This document shows, in pieces, positions 1-64,000 of a DNA stretch of 64,000 nucleotides. The position numbers and the translations under genes were made by a program. Under the pieces are notes generated by a model, which saw only the letters and a program-made list of their open reading frames with translations, was not told where the DNA came from and searched no databases. Within the stretch, counting starts at the first letter, position 1. Each line of letters starts with the position of its first letter. Source of the stretch: Mytilus edulis (lineage: Eukaryota); NCBI RefSeq assembly GCF_963676685.1, contig NC_092350.1:29946001-30010000 (forward strand), read 5' to 3'.

Positions 1-404
1 TTTAAACAAGGAAGGCTTAGGAAGAATATGGAGCGAAGGGAGGTTACTCGAGTGCAAAAGTGAAATGAATTATGATTAGTTTTGCAATACAGATTATTTA
101 AGTGCAAATGCTCATCAAAACGGGATGTTTAAATAAAACCATATTAAAAGTAAACCATAAGGATTATACCATGACAAGAAAAAAAGGAAGATTAAAATAT
201 ATGTTTAAAATATATATTAAATTTGAAATCCACTACAGTATTTAAAAAAAAATATTTATTGACTTTTCCATTTTAATTTTTAGACATGTTTGTTTAAATA
301 ACTGCTAAAAGGTTTCTTTTAAACAAGTGATGTTTCAAATAATTTACATAACGGAAGTTCGAAATTTCCACATCTCACAAGAATAGACCAAAAATAACTC
401 TTAA

Positions 405-1015
405 GGTAGATAGGGTGTCTTCCTCCATCTTGGATTTTGAAATACTAGAAAACAAGGTCTAGATCTTTGATGAAATGTGCAAATTTTTATAGTAGTAGGT
501 AATTCATGTGTAAGAATTTTCATTATAATATAGAAAATGCCATGTTTGATCATATTTATGATTGTATTTTACAAAAATAAGAATCCTTTTGTTTGATTCA
601 TTTTTGTCCAACTTTGTCAAATAAGGGGAGGCAACTCAAATGCAAGGGCAGATAATCCAGATAGTGTTACTTTTACAATAGAATGTGTTAGGAATTTACC
701 CATTTTTACATGTAGCAAGAAAACGAGTCCGGTGACCCCATTTTTTCTTTTTCTTATCTGAAAGCATAATATTGAAGCTATCTTCTCATATTTTATCTCA
801 AAATTCTATGGTGTGGTTTGTGTTTTATGGCGGAAAAATGGGTTTTCCATGAATAATCTATACAAAATCTTGACAATTTTGAACAACCTGTAGCGTGAAA
901 ATAAGTCCGGTGACCCATTCTTTTTATTAATGTTTTTAAACAAGCAGGATATGAACTACATTTTGGCAAATTATTAAAAGATTCTATGGATTATAATTTA
1001 GACACCCCATCTACC
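405..1015. mobile_element. Non-autonomous DNA transposon (MITE) with TTAA TSD, Kolobok-like
   Basis: TTAA|GGTAGATAGGGTGTCT at 401-420 and AGACACCCCATCTACC|TTAA at 1000-1019: 16-bp TIR with 1 mismatch, TTAA on both sides, no coding capacity. Purine-purine termini with TTAA TSD fit Kolobok better than piggyBac (established knowledge). Confidence 0.75.
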
Positions 1016-1415
1016 TTAAAATGACTACAATCTTACTTTCAAATCAAGATTCGTCCACTGTAATAAGGACTTACAAATGTTGACAGTGGAGCAAGTTTCA
1101 CTTTGAATGTTTGATTGCAATTCAATTTTATTATACAATCTGTTATATAAATGTGTGGGAAATCGTATGCTGCATAACAAATTTTCACACAGAATCGCGA
1201 CAAGTTCGTTAATGGATAATAGAGTAGATGAGGAAGTACTGACAGAAACAATTCCTTGAAATTTTTGGATCCAATACTATTGACTGCTTTATGTTGATTG
1301 TTTTACTAATAAGCTAAAATTATTAATAAAAAGTGTCAACTCATAAACGTCGACACCACTCGTTAAAGTCCGTTTGAAGTTAATTCCAACTTTTATTTCA
1401 ATATATATAGATATA

Positions 1416-1505
1416 GAAAGATGTGGTATGAGTGCCAATAAGACAACTCTCCATCCATTGCAAGTAACAATTTAAACAAGTAAACCATTATAAGTCAAGG
1501 TATGG
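1416..1505 (+). repeat. Dispersed repeat fragment (GAAGATGTGGTATGAGTGCCAATGAGACAACTCTCCA family)
   Basis: The same motif recurs at ~42968-43310 (+), ~48091-48300 (+), ~37936-38066 (-) and degenerately at ~53660. Confidence 0.65.
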
Positions 1506-3724
1506 TCTTGACTGGTTATTCACGGACTATGATAATTCATGTTTACTTTTGGTGGTCCAATCGCAAAAGGTCTTTCGGAAAACTAATTCTACAAAAGTTG
1601 TATGCGTCTAAACTATTTCCTCAATTTCCAAACAGATGAACTCTTTTAGAACTAAATCCAAAATCATTCAAGGACAACGTTTCTAAATCTGTATAATTAA
1701 GTAAAAACAAATTTCAATGGGAGGTAATCGTTTTTAATATTTTACTTTGATAGAACTAGAGTAGTCTTCCATTTAAGGAAAAGCTTTTTCGGACAATAAT
1801 GTTTGCTCTTTTTTATCTCTTTTTTTGTATGTTCATTTCACTGAAACAAGTTATCAGTTTTCCTTCAAAACAAAATTTAAAGACTATACCTTTTTATGTA
1901 TATTAACATATTAAACTTAATACCAACAATAAAATTGAGAAAGAAGTAAAGATAATTATCAGTATATTATCTTATGACACGTGCAATACTTTTACTACCG
2001 AATGCTAGTTTCTTCGTCTAGACATTGTTATTGTTTACCAATGAAATTTTAAAATTATAAACAAAAGTATGAATTGATTTAAGATACATCTTTATATTTC
2101 ACCCGAAAGCAATTCAATGCAAACTACATCTTATTATAACACAGTAATGGTTGTTATTTTTTTAAGGAAAAATTAAAGAAGAATAAACAGCGATAGTTAT
2201 TAGAAAGTAATATAAGATGATTAAACAACTTTTCCAACTATGATTGAAGGAAAATTATTGAGAGCAAAATTTTGATAGTTCTACGTTCTCCGTCATAAAC
2301 TTTTCATCGTTTTTTGTGTTTTGAGAACTCAATTTATATGTATGAATAAAGGCAACAGTAGTACACCGGTGATCAAAGGTCATAAATCCATTGTGAGAAA
2401 ACAAATCCGGATTACAAACTAAAATAAACGGAAAAACATCAACTATATGAACAAACGAACAACAGAAACACTGAAGTGAACAGAAAAAAAACATGTCATG
2501 GATCATCTGTGTATCTTCTATTTAGGTTTTATAATTGTTAAAATTCCTGGTCATAATGTAGATGGAGAATGTTATCATGTCAAAGCACTTAGACACAATT
2601 CGTATGGATTTCTCATTATTTCTGTTGTTTTATACTTTACATTTGGGATTAAAGATGGTGGATTAATTGTCTTTTAAAATTTCTCTCCACTTTCTGTACT
2701 ATTTGCTTTGACAGGACAGTCAGTTTTTTATTGATGTAACGCCGGGGAGAACCACAAACATGACATTCCTATGATTTAAGATATTAAAATGTCAGGAAGG
2801 GAAAGATCCAAAATATAAAGCAATCCAATCCTTACATTGCATATAGCTTTATTTTTAAATTTCATAATTATTTTAAAAACTTATCTGTCTGTTTGTTATT
2901 TTAAGAGATCATGTTCATTACCTTAAATTACTATAAACTTGAATTTAGATACGATATCCTCTTTTCCTTGTTTATATTACCAGCAATTGAGACGTTTCGC
3001 CAAATATGTTTTCGTTGTAGTAGATGATCTCCAATTTACCGGGACCACCTAAGAACCTTCCAAATATTTTGGTAGATTTCGCGGTGCCGAGTCTTCAAAG
3101 CTCGAAACCTATACACATATTATACATGGTTCGAGTTGAAGGTTGGTCCAGCTAATACCTTTGAGTAGACGAAATTAAATCAATTGTTATTTGGTGAAGA
3201 GCGTTCTTGTCGTAGGTAAATCCAGAAAATCGCTTCGGACGAATTTAATCATATAAATGTCATTTAATTGAACATGGGTTAAACAAAAAAAAACAACAGA
3301 AAAACCGAAGGAACAAAAAAAAACTCTTTCGATTGTTATATTGTTCAGACGTCTTTTTATGTACGTTTATACTTTTAACTGTGTATGTATACAGATTCTG
3401 AAAAGAACATCGGTAAACTACTATACCATCTACAATTAATATCTTAATATAATGGATACCGAACAACTTTTTGGCGATGTGTTATTTGAAATGTAAAGTT
3501 TACTAAGGCTTTATAGTAGAGGATAAGCTTTTTTGTTGGAACTAATTGGTAGTCCAGAAGGTATAAAACTCTCCACCAATACCAGACGTATACTCTGGTA
3601 CGTCAGACGAGCATTTCGTCTACCTTAGGCTCATCAAAAGATTTGGACTACTCGAGTGGTGATTTTCTCGTTTCAGAAATACCCATCAATAGTGCTATCG
3701 ATCAATTGATCTCAGGCTTATCAT

Positions 3725-4010
3725 AATAGTTATCAAAGGTACCAGGATTATATTTTTTTACGCCAGACGCGCGTGTCGTCTACATGAGACTCATTAGTGA
3801 CGCTCAGATCAAAATAGTAATAAAGCCAAAAAAGTACAAAATTGAAGAGAATTGAGGACCCAAAATTCCAAAAAGTTGTGCCAAATACGGCTATGGTAAT
3901 CTATTCCTGGAATAAAAAATAAAAGCCTTAGTATTTTGAAAAATTCACAGTTTTGTAACAGGAAGTTTATAAAAATGACCATATAATTGATATGCATGTC
4001 AATAAACACG
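3725..4010 (-). mobile_element. Hammerhead-ribozyme-bearing repeat (retrozyme-like), degenerate copy
   Basis: Homologous to 63651-63934 in the opposite orientation. The hammerhead at 3761-3804 has mutated cores (CTAATGA, GACA). Further decayed hammerhead-like motifs lie at ~3600-3637 and ~4009-4052. Confidence 0.7.
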
Positions 4011-5384
4011 TCAGACGCGCGTATTGTTTACAATAGACTTAGTCGTGATGCGAAATCAAATTCGAAATTTGAGGAGAATAAAAAAACAAAAAAAATGAAA
4101 CAGTTTTCAATCTTTGAAAATTCATCAAAAATAAATAGAAACGCCGGACTTATCAGATGCGAAACAAAAATGTCGAAGTTCTGCAAAATTTAGCTCACAA
4201 CATTTATTTCTAGAGGTAAATACAACTCAATATTTCGAACGTTTTTTTCTTTATATCAACAAAAATGTTACAGAAAATTACCGGAACTATAATATCTTTT
4301 GTCAACCCCGGAGTATTGCTTACAGAAATGATATTAACTAGCAGTTTTATCGACTCGAATTAGACCAGTTTGAATTACCAAGTTGAAGAGGATTAAAAAC
4401 AAAGTTACAAATAGTTGGTCCAATTCTAAAATAATGCCCTCTATATTAAGGATGAAGGAGAGGAATCCTTTTTATTTCGTAAGAATTTAACACTCTGTAT
4501 ATTGGAAATTTACATACAATGACAGAAAATTAGTCACTGGTCTTGATGATACTGTGGAGGAGAAACAGTAATTAGAAGTGTAATTGACTAAATGGTATAT
4601 ATCATCGTCAAAAGTACATGGCTTATGATTAACTGGAACCGTATTCCAGATAGATTTTAAACCATTTCAAATAAAATTGAAAACTTAATCCTTTCAGGAA
4701 AATAAGCGAGTTAGTTATCTTATTCCATTTTAAACAATAATCTCAACAAACAAATGAATTTAAAAACAAATTTGATACAGGAAAAAAGTATAACAAAATG
4801 CCGAATTCCAATGCAAATTTAAAAAGGGGAAGTACATACACACTTAAATATCAAACGCTATCAGTCAACGGAACAAGTGAAAAACAAGAACTCAGGTTAC
4901 AAAATTGAAATCATACTTATAACGGATGGCATACACTCATGGTCAACTTTATCATTATTTATATTTTGATACTACCGAAATATATCTGCTTGATATAGTC
5001 ATAAAATCATTGCTTATTTCGCTGATTCTACTTCTAACATTCGCACAGAACATTCAAATACAGAAGAAACCTGGAATTTATAAAACAAAATTCATGCAAA
5101 AGAAATTATGCAAATTCCATAATTAAAAATAATTCCGTATTGAAATAATAGCCTGTTTTCTTTACTTTCGCAATTTTTAATGTTTTGAATTCTTTTAGTA
5201 ATTCTATTGGGTTAAACTTGATGTTATTCAGTCGTTTATATCTTCGGATTGGAAACTATCTTAGTCTTGTTACCATCGCAGGCCAGTATTACGAAATTTT
5301 TAAGATGATCTGAGTGCTTATAATGATAAAATCTTGAGGAAATATCTTAGGATTTTCTTAAAGATAACTATAATGAAACATTCG

Positions 5385-5640
5385 TATCGGTTAAATTCCG
5401 ATTTCCGAAACCAATGTAAAAGACTGTCGTCCGGTAGGAATATAAAACTTGAATTCAATGTCTCGTTTCGGGAAAGGGATGACTTTCTAACACTCTATGA
5501 TGGGGTGATATAACCCCCTTTTCCATTTGCCAATGGCAGTCAAAAAATCTTCACTTGTTCCAGGTCGATCCCCTTCCCAACACGTACCTGAATTGTTAAT
5601 TATGTTAATTCGACGTAAGCAAACCGCAATCAATCAATAA
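5385..5640 (+). mobile_element. Probable SINE remnant
   Basis: GC-richer island ending ...TCGACGTAAGCAAACCGCAATCAATCAAT, a (CAAT)n tail. A similar tail occurs at 11783-11810. No intact Pol III head is visible. Confidence 0.4.
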
Positions 5641-6725
5641 AAATTAAAACCCAAACATGCAAAAAACTAAATGATAATCTGGATTTGGCGTGATTGAATT
5701 TTTGTTTGCTATCGGAGCCAATTATAACTAACGTATCTGAGTTGCTTTCAACATTGCATTTAAAAAAAAAATGGTTCAGAATTTGAATTTTTGTTTTTTG
5801 TTTTCTAATCTATTAAAATAATGCTTTTAAACTATTTCTACATTTTACTACCATCATAAGTGCAAGAGCACGTATTATACACATAGAGATATTTGATGGT
5901 AATCTGGAAACTCTTGCTTCGTATGTAAATTGTTTGTTTAAGGTGCATGGAAATGAAACTGTCTATAATTGTTTACGTCTCTTTTTAATCAATATAAACA
6001 AAAAATAACTGGAAAAACCCATTATTGTCTTAAATTTATTTGTAGAACTTGATATTTAAAGTGGACAGTAAGTGCTAATATGATAATATTTATGTACCTT
6101 ACAGTTCCGTATTTTGTCGATGATGTGTTAAATAATTATAATAGTTTAACAATAAAACCAGATATAAAGGTTCACCAAGGTTAAAGTTGTACCTTTCATT
6201 AAAAGAAATATACATAAAAGTAAAAAAACAAATGACTGATCAGTGGGTATACGCCTTTTTGTTGTATTGATGTTTACACGCCATTATGACAATTATGGGA
6301 AATTGTTTAGTTTTTTTAACAAAATATTTGACTGCAATGAGTTTTCTTATCTATCAAATAAGTTCTTGGTTTCCAATAATTTGCAGTGAAATCCCATAAT
6401 AACACTTATGTCAAAAACATTTTAAATAATACTTGTTTCAATAAACAACGATACTTTTTTGATTTTGAAAAATTGTTATACTAGTTAAGAATTGGACTCG
6501 ATAAACCTTTTACGCTTTGTATAAGGTATCACAAAGCAAACTAACTTTAAATGAATAAAAGAAAAGTTTATTGCTGAAGCTGACATAAAACAGTCATGGT
6601 TTTAAATTTTAACAAATATGATTTTAAGAACCAATTGTTCGAATTTAAAAAGCACAAAATTTAATTCAGTTATGGAAAAATAAAATGGCAATAAAGTTTA
6701 AAAGCATATATAACGTAAAACTTAC

Positions 6726-6991
6726 TTGCGATTAAGGTACTTCTGTGACGCATTGTTTACAATGGAGGGTAGCCGGATGCGATAATATTGTCACCGTGCC
6801 TTAAGAAGTGTCATCCAATATAAAAAAGTTATAGTTGTTGACATGGCTGTGGGCGAAATAGCAATACACTGGCGAAAGGCTGCAACGGTTCGCTTGTAAA
6901 CGATTACTGTAACGTTAGAATTCCTAAGGATGAGCCATAGACACATCTGTTTATTTATTCCAAAGTTGTTCTACAAACGTTCAAATAGTCG
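6726..6991 (-). other. Candidate isolated exon of an unidentified minus-strand gene (mostly 5'UTR)
   Basis: On the minus strand there is an acceptor TTTCTTACATTTCAG at 6992-7006 and a donor GTAAG at 6725-6721, and the segment is GC-richer than its flanks. ATG at 6753 gives MRHRSTLIA up to the donor. No recognisable homology. Confidence 0.3.
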
Positions 6992-9900
6992 CTGAAATGT
7001 AAGAAATATTCCAGATTCAACTACTCTTTGATAAATGTAAATGAACAACTTCTTCACAAAGCCAATAACTGTCAATAGAACGTATTTAAACACCAGGAAT
7101 TAAGTCTTATCAAACTTTACTTTTTCAATGCTTGAAAACATTGATATTTTTTCTTTCATGTTTAATTTCCACTCCTTTGAATTAAAGAATATAAAATTTA
7201 TATTCGAGAACGACTTTATTTAAACAAAAAAAAGCAGTACAATAAAATAAAATAGTTTTCTTTCAAAATTTATTTTCTTAATCAAATATATGGTTTTCCT
7301 TTTAATTTTATTTTAGCGGTAAAGCTTTTGTTGGAGTTTAATCAACTGTTTGGTGTTGACATGGGAGGGGAGAGTGCCATCGTGTAACTTAAGCCGGGTG
7401 ATCTCTATTGTTTCGCCACCGAATTGACAGCAACGTTTGTCCTACTTCAATTCATTACAGATATTATCTTCCCGTCCGACAATATTTGACATGATAAGCG
7501 AACATTGTGAAACAAATTATCTACAATTTTACAACCGAAAGGAAAAATAAAATTGATATCAAACCAAAATTGTCAATTATTTCCACGAAGGACAATTTTC
7601 TTTTGTATGAAATCAGACAATCTTGATGAAATCATACAAATGAACAATCTTAACAGCATTAAAATATATTTAAAAAGCGGAAATTGAATCAGTGAATGAT
7701 TAAATATATATTATTAAGATAGGTACAAATTATCTAGAGTTCATTAAATATGAGCCTACACAGGTATTGAGTTCTGGGATGGTGTTTTGCGCAGTGTCTA
7801 ATGTTAAGCTCTACTAGCTTTATTTGTATGCCAAGATCAGGATGTCGTAATTACAAGTCCTGTAGAGAGTGAATGAAGCGAACAATACATGGTAGCAAAG
7901 TTAGTGATAGCATGGAAATACAATAAAGGAGTTAGATACTCAATTTAATGACCATATAATTTATTGAAAAATGCCTAGTGTTCTCTCTTATTTTTAAAAC
8001 TTTTTTTTCAAATACAGACCTATTTCTTTTAATTGTTTTCTTTTTTTATATATATACTTTGTTATATTATCTCAAAGGTTTAAAATCGTATCTTTTTAAA
8101 ATAAAGAGTTTATGAAAATTGACACCTAGATATTAAAAAAAAATTATACAAAGGGCAGGCACAAAAAAAGAGTTTATACAAGAAGTTGGTATGGTTGATA
8201 CTTCTTTACAGAACAAACTTTAGGTTATGAATGATAGATATTTAAATTATTTGCTGATATGATTTTTGAAGAAAAATAGGATTTAAATTAGTAACTTTAA
8301 AATTTTCAATGAGATCACAAGTTCTTCTAGCTGCCAATATTCTGCATTGTATGTTTCTGATGATAGAATATATATATATAGATATAGGAAAAATATTTCA
8401 AAATCTATTCAACTGACATCATATGGTTTTAAAACGTTGTCGAAAATGCATAGGAATACAATATTTATTGCATTTATATCATCAGTGTTTTTCATATATA
8501 TTATAAGCATGTGAATCTACGTAAAAAGATGAAAAAAGAAATCCCTCTTAGTCATGAATAGTATCAAATAAGTACAAAAATTTAAAATTTGAATCGTACT
8601 AACGTTTTTACAAGTGTAAGGTTTTAGATTATTTTTGGTCGCTTATGAATTAGATATTTGTACTGTATACCATGTTGTACTATATATAATATGATTTTTA
8701 AACTTATTTGACCAAAAAGATAAAGTAGTTTAACTAAATTAAAAAAAATATAACAAAAATACCAACACCAAGGTAAATTCAATAAGGAAAAGTCCATAAA
8801 AATTGACAAAATCAAACTTACATATATTGATAATAAAAATAGGTTTAGTATGATTATTATTATTATCATGGTAAGGTCAAGTCTGTAATTTTGTATTTAA
8901 GCATTCGTTTTTAGAAAGGGACCTGAAGTAGTAATTTCAATATGCACAGTATAAAAATATATAACAAACTTTATTTTTCTTCGAGGTAGGAACAAGAAAC
9001 TGCGATTTTCTTTAATTGGGTGATAAGGTCGTAGAAATTGAATAATTGCCATTTGTGGTATAGTTTATTTTACCTCTTTCAGTCATTTAGCTTTAAACGT
9101 TTCGAACATTGCAAGACGTGTAAAATATAGGCAGAAGATATCGAAGGGATATTCAAACTAGAAAAAATGACAATGCCTAAGCAAAAAGACAAATAAACGA
9201 CCAATAGACAACAGTATACAAAACAAAACATGGGAAACTAAAGACTGAGCAACACAAGCACGGTAAAAACCGGTTGTAGTCTCATATGCCACGGACATGT
9301 GGCACCCTTTTCTATTGTCTCTTTTACCATCCTCACAAATTGATAAATTCAAAATTATTTCAACACAAATGACAAAATTATATAGAATAAGATAAAACAA
9401 ATTTATTCATTCGGTTGAAATAGACATGAGATATAATTTTGTTTTATTATATATTATGTTGTAACATAATATTATGAATAAAAGAATCATATACTTGTTG
9501 TTCCAAGGAACAATAATATAAAAATGACTTTCATGATTTTTTTTAAATATTTTCTTTTATTTTACATATTTATTTATTTTTCTATGAGTGCGACATCAAA
9601 AAATGAAAGACATGCAAACCTTTGTTTGTTCAATATTATCGAAGTTCAAAGACGTTATCTTACCTATTTTGAAAATAAAAATAAATTCCATGTTTGATAT
9701 AAATGATCATTCGAATAGTCTTTCAAACATATTAGCGGTAATTTTGTTTCATTTAACGATTGAAATACATCACACGAAAGAGAAGGATTAAATATTTCCC
9801 TTTTAGTACTAATTCACTAATTATTGTAACCAATATATAAATACAATACGACGTATGAAATGCTATCTGACAAAAACCTTATGATTTTTGTGGATAGTGT

Positions 9901-10109
9901 ACAACCTTAAGGCGTTTTACATATACTTGAATTAGACGTCACTTAGATAGGAATGATAATATAAACAATTCACTTACAAATTATGGTAAGGCTACATTTA
10001 AAAAAAGATAGTTTAAACAAATTTTCAAGGGGTCTCCCTTATATGTAGCAATATCCCTAATCTGAAAAATTACATCTTGTAATTGAACTAAGCATGGTTT
10101 TAAATATAC

Positions 10110-10315
10110 TAAGGCTTATGTACTTCAGGAAAACCGTAGCTGTATTTGACAAAACTTTTAGGAATTTTTTGTCCTCAATTCTCTTCAACTTTGTACTTTA
10201 TTTGGCTGTTTTGACATATTTTATTCGAGCGTCACTGATGAGTCTTTTGTGGACGAAACGCGTGTTTGGCGCAAATTCAAAATTTCAATCCTGGTATCTT
10301 TGATGAGTTTATTTA
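10110..10315 (+). mobile_element. Hammerhead-ribozyme-bearing repeat (retrozyme-like)
   Basis: GCGTCA-CTGATGA-GTCTTTTGTGGAC-GAAA-CGCGTGTT-TGGCGC at 10229-10272; flanks homologous to 63740-63930. Confidence 0.75.
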
Positions 10316-10344
10316 TGGTGGTTTAATCTTTAAAGTTGGAAACT

Positions 10345-10667
10345 TTAATGTGAGACCTCTAAATCAATGTTCGAGTTTATTACCTAGAATATTAAAAGTT
10401 TTTACATAATTTATTTTTTCTTATTTTTCTGAGTTAACATTTGAAGCATTTTTAAAAAAGTCATACTTTTGATCTGAGTTAACTATTTGAAACATCATTC
10501 CAGTCAGCTAAGAGGTATTTTTGAAAAATTAATTCTGTTTTGTCATTATGTTTGTGTATGTGTTGCTTTGTTTGAATGTAATATATTGTACCTTGTTTTG
10601 TGGAGAGGGCTTACCTGTTGCCCAATCAAATTCAATGTATTTGAATAAAATATTGTTTAAACTAAAC
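10345..10667 (+). mobile_element. 5'-truncated retroposed 3' end with 14-bp TSD
   Basis: TAAAGTTGGAAACT at both 10331-10344 and 10668-10681; the insert ends with AATAAA followed by a short (AAACT)n tail. Confidence 0.65.
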
Positions 10668-11309
10668 TAAAGTTGGAAACTGATGAAAGAGTTGTCCAAA
10701 ACATATACCAAAAACTGAGAGAAAACATAATTAGGGTTCTGGGACAATTTTGATAAATTGTATGTTGAGTTCGCCTGGTAGCATTATATAACTATCTTAT
10801 CCATACAAATTCAGGCAACTGTAGTTTACTGATGTTGAATCTTATTACTCGAATAAGAAAGAAAAAACTGATAAAAAAAAACTCTAAAGGGAGCAAAATC
10901 GTATGCATGAGAAGGGGTTGAATTTAAATTATTAAAAATAATTCCTTCATATTTATTCCTGTAAGACAATACACTCATTTCAAAGTTTAATCAAACAAAC
11001 ACGACAGCTGCAGCTTGTGGAACAGGTACTATCATCCTTCAACAGCACACTAGTTTAAGACCGCTGTTTTTTTGGAATGTTTTGACTATTCCCCTCCCCC
11101 ATACGGTATTAGTATTTAGTCATTATTTGTAGTGATAAGATGATTGTCTTGCTGACTAAAATCATGGTTGTGTGTGTCCAGTAATGATTTGTTTTGCTTT
11201 TTAGAATTGTGACATGCTTGTTTGTTTTTTCTCTTACATTTTAGTCCTTCAGAGTTCATAATTGTTTTCGTAACTTTCTTTAGAGAGTTCTACATTATAT
11301 ATATCTCAC

Positions 11310-11645
11310 TGAAGTTATCCGGACACGGTTTTTTATGTTCCTCATGTCGTAACTACAACTCCGTTACCAAGAATGTGACCTACCGAATTATGGTAATCAC
11401 CGGTTATGAAATAACATTAGCAACACGACGGGTGCCACAATGAAACAGGATCTGCTTACCCTTCTGGAGCACATGAGTTCACCCCAGTTTTTGGTGGGGT
11501 TCCTGTTGCTTAGTTTTTATATTTCTATATTGTGTCTTGTGTACATTTAACATTATAAGTCTGTTTGTCTGTTTATTTTTTAGCCATGGCGTTGTCAGTT
11601 TATTTTCGATCTATGAGTTTGAAAGTCCTTAGTTATCTTTTGCCA
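11310..11645 (-). repeat. Dispersed repeat (AAACTGACAACGCCATGGC...GGGTAAGCAGATCCTG family)
   Basis: Its reverse complement matches pieces at ~9134-9305 and ~39015-39085/39900-40000. Confidence 0.6.
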
Positions 11646-12589
11646 CTCCTGTATATAAATGCTTACCTTTTTTGACGCGACTGGAAACACTGCATTGTTA
11701 AACTATATTTTACATACAGTGGTTTTTTGTTTTTTTTGCTTCCTAAGCATGAAGCTTTGTCACTTCAATCATAATTTCCTTCACGTTAAACAACAAACAA
11801 TCAATCAACAATTCTAGAACGGAAAAACAAATACTTATATTATTGTTCTATATCATTGAGCTTACCTAAGATCACTTCTTTGGGAAATATCATGATTAAG
11901 AAATAACGAATAGACTAAGGAAATGTCTAATTATTTATATAAAAAAAATGTTGCTTCATAACATTTACCCCAGAATATTACATTTGTTCGGCCTAAATGG
12001 TCATTACGAAATATGATAAGTTATAATTAAATTAGTTTAACCGTATCTGGTAGCCAACAATTTAGCTTGAAGGAGATTGTACAACTTCAACCCGATCATC
12101 ATTTGATGACCTTACTGACAAATGTGTATTGTATATAGAATAGGATACCCCTTGTTTGTGTAATATATTTCTCTGTTGTTTACATCTCACAGAAATGAAA
12201 TGTAGCGTTAAAACATTTGATGGGTAATTAGGCATATTCTATTTCACAAATTAAACTCTATGATTATAGTGGTGAAATAACTTGATGGACGATTTGATTC
12301 ACACTATGATGATTTTTGTTCCGTACAGTGATCAGGTATCGGTCAAATATTTTGTACTTTAGATCAGTATATATAACTATTTAATAACAAAACTTGAAGA
12401 AAAACTGCTGTCGTAATCAATAAAAAAAAAGCTATCAAGATCAGTAGATAATATTGTAAGGGATTTTTTGCGTTTTAATATTTGTTCAAACGATTTCACA
12501 AAGTTTTAGTATTAAATATGTATCTGTATTAAAAAAAATCGTCTCAACAATGTAAGATCGGTAAATTTGAGTTCGAAAATGTTTGTTCT

Positions 12590-12675
12590 TCCCTCGTGGG
12601 ATTAGAACCCTTGGTTTTGTGGTATTCACCTATAAATGAGTCCAGCGCTCTGTAACGCTCAATCAACTAGGCTAT
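12590..12675 (-). other. tRNA-derived (SINE head-like) relic
   Basis: Minus strand TAGCCTAGTTGATTGAGCG (A-box-like) ... GGGTTCTAATCCC (B-box-like); too degenerate for a functional tRNA. Confidence 0.35.
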
Positions 12676-13004
12676 CTTGAAATATAGCTTTCGTTAGTCG
12701 AGTATAGCCTTTCCTCGTGCTAGCGCTGTAATACAGTACATGCTGTATAATTGCAAGTAGGATTGTACGTATATATCTTTCAGATCAGCTATGTTTTGTC
12801 CGTCGTAAAAGATGATAATGTAATTACCATGCCGTCACATCAAATCATAATTTTATCTTATGTATCTATATATAAAGAACCACATACATTTTAACAGTGA
12901 TATAATTTAATATACAATTTTATAAGGATTTATTCCAGTTTTGTGTATCAGTCTCAGTTAGTACGTACCTTATATTTCCTGAAGTTGACATCATACAATG
13001 ATAT

Positions 13005-14630
13005 TGTAAGGCATTGGAAGTACTTGTTATGATATTATAAATTCAGAAAAAGGAAATATTATTCTTTTAAACATAACGGTTGTGTTCTTACGCATAGTAA
13101 CTTGGCTCGCACGAGCAAGTAAAACATTTTTTTTAATCAAAGATATGGCATTAATTTACTATTTTTATGTATGGATTTCACAGGCCAAAGTTTCATTTTG
13201 TTGTTTACCAAATATAAAGGGGGGAAGCATTTCATTAGCTAAAACATAGTTTTACAAGTTAGGTGTGTACATATGTTGGTACTAGGGTGATAATTATCAA
13301 GTTTATCAAATTTTTAATGTGTAAAACACTGGAAGTGAAATGAATTTTTCATTTGTTTACATTTTTGTTGTACAAGTGTTACGGCAGGGAATGTATGTAA
13401 TTACTCATGGCTTACCTTCTACATGCTATATATCATGTAATTCCCGTATTAAGGATCATTTCTTGTAACCAAATATTCATATTTAAACGTCTAATATGCC
13501 TGATATACATAGGAAAATACTTCAATCGAATTGTTTATTTACGGAGACTTTGTCGTCTGCCATTTTGTGGGGACCGAAACATGTGTTTTGATATCTTTAA
13601 ATACCAATTCGTCCCCTGGACATTTGATCTAATATTGTATTTTTAATACCACAGATAAGAGTTTTAATAAGTATACCCTGCCGGACACAAATATATTGTA
13701 AATATTTAGATGGTTGAAATGAACTATGTTGTATGTTATTTACGTATTATGTAATTACGCAGATCGTCTGCTAAATCAATGCGCGCGCAGTGGTGTCCGA
13801 TTGTTTATTTCAAGCTTCTTTGTCGATACTTCAGATGCTATAGCTTTGTTTTGATATTTTATGTATAAGGACAATGTTCGGACAACTTAAGATGATATGT
13901 ATATCATGTTTTTCATTATCTGAAATTTTTATAGTTCCGGCTTCCCGGAAAGGACAAGTTTCCATTGGATTAGTATGTCACGTGACAATTACAATTTAGT
14001 ATATAAACGCGCGAGCACTCAGCAATAGCAGATAGCCCAAAGTTTTGCTGGCGGCAAGTTCAAACCTTGAAAAACAAATAAAGCAACAATAACCTTTAGG
14101 TGAGAATAAGGATAACATAATGAAGTTTAATGATATTTAATTAGCCGTCTTTTGTACAGTAAGCTATCTCCCACCACGTCGGACACCACAAATATGTATT
14201 TAAGGATTTATGATTCAGTACACTTGAACGCAACTGTTTATTTATATAGTTTTACGATGTTATAATGTTACATACTTTTAACAGTGAACAAATAAAAACT
14301 GTTAACATTGGAAAGATAACTTTATTTTATTGAACTTGGACACATACAAAAAGCACATGAATTTACACTGATGAAAACAATAGATGTTGGAGGACGCTCG
14401 TTCAAACATAAAAACTATGGAAAGCCGTTAGGAACAAAATTAGCTCAGTAACACTCGAATACAAGGGATTGCTCAATACATACATATTAAACATTCCGAA
14501 GACCATACCTGACAAGTAATTTGGGAAGTTTAATACAAATGTAGAGTAGCTACATGAGTCACACACTGTATTTAAGTGTTATTAAAGTAAACTACCGAGT
14601 ATAGGACAGGATGCTCTCGGGTGGCTTACA
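13005..14630 (+). repeat. 5' LTR
   Basis: Direct repeat of 22487-24112 (offset 9482). Only one difference was spotted by eye (GCAATAGCAG vs GCAATGGCAG). TATAAA at ~14003, AATAAA at ~14077 and ~14292. Confidence 0.98.
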
Positions 14631-14633
14631 ATT

Positions 14634-14651
14634 TGGTGTCAGAAGTGGGAT
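14634..14651 (+). promoter_or_regulatory. Primer binding site complementary to tRNA-Leu 3' end
   Basis: TGGTGTCAGAAGTGGGAT, 3 nt after the 5' LTR, is the reverse complement of the metazoan tRNA-Leu 3' end ATCCCACTTCTGACACCA. Confidence 0.9.
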
Positions 14652-14808
14652 GCTAAAATTCTAATTAGCATCCAGGATACGAACCTTGGAATAACCTGTC
14701 AACTTAAAAACGTGGTTTAAGCCCGACGTGGTGGATTTACTGTACAAAAATTTATTATAACTATAAAATATGAAACAACAAATAAAATAAAAAGTCTTTA
14801 TTTAGAAT

Positions 14809-15873
14809 ATGGCTGATGCTGGTAGGAACTCCCCAGACCCTGAAATAAATTTCCGTATGGAAAGGGATTTAAATTTAGATGACTTAGGACAAGGGGATCA
14901 AATACACACTGATGACAATGACGACTTTGATAGGGAATCAATTTTACAAGGTCATGGTGATGAAGTAGATCAGAGACATAAAGGACGGGATGAATATCAG
15001 AGACATGATTTTGACGATAGGAATGGTAGGGGTAATCATAATATGCAACCAATTGGCCCACCAAAGGTAACACTTAAACCTGAGCCCTTCTCTGGTAAGG
15101 ATTGTTGGGAGGAATACTTGTCGCATTTTGAGGACTGCGCTGAATTGGGACAATGGGGAAACCGTACAAAACTGTTGTTTTTGGCAGCTAGCTTAAGGGG
15201 CCAAGCAAGGACATACTACATGAGCTTGTCTGCTGGCGACAGGCGCACATATCAAATGCTAACACAAAAGTTAGATCAGAGGTTTGGGAGTTCAAAACAC
15301 AAAAATCGTTGGCTCTCAAAGTTAGAGATGCGCAGGCGCATGGCAGGGGAAAGCATAGCTGAGGTGGGGGATGATATAAGGCAACTAGCGCAAAAGGCGT
15401 ACTATGACCTGGACCTAGCAGCGCAGGAGTCTCTTGCATTAAACCAGTTATTCAAGGTAATAACTGTGGAGATGAAATGTCGTTGTATTGACAAGGAATT
15501 CCACACAATAGCAGACGCTGTTGATGTAATAGAGAGGTATGAATCAATATTGGGGGATCAAGACAAAAAGAAGTCAACAATGATCAGAGCTGTGGAATCC
15601 AAGGACACCGAAGGACACATGAGTGAAAAGGATTACCATAGCAATTTGCAGGAATTACAAGATAGGATAGCAAAGCTGGAACAAGGACATGGAAGTCGGG
15701 AATCAAAGAGGGCAAATACTGGCAGATGCTACGGATGTAACTCCCCAGACCATTTTATGAGGAACTGTCCACACAAAAACAACCAAAGAGCTAGAGGGAA
15801 TTTCCAGGGCAACCAAAGACAAAATACCTCTTTTAATCACAACCAGGGAAACGACAGAACGCTGGCTCAATAG
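14809..15873 (+). CDS. gag: Gag (capsid + CCHC zinc knuckle)
   Basis: 354-aa ORF after the PBS with the KPEPFSGKDCWEEYLSHFE retrotransposon gag motif and zinc knuckle CYGCNSPDHFMRNC. Confidence 0.95.
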   Translation: MADAGRNSPDPEINFRMERDLNLDDLGQGDQIHTDDNDDFDRESILQGHGDEVDQRHKGRDEYQRHDFDDRNGRGNHNMQPIGPPKVTLKPEPFSGKDCWEEYLSHFEDCAELGQWGNRTKLLFLAASLRGQARTYYMSLSAGDRRTYQMLTQKLDQRFGSSKHKNRWLSKLEMRRRMAGESIAEVGDDIRQLAQKAYYDLDLAAQESLALNQLFKVITVEMKCRCIDKEFHTIADAVDVIERYESILGDQDKKKSTMIRAVESKDTEGHMSEKDYHSNLQELQDRIAKLEQGHGSRESKRANTGRCYGCNSPDHFMRNCPHKNNQRARGNFQGNQRQNTSFNHNQGNDRTLAQ

Positions 15874-15906
15874 GTCGTGAGCTAGTGACAGAAGATAAAA
15901 GGCCTG
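15846..15906 (+). promoter_or_regulatory. Predicted -1 programmed ribosomal frameshift signal (slippery heptamer + pseudoknot)
   Basis: G GGA AAC at 15846-15852 is in the gag frame; pol is in the -1 frame and open from 15837. After an 8-nt spacer come stem GCTGGCTCA/TGAGCTAGT and loop AGGTC, which can pair with GGCCT at 15901-15905. Confidence 0.8.
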
Positions 15907-18900
15907 ATATGAAGGGAGAAAAACATGTCCGGACAGGACATATAGGGGAAACAGATGATAATTGGGATAACGGGTTTTATACAAATGGATTAATTTTTGG
16001 GTTTCCTGTCAACTTTTTAATTGACAGTGGCTCAACAGCGTCAATATTATCTATTGATGTTTACGAAAAATTGCCTTCAAATGTTTGGTGTTCTTTAGTA
16101 CCAAACAAGTCCGAAATATTTGACGTTAATGGCAATAAGGTTTTTGCCATTGGATCGATCATTTTAGAACTAATGCTTGGTCAAGAAATTTTCAGTCAAA
16201 ATTTTATGATATGCAATATCAATCAGGATGGAATACTTGGACAGGATTTCTTACTAAAGGAAGTTAGTAAAGTAAATTATCAGCGCATGGTCTTGCACAC
16301 GATCCACAACCAGGAAATACAATGTTGGATTGGAGGGAAGGCAAATATGATTTGCAGAGTAGAAATTAAGGACAACATGACAATTCCTCCAATGACGAGT
16401 ACTATGATGCCTGTAGAAATACCGGGAGTCAATCATTTAACAGAATACGGATTAATAGAGGGCACGACAGGAACAGCCAAGTCTACATTAACCATACCTG
16501 GGATTATAAATACACAAGACCAAGTACACTTTGTTAATGTTGTCAACTATGGTGACGACGAAGTTAAACTGTATAAAAAGGAAACAATAGGAACATGTGA
16601 ATCATATACTGAGCATGATTTGAAACCAGAGCAGATTAGAACACTACAGAAAGATTGCTTTACAGCTAGTGAAGAAATACCAGAACATCTTACTGACTTA
16701 TTAAAAAGGAGTTCAACTTATATAAATGAGGACCAAAGACAACAACTCTCCAGACTCCTTTCACAGTACCAAAATGTATTTTCAAGGACAGATGATGACA
16801 TAGGGAGGACAGACCTTGTAACACATAGAATAAATACAGGAAATGCAGTACCCTTTAGGCAGAGATCTAGACGTATGCCACTTGGAAAGCAAGAGATGGA
16901 AAAATCAGAAGTCAATCGGATGTTGGACAAAGGAATCATCGAACCATCTTCTAGTCCTTGGGCATCAAATATAGTCCTTGTAATGAAGAAAAATGGCAGC
17001 CCTAGGTGCTGTGTTGATTACAGAATTTTGAATGACGTCACGAAAAAAGATTCCTACCCGATTCCGAGAGTAGACGAGTGCCTCGACTCGCTCGCTGGAG
17101 GAAAATTCTTCGGATCAATGGACTTAAATTCAGGATTTTGGCAAATCGGCATGGCTCCTGAAGACAAGGAAAAGACCGCATTTCTGACAAGTTTAGGGTT
17201 ATACCAGTTCACTGTCATGCCCTTTGGACTTGCAAATTCACCATCTACTTTTGAGCGTCTGATGGAAAATGTTCTCAGAGGGCTACAGTGGAAAGAACTA
17301 TTACTCTACATGGACGACATCATATCAATAAGTTCTACATTTGAAGAGGGTCTTGGGAGGCTAGAAAGAATCTTTATACGTCTACAAAATGCACATCTTA
17401 AATTGAAACCTGCCAAATGCATTTTCTTTCAAAAACAAGTTAGGTTCCTTGGGCATATCGTGTCCGAGGAGGGAATTTCCACTGATCTAGAGAAAACAAA
17501 AGCAATAGATGACTGGCCTGTCCCTAAATCTGCAAAACAGGTGCGCAGCTTTTTAGGACTTTGCTCTTACTATAGGCGATTTGTTAAGGGATTTGCAGCA
17601 ATTGCAAGACCAATGCACAAAATTTGTGAAAAGAATAGCCGTTTTGCTTGGAATGATGAGTGTCAAAAGGCATTTCAACAGTTGAAAAGCGCTTTAACAA
17701 GTACACCTGTACTTGCCTACCCACTGCCAAATTTGCCATTCATACTTGACACAGATGCAAGTGATAAGGCTGTCGGAGCAGTGTTGTCACAAATTCAAGA
17801 TGGTCTTGAACGAGTTATAGCATACATGAGCAAATCTATGAACATACATGAACAGGCATACTGTGTAACCCGAAAAGAGCTACTTGCTGTAATTATAGCA
17901 CTAAAGACATTTCATCATTATCTATATGGTCAGGAAGTTTTGCTGCGCACAGATAACGCAGCTGTATCATGGATGAAAAATCTAAAGAAACCCACTGGTC
18001 AAACAGCCAGATGGCTCGAAGAACTGGGAACTTACAATTTGACAGTAACACACAGAGCTGGAAGGAAACACTCAAATGCCGATGCTCTGTCCAGAAGACC
18101 TTGTAAATCATGCGAGAGACAAGAATCTGGAAACCACGCAAGCGACGATGAAACAGACGAAATCCAACTTGAAGAAACTGATTTTGTTAACCAGGAGTTA
18201 CACGAAAATGAAGAACCAACACCAAGAATAGAAATAGTACGAGTATGTACAAGAAGTCAGACAGGAAATCAGTATAGTGCTACACCAAGTGGTTACTGCA
18301 TTGATGGATGGGACCCAGATAGTATCAGACAATGCCAATTGGAAGACCTAGACATGTCACTCATTGTGACATATCTTCAAGAAAAGAAAAATAAACCTGA
18401 CTGGGACCAAGTATCAAAAGGAACATCATTCCAGAAGACAATATGGCGACAATGGGATAGGCTAACAATAAACAATGGCATGCTTTATAGAAAATTTTAT
18501 TGTTCTGATAAAGACGATGTAGACAACTTCAAATTGCAGCTCCTGGTACCAAAATCACACCAAAAGACAGTCTTCAAGTATTTTCATGACGTTCCATCTG
18601 CAGGTCATTTAGGACCAGATAAAATGCTAAGTAGGATCCAGCAACTCTTTTACTGGCCAGCTATGAAAAGCTCCATCACAAGGTACTGCAAGGAATGTGA
18701 CCAGTGTGCTGCTAGGAAATCACTGAAGCGGAACAAGGCTCCATTGGGTCAATACTTGGTTGGCGAGCCTATGGAACGTGTGGCGATTGATATTCTTGGT
18801 CCACTTCCGTTAACAAAACGACAAAACCGCTATGTTCTGGTCCTTTGCGACTGCTTTTCTAAATGGACTGAAGCATATGCTATTCCGGACCAGGAATCCC

Positions 18901-19658
18901 TGACCATTGCCCGTACCATCGTGAATGAATTTATTTGTAGGTTTGGTTCACCATTACAGCTCCACTCTGATCAAGGAAGGTCTTTCGAAGCAAAGCTGTT
19001 TCAAGATCTGTGTGATCTACTTAAAATTGACAAAACTAGAAGTACAAGTCAACATCCCCAGTCCAACGGAAGCGTAGAAAGATTTAACAGAACACTCCTA
19101 AGCATGCTAACATTTTATTGTCAAAATGATCAGAGAAACTGGGATGAGATTTTGCCACAGGTTATGATGGCATACAGATCATCAGTTCACGCCAGTACAG
19201 GACAGACCCCTAACATGATGATGTTTGGCAGAAACATATTTCTTCCTATGGAAGCTGTTATTCCACGTCCTGATGGACCAAACGAATCCACTTCCCCTGA
19301 AACAGATAAATATGTAAATGAATTACAGGACGCAATGTCAAAGTCACATGTACTTGCTAGGAAACATCTTAAGCAGAATTCTGAGTATCAAAAACGTCAC
19401 TATGACTTGAAAGCAGTAAAGCGCGAATTACAAGTAGGTCAAGCTGTATGGCTTTATGATGCATCGAAGAAAAAGGGAATTTGTCATAAGTTGACATCAA
19501 AATGGAAAGGACCATATGTTGTTACAAGGAAAATTGACGACATCACTTACCTTGTGAGAAGGTCAAAGAAACAGCCAGGGAAGGTCTACCACATTGATAG
19601 ACTACTGCCCTATCAAGGACGGAATCCGCCCACTTGGTTCTCCAGTAGGAAGGTTTGA
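15885..19658 (+). CDS. pol: Pol polyprotein: aspartic protease, reverse transcriptase, RNase H, integrase (probably translated as a Gag-Pol frameshift fusion)
   Basis: Protease FLIDSGST; RT MPFGL and YMDD; RNase H LDTDASD/ELLAV/RTDN; integrase H-H-C-C, AIDIL/HSDQG/VERFN and KWKGPY. Uninterrupted 1257 aa. Confidence 0.98.
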   Translation: MTEDKRPDMKGEKHVRTGHIGETDDNWDNGFYTNGLIFGFPVNFLIDSGSTASILSIDVYEKLPSNVWCSLVPNKSEIFDVNGNKVFAIGSIILELMLGQEIFSQNFMICNINQDGILGQDFLLKEVSKVNYQRMVLHTIHNQEIQCWIGGKANMICRVEIKDNMTIPPMTSTMMPVEIPGVNHLTEYGLIEGTTGTAKSTLTIPGIINTQDQVHFVNVVNYGDDEVKLYKKETIGTCESYTEHDLKPEQIRTLQKDCFTASEEIPEHLTDLLKRSSTYINEDQRQQLSRLLSQYQNVFSRTDDDIGRTDLVTHRINTGNAVPFRQRSRRMPLGKQEMEKSEVNRMLDKGIIEPSSSPWASNIVLVMKKNGSPRCCVDYRILNDVTKKDSYPIPRVDECLDSLAGGKFFGSMDLNSGFWQIGMAPEDKEKTAFLTSLGLYQFTVMPFGLANSPSTFERLMENVLRGLQWKELLLYMDDIISISSTFEEGLGRLERIFIRLQNAHLKLKPAKCIFFQKQVRFLGHIVSEEGISTDLEKTKAIDDWPVPKSAKQVRSFLGLCSYYRRFVKGFAAIARPMHKICEKNSRFAWNDECQKAFQQLKSALTSTPVLAYPLPNLPFILDTDASDKAVGAVLSQIQDGLERVIAYMSKSMNIHEQAYCVTRKELLAVIIALKTFHHYLYGQEVLLRTDNAAVSWMKNLKKPTGQTARWLEELGTYNLTVTHRAGRKHSNADALSRRPCKSCERQESGNHASDDETDEIQLEETDFVNQELHENEEPTPRIEIVRVCTRSQTGNQYSATPSGYCIDGWDPDSIRQCQLEDLDMSLIVTYLQEKKNKPDWDQVSKGTSFQKTIWRQWDRLTINNGMLYRKFYCSDKDDVDNFKLQLLVPKSHQKTVFKYFHDVPSAGHLGPDKMLSRIQQLFYWPAMKSSITRYCKECDQCAARKSLKRNKAPLGQYLVGEPMERVAIDILGPLPLTKRQNRYVLVLCDCFSKWTEAYAIPDQESLTIARTIVNEFICRFGSPLQLHSDQGRSFEAKLFQDLCDLLKIDKTRSTSQHPQSNGSVERFNRTLLSMLTFYCQNDQRNWDEILPQVMMAYRSSVHASTGQTPNMMMFGRNIFLPMEAVIPRPDGPNESTSPETDKYVNELQDAMSKSHVLARKHLKQNSEYQKRHYDLKAVKRELQVGQAVWLYDASKKKGICHKLTSKWKGPYVVTRKIDDITYLVRRSKKQPGKVYHIDRLLPYQGRNPPTWFSSRKV

Positions 19659-20209
19659 GATGCCTTTCAACGTTGTTTGAATAGCCGAAATTAGTTGTAC
19701 AAGTTGTTACGTTTTTAATTGTTTTGATGAGTTACTATGTTTAAGAGTAACTGTTTGACTTTTCTCAGACTGGAGAAAGTCATGATGGAATTCCTAGAGT
19801 TGGATCCACTCTGGAAGAATATGTAAGGGAGACAAATGGCCATTGTTTCTCAGGACATATTATTGGCTGTAAGGGAAGGATGAATCTTCCTGCCAGGGGA
19901 ATGGCAGATTAAACTACTGCCAAGCGTTTTTTTTGTATGCGCAAGCTGCGCGGCGGAAAGCAATTAACGACAACTTACTGTCTTGAGGAGGCTTGAGATT
20001 TTTGAAATAGGGAGACCAAGGGGGTGGATATCATATTTTTAGACTGAAACTTAGCTTGATCCATTTACTACCAGCATATGCCATATGGGGGGAGGATTTT
20101 AAACACACAAACAAATATAGTCACACTACAGGACACTACATGATATTATGTATTGTATTAATATATGTTGTATGGTGGAGGGATTTATAATTGATGATTC
20201 AATTTCAGA

Positions 20210-22391
20210 ATGAGACCATCATCCCAAATTGAGGCAAAGTGTTGGCTGTGTCCCATGACGTTTAGGACAAGGAGACAACTGAAAAATCATCTGGCAGCTG
20301 CCCCACACAAAAGGCTTTCGGTCATTTGTGTTTGGTGTCCTGAAGAGAAGTCCTACAGGAGGATGGTTGACCTTAAGGAGCATGTCATGGCTCACCACCG
20401 CAGTAAAATAGAACTGATGCCTTATAGCTTCCTGAGCGAAAACAATGGGTTTTGGATGGCAAACTACCCAGAGACATATGCTAAGGTAATCCTACCATCA
20501 AATGAGAATTCGCAGGAAGCAATGAAAGCCAGGATTGAGGTTCTGGAATTTTTAAACAGGGTGGACAACACCAACAGAAAGAAAGAGGAATGGACTCTAG
20601 GGTGGAAGTGTCCGAAGGAGATGGTAAAAGGTACACAAGAAGAAGAGGTTGAGTCGGAGAAACCCAATGGATCTTACTCACCAACACGCCCCACTATTTA
20701 TGAAGGGCTGGCCCTCCAGCAACTAACTTTGGGACTTGGAGACTCTACAGCCATTTTTAAATTGGACCTTGGAGTTTCTATAAGATTTTATATGATCCAT
20801 TTGAATGACTCCGTTCTTAGAGACCAAAAAAATGCTTGACGCTCTAATTAGAAGGATGACAGCACTAGTTAACACAAAGTACGCAGGCTCACATACCTTC
20901 TCTGTCTCGATAGACGGAAAACTAAAATCTATAGTGGCTCCTGTAGTGGCTAGGAAATTATCCATAAAGGAGGAGTATATAATGGATATAAAAACATCAG
21001 GCGAATTATTCCCAGGAAAACAGACAAAAGCCGCCACAAATCAACTATCACCACTGAAAACACCATCAACATCTGACATCATTTTGGAAGACGACAGCGA
21101 CAATGAAGAACCAGAGATTTTAGAGGAACCAACAAGCCAGAAGAAGGGTAGAAAGACGACCGAGAAAGAAGAAGAGAGATATGTAGAGAAAAGAAAGAAA
21201 AAGACTAACCACCAGGAACAGAAGGCAAAGAAAATAAAGAAAGGAAAGGATTACAAGAAACAGGATGAGGAAATGACATTAACAGAGGAAGGACAAAAGA
21301 GAACGGAAAAATAGGAACAGGAGGAGATCAAACGGAAAGAGGAAGAACATAAGAAGCGGGAAACACAGAAACAGGAGGAGGAAGTCCGACTAAAGGAAAA
21401 ACAGGAACAGGAGGAGATCAAACGGAAGGAGGAAGAACATAAGAAGCAGGAAACACGGAAACAGGAGGAGGAAGTCAGATTAAAGGAAGCAGAACAAAAG
21501 AGAAAGGAAAAACAGGAACAGGAGGAGATCAAACGGAAGGAGGAAGAACATAAGAAGCAGGAAACACGGAAACAGGAGGAGGAAGTCAGACTAAAGGAAG
21601 CAGAACAAAAGAGAAAGGAAAAACAGGAACAGGAGGAGATCAGACAGAAGGAGGAAGAACGTAAGAAGCAGGAAAAACAGAAACAGGAGGAGGAAGTCAG
21701 ACTAAAGGAGGCAGAACAAAAGAGAAGGGAAAAACACAAACAGGATGAGGAAATTAGAATGAAAGAGGAAGAACTAAGGAAACAGGAGGAGGCAGAAACC
21801 AAGAGATTAGCAGAAGAAACCAGGTCAAATGAAGCAGAACTAATGAGACTACAGGAAGGAGAGAACCTGCAAAGTGAACAGTTTTACACTGCCAGTGAAA
21901 GAGCAGACAAACTTTTAAGGAGAGGTGGGATGCCACTTTTCCCAGCTGGGAGGAGGGAATGGGAAAAAGAAGAAATCGTAACTTTGATTACCATACCAGC
22001 TGAAGTGAAATGGCCCCCGAAGAACTGGAAAAACATGACCCCTGAACAAAGATATTTCAATTGGGAGTATGCTAGCATTGCATTGGAGTTAAACACCGGG
22101 AAACAGCTTCAATTTTCAAAGGAGGAGCTTCTATTAAAGTATCACTTTTTGGCACTTCCAGGCACGAAAACCCCACAATCAACAGAGGGCAATACAATGA
22201 CAGTTAAGTCTAGATACTATCTGTACCAAGCAATTGCCAATATCATTAAGAGTAAAACAGACGATCCCACCACCTTACAATTGCTTGATATGATTGAAGC
22301 ATCATCATCAAAGAGAGACACATCAACAGACATTATCTTGAACAAAATTGATGCAGTGGGTGTACAACTTAGACTTGGTGAAGACCAATGA
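20210..22391 (+). pseudogene. Accessory ORF3 of the Gypsy element: two C2H2-like zinc fingers, E/K/Q-rich coiled-coil repeats, unknown C-terminal domain; interrupted by one frameshift and one TAG
   Basis: ORFs 20210-20839, 20805-21314 and 21759-22391 join into ~725 codons if one A is removed from the A7 run at 20826-20832 and TAG 21312-21314 is read as CAG (sister repeats read AAA CAG GAA CAG). Motifs CWLC-x12-H-x5-H and CVWC-x13-H-x3/4-H. Confidence 0.7.
21305..21795 (+). repeat. Purine-rich coding tandem repeat (~108-bp unit, EQEEIKRKEEEHKKQETRKQEEEVRLKEAEQKRKEKQ-like)
   Basis: About 4-5 imperfect copies of CAGGAACAGGAGGAGATCAAACGGAAGGAGGAAGAACATAAGAAGCAGG... Confidence 0.85.
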
Positions 22392-22472
22392 AGAGAAAGA
22401 CAATTTATGAACAATTCTTTTAAATAACATAGTTATACTGGTTTTTTTAATTCAGGAGAATTAATATATATT

Positions 22473-22486
22473 GAAGTTGGGGGAAG
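22473..22486 (+). promoter_or_regulatory. Polypurine tract
   Basis: GAAGTTGGGGGAAG immediately before the TG of the 3' LTR. Confidence 0.8.
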
Positions 22487-24112
22487 TGTAAGGCATTGGA
22501 AGTACTTGTTATGATATTATAAATTCAGAAAAAGGAAATATTATTCTTTTAAACATAACGGTTGTGTTCTTACGCATAGTAACTTGGCTCGCACGAGCAA
22601 GTAAAACATTTTTTTTAATCAAAGATATGGCATTAATTTACTATTTTTATGTATGGATTTCACAGGCCAAAGTTTCATTTTGTTGTTTACCAAATATAAA
22701 GGGGGGAAGCATTTCATTAGCTAAAACATAGTTTTACAAGTTAGGTGTGTACATATGTTGGTACTAGGGTGATAATTATCAAGTTTATCAAATTTTTAAT
22801 GTGTAAAACACTGGAAGTGAAATGAATTTTTCATTTGTTTACATTTTTGTTGTACAAGTGTTACGGCAGGGAATGTATGTAATTACTCATGGCTTACCTT
22901 CTACATGCTATATATCATGTAATTCCCGTATTAAGGATCATTTCTTGTAACCAAATATTCATATTTAAACGTCTAATATGCCTGATATACATAGGAAAAT
23001 ACTTCAATCGAATTGTTTATTTACGGAGACTTTGTCGTCTGCCATTTTGTGGGGACCGAAACATGTGTTTTGATATCTTTAAATACCAATTCGTCCCCTG
23101 GACATTTGATCTAATATTGTATTTTTAATACCACAGATAAGAGTTTTAATAAGTATACCCTGCCGGACACAAATATATTGTAAATATTTAGATGGTTGAA
23201 ATGAACTATGTTGTATGTTATTTACGTATTATGTAATTACGCAGATCGTCTGCTAAATCAATGCGCGCGCAGTGGTGTCCGATTGTTTATTTCAAGCTTC
23301 TTTGTCGATACTTCAGATGCTATAGCTTTGTTTTGATATTTTATGTATAAGGACAATGTTCGGACAACTTAAGATGATATGTATATCATGTTTTTCATTA
23401 TCTGAAATTTTTATAGTTCCGGCTTCCCGGAAAGGACAAGTTTCCATTGGATTAGTATGTCACGTGACAATTACAATTTAGTATATAAACGCGCGAGCAC
23501 TCAGCAATGGCAGATAGCCCAAAGTTTTGCTGGCGGCAAGTTCAAACCTTGAAAAACAAATAAAGCAACAATAACCTTTAGGTGAGAATAAGGATAACAT
23601 AATGAAGTTTAATGATATTTAATTAGCCGTCTTTTGTACAGTAAGCTATCTCCCACCACGTCGGACACCACAAATATGTATTTAAGGATTTATGATTCAG
23701 TACACTTGAACGCAACTGTTTATTTATATAGTTTTACGATGTTATAATGTTACATACTTTTAACAGTGAACAAATAAAAACTGTTAACATTGGAAAGATA
23801 ACTTTATTTTATTGAACTTGGACACATACAAAAAGCACATGAATTTACACTGATGAAAACAATAGATGTTGGAGGACGCTCGTTCAAACATAAAAACTAT
23901 GGAAAGCCGTTAGGAACAAAATTAGCTCAGTAACACTCGAATACAAGGGATTGCTCAATACATACATATTAAACATTCCGAAGACCATACCTGACAAGTA
24001 ATTTGGGAAGTTTAATACAAATGTAGAGTAGCTACATGAGTCACACACTGTATTTAAGTGTTATTAAAGTAAACTACCGAGTATAGGACAGGATGCTCTC
24101 GGGTGGCTTACA
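22487..24112 (+). repeat. 3' LTR
   Basis: Copy of 13005-14630, followed by the ATAT TSD. Confidence 0.98.
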
Positions 24113-25754
24113 ATATTATTGTCATGCATATTTGAAACTTTTTAATAACTGTTGATGTTCGTGACCTTCGTCGCACCCTATCATCAAATTTTATACTATT
24201 TTTTTCACGACTTTGAAATTACAAATAATTATGAATAATTAATTCTTATAACTTTCAAAATTTTCATTTTACATATTTGCGGTAAATTCAAATGAGCAAT
24301 GATTAGATATTAGCGTCTCATCCAGCAGTGGCTGTTTCACAGGGTCAACTCTTTTTCACACTATTTCATTGAAAAGTCGTGTTCATAATTTCAGTTTTAT
24401 TGCTACAGAACAGTCAATTATTCTGGAAATTGTGGATTGCATTTCATTGCTTTTAGAAGAAGTTGAAACAATAGTTTCGATTAAAATTAACACCAATATA
24501 TTATTTATTAAAAAAATATGTAATGTTAATTCTTAATTTTTACGTTCAAACTAATTGATGATGTATTTGGCTATTATTTTATGTCCATTTTGGTCTTGAA
24601 TCCCTTCAGCTGTTTCGGTTCTCATACATTGAGTGTTCCTGGTGTGGGTAAATCCCAAAATGTGCATTGAATGCAGGCAGTTTATTGAGCGGTTTTCATT
24701 TATAATATATCTATGATACGTCTAACTCACGATTAGAAATGTGTTTGTTGTCAACCTCCTATTTCTCTTTACTACCTTGCACTCTGTCCTATCTTAGGGT
24801 TTTAAATCTCAATTGATACAATGTTTGGACTGAGGAAATATCATCAAATGTAAAGGGAACGAAACCTGAGAAGAGGTTGATATCAAATAAAAATGAATAA
24901 AACCTCAATAATTATACATGTAAGACAATACACTCATTTCCAAGATAAGATTCTCCAACAAACATGACGTGTGCAACTTGTGGAACAAAAACTGCTTCAG
25001 CACAGAAACACCAATTATGAAGGGTTAAGAAGAAGAAAAACTGAAATCAAAAAAAGTTTTAAAGTTCTAAATCACGTGATTCCTTCATGTTTTTAACTAT
25101 ATTTGTATACTAGTATTCACAATTGGTTTTGAACATCGATAATCTATTGTTGCCTTTTATCTATTCATAGTGTATAGATATTGACACTACAGTAGGTTCG
25201 TATTTATTCGTCAATGTTCAGTTGGGTTCTGAAGATTTAAATTGCCTGAGCGAAAAAAAATATATATTCTACTTAATATAATAAAGAACGTACAATGTAT
25301 ATTATACGATGTATCTTCTGAAAAAATAAGAACAATTTTACCTTCATTTCTCATGTACCAATCGTATACACTTCATAAAATTAAAACACCACATAGTTAA
25401 CAGTCTGGATCATCTTCTATTAATATTTGTAGGCGTTGTTCAGATTAAGCGTAACATTGATTTCATAGTTAATATATTTAATAGTTAGTACATTTAAAAA
25501 TAAACAGCCTAATCTTTTTATTTACAATGTTTTGTTACATATCAATTGAAAAGTTGATACAAAACATAGAATAGTACGAAATTTTGGATGCTATTAATAT
25601 TAACATATATTTTTTTCTAAGTATTGACCTGGTCTAATCGACGCTATCGTTTAGAGCCCATCCTGTCGACTCACCCGTGCTCCTTCATGTGACCACCCCA
25701 GTTTTTGTTTTAACATTGATGTGTATCGTCTTATTGAACTAATGAGATATGAAC

Positions 25755-27201
25755 ATCGGTAAAACACTGTTGTCTCTAATTGATGTAATTCCATAATATG
25801 GCTTTCGATTGAGCGCTAGGATCGGTAAAACACTGTTGTCTCTAATTGATGTAATTCCATAATATGGCTTTCCATTGAGCGCTAGGATCGGTAAAACACT
25901 CTTGCCTTTAATTGATGTAATACCATAATATGGCTTTTCATTGAGCGCTAGGATCGGTAAAATACTGTTGCCTCTAATTGATGTAATACCATAATATGGC
26001 TTTCCATTGAGCGCTAGGATCGGTAAAACACTGTTGCCTTTAATTGATGTAATACCATAATATGGCTTTCCATTGAGCGCTAGGATCGGTAAAATATTGT
26101 TGCCTCTAATTGATGTAATACCATAATATAGCTTTCCATTGAGCGCTAGGATCGGTAAAACACTGTTGCCTTTAATTGATGTAATACCATAATATGGCTT
26201 TCCATTGAGCGCTAGGATCGGTAAAATATTGTTGCCTCTAATTGATGTCATTCCATAATATGACTTTCAATTGAGCCCTAGGATCAGTAAAACACTGTTG
26301 CCTCTAACTGATGTAATTCCATAATATGGCTTTCGATTGAGCGCTAAGATCGGTAAAACACTGTTGCCTCTAATTGATGTAATTCCATAATATGGCTTTC
26401 CATTGAGCGCTAGGATCGGTAAAATAGTGTTGCCTCTAATTGATGTCATTCCATAATATGACTTTCCATTGAGCGCTAGGATCGGTAAAACACTGTTGCC
26501 TTTAATTGATGTAATACCATAATATGGCTTTCCATTGAGCGCTAGGATCGGTAAAATATTGTTGCCTCTAGTTGATGTAATTCCATAATATGGCTTTCCA
26601 TTGAGAGCTAGGATCGGTAAAACACTGTTGCCTCTAACTGATGTAATTCCATAATATGGCTTTCGATTGAGCGCTAGGATCGGTAAAACAATGTTGCCTC
26701 TAATTGATGTAATTACATAATATGGCTTTCGATTGAGCGCTAGAATCGGTAAAACACTGTTGCCTCTAATTGATGTAATTCCATAATATGACTTTCGATT
26801 GAGCGCTAGGATCGGTAAAACACTGTTGCCTCTAATTGATGTAATTCCATAATATGGCTTTCGATTGAGCGCTAGGATCGGTAAAACACTGTTGCCTCTA
26901 ATTGATGTAATTCCATAATATGACTTTCGATTGAGCGCTAGGATCGGTAAAACACTGTTGCCTCTAATTGATGTAATTCCATAATATGGCTTTCGATTGA
27001 GCGCTAGGATCGGTAAAATACTGTTGCCGCTAATTGATGTAATTCCATAATATGGCTTTCGATTGAGCGCTAGGATCGGTAAAATACTGTTGCCTCTAAT
27101 TGATGTAATTCCATAATATGGCTTTCGATTGAGCGCTAGGACCGGTAAAATACTGTTGCCTCTAATTGATGTAATTCCATAATATGGCTTTCGATTGAGC
27201 T
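25755..27201. repeat. Minisatellite, 66-bp unit, ~22 copies
   Basis: Unit GGATCGGTAAAACACTGTTGCCTCTAATTGATGTAATTCCATAATATGGCTTTCGATTGAGCGCTA in head-to-tail copies with no spacers. Confidence 0.97.
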
Positions 27202-27225
27202 AGGGAATTGATCTCCTTAACCTAT

Positions 27226-27452
27226 AATAGTTATCAAAGGTACCAGGATTATAATGTAGTACGTCAGACCCGCGTTTCGTCAACATAAGACTCATCAGTG
27301 ACGTTCATATCAAAATATTTATAAAGTCAAACAAGTACAAAATTGAAGAGCATTGAGGACCCAAAAATTCCCAAAAGTTGTGCCAAATACGGCTAAGGTT
27401 AACTATGCCTGCGATAAGAAAATCCTTAGTTTTTCGAAAAATTCAAAGTTAT
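27226..27452 (-). mobile_element. Hammerhead-ribozyme-bearing repeat (retrozyme-like)
   Basis: Minus strand of 27261-27304: ACGTCA-CTGATGA-GTCTTATGTTGAC-GAAA-CGCGG-GTC-TGACGT, with intact cores and a perfect stem I. Confidence 0.8.
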
Positions 27453-28088
27453 AACAGATACCGAAAAGGTTATTTTCAGAAATGTTTTGAATAAAACCTC
27501 CTGCTGTTGTTATTATATTCATGTTTTTCACTTAGTTGCCAACAGCTATTTTAGTGTTAGATAAACATTCTACTTAGTTCTGATGTCTTTGGTAATGGAG
27601 CTATACAAGAATCGTATACTTCTTAATCTGATAAACATATCAATTTCCATGTCTACTGTTAAATTAATGTGAGATGTGATGTTATGTGTGCTTTTATTCA
27701 TCATTTTTCTTTTTGTTTGCCTGTTGTTGTTTTTTAATCTAGGTCTTATTTATCTTCTTTGTACTTCTTGTAAAAAAAAAGAGTTAGACGATGTCAAGAG
27801 AACCTTCATATCTCATGAGCAAAATTATGATTATTGCATAAAACTTCACACACTTGTTAGTTATATTAATTTGATCTAATTTGAAGATCTGTATACTTTT
27901 TCGTAATGATTCTTAATTTCCTTTTTGAGTTATTGATTTTTTATTTAAGCTTTTTGTTTAAAAAAACATATAAAACATGTTGTGAACAATTTTTTTTCTG
28001 TCTCTTATATAAACTTCCTCTTGAGCAGAAATAAGGAATTAGTCTGGATATACTTAGCATGACTTCCTGTACAACCCCCTTGTTATAA

Positions 28089-30120
28089 AGCCCCGGTCAC
28101 AACAGATCGTACGATTTTTTTGTCGTGGAAGATCTATAAAATAGTTGTCGTGGCACCGTCGTGCAAAATGACAAAAAAATATTTCGAGTGGTCACATCAG
28201 CAACGACATACCCACGATGGTTCTACGATGAGTACAAGACAGAAAAAAAAAATTGTAATTATACTGGCGTGTGCTTGTCGCAAGTTGGTCGTGCGGCAAT
28301 CGTGCGACAGTCGTGTGACAGTTGTGCGACAATCGTACGGCAATCGTGAGTTGTTTGGGGCTATTTTTGAGGTTTTCATGTATTGGGATGCGCGTGTGAC
28401 TGTCGTGCCACTGTCGCACGACTATCGTGTCACTGTGACGTGAAAGGCGACTCTCAGCAAAAGCTCTTAAAACATGTCAGGCTCTATTCGCATTAATCCA
28501 ACGAAATCACCGGCAGATTCCCGATCCAACTCTAGCATCAGTTACTGTATACTATACTGCCCAAGAACAGGCGGCGTTCGATCCATTGCCTAACTCACCA
28601 ACGTCGGGCGATCCTATATGATTCAGCAGGCCCAAGCATAATCGTTTTGGTGGAATAGCTAGGACGTTACGCGCGATGTTCGTACATGTAAGCGTAACAC
28701 AACGTCGCGGATATTTCGTAACGTTCAAACCAAAAATTCGACTAAAACGTTGTTTTTAAGCAAGTGCGACATTCTTGTAAGACTCCGCAAAATCGACGGT
28801 GCTTTTTAACTACTTATCGAAAATTTATGTATTTTAGTTTTTTGAAAAATTAAGAAAAATAACATTTAAAAAAATCATAAATTCTAACAGTATAAGAGCA
28901 GTGATAAGCAAACAATTGACATAAATTTGAGTTGAGTTAGTTTTTACGTCAAAAATTGGTGATGCGACAACCTTGTAAGCCTGTAAAAAATCGCTCATAA
29001 ATTATCATATATCTTTTTCAGGATATTTGTCCTTAAATTCATAAAATTAAGTAAATTAACATTGATGTAGTGAATACAAATACTAATCTTTTTTCATTTT
29101 AGATAAATGTTTTTTGTTTCTCAAAACTAGAATCCCAATTTTTTTTCCCGTGGGACAGATTTGCCCTTGTAGTATGGAACGAGTTTTTTTCTATGACGTC
29201 ATCATAACGTCATAAAAATGCATTAAAGACTGAAGGAACTATTCTGTTAAATAATGGAAAAAAACGTTTTTCAAAATATTAGATAGTTTTGACGAAAATC
29301 ATAGTTTAGTGGTTACAATACTAGTAAATGAAATATGTTACGCGGGACAACCTAAAATTCGCCGTTTTTTTGAAAAAATGAAGCTTGTCACATGCAGCAT
29401 AAAACATAGTTTCAACAATTATTTTTTTCGTTTTTATTTTAAAAATTGTTATTTTTTAAAATACGTACAATAGCAATGTATATGATATCACAAAATTATA
29501 TATTTTGGACTTGCATCTTGCCAACTACACCGAATTTTCAATGAGGTACGAACATCGCGCGTAACGTCTATCCTCTTTAAACGGCAGACGGTATTTTTTT
29601 CCAAACATTCATTACCGCCGAATTGTAGTCTTCTATTAAGTAAATAACACAAAAATATGGGCACGACGAACGTACAACTGTCGTACGACACACAATCAAT
29701 GTTGTGCGAGCATCGTACAAAATTTTGTATGCGTGAGACAATCGTGCGACTGTATCACGAGTGTCTTGTGACAGTCCTGAGATTGTCGTACGACAGTCGT
29801 GCGACGATTGTATTATTAAAAATTAAATGGTTCATGTTGGTACCCACGACAATGTGTTTATCGCACAACAGTCGCACGACTGTGGTAAGACACTCTCACG
29901 ATAGCCACAAGACGGTGACACGACAAAAAATCGTAGAGCAAAAAAGGTGATTGTCCAATTTTCGCCCCACGACACACGACAGATCCACGATGCTCAAAAT
30001 ATCGTGCAACTGTCGTGCGATTGCCGTACGACATTCACTGTGACATATGACCCGCGATTTGACAAAATTTCATGTCGTGACGCTGCATAGATGTGTCTTG
30101 GGTTCGTTGTGACCAGGGCT
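28089..30120. mobile_element. Non-autonomous PIF/Harbinger-like element with TAA TSD
   Basis: TAA|AGCCCCGGTCACAAC (28086-28103) ... GTTGTGACCAGGGCT|TAA (30106-30123). Both arms are rich in subterminal (G/A)TCGTGCGAC-type motifs. No transposase. Confidence 0.75.
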
Positions 30121-31088
30121 TAATTCCAAAAACATTTATTATGGAAAAAAATTCACAAGACGAAGGACGTATCATGCGCTCGTGGCGCAGCTGTTTTTTT
30201 GGTTGGGTTAAGCCCTGGTCACAACGAACCCACGACACATCTAAAAAGACGTCGATTTACATTTGTGTTTTAAAATTGATTTTGTTTTTGTGAGTTTGAT
30301 GTCTGTTTGTAGATCAGGTTTTTTCTCTTTTTTTCTTTTTTTTTTGGGGGGTGGGTGGGGTGGGGGGTGCTTGTATTTGTGTCTAGTACTTCAAATGGTT
30401 TTCCAGTGTATTTTATAATTCAATTAAATTTCAACTACTGAAACCAGTTTTTGACATGACTACATTTTGTTATTTTTTACTGTTTAAGGGTCAGAATCAG
30501 AAATATTGAACTTTTGTTACATTTAGCCATGTAGCAAATGTATGAAAACACTACATTTATAGATGATTTATTTATGTTTTAATGATAAACAGTATCAATC
30601 AAAATTAATTCGGAATTGACTTGTGGTTTTAGTATGTGATGAGTTATAGGGAAATTTGTTTTTAAAAGTCACAGTCTTACTATAATTAAGTTTCCCCCTA
30701 TAGAAAATAATACAGATTGAATTACCGCTTGTATTACACAAATAAGTTACTTTTAGTTTCCGAAGATCCAATAATATTCATTCATTCAATAAACAAGACC
30801 GTTTGTACTGTTCAAAAACTATTGATATTCTGAAATGAACAAAAGGAGATGTAGCTACGTCGAAAAGACAGCAATCCTACTTGCTCTTAACGCGGGGGAC
30901 ACATAACATTTTCATCAAAATAAAATTATAGTAAACTACCTATAAATAAATAAAGCAGAAAGGAAATAAAACATCTGTAACCAGAGAAAAATAATGCGAT
31001 AATACATTACAAAATTTAGAGGGACAGAGACATATATATACAATAGTATAGACCCTACCACTGTGTACTTAACATCAATAATATATGT

Positions 31089-32808
31089 ATGAAGAGATTC
31101 TGGACATTCATAAAGCACAAACGAAGTGATGGAAATGAAGTCTCACCACTGAAAAAGGATGGCCTTCTACATTCAGATCCTTTGGATAAAGCAAATATAC
31201 TAAACCAACAGTTCCAGTCTGCTTTTACTGAAAAAACAAGCTTCTCAAATCAGGAATTCCAAGACAGATGCGGCTCTTTAAACAAAATATATCCATCTAT
31301 GCCAGAAATTAAAATCACAGAAAATGGAATATTGAAAATACTAAAAAATCTCAATCCACACAAGGCAGCTGGCCCAGACCAAATTACATCTAAAGTCCTA
31401 AACGAATTAGCCACCGAAATAGCACCAATACTTACCATCATCTTTCAACAGTCATATGAGTCTGGAGAATTACCAATAGACTGGAAATCAGCCAACGTCT
31501 GCCCTATCTTTAAAAAAGGCCAAAAATACAAAGCAGAAAACTACCGCCCAGTATCTTTAACTTGTATAGCCTGCAAAATCATGGAACACATAATTACCAG
31601 CAACATCATGGCTCACTCGGATAAACATAATATCCTACATCCTATGCAGCATGGCTTCCGCAAAAAATTATCATGCGAAACTCAACTCATCGAGTTCATA
31701 GATGATATCACACAAAACCTGGACGAAGGAAAGCAAACTGATTGTTTAATCATGGACTTCTCCAAGGCTTTTGACAAAGTTAGCCATTCACTACTGATCC
31801 ATAAACTAAGGCAATACGGGATTGATGGAAAAACCAACAGATGGATCCAGAGCTTCCTAAGTGGTCGACAACAGTCGGTAGTGGTTGAAGGTGTAAGCTC
31901 TGGCTTCATTGATGTAGAATCAGGTGTACCACAGGGTTCAGTCCTTGGACCAGCACTCTTTCTCTACTACATTAATGATATGCCAGAGGGGGTTCGATCC
32001 AGAACACGGTTGTTTGCTGACGACACAATCATTTATCTTACAATAACATCAGATGCAGATACCACAACACTGCAGAAGGATCTGAACAAATTATCAGACT
32101 GGGAACAACGATGCTCATGAAGTTCAACGCAGACAAATGCAATGTCATGACCATCAGCAAGAAAAGAAAGCCAATCACAAATGATTATATCCTTCATGGC
32201 CATGTACTGGAAAGAGTATCAGACGCAAAATATCTTGGAGTTACAATCAGCTCAGATTTAAATTGGAGTACCCATGTACATAACATCTGCCAAAAAGCAA
32301 ATAAAACTATTGGGTTCTTAAAAAGAAATCTTAACATCAGTAACAAACAACTAAAAGAAAATGCATACAAGTCATTAGTCAGACCAACACTAGAATATGC
32401 AAGCGCAGTCTTGGACCCCCATCAACAAAACAACAAGAAAAAAATTGAGATGGTACAACGCAGAGGGGCTAGGTATGTTACCAACAAATACCGTAACACA
32501 TCATCAGTAGACGCCATGATAAAAAACTCGAGTGGCAACAATTAGAAGAGAGAAGAACAACAACAAGGATGTGCATGATGTACAAAATTACTAACTGCCT
32601 AGTTAATATAGATGCAACATCTAGGCTCATTCCAACAAGCCGAGCATCAAGAACAACTAGGACTGGATGTTTCCAGGTTCCTCTTTGCAGAACGGATATA
32701 AGGAAAATGTCATTCTATCCAAAATCTATACGGGAATGGAATGCCTTACCACTTTCAACTACCACCGCTCCGAGTCTTGAATGCTTCAAGGCTCGGCTAA
32801 CAAAATAG
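31089..32808 (+). pseudogene. LINE ORF2 reverse transcriptase fragment (three frames: 31089-32120, 32111-32545, 32569-32808)
   Basis: Consecutive ORF pieces carry contiguous RT palm/thumb and C-terminal motifs; the endonuclease domain is missing. Confidence 0.9.
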
Positions 32809-32974
32809 ACCTAAACACTTGTTTTTAATGAGCACCTGTATATAGGATTTTAACTTTCACAAAATGTAAATATATTAAATTTTCTTTGGACTTTCATGCG
32901 CAACACACAGTGGCAGAATAATCAGACAGTTGATTGCGGCCGCTTAACTGGAAGAAGAAGAAGAAGAAGAAGAA
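31091..32974 (+). mobile_element. 5'-truncated non-LTR retrotransposon (CR1-group/Zenon-like RT) with (GAA)8 tail
   Basis: RT motifs KAAGPDQI, ENYRPVSL, QHGFR, DFSKAFD, GVPQGSVLGP, LFADD, KYLGV; C-terminal FYPKSIREWNALP; frameshifts near 32110 and 32520; (GAA)8 at 32951-32974. Confidence 0.93.
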
Positions 32975-32989
32975 TAACGACATTGATTG

Positions 32990-33145
32990 GTCCCGGAAAA
33001 AAACCTCCTTCGCACCGTCTAACATTTTTTAACTAGAAATTTGACTTCCGGTGTAATATTTAGCACGTTAGGAAAGACAGAAAAAAAATGTATTTTCACA
33101 TTCTGTTTAGCTTTTTTTGAAGGAACAACGCCACACATCGATAAG
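32990..33145 (+). promoter_or_regulatory. MBIP: Probable MBIP promoter and non-coding first exon
   Basis: ETS-type motifs CCGGAA (~32994) and ACTTCCGG (33045-33051); splice donor AAG|GTAAAT at 33145/33146. An in-frame TAA before the donor makes this exon UTR. Confidence 0.5.
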
Positions 33146-33423
33146 GTAAATTTATACATTGAAAAAATGGAATTCATTCTATAAAAATATGGTCCAGTGA
33201 GTAAGCTAGGTAAAATACAGGCATTTCTAAAATTTGTAAAGTTAAGAAAAAGGAATATATATGATCATATTACATATATGCCCTAATTATATGGGAATAG
33301 TAGTATTAGTACATACTAAACTTGAATAGTTCTTTATGAATGAGTTATACAGGTTTGACTGGAAGTCAATCGGTTTAATTGACATCATTGATCAATCAGT
33401 TCTAACTGTAACGTAATAACATA

Positions 33424-33677
33424 CAGTGGCAGATCCAGAAATTTCATAAGGTGGGTGTGGCGGGGATTCACTGACCAGCTAAGTGGGGCCTGCTCCAGGC
33501 ATGCTTCAGCAATTTATGTCGGTTGAAATCTCATTAGAGCTTATGTTGTCTCTGTTTGTACACTTTGCTGACTCTAAATAAAACTTATTTATTCCATAAA
33601 TGATCAACTAAATTTTTCCCACAAAAAAAGGGGGGGCGGGGCTGGGCCCCTTGGAAAATCCTCTAAATCCGCCTCTA
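33424..33677. mobile_element. MITE with CAG termini and 5-bp TSD (ACATA)
   Basis: ACATA|CAGTGGCAGAT...ATCCGCCTCTA|ACATA; same family as 51439-51590 in the opposite orientation, with an internal ~80-bp insert. Confidence 0.7.
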
Positions 33678-34121
33678 ACATAAGCATTAAGAAATAGACA
33701 ATGTATATATGGTCAAGTTTATGAATTAGTAAGTTGCCTATACTTACCAATATAGTATGTCTTATGGAATTGCAATATGGTCTATCTGTATTTAAAATAC
33801 AAAATGAGCATGGTGTCAGAGTACAATGTACATGGAGTATTTAAGTCACATTGGTTTTTTTTTTCTTTATTGATATTTTTAGTATGAAAAAGACATTTTT
33901 TTATTTTTTTTTGGTATTATATTTAACCGGTTACAAGTAACCATTTCTATATTTATATTTTCATCAGAATATGTTATAACTGAAATGTTACTTCTCTTCA
34001 TATTCTCCTTCATGTCTAATTTGCCTATTATGGATAATTCAACTCTTGGATGTTATTTTTGCTTCCTTTTGTTATTACTCAAATGAAATATTTTTTTGGA
34101 GCAGTCGGTGATGTAAACAGT

Positions 34122-34283
34122 ATGCAAGTGGAAGAATTTGATTCACGCGATAATAGACAGGATGAAACATATCAAGTTCAACTACCAAGCCAGACAGACA
34201 CTTTTGAAGAAACCAACAAAAATCAGCTTTCAAACAGGAATGAAGAATCACATCTTATTCAAATAAAAGCTTCCAAAGATGAG
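34122..34283 (+). CDS. MBIP: MBIP coding exon 1
   Basis: Acceptor GCAG at 34101-34104, ATG at 34122, ends KASKDE|GTAGGT. Confidence 0.8.
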
Positions 34284-37200
34284 GTAGGTATATAGTAAAA
34301 AGTCATTACATGTCAGACTTGGGGTAATTGTAATTGTAATCATTATTCAGCTGTAATTGATTACAATTTTTCAAGTAATCAGTGTAATCATTAATCAGCC
34401 AAAAATCTGATTACATGTAATTTAATTTAATCAATTACTTTTCAAAATACCCTGTAATCATGATTACTATTTGATTACTTCTGATTACAATGAAAAAAAT
34501 CTAAAATTGTGTTTTGGTCATTAAATGAACCTCTTTGTTATTCATATTTGATAAATTTTTAACATACTAAAATGGTTTGGTTCCTTTACGCATGTCTATT
34601 TCAGTAAAAAATAAACTGTTACAGTATTGAAAAGTCATCATTAGCCTAAGCAGAGACATATAATACAATTATATACCTTTTATCTTGGTAAAAGATATTG
34701 TACATACATGTATATTCATCATTTTATAATGATCTTCACATTAATATTTGATAATAACTGTTAAATATTCAAGTAATACTTTTCTTTAACCCTGAATTAT
34801 AATCTTTTGTCAGTCAGAGATATAACTCTATAGGGTTATTACAGAAAATAACTTACATGTGTTATTTCAGATACTTTTCTTTAAATTTTCTAAATCTGTA
34901 ATAACATATGTTTGTTATTTGTAAAATTAGTTAATCTATATAGTGGCCTCTAGGGAACTCTTGAGACTTTGCGCAGAAACTAAATGCATAGTCTTGATAA
35001 TTAATTTTTAAATTGACTAAATACATTTTTGATTAACCATGGTTAATCAATGAGACAAGGCTATTAAAGAATTAACTTAGGTGTGATAACAAGGCTTAGT
35101 TATTAAAGGAATGTAACTTATTATATAAGACACTTGGGAATTACTGAGAAACTTGCGCAGAACCTCATTACATGCTCTGGTCATTATTTCTTACAATAAA
35201 CCAAAATACATTGTAATTAAGCATGATTTATGTCTGAGCAAATGCTTTGAAATGATATAGAGAAGCTGTGATAACACCCTTTAGTTATTACAGGCATATT
35301 TTTTCTGTAATAACATATAGGTGTACTATTCAAAATTGGAATACTATGAACTGTAACACCTTTCAATAGTTAAGTATACATAAAGGACAATAGTAATATC
35401 AATAGAAATTGTATACATTTTAACTAAACTTATGATGTATATTGTCCCTTTGAAACATGTAACATAGGTATGTTATCGCAGTTCTTTGATTTTTTAGTCC
35501 ACAATAACAAATGTATGTTATTTTCCTGTAATAACCCTATAGAGTTATATCCCTGACTGTTTGTTAATTTTTTTGTGATTTTTATCAACTTTGAATTGAC
35601 AGGTTGGAGACTAATTAAGGTTTGTTTTTATTGCAATTACAAATTGAGTATAGCTGTAGGGAAATATATGATAAAAGATAAATCAGACATGAACATTTAT
35701 CTGATTAGCACAAACTAAATTAAAAGATGGACAAATATGTTGTTTAATTTTTTTTTGTATTTGGACTGGACATGTAAAATGCAATGATTTTTAGTACTTA
35801 CATATTGTTTACAATTCGATTAAACACTTCTATTCAAATTTAACATAGTTTTAACTGGTAACTTTATTTCATCCATACTTAAACTTCCATAAACTGCAAA
35901 ATGGAATACATATAAATTATGATACAACTCTATTCCTAAAACCTAAAGAAGAAATCCGAACAGCATTAAATATAATCGAAATTTTTGGAACTTTTTCTGG
36001 ATTACAACTTAACAAAAATAAAACAGAAGGAATTTGGATTGGTAAACTAAAGCATTGTAGAGATAAGGTAGATGAAATCAATTTCACGGACAAACCTGTT
36101 AAAGTGCTAGGTATATATTTCGGCATTAATAAAAAAGATTGTGAAAAATTAAATTGGGATACTAGATTTGAAAAGAGTCGAAATCTGATTACATCGTGGA
36201 AAAAAAGAAACTTAACCATTTTAGGTAAAATTCTTATAGTTAAAACTCTCATTATACCACAATTTACTTTTTTAGAAAATGTTACAGTTTTAAGTAACTC
36301 AAAAATAGTTGATATAGAAAGAGAAATCTTTAGTTTCATATGGAATAGTAAAAAAGACAAAGTTAAAAGACATACTTTGGTAACAGATTACAACCAGGGA
36401 GGGCTTAAAATGACCGACATAAAAAGCTACTTCTCCTCTCTTAAAATAAGATGGGTCTCTAGATTGCTACAGGCAAAACAAGAAAATTGGACATTAATAC
36501 CAAAGCTATTTTAAAATAAATTAGGAGAAAATTTCCTCATTTTTAGAATGAATTTAAACAAACAAACTTTAAAAAAACTAGATTACATAACTAAGGACAT
36601 TCCAGAATTTTATTTAGAAATAATAAAAAGTTGGATTCTATTTCATGAAACGAACAACACAGAATTGAAAAACTTTGTCGAAATAAGAAAGCAAGTTATA
36701 TGGGGTAATAAATTTATAAAATTTCAAAACAAGCCGCTTATTATGCTTAACTGGATACACAGTGATTTTATTTATATTAACAATATTATTGACGATGATG
36801 GAAAAATTTCCCAAGATAAAATATTTAAAAAACTGCGAAACACTAAAATTGGATAGCAGAAATTTCAAAAGTCAAAAACTCAATTCCAACCTCATGGCTA
36901 AAAGCTTTAGCTACGGAAGAATCCATCAAATAAAAAGTAAATTTTAACAGATTATTTATCAATGTAAACAAAGAAAACATTGAAATTGAAATTTAAGCAA
37001 CAAAAACGTGTATCAATTGCTCGTTCAAAAAAAAAATTCTCCAAACATTGGCATAAATAAATGGAAAAATGAATTAGAAATAAATTATAATTTTACCAAA
37101 TACATGTTTAAGTTTATACACCAACATTTAAAACTGAATAAACTTAAAATGTTTAGATGGAAATTAATAAGTTGCATTTTACCAAATAGAGAAAATCTCT

Positions 37201-40200
37201 ACAAATGAAAATCGACACTAGTCCATTTTGTTAACTTTTTAACTTAAAGACACGTATCAACATTTTTTTATCGAATGTAAATTTCTAAAAGAATTTTGGG
37301 AAATCATTAATAAAATCTTATCTCAAATGAATTTTAATAAAAACATTAACTTAAAAGATATTGTAATAGGCTACAAAATAACAGATAATGAGTATATCGG
37401 ATTCAATATAATTCTGACACTGACTGATAGGATTTGCTATCTACAAATCATACTATGTATCCAATCAAAGAAATAAATCTACTAATGTATTCAATCTCTT
37501 TAAATCTGAATTTGACGAATATGTAAGATCCTACAATCTACAAGAATATACTACAGTTCAAGTGCTTCACACTTTAATTTCTCCAAAAATAAAACACTCT
37601 TTTCTCTGTTACATGTATCATGTGTATTTGTAGTAGTGAATTGAAAATAGTAGCATTTTTTTATATTGAGGGTGGGCAGGGACCTCTATATTTTCATTGA
37701 AGTGGGGTTACAATATATAAGGGCTTTCTGATCAATTTCCTTCAGTTCAAATGTTGTCTACTTTGTCATGAGTTTGCAAAATTCATCTGTTTCACAAAAG
37801 GTTTAAATTTATTTTATGAATAAAAGAGTGTCAGGAATATGAGATAGACACACAGAATATACCTTTATAATAGCCTCTGAGCATATATCTTTTTCATAAT
37901 TGAAATAAGTTTAATGGTCTAAACAAGATTACTTAATAGCTGACTATGCCATGTTGTCTTTGCTCATTGTTGAAGGCTGTACGGTGACCTATAGCTGTTA
38001 ATTTCTGTGTATTTGGTCTCTTGTGGAGAGTTGTCTCAAAAGCAATCATACCACATCTTCTTTTTATACATGTTATAGTAAACCTATTCCTGTTTAAAGA
38101 ATATCACTGTAACTTAAACATTTAAACAAAATCATAAGCTGTAAATGTAACATGCTTTAATTTTCATTATTTTAATTTTAAAGATAGACAGAAGAATCAC
38201 TGCTTTTATTGAACAGAAAAGACAAGAAGTAGATGAGTACAATAGGAAAGAGTTCTGTTCTGTTTTCACAGATGAGGGTATGTAGTATTTCCTGTAGCTT
38301 TTAGCTACTCTTTTTACAGGAAAAGTTATACTGAAATGTTCATACTTTTACTCGTACGATTTTTCGTGAAAAGAGCTGCAGGTCAGTGTCTTGTATGGGG
38401 AATAAATCATCCTATTGACATATGCTTATCTATATTATATTTAGATCTTGATGACAGTTGTGCCAGAGTCAATGCTGTGTTTTTATCTAGACCTGGTGGA
38501 AAGAGCCACATCAAAGGTGAGAAATATTTATGCCCCATTTATGGGTATATGTTTTTCGGTCTATGCATCCTTTCCTTCCTCTCTGACTGTGTGGCCTGCC
38601 TCAAGTTTAATTTTTGGTCAAGGTAGTTTTTGATTAAGTTAGAAGTCCAATCAACTTGTAACTTAGTACACATGTTCCCTTTGATATAATCTTTCTAATT
38701 TTAATGCAAAATTAGAGTGTTGATCCCAATTTCAAGGTCAACTGATCATAGAAAATCATAGTTCAAGTGGGGCATCCGTGTACTATGGACACATTCTTGT
38801 TTTTGTATGTTTATCCGTCACAGGTTTTCAATGTAAAAAGGTTGCATCATATTTTTTGAAAATCAGTGTCGTCATTTCTTGATAACACAAAGTTTAATAG
38901 CCTCTATAAGTTTAGATTAATTTCCCTTTGTATTGTCAAATGTGTAAAATGTTAGACATGAAATCAGGGTTGATACCTAATATAACGTATTCATTGATTC
39001 AGAATAAAAGTGAGACAAAAGATACCAATTGGATATTCAAACTCATAAATAAAAAACAAACTGATAATGCCATGGCAAACAATGAAAAACTATCATCAGA
39101 CACAAATCTGTATACATGTCACTAAATAGAAAACTATCATCAGACACATTTCTGTATACATGTCACTAAATAGAAAACTATCATCAGAAACATTTCTGTA
39201 TACATGTCACTAAATAGAAAACTATCATCAGACACATTTCTGTATACATGTCACTAAATAGAAAACTATCATCAGACACATTTCTGTATACATTTCACTA
39301 AATAGAAAACTATCATCAGACACATTTCTGTATACACGTCACTAAATAGAAAACTATCATCAGACACATTTCTGTATACACGTCACTAAATAGAAAACTA
39401 TCATCAGAAACATTTCTGTATACATGTCACTAAATAGAAAACTATCATCAGACACATTTCTGTATACATGTCACTAAATAGAAAACTATCATCAGACACA
39501 AATCTGTATACATGTCACTAAATAGAAAACTATCATCAGACACATTTCTGTATACATGTCACTAAATAGAAAACTATCATCAGACACATTTCTGTATACA
39601 TGACACTAAATATAAATAAAGAGCTGCTGAACCAACGCCTCTTAAGTTTTGTGCTAGTAGAGTTTCCTTAAGTGGATACCAGATGGTATGCAGGGTTGTC
39701 AGATAAAAAAATCAAATACCTCTACATTGACAACAACACTTAAGTAAACTGCATCTTTTATTGTCGACATGTTTCGCCGATTAGATCGGCTTCATGAGGA
39801 CAAAGTATACAAAATTAGAACCCCTGAAGTAATCGGCGAAATATGTCGACAATAAAAGAGGCAGTTTACTTAAGTGTTGTTGTCAATGTAGCGGTATGTC
39901 ACTAAATAGAAAACTAAAGACTGAGCAACACACACCCTATCAAAATACATGGTGATCTCAGGTGCACCTGAAGGGTAAATAGATACTGCTACAAATGTGG
40001 CATATACACATGTGATAAAGGTATTAAATATGTACTGAAATACATGTATACTATTAACTCCTGCTCCAACAAAATCATCATATATAATAATATCTGATCA
40101 ATCTTCCAAGCTAATCAATGTCATATTTTGAATAATAGATCAATGATATTATTGAGATATTTCTATTGAAGTTTCAAAAGTGGTAAATCTCCATGGTCCT

Positions 40201-43200
40201 CAGACACTAATCACCAGTCCACTGAAAATTAAGGAAGAAAAACCAGATGATGTTCTCCCAGGAGTTGACGAGAGGCTTCGTAACATAGAGGAACATCTTA
40301 AGATCAAATCAGGTACATGTATAAATATATTATTTATTGTTGGGTTCTTTCATTTTCAGTAGGGCCTAAATTAAAATATTGTTTGTTTGCCCTTTTCCGA
40401 CCCTATATTTTGAAACAGGGTAGGTAGGTAGGTAAAATATTTTATTTTTTTCCCAAAAAAAATACTTGACTCGGTATATTTTTTGTCATGGGTAGGCAGG
40501 TAGGTATAATATTTTATTTAATAGATACAAAATCTGCATAATGTCATTTTTGTCTGTTTTGCTTTTGCAAATGAGTTTTCTGGGACTATAAGTTTTGAAA
40601 AAAAAATATCGCGTAGAATGTGAAGCTAATTCATATGCACTACTATTTTGTTTTCAAATATCAAAATATAGAGCCGTGTCGCATATTTTCAACGTTTATA
40701 TGCCTGGAACTTTTGAAGAGTTTGAACTTGCACTTATATTCTGTACTACGTACATTGTACTGTCACGGAATAGAAGATCCTTCATAATATAAGTCCCAAA
40801 TGGAAACAATATTCTGGAATATTATTTCCACTGGAATAAATATTACAGAAAATTTTCCTAACCTGCTAACGGAATAAATGATATAGACTATTGTTCCAAC
40901 AGGAACAGATAATATGGCATTGTTTATAACAAAGTTTCCATTGGAACTTCTGTTAGGTGGAAAAAATATACGTTGACAGTAAGCTTACCTAAAGGGTAAG
41001 ATATGTCCGGGCAGACATACATTACTAGTAGAAAAAGTCCCTAGAGTGTTTAAAATTTCGTGTGTGCCTTTGTTTCCAATAAAAATGCTACAAGACTTAA
41101 AACTCAATTGTCACGTATTTTACATCGCATTTATAAATAATCTGTATGGAAAAATTGGCAATTTTACTGCCAAATATTCTCCACTTTACAGGCTTTTGTC
41201 ACCTTTGGTCCATGTCGGATAAAAATAATATAGCGGCATCGTTAACATAATCATCCTGATTGCTGATCACAAAAGGTCATCCCTACATAGAATACAACGT
41301 CCGTTTACAAAATAGTTTGTACACACGTTGATAATTTTGTATCAAACGAACTTTTTTTAAATGAACCCTGCTATTCAGATATAAAGGTACAGAGTAACGT
41401 ACGTCATTTCATTGTTTCAGAAAGCGTTCAGCATCGATTTCAAACAAATGCTTTGAAACTTCAACTGTTCAAATGCAAGTGTTCATGTCAAATGCTCACG
41501 TGATACCAAATGGACTGGACCTTATACGTTAAAAAGATAAAACCCGAGGATTCCGATAAAAAAGTTTTGAGTGGGAAATACAAATATAAGATTTTTAGTA
41601 GGAACGAAAAAATAAAATAAAATATAATCTTGCTGGTAAAAACAAATAAAAGATTTTCAGGCGGAACAAATTTATAGGGTCGGTCGGTAAAGGGCAAACA
41701 AACAATATTTTAATTTAAGCCTAGACCAAATTACTGTATGGAACTATAATGACAAAATATAGATTGATCAATTAAAATTAAAAACTGTTAAAATAATTTG
41801 CTGTCAAGTTTTTGAATTCAATATAATTCTATAGTTTTCATTTATATTAACTTAATTTGTACTGATATATTTGCTTGAAACAGCAACGTATTTCTTTAAT
41901 AAAGGCTAATAAGGGTATTTATCGCCCTTTACTTCGCTTATATCACCTTGCTCAGTTTCTCCCTAATTCACTGCTTTGAGATGAGAGCAGGCATTATTAG
42001 TGACATCACAATGTGAGAGGATACGTTATCAAGCTTGCTTTCGTCAAGCGTAAAACTGTCTTAGGGAGGGGGAAATACCAGTTCTAGAACAATAAATAGA
42101 TAGTCTGGTTTTCTTCGTATAGATAACGTAAAATATCAGCTGCTTGACACTATGTGAACTCAACAAAAGGTTCACATTGTAGCTCACAGCTGATCTTTCA
42201 CAATATCAATGTGTAGAAAACTTAATAATCTATACTTATTTTATGTTTTTATTTTTACAGGTCCAAAGATAAATAAAACTAATGTATATAGTAGGCTGAA
42301 ACAACTGGAGAATAGAATTTTATACCTGGAAGGAATCTCCCCAGAATATTTTGACCGCAGTGTAAGTTTTATATGATAGATGGAAGAAAAATTGAATTGT
42401 CAAGCATTCTTGGTACTCATTGCTTTCCCAAAGTTTGCATTTAAGCCTATGTGAAATTCAAACTATCTTCAGTTCATCATCTCCCATGACATCAACAAAA
42501 ATGGGATCCAACGAATAGTAATGAATTAAGAGTATTTTTTTTAGTGTATTTAATTCAATATTGATGAAACATAGATTCATTTTGGAGCTGTAAGAGACGA
42601 AATAAAAAGTTCAATGTAGGATAAAAAACTTAATTCATACAGTTTTTACCAGACCCTGACCCCCCCCCCCCCCCCCCCCCCCCCCCTTTCTTAACTTGAT
42701 TTGGAAAAATTTGATTGACTAATAAGGATATTTATAAAATCGATGTCAATTAAACAAAACCTGCAGCAATTTTTACCCCCCACCCACAAACTATTTGAAT
42801 ACAGTTTTTTATCCTTCATTGATTTTTTTATGTCGTCCCTTAATAGCTTGCTATTGACATGAAAAACGATTTTATTTTCAAACACTATCCTCAGAATGCA
42901 AATTGTACAAACTGGATGTATTTTTAATATATATCTAGGATTATTCATCTTTTTATATATTGATATAGGAAAGATGTGGTGTGAGTGCCAATGAGACAAC
43001 TCTCCATCCAAATAACCATTTATAAAAGTAAACAATTATAGGTCAATGTACGGCCTTCAACATGGAGCCTTGGCTCTCACCGAACAAAAAGGTAAAAAGG
43101 GCCCCAAAATTACTAGTGTAAAACCATTCAAATGTCTAATCTATATAAAACACGAGAAACGAGAAACACATATAAATTAATAAACAAATGACAACTACTG

Positions 43201-46200
43201 TACATCAGATTCCTGACTTAGGACAGGTGCAAACATTTGCAGCGGGATTAAACGTTTTAATGGTACCAAACCTTCTCCCTTTTTCTGAAACAATAGCATA
43301 ACATCACAACATAAAAAAACACAAATAAAATATCAATTGGAAGGCTTAACTCAATCAAAAAACGTAAATTAACACACTATGTACGAATAAATTTGATCTG
43401 CGATACCTGAATGCAAATATACAGTTAATAAAATATTAGGGACAAACATTCAAGGCCAAAAAGCAAACAAACAAGTCCAAACAAAGCCATGGCAAGACAC
43501 CACAGCAAAATATTTAACCCTTCGAAAATAATCACTTTTGAAAAAAAAAACCGGTTTTAATGATATCTACAGGTAAATGAAAAATAACTTTGTTGTTTTA
43601 GGTATACTACTTATGTGTATAAAATTCTTCTAATAATTAGGAATACCAAGAAAGTTCTGTCATATAAATTCATAATTAAGCACTAGATACAAATTGGGGT
43701 AAATATCGACAATAAAACTATACAATTAGAGCTAGCTAAAACTTCCCGGTACAGATTTAAGGAGTCAACTTATTTATTGTCAACTTAGTTAAACTCTAAT
43801 TTGATAAGTAATAAATCAGTGGCGGATCCAGGGGGAGGGTTCCGGGGGTGCGCACCCCCCTTTATTTTTGCCCATCAATGCATTTGTATCGGGACATATG
43901 TTTTGCACCCCCCCTGCACCCCCCCTTTGCCCTGGGTTAGCACCCCCTTTTTCGAAAATTCCTGCATCCGCCCCTGTAAATTAACTTTACAATTATACTG
44001 CATACATCAGTACATAAATATATATGTAGGACTCTAAAGTGCGATGGGGACGCTAAAGTATGATGGTCACGCTAAAGTGCGATAGTCTAGGCTAAAGTGC
44101 GATGCTTCCATACGCTAAAGTGCGATGGTTCGCGAAAGGTTAGACGTCCGAAACGTAGTTGGATAATGACGTTAACAGTCGTACATACAAATCTAAAATG
44201 AACATGCCGGAAGATAGATTAGGAATATTTGATTAACAACTTTTACACCCAAAAAAATCATGATTTACTGGTAATTGAATTAAACTTAACCGTTCTTTGT
44301 CGGATGAAGCACATTATTTATTTTTTATCGTGCTGGAAGAAGGACTTGTATCTTACAGTTGACCATTTTACTATATTAGGTGTAATACCACCATTGATTT
44401 TCCCCTATTAGTCTTTGTTAAATTTGCACTTTTCAAAAAATTGTGCAGAATTTATCTTTGTTTCAAATAAAGAAATACTTGGCATGAGTAAAGTTTTATC
44501 CTGTCCAGTTCTATAGAAAAAGTTTCACATAACATTTCATTGCATATAAGAAAATAACCATCATTGTAAGTTAACCAATCAAATTTCTCCCCTTATTCTA
44601 TCTATGTACAAGGTTTAGTCACCATGTAACCTCAAGATTACAAAATTTTCTATAGAAATCACAAATAAAAAATAATGGTGTTTTGAAATACCCAAGACAT
44701 ATGTTTATGACACAGAAATAGTTTTACTGCAATAAAATGTAGGATTAATTACCTACAATGGTCAAATTCAAGGGAATATTTTTTTAGACCTACTTTCGTA
44801 TGCAACCGGATGTGACGTACCATGATTTGGTGGTATTACACCTAAAGAAGACCTTTTTGTTCAATAAACTGAATGTGACTTTTTCCCTTTGTAATACTGG
44901 TTATTTCAAGCATTTCTGTCAAGTTTTGTCATAATCAGTTCAATAGTTTGAGAAAAATCTAGTATATTGAAAGACGACATCTACAGCGATTCAAGCAAAT
45001 TTTTTTCAACAAATCCAAACCAAGCCGCATCAAGATAGAATAGACTGTGGACCAATAAATGATCAAATATCTATCTTATCTGCCTACAAACAGTTGAAAA
45101 TGATACACAAGATGATTTTAGGAACATAAAATACCACTAATAAACCTCTTTGTCTTCTTTATAAGGTCTCTTTGGGTCAATTTATACCTCTCATTTCCTC
45201 AAAATTTCAACTTTTCAGGCCAATAAATAAAAATATTGGGGTAACTTTCAATCATTTATGGTGGAAATGTTATAAGAAATGAGTGATGGAAGCATTTTAG
45301 CAGAATAAACAATCCATATAAAAGTTTACTGTCTCCATGAAGGTTTCAATAAGTCCTTACGTAAAAATTAAATTTACGCCGCGTTCCAAAGAAGGACATA
45401 AAAGGCTTCTCTTTTAGTGAATAACTTGTCGTTACAACATTAAAAATAATTTCATCTACTTATAACTATATATTTATTTAAGTATTACCTAGGAAAATGT
45501 TATATCATAGCAAAATATAAGAAATAAGGAGAAAAAGCCCACCCCCCTCCAAAAAAATAAATATATGCACTTAGTATGGCTTGTTCTGTCAACTGAATAT
45601 TCATGGTACAGTCCTATTTCAAGACAATTTTCTCATAAAATGTGTTTTGGAGACTCAATCCACTCAGAATATTTCATTTTTTGTATTATTTCACTTAAAT
45701 AGCAAGAAATTTTAACACATGAGATTACTCACAAGGCCATAGGTGCATGTACAGCTTCCCATATTAGGTGTAATACCACCATTGATTTTCCCCTATTAGT
45801 CTTTGTTAAATTTGCACTTTTCAAAAAATTGTGCAGAATTTATCTTTGTTTCAAATAAAGAAATACTTGGCATGAGTAAAGTTTTATCCTGTCCAGTTCT
45901 ATAGAAAAAGTTTCACATAACATTTCATTGCATATAAGAAAATAACCATCATCGTAAGTTAACCAATCAAATTTCTCCCCTTATTCTATCTATGTACAAG
46001 GTTTAGTCACCATGTAACCTCAAGATTACAAAATTTTCTATAGAAATCACAAATAAAAAATAATGGTGTTTTGAAATACCCAAGACATATGTTTATGACA
46101 CAGAAATAGTTTTACTGCAATTTATGTGGCAGTTTACTTTGAGATCCCCGTTAAAATGCTGTCGACTTTAATGAAAGTAATGTCAGTAAAATAGAGATAC

Positions 46201-47706
46201 ATGTGTGCATGCGTGAATTATAAATTATCTGCTCTTAAACATTAGTATGTTCTGTACTTTGTAGGAAAATAAAACATGTATTTGCACTCACTACTAAAAA
46301 GGAAAAAGCTTGGCGAACATTTCCTTTCTCTCGCATTCAAATTAAATTTTATACTAATAAATGTTGCATATTCCGACAATGAACAAATTTTGTATTTGTT
46401 ATTTACAATGAAGACTGTATGGGAGGTTGTAACATGAGTGTGAACGGCAATCTACACTAATTATCCAAATATGCAATAAGCTCCGAATTGTTAAAAAATC
46501 ATTTTACATGAAATAAAATATTTTGCGACACATAAATTACCCTTTTAGAAATTATAACGTGGTAGGTCTTCTAAATTTAGAAACAATTATTTACCCTTTT
46601 GGTCCATAATTTCAACAGATGTCCTAAGAAATAAATTTGAATAACACTTTATTTATATATTTTCAGGTTCCTCCACAAAAACAAAGAAAGGTAGATAGAT
46701 TTGTAAAACAGGAAACCAGTGTTGATCAGGTAAGTCTAGAAACTATCTGTGCTCTTTAAATAAATACTTATTTTAGCTTTTCTATCCCCGTTGAAAGCAG
46801 TCAGATATAATTATCTTCACCTCTATTTGTTAAAGAATTTATTTGTCTGTCACATGATTGCTGTACAAATAAAGGTACCAGTTGACCAAGTTCTATTAAA
46901 TCATACATATATCATGGATATTTTAATCATAGACAGGTTTGCAGTTTTCAATTATGAAATCTATTTTCCAATAGTTGTTTATTCAAAATTTAATGTAAAG
47001 AAAAATTATCCTATTTATAAAATCAGCAAATTGGGGAAAAACTATGTGAAAACAAAAAAGTGGGAACAGATACTAAAAAAAAATATTTTGTAAAAAAAAA
47101 ACACTTTAAAATAGTAAAATTTTATCTTTTAAGTGACCATTTACTAATATGAGGCAGGCATAACCTGTGAATGGGGACAAAGTCTATGATTATTTTTAAA
47201 TCAACAATGATCAACAATGTTCAAGAGAGGAACGGAAATACCGTAACGTTTCCGATTTTGGTTCTGTTGTTAGGGATTTTAGTTGTGATGTTATTTAAGT
47301 TAAACAAAGAAACGCTGTCATCAGGTAACGTTTTTTTAATAACAAACATTTTTTTTTAAATGAATTAGTATTAGTTCCTTTCTTAGACTGATAAATATAC
47401 ATTTTATTCAAAGTCTCATGTGAACAAGACCGGAAACGGAAGTAGGTTTCTGCGCAGAACCGGAAATTCAAAAATGCGACCAATAAAAAATTCAGGAAAT
47501 TTTCTCGATTTTTTTTTTTTATTGAATTTTCTACTGTAATTGGGGACTCCGTCCTCATATAAATCAGTATTGATGAAGAGAAATTTGTGCTCTTATTACA
47601 TTGTTATATTTTCTTTCAGGAATTAAGTTTAGATGATATTGATGCCAAGATGTCAAACTTGCGAGAGAAATTAAAACGAAAGTTTGTCAGTGGTAGCCAA
47701 ACTTGA
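34122..47706 (+). CDS. MBIP: MAP3K12-binding inhibitory protein 1 (ATAC complex subunit), 7 coding exons, 239 aa
   Basis: Exons 34122-34283, 38184-38277, 38445-38516, 40172-40312, 42261-42361, 46667-46729 and 47620-47706; all introns GT-AG with consistent phases (720 nt). The protein ...IQIKASKDEIDRRITAFIEQKRQEVDEYNRKEFC...SCARVNAVF...KSHIKVSKVVNLHGPQT...VDERLRNIEEHL...RLKQLENRILYLEGISPEYF matches the conserved MBIP C-terminal region as I recall it. Confidence 0.92.
34811..35559. mobile_element. MITE with ~45-bp TIRs and 5-bp TSD (TTTGT)
   Basis: TTTGT|CAGTCAGAGATATAACTCTATAGGGTTATTACAG...CTGTAATAACCCTATAGAGTTATATCCCTGACTG|TTTGT. Confidence 0.85.
35920..37540 (+). pseudogene. Decayed Tx1/L1-like LINE ORF2 3' half in an MBIP intron
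   Basis: DTTLFL...SGLQLNKNKTEGIWIG, LGIYF, WKKRNLTILGKILIVKTL, GGLKMTDI, IWGNKFI; several stops and frameshifts. Confidence 0.85.
38184..38277 (+). CDS. MBIP: MBIP coding exon 2
   Basis: TTTTAAAG|ATAGAC...; IDRRITAFIEQKRQEVDEYNRKEFCSVFTDE; donor GTATGT. Confidence 0.9.
38445..38516 (+). CDS. MBIP: MBIP coding exon 3
   Basis: DLDDSCARVNAVFLSRPGGKSHIK; donor GTGAGA. Confidence 0.9.
39084..39612. repeat. Minisatellite, 44-bp unit, ~12 copies
   Basis: Unit GAAAACTATCATCAGACACATTTCTGTATACATGTCACTAAATA, expanded inside a dispersed repeat. Confidence 0.95.
39716..39897. repeat. 68-bp inverted repeat containing a minimal hammerhead motif (Penelope-like terminus)
   Basis: Arms 39716-39783 and 39830-39897 with ~3 mismatches. 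Minus strand of 39761-39803 reads TTGTC-CTCATGA-A-GCCGA TCTAA TCGGC-GAAA-CAT-GTC-GACAA. Confidence 0.8.
40172..40312 (+). CDS. MBIP: MBIP coding exon 4
   Basis: VSKVVNLHGPQT...GVDERLRNIEEHLKIKS; donor GTACAT. Confidence 0.9.
40363..41721. mobile_element. Non-autonomous TIR element with 3-bp TSD (TAG), Harbinger-like
   Basis: TAG|GGCCTAAATTAAAATATTGTTTGTTTGCCCTTT ... AAAGGGCAAACAAACAATATTTTAATTTAAGCC|TAG. Confidence 0.8.
42261..42361 (+). CDS. MBIP: MBIP coding exon 5
   Basis: TTTTTACAG|GT CCA; GPKINKTNVYSRLKQLENRILYLEGISPEYFDRS; donor GTAAGT. Confidence 0.92.
42660..42686. repeat. Poly(C) tract, 27 nt
   Basis: Uninterrupted C run. Confidence 0.95.
42968..43310 (+). repeat. Dispersed repeat (longest copy of the GAAGATGTGG family)
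   Basis: Homologous to the copies at 1416, 48091 and 37936-38066 (-). Confidence 0.7.
43817..43976. mobile_element. MITE with CAG termini and 5-bp TSD (TAAAT)
   Basis: TAAAT|CAGTGGCGGAT...ATCCGCCCCTG|TAAAT. Confidence 0.85.
44379..44842. mobile_element. MITE with TTA/TAA flanks, Harbinger-like
   Basis: TTA|GGTGTAATACCACCA ... TGGTGGTATTACACC|TAA. Confidence 0.75.
45767..46120. mobile_element. Truncated near-identical second copy of the 44379 MITE
   Basis: Direct repeat of 44379-44732 with about 1 difference seen; right TIR absent. Confidence 0.85.
46667..46729 (+). CDS. MBIP: MBIP coding exon 6
   Basis: TTTTCAG|GTT CCT; VPPQKQRKVDRFVKQETSVDQ; donor GTAAGT; phase 0-0. Confidence 0.8.
47151..47556. 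mobile_element. Possible MITE with GAG termini and ATAT TSD (Sola-like)
   Basis: ATAT|GAGG ... CCTC|ATAT; the TIR match is short, so support is weak. Confidence 0.3.
47620..47706 (+). CDS. MBIP: MBIP last coding exon
   Basis: TTCTTTCAG|GAA; ELSLDDIDAKMSNLREKLKRKFVSGSQT*; AATAAA at ~47899 and ~47923. Confidence 0.85.
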   Translation, partial: ELSLDDIDAKMSNLREKLKRKFVSGSQT

Positions 47707-49175
47707 GTCAACAGAACATTGTGTATTTAATCATGAAAGATGTGCATTCTATATACATCATTAATGGAAGCGATCATAACAAAAAGGACTTTGTGACACC
47801 AGATATGCCAGAGCCAGGGGAAATTCAGCAGTTGTTTACCAGACTGAACTATTCTTCACATATATATCATTCCTTGATGCATGAATTGATAAAATTTGAA
47901 TAAATTGTTACTGTTTAATAGAAATAAAAGTTGTATTTATCTTTAATGACTTTACAATCTAAAACATCAAAGACAAATAAGGTATAACTTCATCTTGCAT
48001 TTGACAAGGTTCTCTTACAAACATTTAGTTTTTTATTGTACAAGTTTATACTGTATATTTTCCATCATGTACAGTCCTACTTTTAGAAATAGGAAGATGT
48101 GTATGATTGCAAATGAGACAGCTTTCTATCCAAGTCAAAATGTTTTAAAAAAAGTAAACCATTATAGATCAAAGTATAGCCTTTAACACAGGGCTTGACT
48201 TACACCAAACAGAAAGCTATCAAGGGCCCCAAAATAGCTAGTGTAAAACTATTCAAACAGTTAACTAATGGTAAAATCTATCCAAAAAAGAAGAGAAATC
48301 ATATCCAATGGATCCTTTTGCGAGGGTTTGGTAAAGAAATCAAGTCATATTGGTTACATAATTGGCAACAGTTGTCATTTCATTGAATAAATGTCAATTT
48401 CCACAATTTTGATAATAAATAAAACATGCACGATATTTGACGATAAAATAGCAACATTGAGACACACAAATCTTCTACATATCCAAACAAACAAAGACAC
48501 TTGATCGATCTACATTCAATTAACATTTGTCCAACACTTTACACAGATTCATCCTGCTTAAACCATGTAAACTATTGAAGAAGAAAAATTGTTCTTTAAC
48601 CATCATTGTTTTAACTGATACACTGTGATAATGACCATTAAATCACAACTGGAAATTATAGCTACAAAGTTTGTAAGTAGTTTGCCCATTGCAAGATTTT
48701 CTTTAATGTCTTATTACATTTAATTGAGGAGAAAAAAAATGTCTTAAGAAGTACAAGATTCCTTTGCCATAGTCAATGTTCCAAGAAGTTGTTGTAGTAC
48801 TCCTAGAAATGGTGAAAGTCCCACAACTACACTATTAATATGAACACATCAAAATTACAGTAGTATATAGTCAACTACACATGATGGACTTATCCTACCA
48901 AATATGAGAGCCACCTTCAGATTTTTCTCAAAGGAGTTCAGTTCACTATGCTATTGTCACAAAACTCCAGAAAATGGTCAAGGTCTAATATCTCCCATAC
49001 AAATAGTCAGATCAAAATGATAGAATCATATGCTCACGTACACATAATTTAAGTTAAATGCCTAAGTTGTAAGAAAGACTCCAACAAATGGTGAACGTCC
49101 TACAACTCCCCTTAATATATTAGAATAAAAATCATGGTTAAATACATGTGGCAAAAAATATGCACAAATTTAGAC

Positions 49176-49295
49176 AATATACGTATAGTGTCTTGAAATA
49201 TGAAATTTATTTGTATGAGGCTTAGAACACAGCATTTCCCCTGTTTCGTGCCGAATACAAAAAAATTCATAATTCAAGACACTATACGTATATTG
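49176..49295. repeat. Inverted repeat / hairpin, ~33-bp arms
   Basis: CAATATACGTATAGTGTCTTGAAATATGAAATTT ... AAATTCATAATTCAAGACACTATACGTATATTG. Confidence 0.8.
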
Positions 49296-50527
49296 TTTTT
49301 ATACTGAAATCGATAAAAAAAAATAATAAAAAAAATAAAAATATGTAACATATATTGTTCAAAAAAAGTGTTTGGAATTTCCCTCTTGGGGTACCATTTT
49401 GGGGTATTTCCCTATGATCGTAGTCCAGGCGATAAGACATTGACATTTTAAGGAATTAGAAAGGGGAAATGAAATTAATTAATAACATTTAATAAACATG
49501 GTATATAAATTACCAATTTGAAGACATCACAAGTTAAATTTATAAAAGTTTGACCATTGTTACTACACGTTGTCATAGTTGTGACGTGACGTTGTTGATG
49601 AAATACAGTAGTTCCGGTAAGTAGGCGGGGCTTATAGGTTAGTTGAGGTCATTGACGTATAAAGCTAATGTTCATACGTATAGCTTTATCTGTATAGTAA
49701 AATAGCTGCTTACACTAACGATAACATGTATGAAAGAGGGACTGTAAACATAATAAGCTGTTGATAAATAGAGAGCAGCACATCATATCAGAAACTTAAT
49801 AATTTTACCTTCCGTTACGTAGTATAGACAGTATCAGGAATATCTGTACATGATGTTGTGTTTGTTATCAACACATTATGCTAATAAAATATTCCGCTGT
49901 AATGTCTCATACCGGCCAGACAATATCATATGTAAACTTGTTTATCAAAAGGCATGAACGATCTTCGAAAAAAGGAAATATTACCAATGAAGCGTTACCG
50001 AGCTAAAATTCATACTTTTCTTAACTATATGTGTTATTCTATCAACATATATATGTTACCATTTCATTTTAATATTTTACGTTGTACATTCGACCAGTAT
50101 TAAGTTTTGATAATTTTCTTGCCTTTGCTTATGTCTTCAAATATTCATCAGTATGCGATACTGTAATGTACCTGACCGGATTCAACAACAAAAACCTAAG
50201 GCAGATTGAGTTCTCCCACAGTAAATTGCTTCGTCGTTTCAGTGACGACGATGTGTGAACAAAACAAAGAGACATACTAGTAATAGGCATCATATGGAAA
50301 TGTACAAAATATGGGTACAGCAGTCATTCAACAGTGTGTCATTATCTTAATCACTATACTACAATCCATATTTATAAAAATTTGGAATTTAGGAATGATC
50401 CCGCGGAGCCACTCCTTGTTATCTTATCTAGCATCGAAAACTGTGATAAAGTACTATAATAAACTCATAATAGATATCAGGATTAAAACTTCGAACGCAT
50501 TTGCTTTTTTATTGAAACAGTAATTTA

Positions 50528-50731
50528 ATGACCTCCTATACATCAGATGTCATTAGGTTGACTAAGGAAATGATTGGGTGTTTCTCATTACATGGCCTGC
50601 TATACATCTGGTGTCATTAGGTTGACTAAGGAAATGATTGTGTGTTTCTCATTCAATGACCTCCTACACATCTGGTGTCATTAAGTTGACTAAGGAAATG
50701 ATTGTATGTTTATCATTAAATGGTCTCCTAT
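50528..50731. repeat. 64-bp minisatellite, left part (split by the ISL2EU insertion)
   Basis: Unit CATCTGGTGTCATTAGGTTGACTAAGGAAATGATTGTGTGTTTCTCATTCAATGACCTCCTATA, ~3 copies. Confidence 0.9.
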
Positions 50732-50882
50732 AGCCCTTTCCGATAACTAGGTTATCTTCCCTGAAATTTGGAACTCTCCTGTGAAAGGAGATAGTGGTAA
50801 AAGTGCTTCCGGTAGGTAACCGGCAAACTGAAACGTAACTGGTTGCACGGTGGATAAAGTCAGTTTATAGCGAGATATAGTC

Positions 50883-53124
50883 ATGGGAAAACTATACTGT
50901 TGTGCAACAAATTGCCATAACTATAGTGGCAAAAGCGTAAATGACAATACTGTGACTTTACATAGGTTTCCTGTAAATAGAAGACACAAATCTATATGGC
51001 AATGCCGTGTCAGTCGCAAACAATGGAAGCCAACAAGTTGTTCAAGGCTTTGTTCAGAGCATTTCATAACGAAGAGAGGTCCAACAAAAGATCACCCATT
51101 GCCTTCAATATTTGATCACAAGATATTTAAGACCACAAACGTAAGTATTTGTTTTTATTTCTAAACAATGTAAAAAATTGTCTATTTAAAATATTTTGAT
51201 TTAAAAAGATGTCGGACGTTCACCATACACATGTCTATAAATCATTTGTTTTAGTGTTTTTAAGAAATTAATTAAATAGTTTTCATTACAATACTGGTGT
51301 AATTTATTATAATTTCGTGTATACATGATTTATATGGCCATATCAGATGCTTAAAGCCATAAAGGTGTCTTATGTACAAAAATTAAAAAGTGTTATTTCA
51401 TTTGCATGACTTCAATCATCGTTTGCCCTGGGAATTTTCAGAGGCGGATTTAGAGGGGGCCCAGGCCCCCCCTTTTTGGGAAAAAAATTTGGTTGCTTAT
51501 ATAGGAAATCATTGAAGCATGACTGGAGCGGGCCCCCTCTTAGGTCAGTCAGTGGGCCCCCACTTATGAAAATTTCTGGATCCGCCACTGATTTTATCTC
51601 CATCTTTTATTAGCCGGTAGCATACACCGACCCAATTGAAAGAATAAGAAAAGCACATGTATCATATGGTTCTCTTTTTTAGTGCCTACATGTACACCCA
51701 GTACAATAATTAATATTGACACGTATGCATCCTGAAGCATATTTTTGTATATGTATTCCATGACTTTATATATAATATATGTGTGTGTATTTAATCCTTA
51801 AAAGTTTAGTAAATTAGCAGTATTTTGCTTTCCATACATGTATTTGATTTGCCCTCCTTTTTTTCAGTTTGATTCATCTTTTAAAGAATTTGAGGAAAAC
51901 AATGATTGTACTAGTACTGAAGATGAAACAGATCGTGATATCATTTGTGATGGAAATAAAGAGGCAAATAATGGCATAGCTGATGATCCAAGTAAACATT
52001 TTTTCACTGTTGACAGTCCTTCTACTATTAATACTTCTGTTAGATTGAACGATTACTGTGGTTATATTGATCCATCACATATCAGCTCTAAACTTAATCA
52101 GGAAACACAATGCGGAAAAACATGTACTGGAATTTTAAATGACTTTAGTTCACAGACTGATACTTTAACAACAGAAAAAGAAAACCAACCTTATACTGTA
52201 TACCCTATCACAGATGCTGAAGTAAATGCCACACTGCCATTTTTAACTATTGACGATATCAGTAGTGAGGAAGTTACATTTTATACAGGTTTACCTAATA
52301 AGCCAACATTTTATTTATTGTATGAACATATAATGTCAAATATAAAAATTGTTGAGCCAGAGACTGGAGGCAGACCTCAAAAACTTAGAGGTGTGGATGA
52401 ATTATTTATGGTTCTAATGCGGTTGCGTCTGGGTTTACTTACTCAGGACTTGGCACGTCGTTTTAATATTTCTGTTTCTACTTGTAGTAAAATATTTAAC
52501 AAATGGATTGATTTAATGTATGAACATTTACATTTTCTTGTTGCCTGGCCTGATAGAGAAACTGTCAAATGTAATATGCCTGACAGTTTTAAAAGGAGGT
52601 ATCCAAATTGTCGTGTAATTATAGATTGTACTGAAATATTCACAGAAACGCCACAGTCATTATCTAATAAAGGAAGAATGTACTCTGACTACAAGTCACA
52701 TATGACATGGAAAGTTTTAATAGGAATAAGCCCGAATGGTGTGATTACTCATGTGTCTGACCTTTGGTCAGGTAGTATATCAGATAAACAAATAACAAAA
52801 TCCAGTGGTCTTATTAACAAGTGTGATCCAGGCGATGCAATAATGGGGGATAAAGGATTTCTTATATCTGATATGTGTACTCCGAAAGGAATTTATCTCA
52901 TAGTACCACCAACCAAAAAAAATGGTAAATTGACAAAACATGAAGTTGAAAAAACGAGGAGGATAGCTAATCTTAGAATACATGTTGAGCGTGCCATGGA
53001 AAGAATTAAAAACTTTCGTATAATACAAGGAGTAATGCCAATTTCCATGTCAGAAAAAGTTTCAAAGATTGTATTTATTGTTTGTGCTCTTTGCAATTTG
53101 CTACCACCTCTTATTCAACAATAA
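50883..53124 (+). CDS. THAP-HTH-DDE (DDE_Tnp_4/HARBI1-like) transposase; exons 50883-51140 and 51868-53124; 504 aa
   Basis: THAP: CCATNC...LHRFP...W...RLCSEHF...PSIF. Donor AAC|GTAAGT and acceptor TTTTCAG|TTT in phase 0. HTH: LMRLRLGL...DLARRFNIS. Catalytic IIDCTE / MGDKGF / RIHVERAM. No stops. Confidence 0.93.
51439..51590. mobile_element. MITE with CAG termini and 5-bp TSD (ATTTT) nested in the transposase intron
   Basis: ATTTT|CAGAGGCGGAT...ATCCGCCACTG|ATTTT. Confidence 0.85.
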
Positions 53125-54431
53125 GTTATAATTGTTTTACTTGTAAATACTTGTCACATGACTGTTTTCACTTTGTCCTTCTGTCAGTAAACAATTTTCA
53201 AATACACAAAAACTCCAAAAAGAAGTATATATACAAATGTTTATTTATGACCCCAAATGAAACTTTGGATGTTCTAGTACCTTCTATTTTGATATGCATA
53301 TTAATTTGTGAAAAAGGAGCTACTTTCAGTAAATAAAAGGCCTATTTTTTGCATGTTTTGGTTAAAAATTAAAATGTTGATGAATATTTCTTTGTAAATA
53401 CACAACCAACTTCAAAATATGGATGAAATTCTCTTAAATTGTACATGTATCTATTGATTTTGCATTTATATATACATGTATAAAGTACATTTAATTTATC
53501 TCTAGTTCTATGATTTTAAGAAATGTTTACTTGTAGATACTGTTTACATATATGTATAATTAGCATGATATACAAGGAATAAATTAATATCAACATGATA
53601 CAAATAAACATTTTTCAGCATTGATTGATCATTCATAGTATGTTGATTTTATAATACTAGGAGATGTATTGTGATTGCAAATGAGAAAAGTATTCACCAG
53701 AAAACCAATGACATGTAGTTTGCCTTGAGAACTTCAATAATGAGCAAAACCCATATACCATCATATTCAAAACATATTTAGCCAAACCATGCATTTACCT
53801 GTATAAATAAAATGATTTGTGGTTTATACATCTCTGACACAGAACAGCAATCATGACATCCTGATATCTAATATCAGTCACTGTACTTCACAAAATTGTA
53901 TAGCTTTTTAATATTTGAACAAGTTGAAGCACACCATGGTGAAAATCTTGTTTTAATGTTAGGATAATTTGAACCTTTAATTGCAAATTATATTGTAGGG
54001 TTCAAATTTTTGGTGTTCGTTCCAGAATAAATTTCTGACATGACAGTCTTTCAGGTTTACCCATTCTCAGACTTTTTCATTTTTATTTGATCAAGTGACG
54101 TCCATGATTTGACCTCTACAAATTGAAAAAAAGTTGTATACCACAATAAATTAAAAATGAATGAATCCACAGTAATTTATATGACTTTTCTTGTGTGCAT
54201 TTCAGAAATACTATAAGAGAAAGATAACTAAAATTAAATTTTAACATGTTTAATACGTTTACTCTCAACTGCCATGATTATTTTTGGCTAGAATATATAA
54301 ATATAATCAGGTACATGTATGTAGGTTGTACATGTCTCTTAAGTAACATGATGAAATTTTAAAACAATAAATTATCTTCTGTTCGAAAACATTGTTTCAC
54401 ATTTAACATGTTTAAGGAATTAGTCGGAGAG

Positions 54432-57093
54432 TTAATTGTACAATTTCAGCCTTCGTTTTACACGGCTTGTAAATAGTTCTGGTATAATGGCACTACAGAA
54501 AAATGCATTTAACTTAGGTAACATGATGTTTTCCCAAAGTTCTTTGTCATAGCATATTCTTTCAAACTCCATTCCTTTATTGGTCCAAACAACAAAGTGG
54601 CACCATGCACGTTTAGTTATAGCTAGTTGTCCCTGAACTTGATAATAATAAGAATGACTACGTTTAAGTCTTAAACGCCCAAAATTATCCAGTTCACAAC
54701 AAAAATTGCTCTGCCTTGCCGCTTCCAACGGATGCATGTCTCTTAGGGCATAAGGACATTTAACCTCAATCACACCATGATATGGATTACAATGTGGACA
54801 ATAGACTAATCCATCAGGAGTAGCACCCAAATGTGGCAAATTCTCATTTATAATGACACCATTTTTTGTAGCTGTGAGTGGTGGATGACTCTCCCTTACA
54901 CGAATGAGGTAGCTATCAATAGCTATTTGCTCATGATCTTTGCCCCAGCTGATCGCTGCATTTGTGAAACTTGGTGTGTAATCTAAAAGATACTTTATGA
55001 GGTTGTCAGGTTCAGTGTCAACCTTTCTCCTGACAATATTCCCAAACTTTGAAGCCGTTAGTCGCCCTCTGCGTACCTGTTTCCATAGAGGGTTTTTGTG
55101 TTGCTCTCTTGTAGCTACTTCAATTTTACTACAATCATCCTTTGTTATTTTCAAACTATCAAAATAGGATAAAAAATGTTGAACACACTCGATACTAGTA
55201 ATATCAACTGTATCCATGTACGAAAAGTTTATGTTATGAAGTTTTGGCAATGTTGATACACTTGTATTATTCTCACATGAATCTGATATTTGTGGAAAGT
55301 TCATTAACCAGCCAGCATCAGGGTTTACATTCATAAGTCTTTCCTTAAAGCTAAGAATTGCTGGAGTTGACAGATCTTTCGAGAACGACTCATTTACACT
55401 GTAAAGGGAAACTTTTCTATCGGGAGACTTAAATTTATTGAATACCATTTCTTGAGATTTTTTTGGAGACAGGTTTCTGTTGCGTGGCTTTATCCATTCA
55501 CAAGCCTTTGAGGTTGGTGCAATCTTGCCAGAATATTTTTGTTGTGTTATGTCTGCTATGCCATATAGAAGAGCTGCTATGTGACTACAGGATTCTCCAG
55601 CCCTGCAAAAAACTTCTATATCAATACTTGTAGTCAAATAACTATAAAAACAAAACAATTGTTGAAACACTTCAAAATAAAACTTTAGTAACAATATAAA
55701 CATTAATTTATTGGAACTAGATTAGAAATAGATAGGAAATGTACATTAAGATAATAAAAATAAACTTGCTTCTGCATTATAAAAATGGTTATTATATTAT
55801 TTCCATGCTCTAATTAATGATTAGTAAGTACATGTAATCATTTCATGTTGCTTTAAATATTTAACTTTGAAATGATTTAATTTAATTTACAACATGAATC
55901 TTGATTGTGAAAATTTGTAAAAATAATCACATGTTCTTCCTATGACAATATAATATATTTGACACCTACAAGTTAATCTTAATTGGTCCAGTATATTTAT
56001 TTATTACAGGAAAACATGCAATTTTACAGGTACAAAATGTAGTCTGCCTGCACAGCTTGGTCTCATTACCAGCTGATAACAGGAAATAACATATACAGTG
56101 ACAATGAAATTGAATATGATTATTTGATCTAAATGAGATTTAAAAAAAAATAGTCATTTATTATGTGCATATTTTTTTAATGAATATGTGTAAATATGCA
56201 ATAGTAACTGTACTAACAATATAAAAAAATGTATGTAAACATAACTCAAATGGTTGAATAATGAAGAAAAAAATCCAAATAACTTAATTTTGGAATAATC
56301 ATACTATTAAAGTCATAAAATGAAATAATAGAGGAGATTAAAATCATTAATATTGAAAATATTTTTTACGGGTTCATTTTTACATTACAAGATCAACAAA
56401 ATCAACTTTATCTTATTTCTAGCAGTAGAATCATTTTAAATAAAAATGGAATGCAGGTGATGCATGAACAAATTAATGTTTGCTTTATATTGAGGATTGT
56501 TCATACATTTTGCAAAAAAAAAAATATTCTAAAGAAACTTACCCTGCTACACAGTTGCACTCAGCATTATGAACTCTCCCAGTAACCTTCGACAAATACA
56601 CCCAAGTCTGGTATGCTGGCTTCTTTTTCTTATCCTTTGTTGGTATAGATGGGAGACAGTGGCACTTGATGATACAGTGGGAGCACTTTTCAGATATTTG
56701 GTGGCAATTAATGTTAGAAATGTGTCCTTCTTGGTAAAAAACCTTTGCCTTCAGTTGACGTCTAGCTCCCATTTCACTGGCATCGTAAGATCTATGTCTA
56801 CTTAAAACTAAAAAGTCATATAGTTCTTTGTGTGTAAAGTCCGGAAATTGGTCACAGTTAGTTGACCAACCCTCTTTTAATTCTGTTGGACTGGGTAAAT
56901 TTTCACCTAATGGCGTGAGAAGAGGCGACTTTATATCATCTCGGGGTGCATTATTGTTTATGTCTAGGCCCAGATCTTTAGCCCCTTTTGCCCGCTCTAT
57001 TAATTCAGGCTTATTTCCGAAAGTTGGTTGGTTACATTTCTTCAGAAAATGCTGTAACTCTTTCTTTTTCCAAGTATTGAAGTCACTTGCCAT
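54432..57093 (-). CDS. SAP-like + SWIM zinc finger + YqaJ (lambda-exonuclease-like) protein; exons 57093-56543 and 55602-54432; 573 aa
   Basis: Donor GG|GTAAG and acceptor TTTTGCAG|G (phase 2) rebuild the SWIM motif ECNCVAG-AGESCSHIAALL. N-terminal WKKKELQHFLKK...GNKPELIERA is SAP-like. YqaJ motifs RLTASKFG, WGKDHE, LGATPDG, IEVKCP, YYYQVQGQL. Confidence 0.92.
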
Positions 57094-57262
57094 TGCTATC
57101 TATAAAAACTGTCCTGGTTCACGTAGATATCGATATATAGTAAACTAGTAATTGATGAAGTGGGCGTTGTTATGGACGCTGGTAGGTGTACCTACCGGAA
57201 GCAGTAAATCTCCGATAGCGGAGAACGCCTAAAGGGAAATAACCTAGTTATCGGAAAGGGCT

Positions 57263-57636
57263 ATACATCTGGTGTCATTAGATTGACTAAGAAAATGATT
57301 GTGTGTTTCTCATTGAACGACCTCCTATACATCTGGTGTCATTAGGTGGACTAAGAAAATGATTGTGTGCTTCTCATTCAATGACCTCCTACACATCTGA
57401 TGTCATTAGGTTGACTAAGAAAATGATTGTGTGCTTATTAAATGGCCTCCTATACATCTGATGTCATTAGCATGATTAGATTGACTAAGAAAATGAGTGT
57501 GTGCTTCTCATTCAATTACCTCATATACATCTGGTGTCATTATGTTGACTAAGAAAGTGATTGTGTGTTTTTCATTAAACGGCCTCCTATACATTTGGTG
57601 TCATTAGGTTGACTAAGAAAATGATTGTGTGTTTCT
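57263..57636. repeat. 64-bp minisatellite, right part
   Basis: About 6 more copies of the unit, resuming in register after the right TIR. Confidence 0.9.
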
Positions 57637-57640
57637 GATG

Positions 57641-60600
57641 TATGTACAATGAACTAAATAACCTTGTTTGAAAATTTGCCGCATCAACTCTTATTAGTTA
57701 TATATTTTTTCCCATATTAAAATCTCAACATGTTAAAAATGTTTCTTGTAAAAGTTGTAAAACTTCAAAATTGGATCGGAACAAAATGAAATAAATAGAC
57801 CTTTTCATAGAAAATGACATACCCTCTAAATTTATCAAACGTGTAAATTAATAGGGTAAAACACAATTTACTGATTTGAAAAAAAAATGTGGCACGACCA
57901 ATTTCTATTATCAAAAAAATATACTAAATATTAAAAAGTTTTCCCCTATAAATGTTGCAGAATTAAAAAAAAAAATGGATTTTTTTTAATTCGGAAAACT
58001 GACCGAATGTACAATGATTATAAACTGTTTTAAGTATGTATGTTTTTAAATAAGTCTCAAACATTCATTTTAAAATACTTTTTTTCCAAACGATGGTAAA
58101 TTACTATCTTTTCTAAGATGTTTGATGATTTTAAAATGTGTTACAGTCTTTTGGTACAGGGGAGGAGAGTAATGATTTGAATATGTGTTACAGTCTTTTG
58201 ATACAGAGGAGAAGAGTAATGATTTTAATATGTGTTACAGTCTTTTGATACAGGGGAGGAGAGTAATGATTTTAATATGTGTTACAGTCTTTTGATACAG
58301 GGGAGGAGAGTTTAATATGTGTTACAGTCTTTTGATACAGGGGAGGAGAGTTTAATATGTGTTTCAGTCTTTTGATACAGGGGAGGAGAGTTATGATTTT
58401 AATATGTGTTACAGTCTTTTGATACAAGGGAGGAGAGTTTTAAACTGGTTTCAAACGTTATCGAGAAAGTAGTTATCAATGGTCACTTTTCTACTGTAAA
58501 TTGACTGATAAATAGAACTTTAAAGTATAAGTTTTAAATCAATATGCATTTAAAGCAGTAAAGTATGTGTTAAACAGTACAATTAAAGCTAACGTTGACA
58601 ATTTGTTTTTTTACCAACATAAATGGTTATTTACAGTTAGTGATTTGTGGCTTAAACAGCATTCTATGCACATGTAACACTATATTGTTACCTAATTGAA
58701 ATGCTTAACTAAAACTGTGGTCAGTATGACATACATTAAAACTGCGATGGAAAACTTTTATAACAAGGGCCAACAATTATAGATTTGTTCTTTCTTTGTT
58801 CAATATATCCATAAAATCCTTGTCCTGGAGGTTTTCTGGCCCTACTTATATGCACAGTCAATATGTTTTTTAAGAACCCATGGGTATATAAAACCTTTAA
58901 TGTTTGTACCTTTTGATATATAGCATAACCGGTAAAGAATTGCGTAACTTTGTTTTACGTGGGAATGTTTTAAATGTTTAAATTTCCATATTGCTTGAAT
59001 TATATAATACACAATAATTTTCGGCTTTGTCATCTTTTATTTAACATTTTTATTATATTTAGTTTCCAAACATGATAATGCGATTTTTCACGTACTATTT
59101 TAGTTTATAATTTTTTTCTATTTCATTCGATAAATAAAATCAAAGAAATCTACATCATTAAATATCAAAACGACACGTTATACTTTAATTCGTCAAAAGC
59201 GCTTTTCTGGATTTACCTTCATCGTTTATCGTGTGCAAGTAAAATTTTGAAAATCATTGATATTCAGATATTTTACATTTTTAATGCATTCATTTGTGAC
59301 TGGTGTACCCGTTTGATATGCATTATAAAGCAACTATAGTTCATCGGGTCAACATGACAAGATATACATAACAATGATTTTCAATTATGAAGTAGTGCGA
59401 AAAGCTAAACGAGCAGTTTGAAAGATCATACATCTTAAGTCTTGATATCAGCACTAAGAACAGAACTAAGTAAGTACTATGTTCTTCCAAATTTAAAACT
59501 AATTGCACTAATTGTACACTATATGTACAATGAACTAAATAACCTTTTTCATAGAAAATGGCATACCCTCTAAATTTATCAAACGTGTGAATTAATAAGG
59601 AAAAACACAATTTACTGATTTGAAAAAAATATGTGGCACGACCAATTTCTATTATAAAAAATATACTAAATATTAAAAAGTTTTCCCCTATAAATGTTGC
59701 AGAATTAAAAAAATGGATTTTTTTTAATTCGGAAAACTGACCGAATGTACAATGATTATATAACTGTTTTAAGTATGTATGTTTTTAAATAAGTCTCAAA
59801 CATTCATTTTAAAATACCTTTTTTTCCAAACGATGGTAAATTACTATCTTTTCTAAGATGTTTGGTGATTTTAATATGTGTTACAGTCTCTTGATACAGG
59901 GGAGGAGAGTAATGATTTTAATATGTGTTACAGTGTTTTGATACAGGGGAGGAGAGTAATGATTTTAATATGTGTTACAGTGGAGGAGAGTTTAATATGT
60001 GTTACAGTCTTTTGATACAGGGGAGGAGAGTTATGATGTTAATATGTGTTACAGTCTTTTGATACAGGGGAGGAGAGTTTTAAACTGGTTTCAAACGTTA
60101 TCGAGAAAGTAGTTATCAATGGTCACTTTTCTACTGTAAATTGACTGATAAATAGAACTTTAAAGTATAAGTTTTAAATCAATATGCATTTAAAGCAGTA
60201 AAGTATGTGTTAAACAGTACAATAAAGCTAACGTTGACAATATGTTTTTTTTACCAACATAAATGGTTATTTACAGTTAGTGATTTGTGGCTTAAACAGC
60301 ATTCTATGCACATGTAACACTATATTGTTACCTAATTGAAATGCTAAACTAAAACTGTGGTCAGTATGACATACATTAAAACTGCGATGGAAAACTTTTT
60401 TAACAAGGGCCAACAATTATAGATTTGTTCTTTCTTTGTTACATATATCCATAAAATCCTTGTCCTGGAGGTTTTCTGGCCCTACTTATATGCACAGTCA
60501 ATATGTTTTTTAAGAACCCATGGGTACATAAAACCTTTAATGTTTGTACCTTTTGATATATAGCATAACCGGTAAAGAAATGCGTAACTTTTTTTTACGT

Positions 60601-60915
60601 GGGAATGTTTTAAATGTTTAAATTTCCACATTGCTTGAATTATATAATACATAATAATTTTCGGCTTTGTCATCTTTTATTTAACATTTGTATTATATTT
60701 AGTTTCCAAACATGATAATGCGATTTTTCACGTACTATTTTAGTTTGTTAAATTGAACTCACTCAATTACGAATGTTTCCTTTGACTTCAAATTTTTATT
60801 TTTTCTATTTCATTCGATAAATAAAATCAAAGAAATCTACATCATTAAATATCAAAACGACACGTTATACTTTTAATGCGTCAAAAGCGCTTTCCTAGAT
60901 TTACCTTCATCAAGA
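57641..60915. repeat. Local direct duplication (~57641-59225 vs ~59522-60915) containing a 47/40-bp minisatellite
   Basis: Long near-identical blocks (ORF-track peptides 58842-59033 and 60482-60673 are almost the same). Unit ATATGTGTTACAGTCTTTTGATACAGGGGAGGAGAGTAATGATTTTA at 58130-58440 and 59865-60080. Confidence 0.92.
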
Positions 60916-62309
60916 ACAACAAACGCCGAATTTTTGAAAGCCAATGATGTTAAACAACCAACTCAGTTGAAAAGCTTCATGACCAAAAGTACCTAAAAAT
61001 AGACAAATTCATCTCAGGTCAACTTTACCTGACGATGTCCAAACCTCAGTTTCTTTATAATTGCAAAAATTATAAACGGACAAATTTAAAAATGTTTGTT
61101 ATAAATCATGTCAGTACCGAAGAACCGAGTACAAAGCAGATCATACACTCGGATAAATAGTCCAACTGCAGCGGTATCGACCCAGTGCTGTAAGATATTA
61201 AAACAATGCGTTATAAATATAATGCGTTTGAAGTGCTTTTCTGGATAAACTTTCATCAGGAACGGTTAAAGCCGAATATGTGAAAGCCAATAGGAGGAAT
61301 AAGAAATGAAACAATTGAAGAATATTTTTTTTTACAGAAATGATTTGAATATCCAATAGTTTTTAATCATTTATTGATGCATCGCCTTGACCTAGATATT
61401 AAACAACCGTATAGCTTTGCGTCATCATATCAATTATGTTATCATTTACAAGGACATTCGATTTTTATAGTTAAGTGCAAATCATACTTGATTGGACGTG
61501 GGAGTTTTTAAATGTTTAAATTTACATATTGCTTTGATATTACATAACAATATTCGAATTTTTCATCTTGTATTTTACTTTTAGTTCCAAACCATGCAAA
61601 CATGATGAAGCGATTCACATGAAGTATTCCTCAAATGTTTTATTAGACTTTGTATCTTTTTTTGCCCTTATATATTTAGTTGTCAAGCAAAGGTGAATCG
61701 TTAACTCTTTTTTTACGAAAATCTTTTAAACATTCAACAGTTTTGATTCATTCATTGATGTATCGGCTTGATATAGATATTAAAGCAACCGTATAGCTTT
61801 GCATCATCATATCAATTAAGCTATCATTTACATCGACATGCATTTCATAGTCATAGAAAAATGTAGGACAAGCATGGTTAGCAATTTATGGTAATTCGCG
61901 AGGTTAACGTCTCTCGTTTTAAAAAGATACAGAGTGGCGACACGCTTGAAATGCCTAAACTGATTATCCTCGAGGCCCAAAACATAACAAATAGATAATA
62001 AGGTTTTGGCAGTATTTGGCCACGGCTTTATCTTGAATAAAATATAACATATATGATATATAATATGTATTTAAATTGGCAATATTGCTCTGAAATATAT
62101 TTATCAATGTCTGTATTTAATATATATGTAAATTATAATGTGGCTACCGCAAATTATGGCAGACCACTAATATAAATATATTTAAGTAATATGTCTGGTA
62201 CGAGAAGTTGAATGATGAGCCCTGGTAATCAGAGGCTATCATTACTGTTCACTGAATATATGAATGTTAAATCCAGCGCAGCGAAATGTGCTCTGCCAAT
62301 GTCCAACTT

Positions 62310-63410
62310 TTAAAAGTTGTTCACTTTAGACCGCAATCATTTGATATTTTAGACTTTAATTTTACATGTAGTAATTATGATTTAACAATAACTGATTCTT
62401 ATAAATACCTTGGGATCTGGCTTGACGAACACCTTACATTTACAAAAAATACCAAGGAACTAGCAAAATCAGCAAGCCGAGCTTTAGGGGCTGTTTTTGG
62501 ACGTTTTATTTCATCCGGTGGTATGTCATATAAAGTTTATAAAAAATTGTACAACTCAATGGTGGAGCCTATCTTAATGTACGGAAGTGGAATTTGGGGA
62601 ACAAAATCGTTTAGTGTAATAAACTCTGTGCAAAATAAAGCCAGTAAGTACTTTTTATCAGTTGGTAGAAAAACGTCTAATATTTCTACTATGGGCGACT
62701 TAGGATGGACTTCATGTTTGAATAAACAGCGTGTTTCATGCGTTCGGCTTCTGTGTAAACTAACACAAATGGATCAAAGTAGAACTGTATATGATATTTG
62801 GAGTTGGATATCACGTCGACGAAAAGGCTGGAAAACGGAGGTGAACAAGATGGTGAACTTATTGGAAATTAGAAACATTGTTAGTGATGTATCATTAAGT
62901 ACAAAAGTAGTCATGAAAAAAGTCACTGAACAGGTTAACATCTTAAATAATACAGAATGGCAGAGAGAACTTTTTAACGGTCGCGTAAAAGACAATGGAA
63001 ATAAACTTAGAACATTTAGGCAATACAAAGGCAACTGTTCCGTGGAACCGTATGTGTCAAAAATTATTCCACGGTCGTACCGACGTGTAATGGCCCTGTT
63101 TCGTGCAGGATCGCTCCCGTTAGCCATCGAGACTGGAAGATACACCAAGCCGCCAATACCTGTTGAAGACCGTTTATGTGTGTAATGCTCTGACAAAAGT
63201 GTTGAAACTGAGAAACATTTTTTATTGAACTGTTGTCTATATAATGACTTAAGATTTGACCTTTACTCAGAATGTTCACAACATATTAACAATTTTGAAA
63301 ATTTGAATGACGATTTAAAATTTATACAAATCATGAATTGCTCCGTGATTCAGCCATTTTTATGTAAAAGTATTCATAAGTTTTTTATGCAACGTAAATT
63401 ATTTACATAA
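62310..63410 (+). pseudogene. 5'-truncated LINE ORF2 C-terminus (RTE-X-like), RT thumb + CCHC knuckle
   Basis: YKYLGIWLD, ILMYGSGIWG, KLRTF, LAIETGRY...RLCV*C...ETEKHFLLNC with an in-frame stop at 63183-63185. Clade assignment is tentative. Confidence 0.85.
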
Positions 63411-63650
63411 TTTTTAACTATTTTCATGCGACATAAATTTTTTACTTAAATTTTTAACCGTGGACAGTTATTTTAATTCATTGATTTTATTTAAATTATG
63501 CATATCAGTTGATTCCCCCCCCCGCAATATCTTAATGTAAATATTTTCACATATATGTGTGAAGTTTTAGATGTATGCATGTGAAGTTTTAGATGTATGT
63601 AAAGTAAATATTTTTTTACGAAACATTTTTAAATAATTTTACTTAAGTTT

Positions 63651-63934
63651 TAGTCAGCACTTCGGTGTTGACATGAATATCAATTATATGGTCATTTTTA
63701 TAAATTTTCTGTTTACAAAACTTTGAAAAACTAAGGATTTTCTTACCCCAGGAGAAGATTACCTTAGCCGTATTTGGCACAACTTTTTGGAATTTTGGGT
63801 CCTCAATGCTCTTCAACTTTGTATTTATTTGGCTTTTTGAACTATTTTGATCTGCGCGTCACTGATGAGTCTTATGTAGACGAAACGCGCGTCTGGCGTA
63901 TAAAATTATAATCCTGGTAATTTTGATAACTATT
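63651..63934 (+). mobile_element. Hammerhead-ribozyme-bearing repeat (retrozyme-like), best-preserved copy
   Basis: Homologous to the copies at 3725, 10110 and 27226; contains an intact hammerhead. Confidence 0.85.
63856..63899 (+). ncRNA. Type I hammerhead ribozyme
   Basis: Stem I GCGTCA/TGGCGT, core CTGATGA (63862-63868), stem II GTCT/AGAC, GAAA (63882-63885), short palindromic stem III CGCGCG, cleavage triplet GTC (63891-63893). Confidence 0.85.
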
Positions 63935-64000
63935 ATTCATCATGTTGAAAATACTCTAAAATCATAGTTATTAGTTTTTAAAATACAGTATTTCAAGGTA

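Follow-up and report, generated by a model that had tools for sequence, protein, structure and literature searches.

A conserved two-finger third gene, putatively regulatory, in a lineage of bivalve Gypsy elements

Introduction

Gypsy elements are usually viewed as gag-pol elements with or without env. Accessory regulators whose genes lie 3' of pol and which are expressed through splicing are familiar from foamy virus (Tas) and HIV (Tat and Rev); between these and the gene described here, a relation in sequence or fold was neither found nor expected.

Third ORFs are already known from several LTR elements, namely env (PMC13524379), CERV (PMC10309623) and the enzymes of rotifer elements (PMC5408684), and a small ORF is reported from some Drosophila elements (PMC11952523). 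CERV of the Caenorhabditis elegans element Cer1 occupies the place of env in a Gypsy element without being an env gene; it is made as a spliced product, comprises three folded domains on flexible linkers, carries NLS-like motifs and is needed for the export of genomic RNA (gRNA) (PMC10309623). The third ORFs of bdelloid rotifers are modular, non-env and found in invertebrate lineages with a dUTPase domain (PMC5408684). Among transposon proteins, VANC of the Arabidopsis VANDAL transposons is known to counteract silencing in a sequence-specific manner; this accessory protein differs among related families (PMC5735166).

The locus analyzed here lies in a stretch of 64,000 nucleotides of the Mytilus edulis genome (NC_092350.1, positions 29,946,001 to 30,010,000; hereafter the window) and carries a third ORF (ORF3) that shares with CERV its non-env nature, its position, several folded domains and NLS-like motifs. 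CERV is joined to gag exons by splicing, combines H, M and G domains with a possible C4 finger and is described from nematodes only (PMC10309623); ORF3 starts at an ATG of its own, encodes two C2H2 fingers and, in sister families, ends in swapped C-terminal modules. It also differs from errantivirus env, which is recognized by a signal peptide and a TM anchor (PMC13524379), in having zinc fingers and neither a TM helix nor a signal-like stretch. The rotifer ORF3s encode enzymes (GDSL esterase, DEDDy exonuclease; PMC5408684), in contrast to the C-terminal domain of the present ORF3, which has no conserved acidic set. VANC belongs to plant DNA transposons and its DNA binding and demethylation are known (PMC5735166), whereas DNA binding by ORF3 is a prediction; by analogy, we propose that ORF3, like VANC, would act in trans on its own element.

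Mollusc Gypsy elements have been surveyed and classified by RT/RNase H, with MolGy1-18, CsRN1 and Mag A/B/C as named clades (PMC6238403), and other surveys proceed likewise (PMC8556966, PMC9679248, PMC10294476). In a literature examination that included PMC6238403, PMC8556966, PMC9679248, PMC10294476, PMC12440569, PMC13524379 and PMC13228809, with Repbase, GyDB, Dfam and subscription journals outside its scope, a zinc-finger third ORF of bivalve Gypsy elements was not found described. While third ORFs as such are known, a two-finger gene with swapped modules in a bivalve Gypsy lineage would thus appear to be new within that literature.

Results

Structure of the element and of ORF3 in the window

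The window contains a young Gypsy element (13005-24112) with open gag and pol, flanked by a 4-bp target site duplication (TSD), ATAT (13001-13004, repeated at 24113-24116). All features given below are on the forward strand. The 5' LTR (13005-14630, TG...CA) includes a TATA-like box (around 14000) and differs at 1 base from the 3' LTR (22487-24112), which begins directly after GGGGGAAG. A primer binding site (PBS, 14634-14651) of a type that we take to be tRNA-Leu is the same or nearly the same in 5/5 families of the clade defined below. The gag frame (14809-15873, with a zinc knuckle) precedes pol (15837-19658, 1273 aa), in which protease (PR), a weak dUTPase-like stretch, reverse transcriptase (RT), RNase H (RH) and integrase (IN) follow each other, and the polypurine tract (PPT) lies at 22479-22486. 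Both the order of gag and PR-RT-RH-IN and the joint presence of LTRs, TSD, PBS and PPT are those of a Ty3/Gypsy LTR retrotransposon.

The initial annotation, made from the sequence alone, had placed a non-env ORF between the pol stop and the PPT, and this is where we found it, since the pol frame stops at 19658 and the 3' LTR starts at 22487. A non-coding spacer (19659-20209), ending with an acceptor-like site, is followed by ORF3, a zinc-finger accessory gene (20210-22391). The window copy of ORF3 has two breaks and thus consists of three pieces (20210-20839, 20805-21314, and 21315-22391), the frame first breaking within a run of A near 20825-20831 and then meeting an in-frame stop (21312-21314). 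The previously estimated length of ~725 codons is correct, because the pieces match an unbroken 726-aa protein of the same family (P0178) with 207/207, 162/165, and 357/358 identical residues. ORF3 as observed in the window was thus confirmed to be real. The frame breakage itself had gone unmentioned in the initial annotation. In this assembly ORF3 is broken in 6/6 copies of the window's family, at several different places, the copy in the window having intact gag and pol, so that ORF3 would be dispensable in cis, or some of the breaks would be sequence errors. That a young copy combines intact gag and pol with a broken ORF3 would be explained if the protein acted in trans.

Domains of the ORF3 protein

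According to the structure models, the ORF3 protein is composed of two classical fingers (20240-20398), a conserved helical domain immediately C-terminal to them (20405-20614), an alpha/beta middle domain across the first break (20711-21020, the end being approximate), a variable linker (21021-21881), and a conserved, mainly helical C-terminal domain (C-domain) of ~165 aa with no function assigned (21882-22391, model pLDDT 95). The two N-terminal C2H2-like fingers claimed previously were recovered both as a Pfam zf-C2H2 match (E 2.7e-5, 24.8 bits) slightly below the cut-off of 25.2 and as a two-finger fold visible in the model of the N-terminal 261 residues (pLDDT 89); the CxxC...H...H ligands and the beta-beta-alpha fold are both present. 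In finger 2, helix position -1 is R/K in 54/59 aligned sequences and position +3 is D/E in 60/61, while the recognition residues of finger 1 are variable among the aligned homologues. These two positions are the base-contacting ones in the standard finger code. A finger pair recognizes no more than ~6 bp, and fingers of the C2H2 type may bind RNA or protein as well.

The maximal hydropathy over 19 residues did not exceed 1.57 in 6/6 unbroken members and in 3/3 pieces of the window copy, in agreement with the earlier statement that ORF3 has no signal peptide or TM helix and is not env. The linker of the window's family comprises an acidic/basic stretch with NLS-like motifs, then E/K/Q-rich tandem repeats with a 111-bp unit. 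A charged coiled coil, which had been listed as part of the architecture, was rejected as a conserved feature: the E/K/Q stretch belongs to the repeat linker of this one family, and a coiled coil would be incidental because the linker is S/T/P-rich instead in 3/5 families of the clade.

The conserved residues of the C-domain are mainly P, W, G, L, and R, without a conserved acidic set, which suggests an interaction module rather than an enzyme. No Pfam family was found for this domain, a Foldseek search of PDB and BFVD with its model gave nothing at E<=0.001 (best VIA Z 4.1, rmsd 4.7, 79 aligned), and its profile had 0 matches in a sequence search of the PDB, where the N-terminal profile matched mainly fingers. 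The model of the N-terminal and middle parts reached at best Z 4.6 (rmsd 3.5, 72 aligned), with a known-fold match for the finger pair only. In the Atlas search there was no usable match for the C-domain, and the whole protein retrieved generic finger clusters under 0.9. A GTPase-like G domain or a ring-forming M domain of the CERV type was absent from the fold-search listings for ORF3, although ORF3 may still have one. Such missing matches, obtained with models, do not establish a new fold; the C-domain can be described as a confidently modeled domain added here without an assigned function.

Copies, selection and taxonomic range

The search of the genome with the C-domain gave 39 matches among 43 scored candidates, for which 34 stretches were fetched, several rows being pieces of a single locus. 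We found pol upstream on the same strand in 28/34 loci; in a 29th (L063) the end of pol sits in the adjoining stretch L045, and the remaining 5, all truncated, could be aligned with element DNA. All 34 fetched loci thus belong to elements and not to host genes, as expected for the element-encoded gene, with copies beside Gypsy pol, that had been claimed. This type of ORF3 follows pol in five divergent families (~50-53% pol identity), each with a complete copy whose LTRs are 99.4-100% identical, and is unbroken in 5/34 loci, drawn from 4/5 families. In a quick tree of 27 rows, the five families and two metagenome elements, L066 and L067, formed a single branch (7 rows, SH-aLRT 100), hereafter the clade. 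Insertion sites are ATAT, GTAT, or ATAC, in the clade as in sister families with other modules, and several insertions lie inside unrelated tandem repeats.

The dN/dS comparison suggested in the initial annotation gave 0.07, 0.08, 0.13, and 0.15 for four domain comparisons between subfamilies; values rose to 0.33-0.44 when the linker was included and to 0.65 against a decayed copy (L035). Compared with L066, synonymous sites were saturated, and identity was 82% for the fingers, 73% for the helical part, 62% for the C-domain, and 76% for pol. These sequence comparisons support purifying selection on ORF3.

The C-domain profile matched 356 clusters at 50% identity, and 69/76 long homologues matched the N-terminal and C-terminal profiles both. 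Among the matches listed, the eukaryotes with a name are bivalves throughout (five Mytilus species, Ostrea, Pecten, Mercenaria, Dreissena, and Sinanodonta), named sources being a minority of the matches. One further copy in the genome analyzed here encodes a protein identical to a public one labeled Mytilus edulis. Two labels of bacterial MAGs were also present, on contigs of 3-6 kb, and presumably correspond to clam DNA. In Dreissena, ORF3-type proteins are multi-copy and located on several chromosomes. Outside the M. edulis genome, ORF3 was seen beside pol in just two elements, L066 and L067, and the fused gene models P0004, P0017, P0180, and P0046 suggest that it may be adjacent to pol elsewhere too. 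None of the observations that had been named beforehand as speaking against the claim was made: homologues were not confined to host genes or to a single copy, dN/dS was not near 1, and no known annotation of the ORF as a Gypsy feature was encountered in the literature consulted.

Two-finger ORFs in sister families

We scored 135 of 2131 candidates of an integrase search, 19 rows of which belong to the ORF3 clade. From the other 116 rows, 60 were chosen in favor of long open frames and not as a random sample, and these 60 sister loci fell into 34 groups at ~85% integrase identity. In this selected set, a two-finger ORF followed pol in 21/34 sister families (29/60 loci), and a finger-like ORF was present shortly after pol in 28/34 and absent in 6/34. 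The pair pattern was found in 0/180 control tiles and the single-finger pattern in 13/180. The finger ORF was located between pol and 3' LTR sequence in all 10 sister elements traced to their ends, the 5' LTR being only partly in view in 3 of them. The initial annotation had missed that a two-finger third ORF recurs in many sister Gypsy families, its C-terminal module being swapped among them.

The C-termini of the sister ORFs differ: a KCTD-type BTB in some, acidic and basic tails in others, and in others again a short hairpin-like domain, sometimes accompanied by TQT repeats. BTB_2 (PF02214) was identified in the 3/3 loci tested in one branch (L083, L088, and L090, with 53.8, 60.4, and 32.4 bits for a gathering score of 21.4) and was absent from the ORF3 of the window in Pfam. 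Another branch has 2-4 TQT-like repeats in the C-terminus. The ORF3 profiles of the clade gave matches at 0/20 sister loci tested, so that the case for a common origin of the finger ORFs is confined to position, acceptor, and build.

Putative expression route of ORF3

For the splice acceptor that the initial annotation had put 1 nt ahead of the start codon (20210), we located the acceptor-like sequence TTCAATTTCAG at 20198-20208, one base upstream of the ATG. An AG is located 1-2 nt upstream of the ATG in 6/6 clade members with a mapped start, ORF3 having its own ATG there. With a strict pyrimidine rule, 4/6 clade members passed and the window copy did not, the background being 1.2% of 2100 ATGs. 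Among sister families, some of which offered more than one ATG, the strict rule was passed within 2 nt in 8/21 and within 9 nt in 13/21. The otherwise unrelated spacers (390-1007 nt) have TTTCAGAATG as the main word in common. A candidate splice donor (TAG/GTGAG, 14097-14105), ~100 nt downstream of the TATA-like box, is shared with the related element L066 only.

Contigs assembled from four runs labeled "RNA?" cover gag, pol, and ORF3 without a joint, one of them spanning 17897-21239. The raw reads of four runs with another label (6-18% of each examined) covered mostly the LTR; their depth on ORF3 was only 0-2 and no splice junction was seen, the one joint observed being inside the LTR with non-splice ends. 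At such coverage neither data set speaks for or against splicing. Among 30 loci no spliced retrocopies were found; two deletions seen there show microhomology of 9-11 nt and lack GT-AG ends.

A motif in the 5' LTR (14171-14182) is complementary to a motif in the leader (14723-14734), and this 12-bp match was reached in 0/200 shuffles. Equivalent pairs with different letters exist in the families F2, F3, and F4 and in L066, and none in F5 (5/6 elements positive). Such a match could correspond to a predicted long-range RNA pairing or to two copies of one DNA site. We did not find an LTR motif common to the whole clade among the five families, comparable to the repeated non-coding motifs to which VANC binds in its own element. 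GGACA occurs 9, 3, 3, 4, and 5 times in their LTRs versus shuffled means of 1.9, 2.5, 1.7, 1.9, and 1.2, and clusters of it near the TATA-like box stand out in 2/5 families only.

Discussion

We propose, with moderate confidence, that this bivalve Gypsy lineage has in ORF3 a conserved third gene whose product, translated from a predicted spliced RNA, would bind DNA in the nucleus and thereby regulate the element that encodes it. In a transcript starting in the 5' LTR, a donor located in the LTR or leader would be joined to the acceptor that precedes the ATG by 1 nt, and the resulting protein would enter the nucleus, where the finger pair would bind a short family-specific site in the non-coding DNA of the element. 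The C-terminal module (the C-domain in ORF3, BTB or TQT in sisters) could then recruit host co-factors or multimerize. A finger pair at one end, an exchangeable effector, and a separate predicted spliced product are together best explained by a trans-acting transcriptional regulator. Activation or anti-silencing, exerted in trans on every copy in the family, is the more likely sign of this regulation, and repression is possible. Speaking against this reading are the failure to see a splice junction at very low depth, the lack of an LTR motif clearly common to the clade, the variable finger 1 and the short site read by two fingers, the broken ORF3 in all copies of the window's family, the higher of the dN/dS values, and the 6/34 sister families with no finger ORF. 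Among the three functions put forward in the initial annotation (trans-activator, anti-silencing factor, and integration tether), the tether is the least favored.

Several other roles have to be weighed against a transcriptional regulator. The position and predicted spliced origin of ORF3 are those of CERV in Cer1 (PMC10309623), and an RNA factor of the Rev or CERV type, produced from spliced RNA, could bind the unspliced genomic RNA and help to stabilize it or to move it out of the nucleus. Where the acceptor is strong, an element has to export its unspliced RNA, and the LTR-leader complementarity of 5/6 elements would offer a possible RNA target. We nevertheless consider this role unlikely in view of the classical C2H2 pair with conserved -1 and +3 residues and of the BTB and TQT modules of the sisters, which are more typical of transcription factors; moreover, CERV shares gag exons and has H, M, and G domains, whereas ORF3 has its own ATG directly behind the acceptor. 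The fingers could instead bind a host silencing protein that the C-terminal module would degrade or sequester, a BTB being an adaptor for cullin-3 and TQT repeats a sink for LC8. The KCTD-type BTB_2 of one sister branch and the TQT repeats of another are in line with such a counter-defense adaptor, as are a rapid turnover of modules, which fits an arms race, and the reported requirement for LC8 in piRNA-guided silencing in Drosophila (PMC7861614). It appears rather improbable, however, for it leaves unexplained both the DNA-contact-type conservation of finger 2 and the family-specific fingers, and the C-domain in the window is neither BTB nor TQT.

With one end for DNA, another for protein and a long linker between them, the ORF3 protein would also have the build of a tether that links the integration complex to chosen chromatin. 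This reading seems slightly less likely still to us, given that the insertion sites are merely ATAT, GTAT, or ATAC whatever the module, that several insertions lie in unrelated tandem repeats, and that a separate spliced product would need to be packaged or to meet the complex in trans. As for a captured host gene or a neutral passenger, public annotations do call these proteins ordinary host C2H2 genes and many copies are broken, but the location of 34/34 fetched loci in elements, the purifying selection on ORF3, its unbroken state in young elements of 4/5 families, and its multiple copies on several chromosomes of Dreissena largely refute this explanation, to which we give hardly any credence.

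Returning to the transcriptional regulator, a broader proposal can be made more tentatively, and we think it may well be wrong: each family of a large bivalve Gypsy radiation with "complex" genomes would encode its own sequence-specific finger factor with an exchangeable effector (BTB, LC8-type repeats, or the C-domain), activating or un-silencing its own copies. If true, animal retrotransposons would have in these factors their equivalent of VANC and of the trans-activators of retroviruses, and many of the "C2H2 genes" annotated in bivalve genomes would have their true source there. A conserved, modular finger gene in dozens of young families of one genome, with relatives in six bivalve orders by name, would show that animal LTR elements carry regulators of their own, and ORF3 offers a direct test of how LTR elements escape silencing. 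Many bivalve gene models labeled "C2H2" and "BTB" may be element genes, which is a warning for annotation. Finally, in a likeness of build only, which concerns a host gene and does not apply to the C-domain of the window, one sister branch resembles the transcription factor ASCIZ/ATMIN in having N-terminal fingers, a disordered tail, and repeated LC8-type motifs (PMC5963919).

Complementary motifs in the LTR and leader

In the young Gypsy element of the window, a leader motif located behind the PBS (14723-14734) was complementary to a motif of the LTR (14171-14182). A complementary pair was recovered at equivalent positions in families F2, F3 and F4 of the same clade, as well as in L066, a metagenome element of this clade, with a length of 9-12 nt across families and letters varying from one family to another; the pair was absent in F5. 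Only 0-4 of 200 shuffles matched this complementarity. A second motif at 14179 overlaps the LTR motif and is matched by an inverted partner at 13790; with this partner, both ends of the RNA would be able to pair in alternative ways.

Behind the PBS itself come a short hairpin and GGATACGAACC, in this order (14634-14685), and the other families have similar words. Primer-activation signals provide an analogy for pairing beyond the PBS into the tRNA T-arm, and by this analogy GGATACGAACC could extend the pairing in the same way.

RNA reads of another label skipped 836 nt inside the LTR (13082-13919) with non-splice ends, a gap that probably corresponds to a shorter LTR variant. Between protease and RT, a weak dUTPase-like stretch (16368-16589) remained under the Pfam cut-off (E 0.019).

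Deleted copies and insertion sites

Most of pol was missing in three internally deleted elements, L040 and L054 (F3) and L050 (F4). The unbroken ORF3 (zinc-finger accessory gene) of L040 despite its deletion, together with the almost identical deletion of L054, suggests that these two F3 elements form a non-autonomous lineage.

Tandem-repeat arrays were the insertion sites of the full-length copies L037+L074 and L042+L079. A small contig carries L034 and L064, tandem copies of the window's family. The window itself contains five tandem arrays (25755-27200, 39086-39616, 50523-50732, 57261-57636 and 58125-60055), with units of 66, 44, 64 and 47 bp; on its minus strand, the 66-bp array reads as one long, repetitive frame.

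Third ORFs of sister Gypsy elements

Among sister loci outside the window's clade, the third ORF ended in a KCTD-type BTB domain in L083 (4601-5671), L088 (4313-5512) and L090 (4154-5533), a branch in which finger 2 looks C2HC-like. The third ORFs of L082, L084, L085, L086, L100 and L101 carried a short LPDG-containing module and one to four TQT-like repeats, possibly LC8-binding. The finger ORF was absent in the Gypsy copy L092; downstream of this copy lies a frame of 192 aa (L092:6124-6699) that, on visual inspection of its motif, looks GDSL/SGNH-like.
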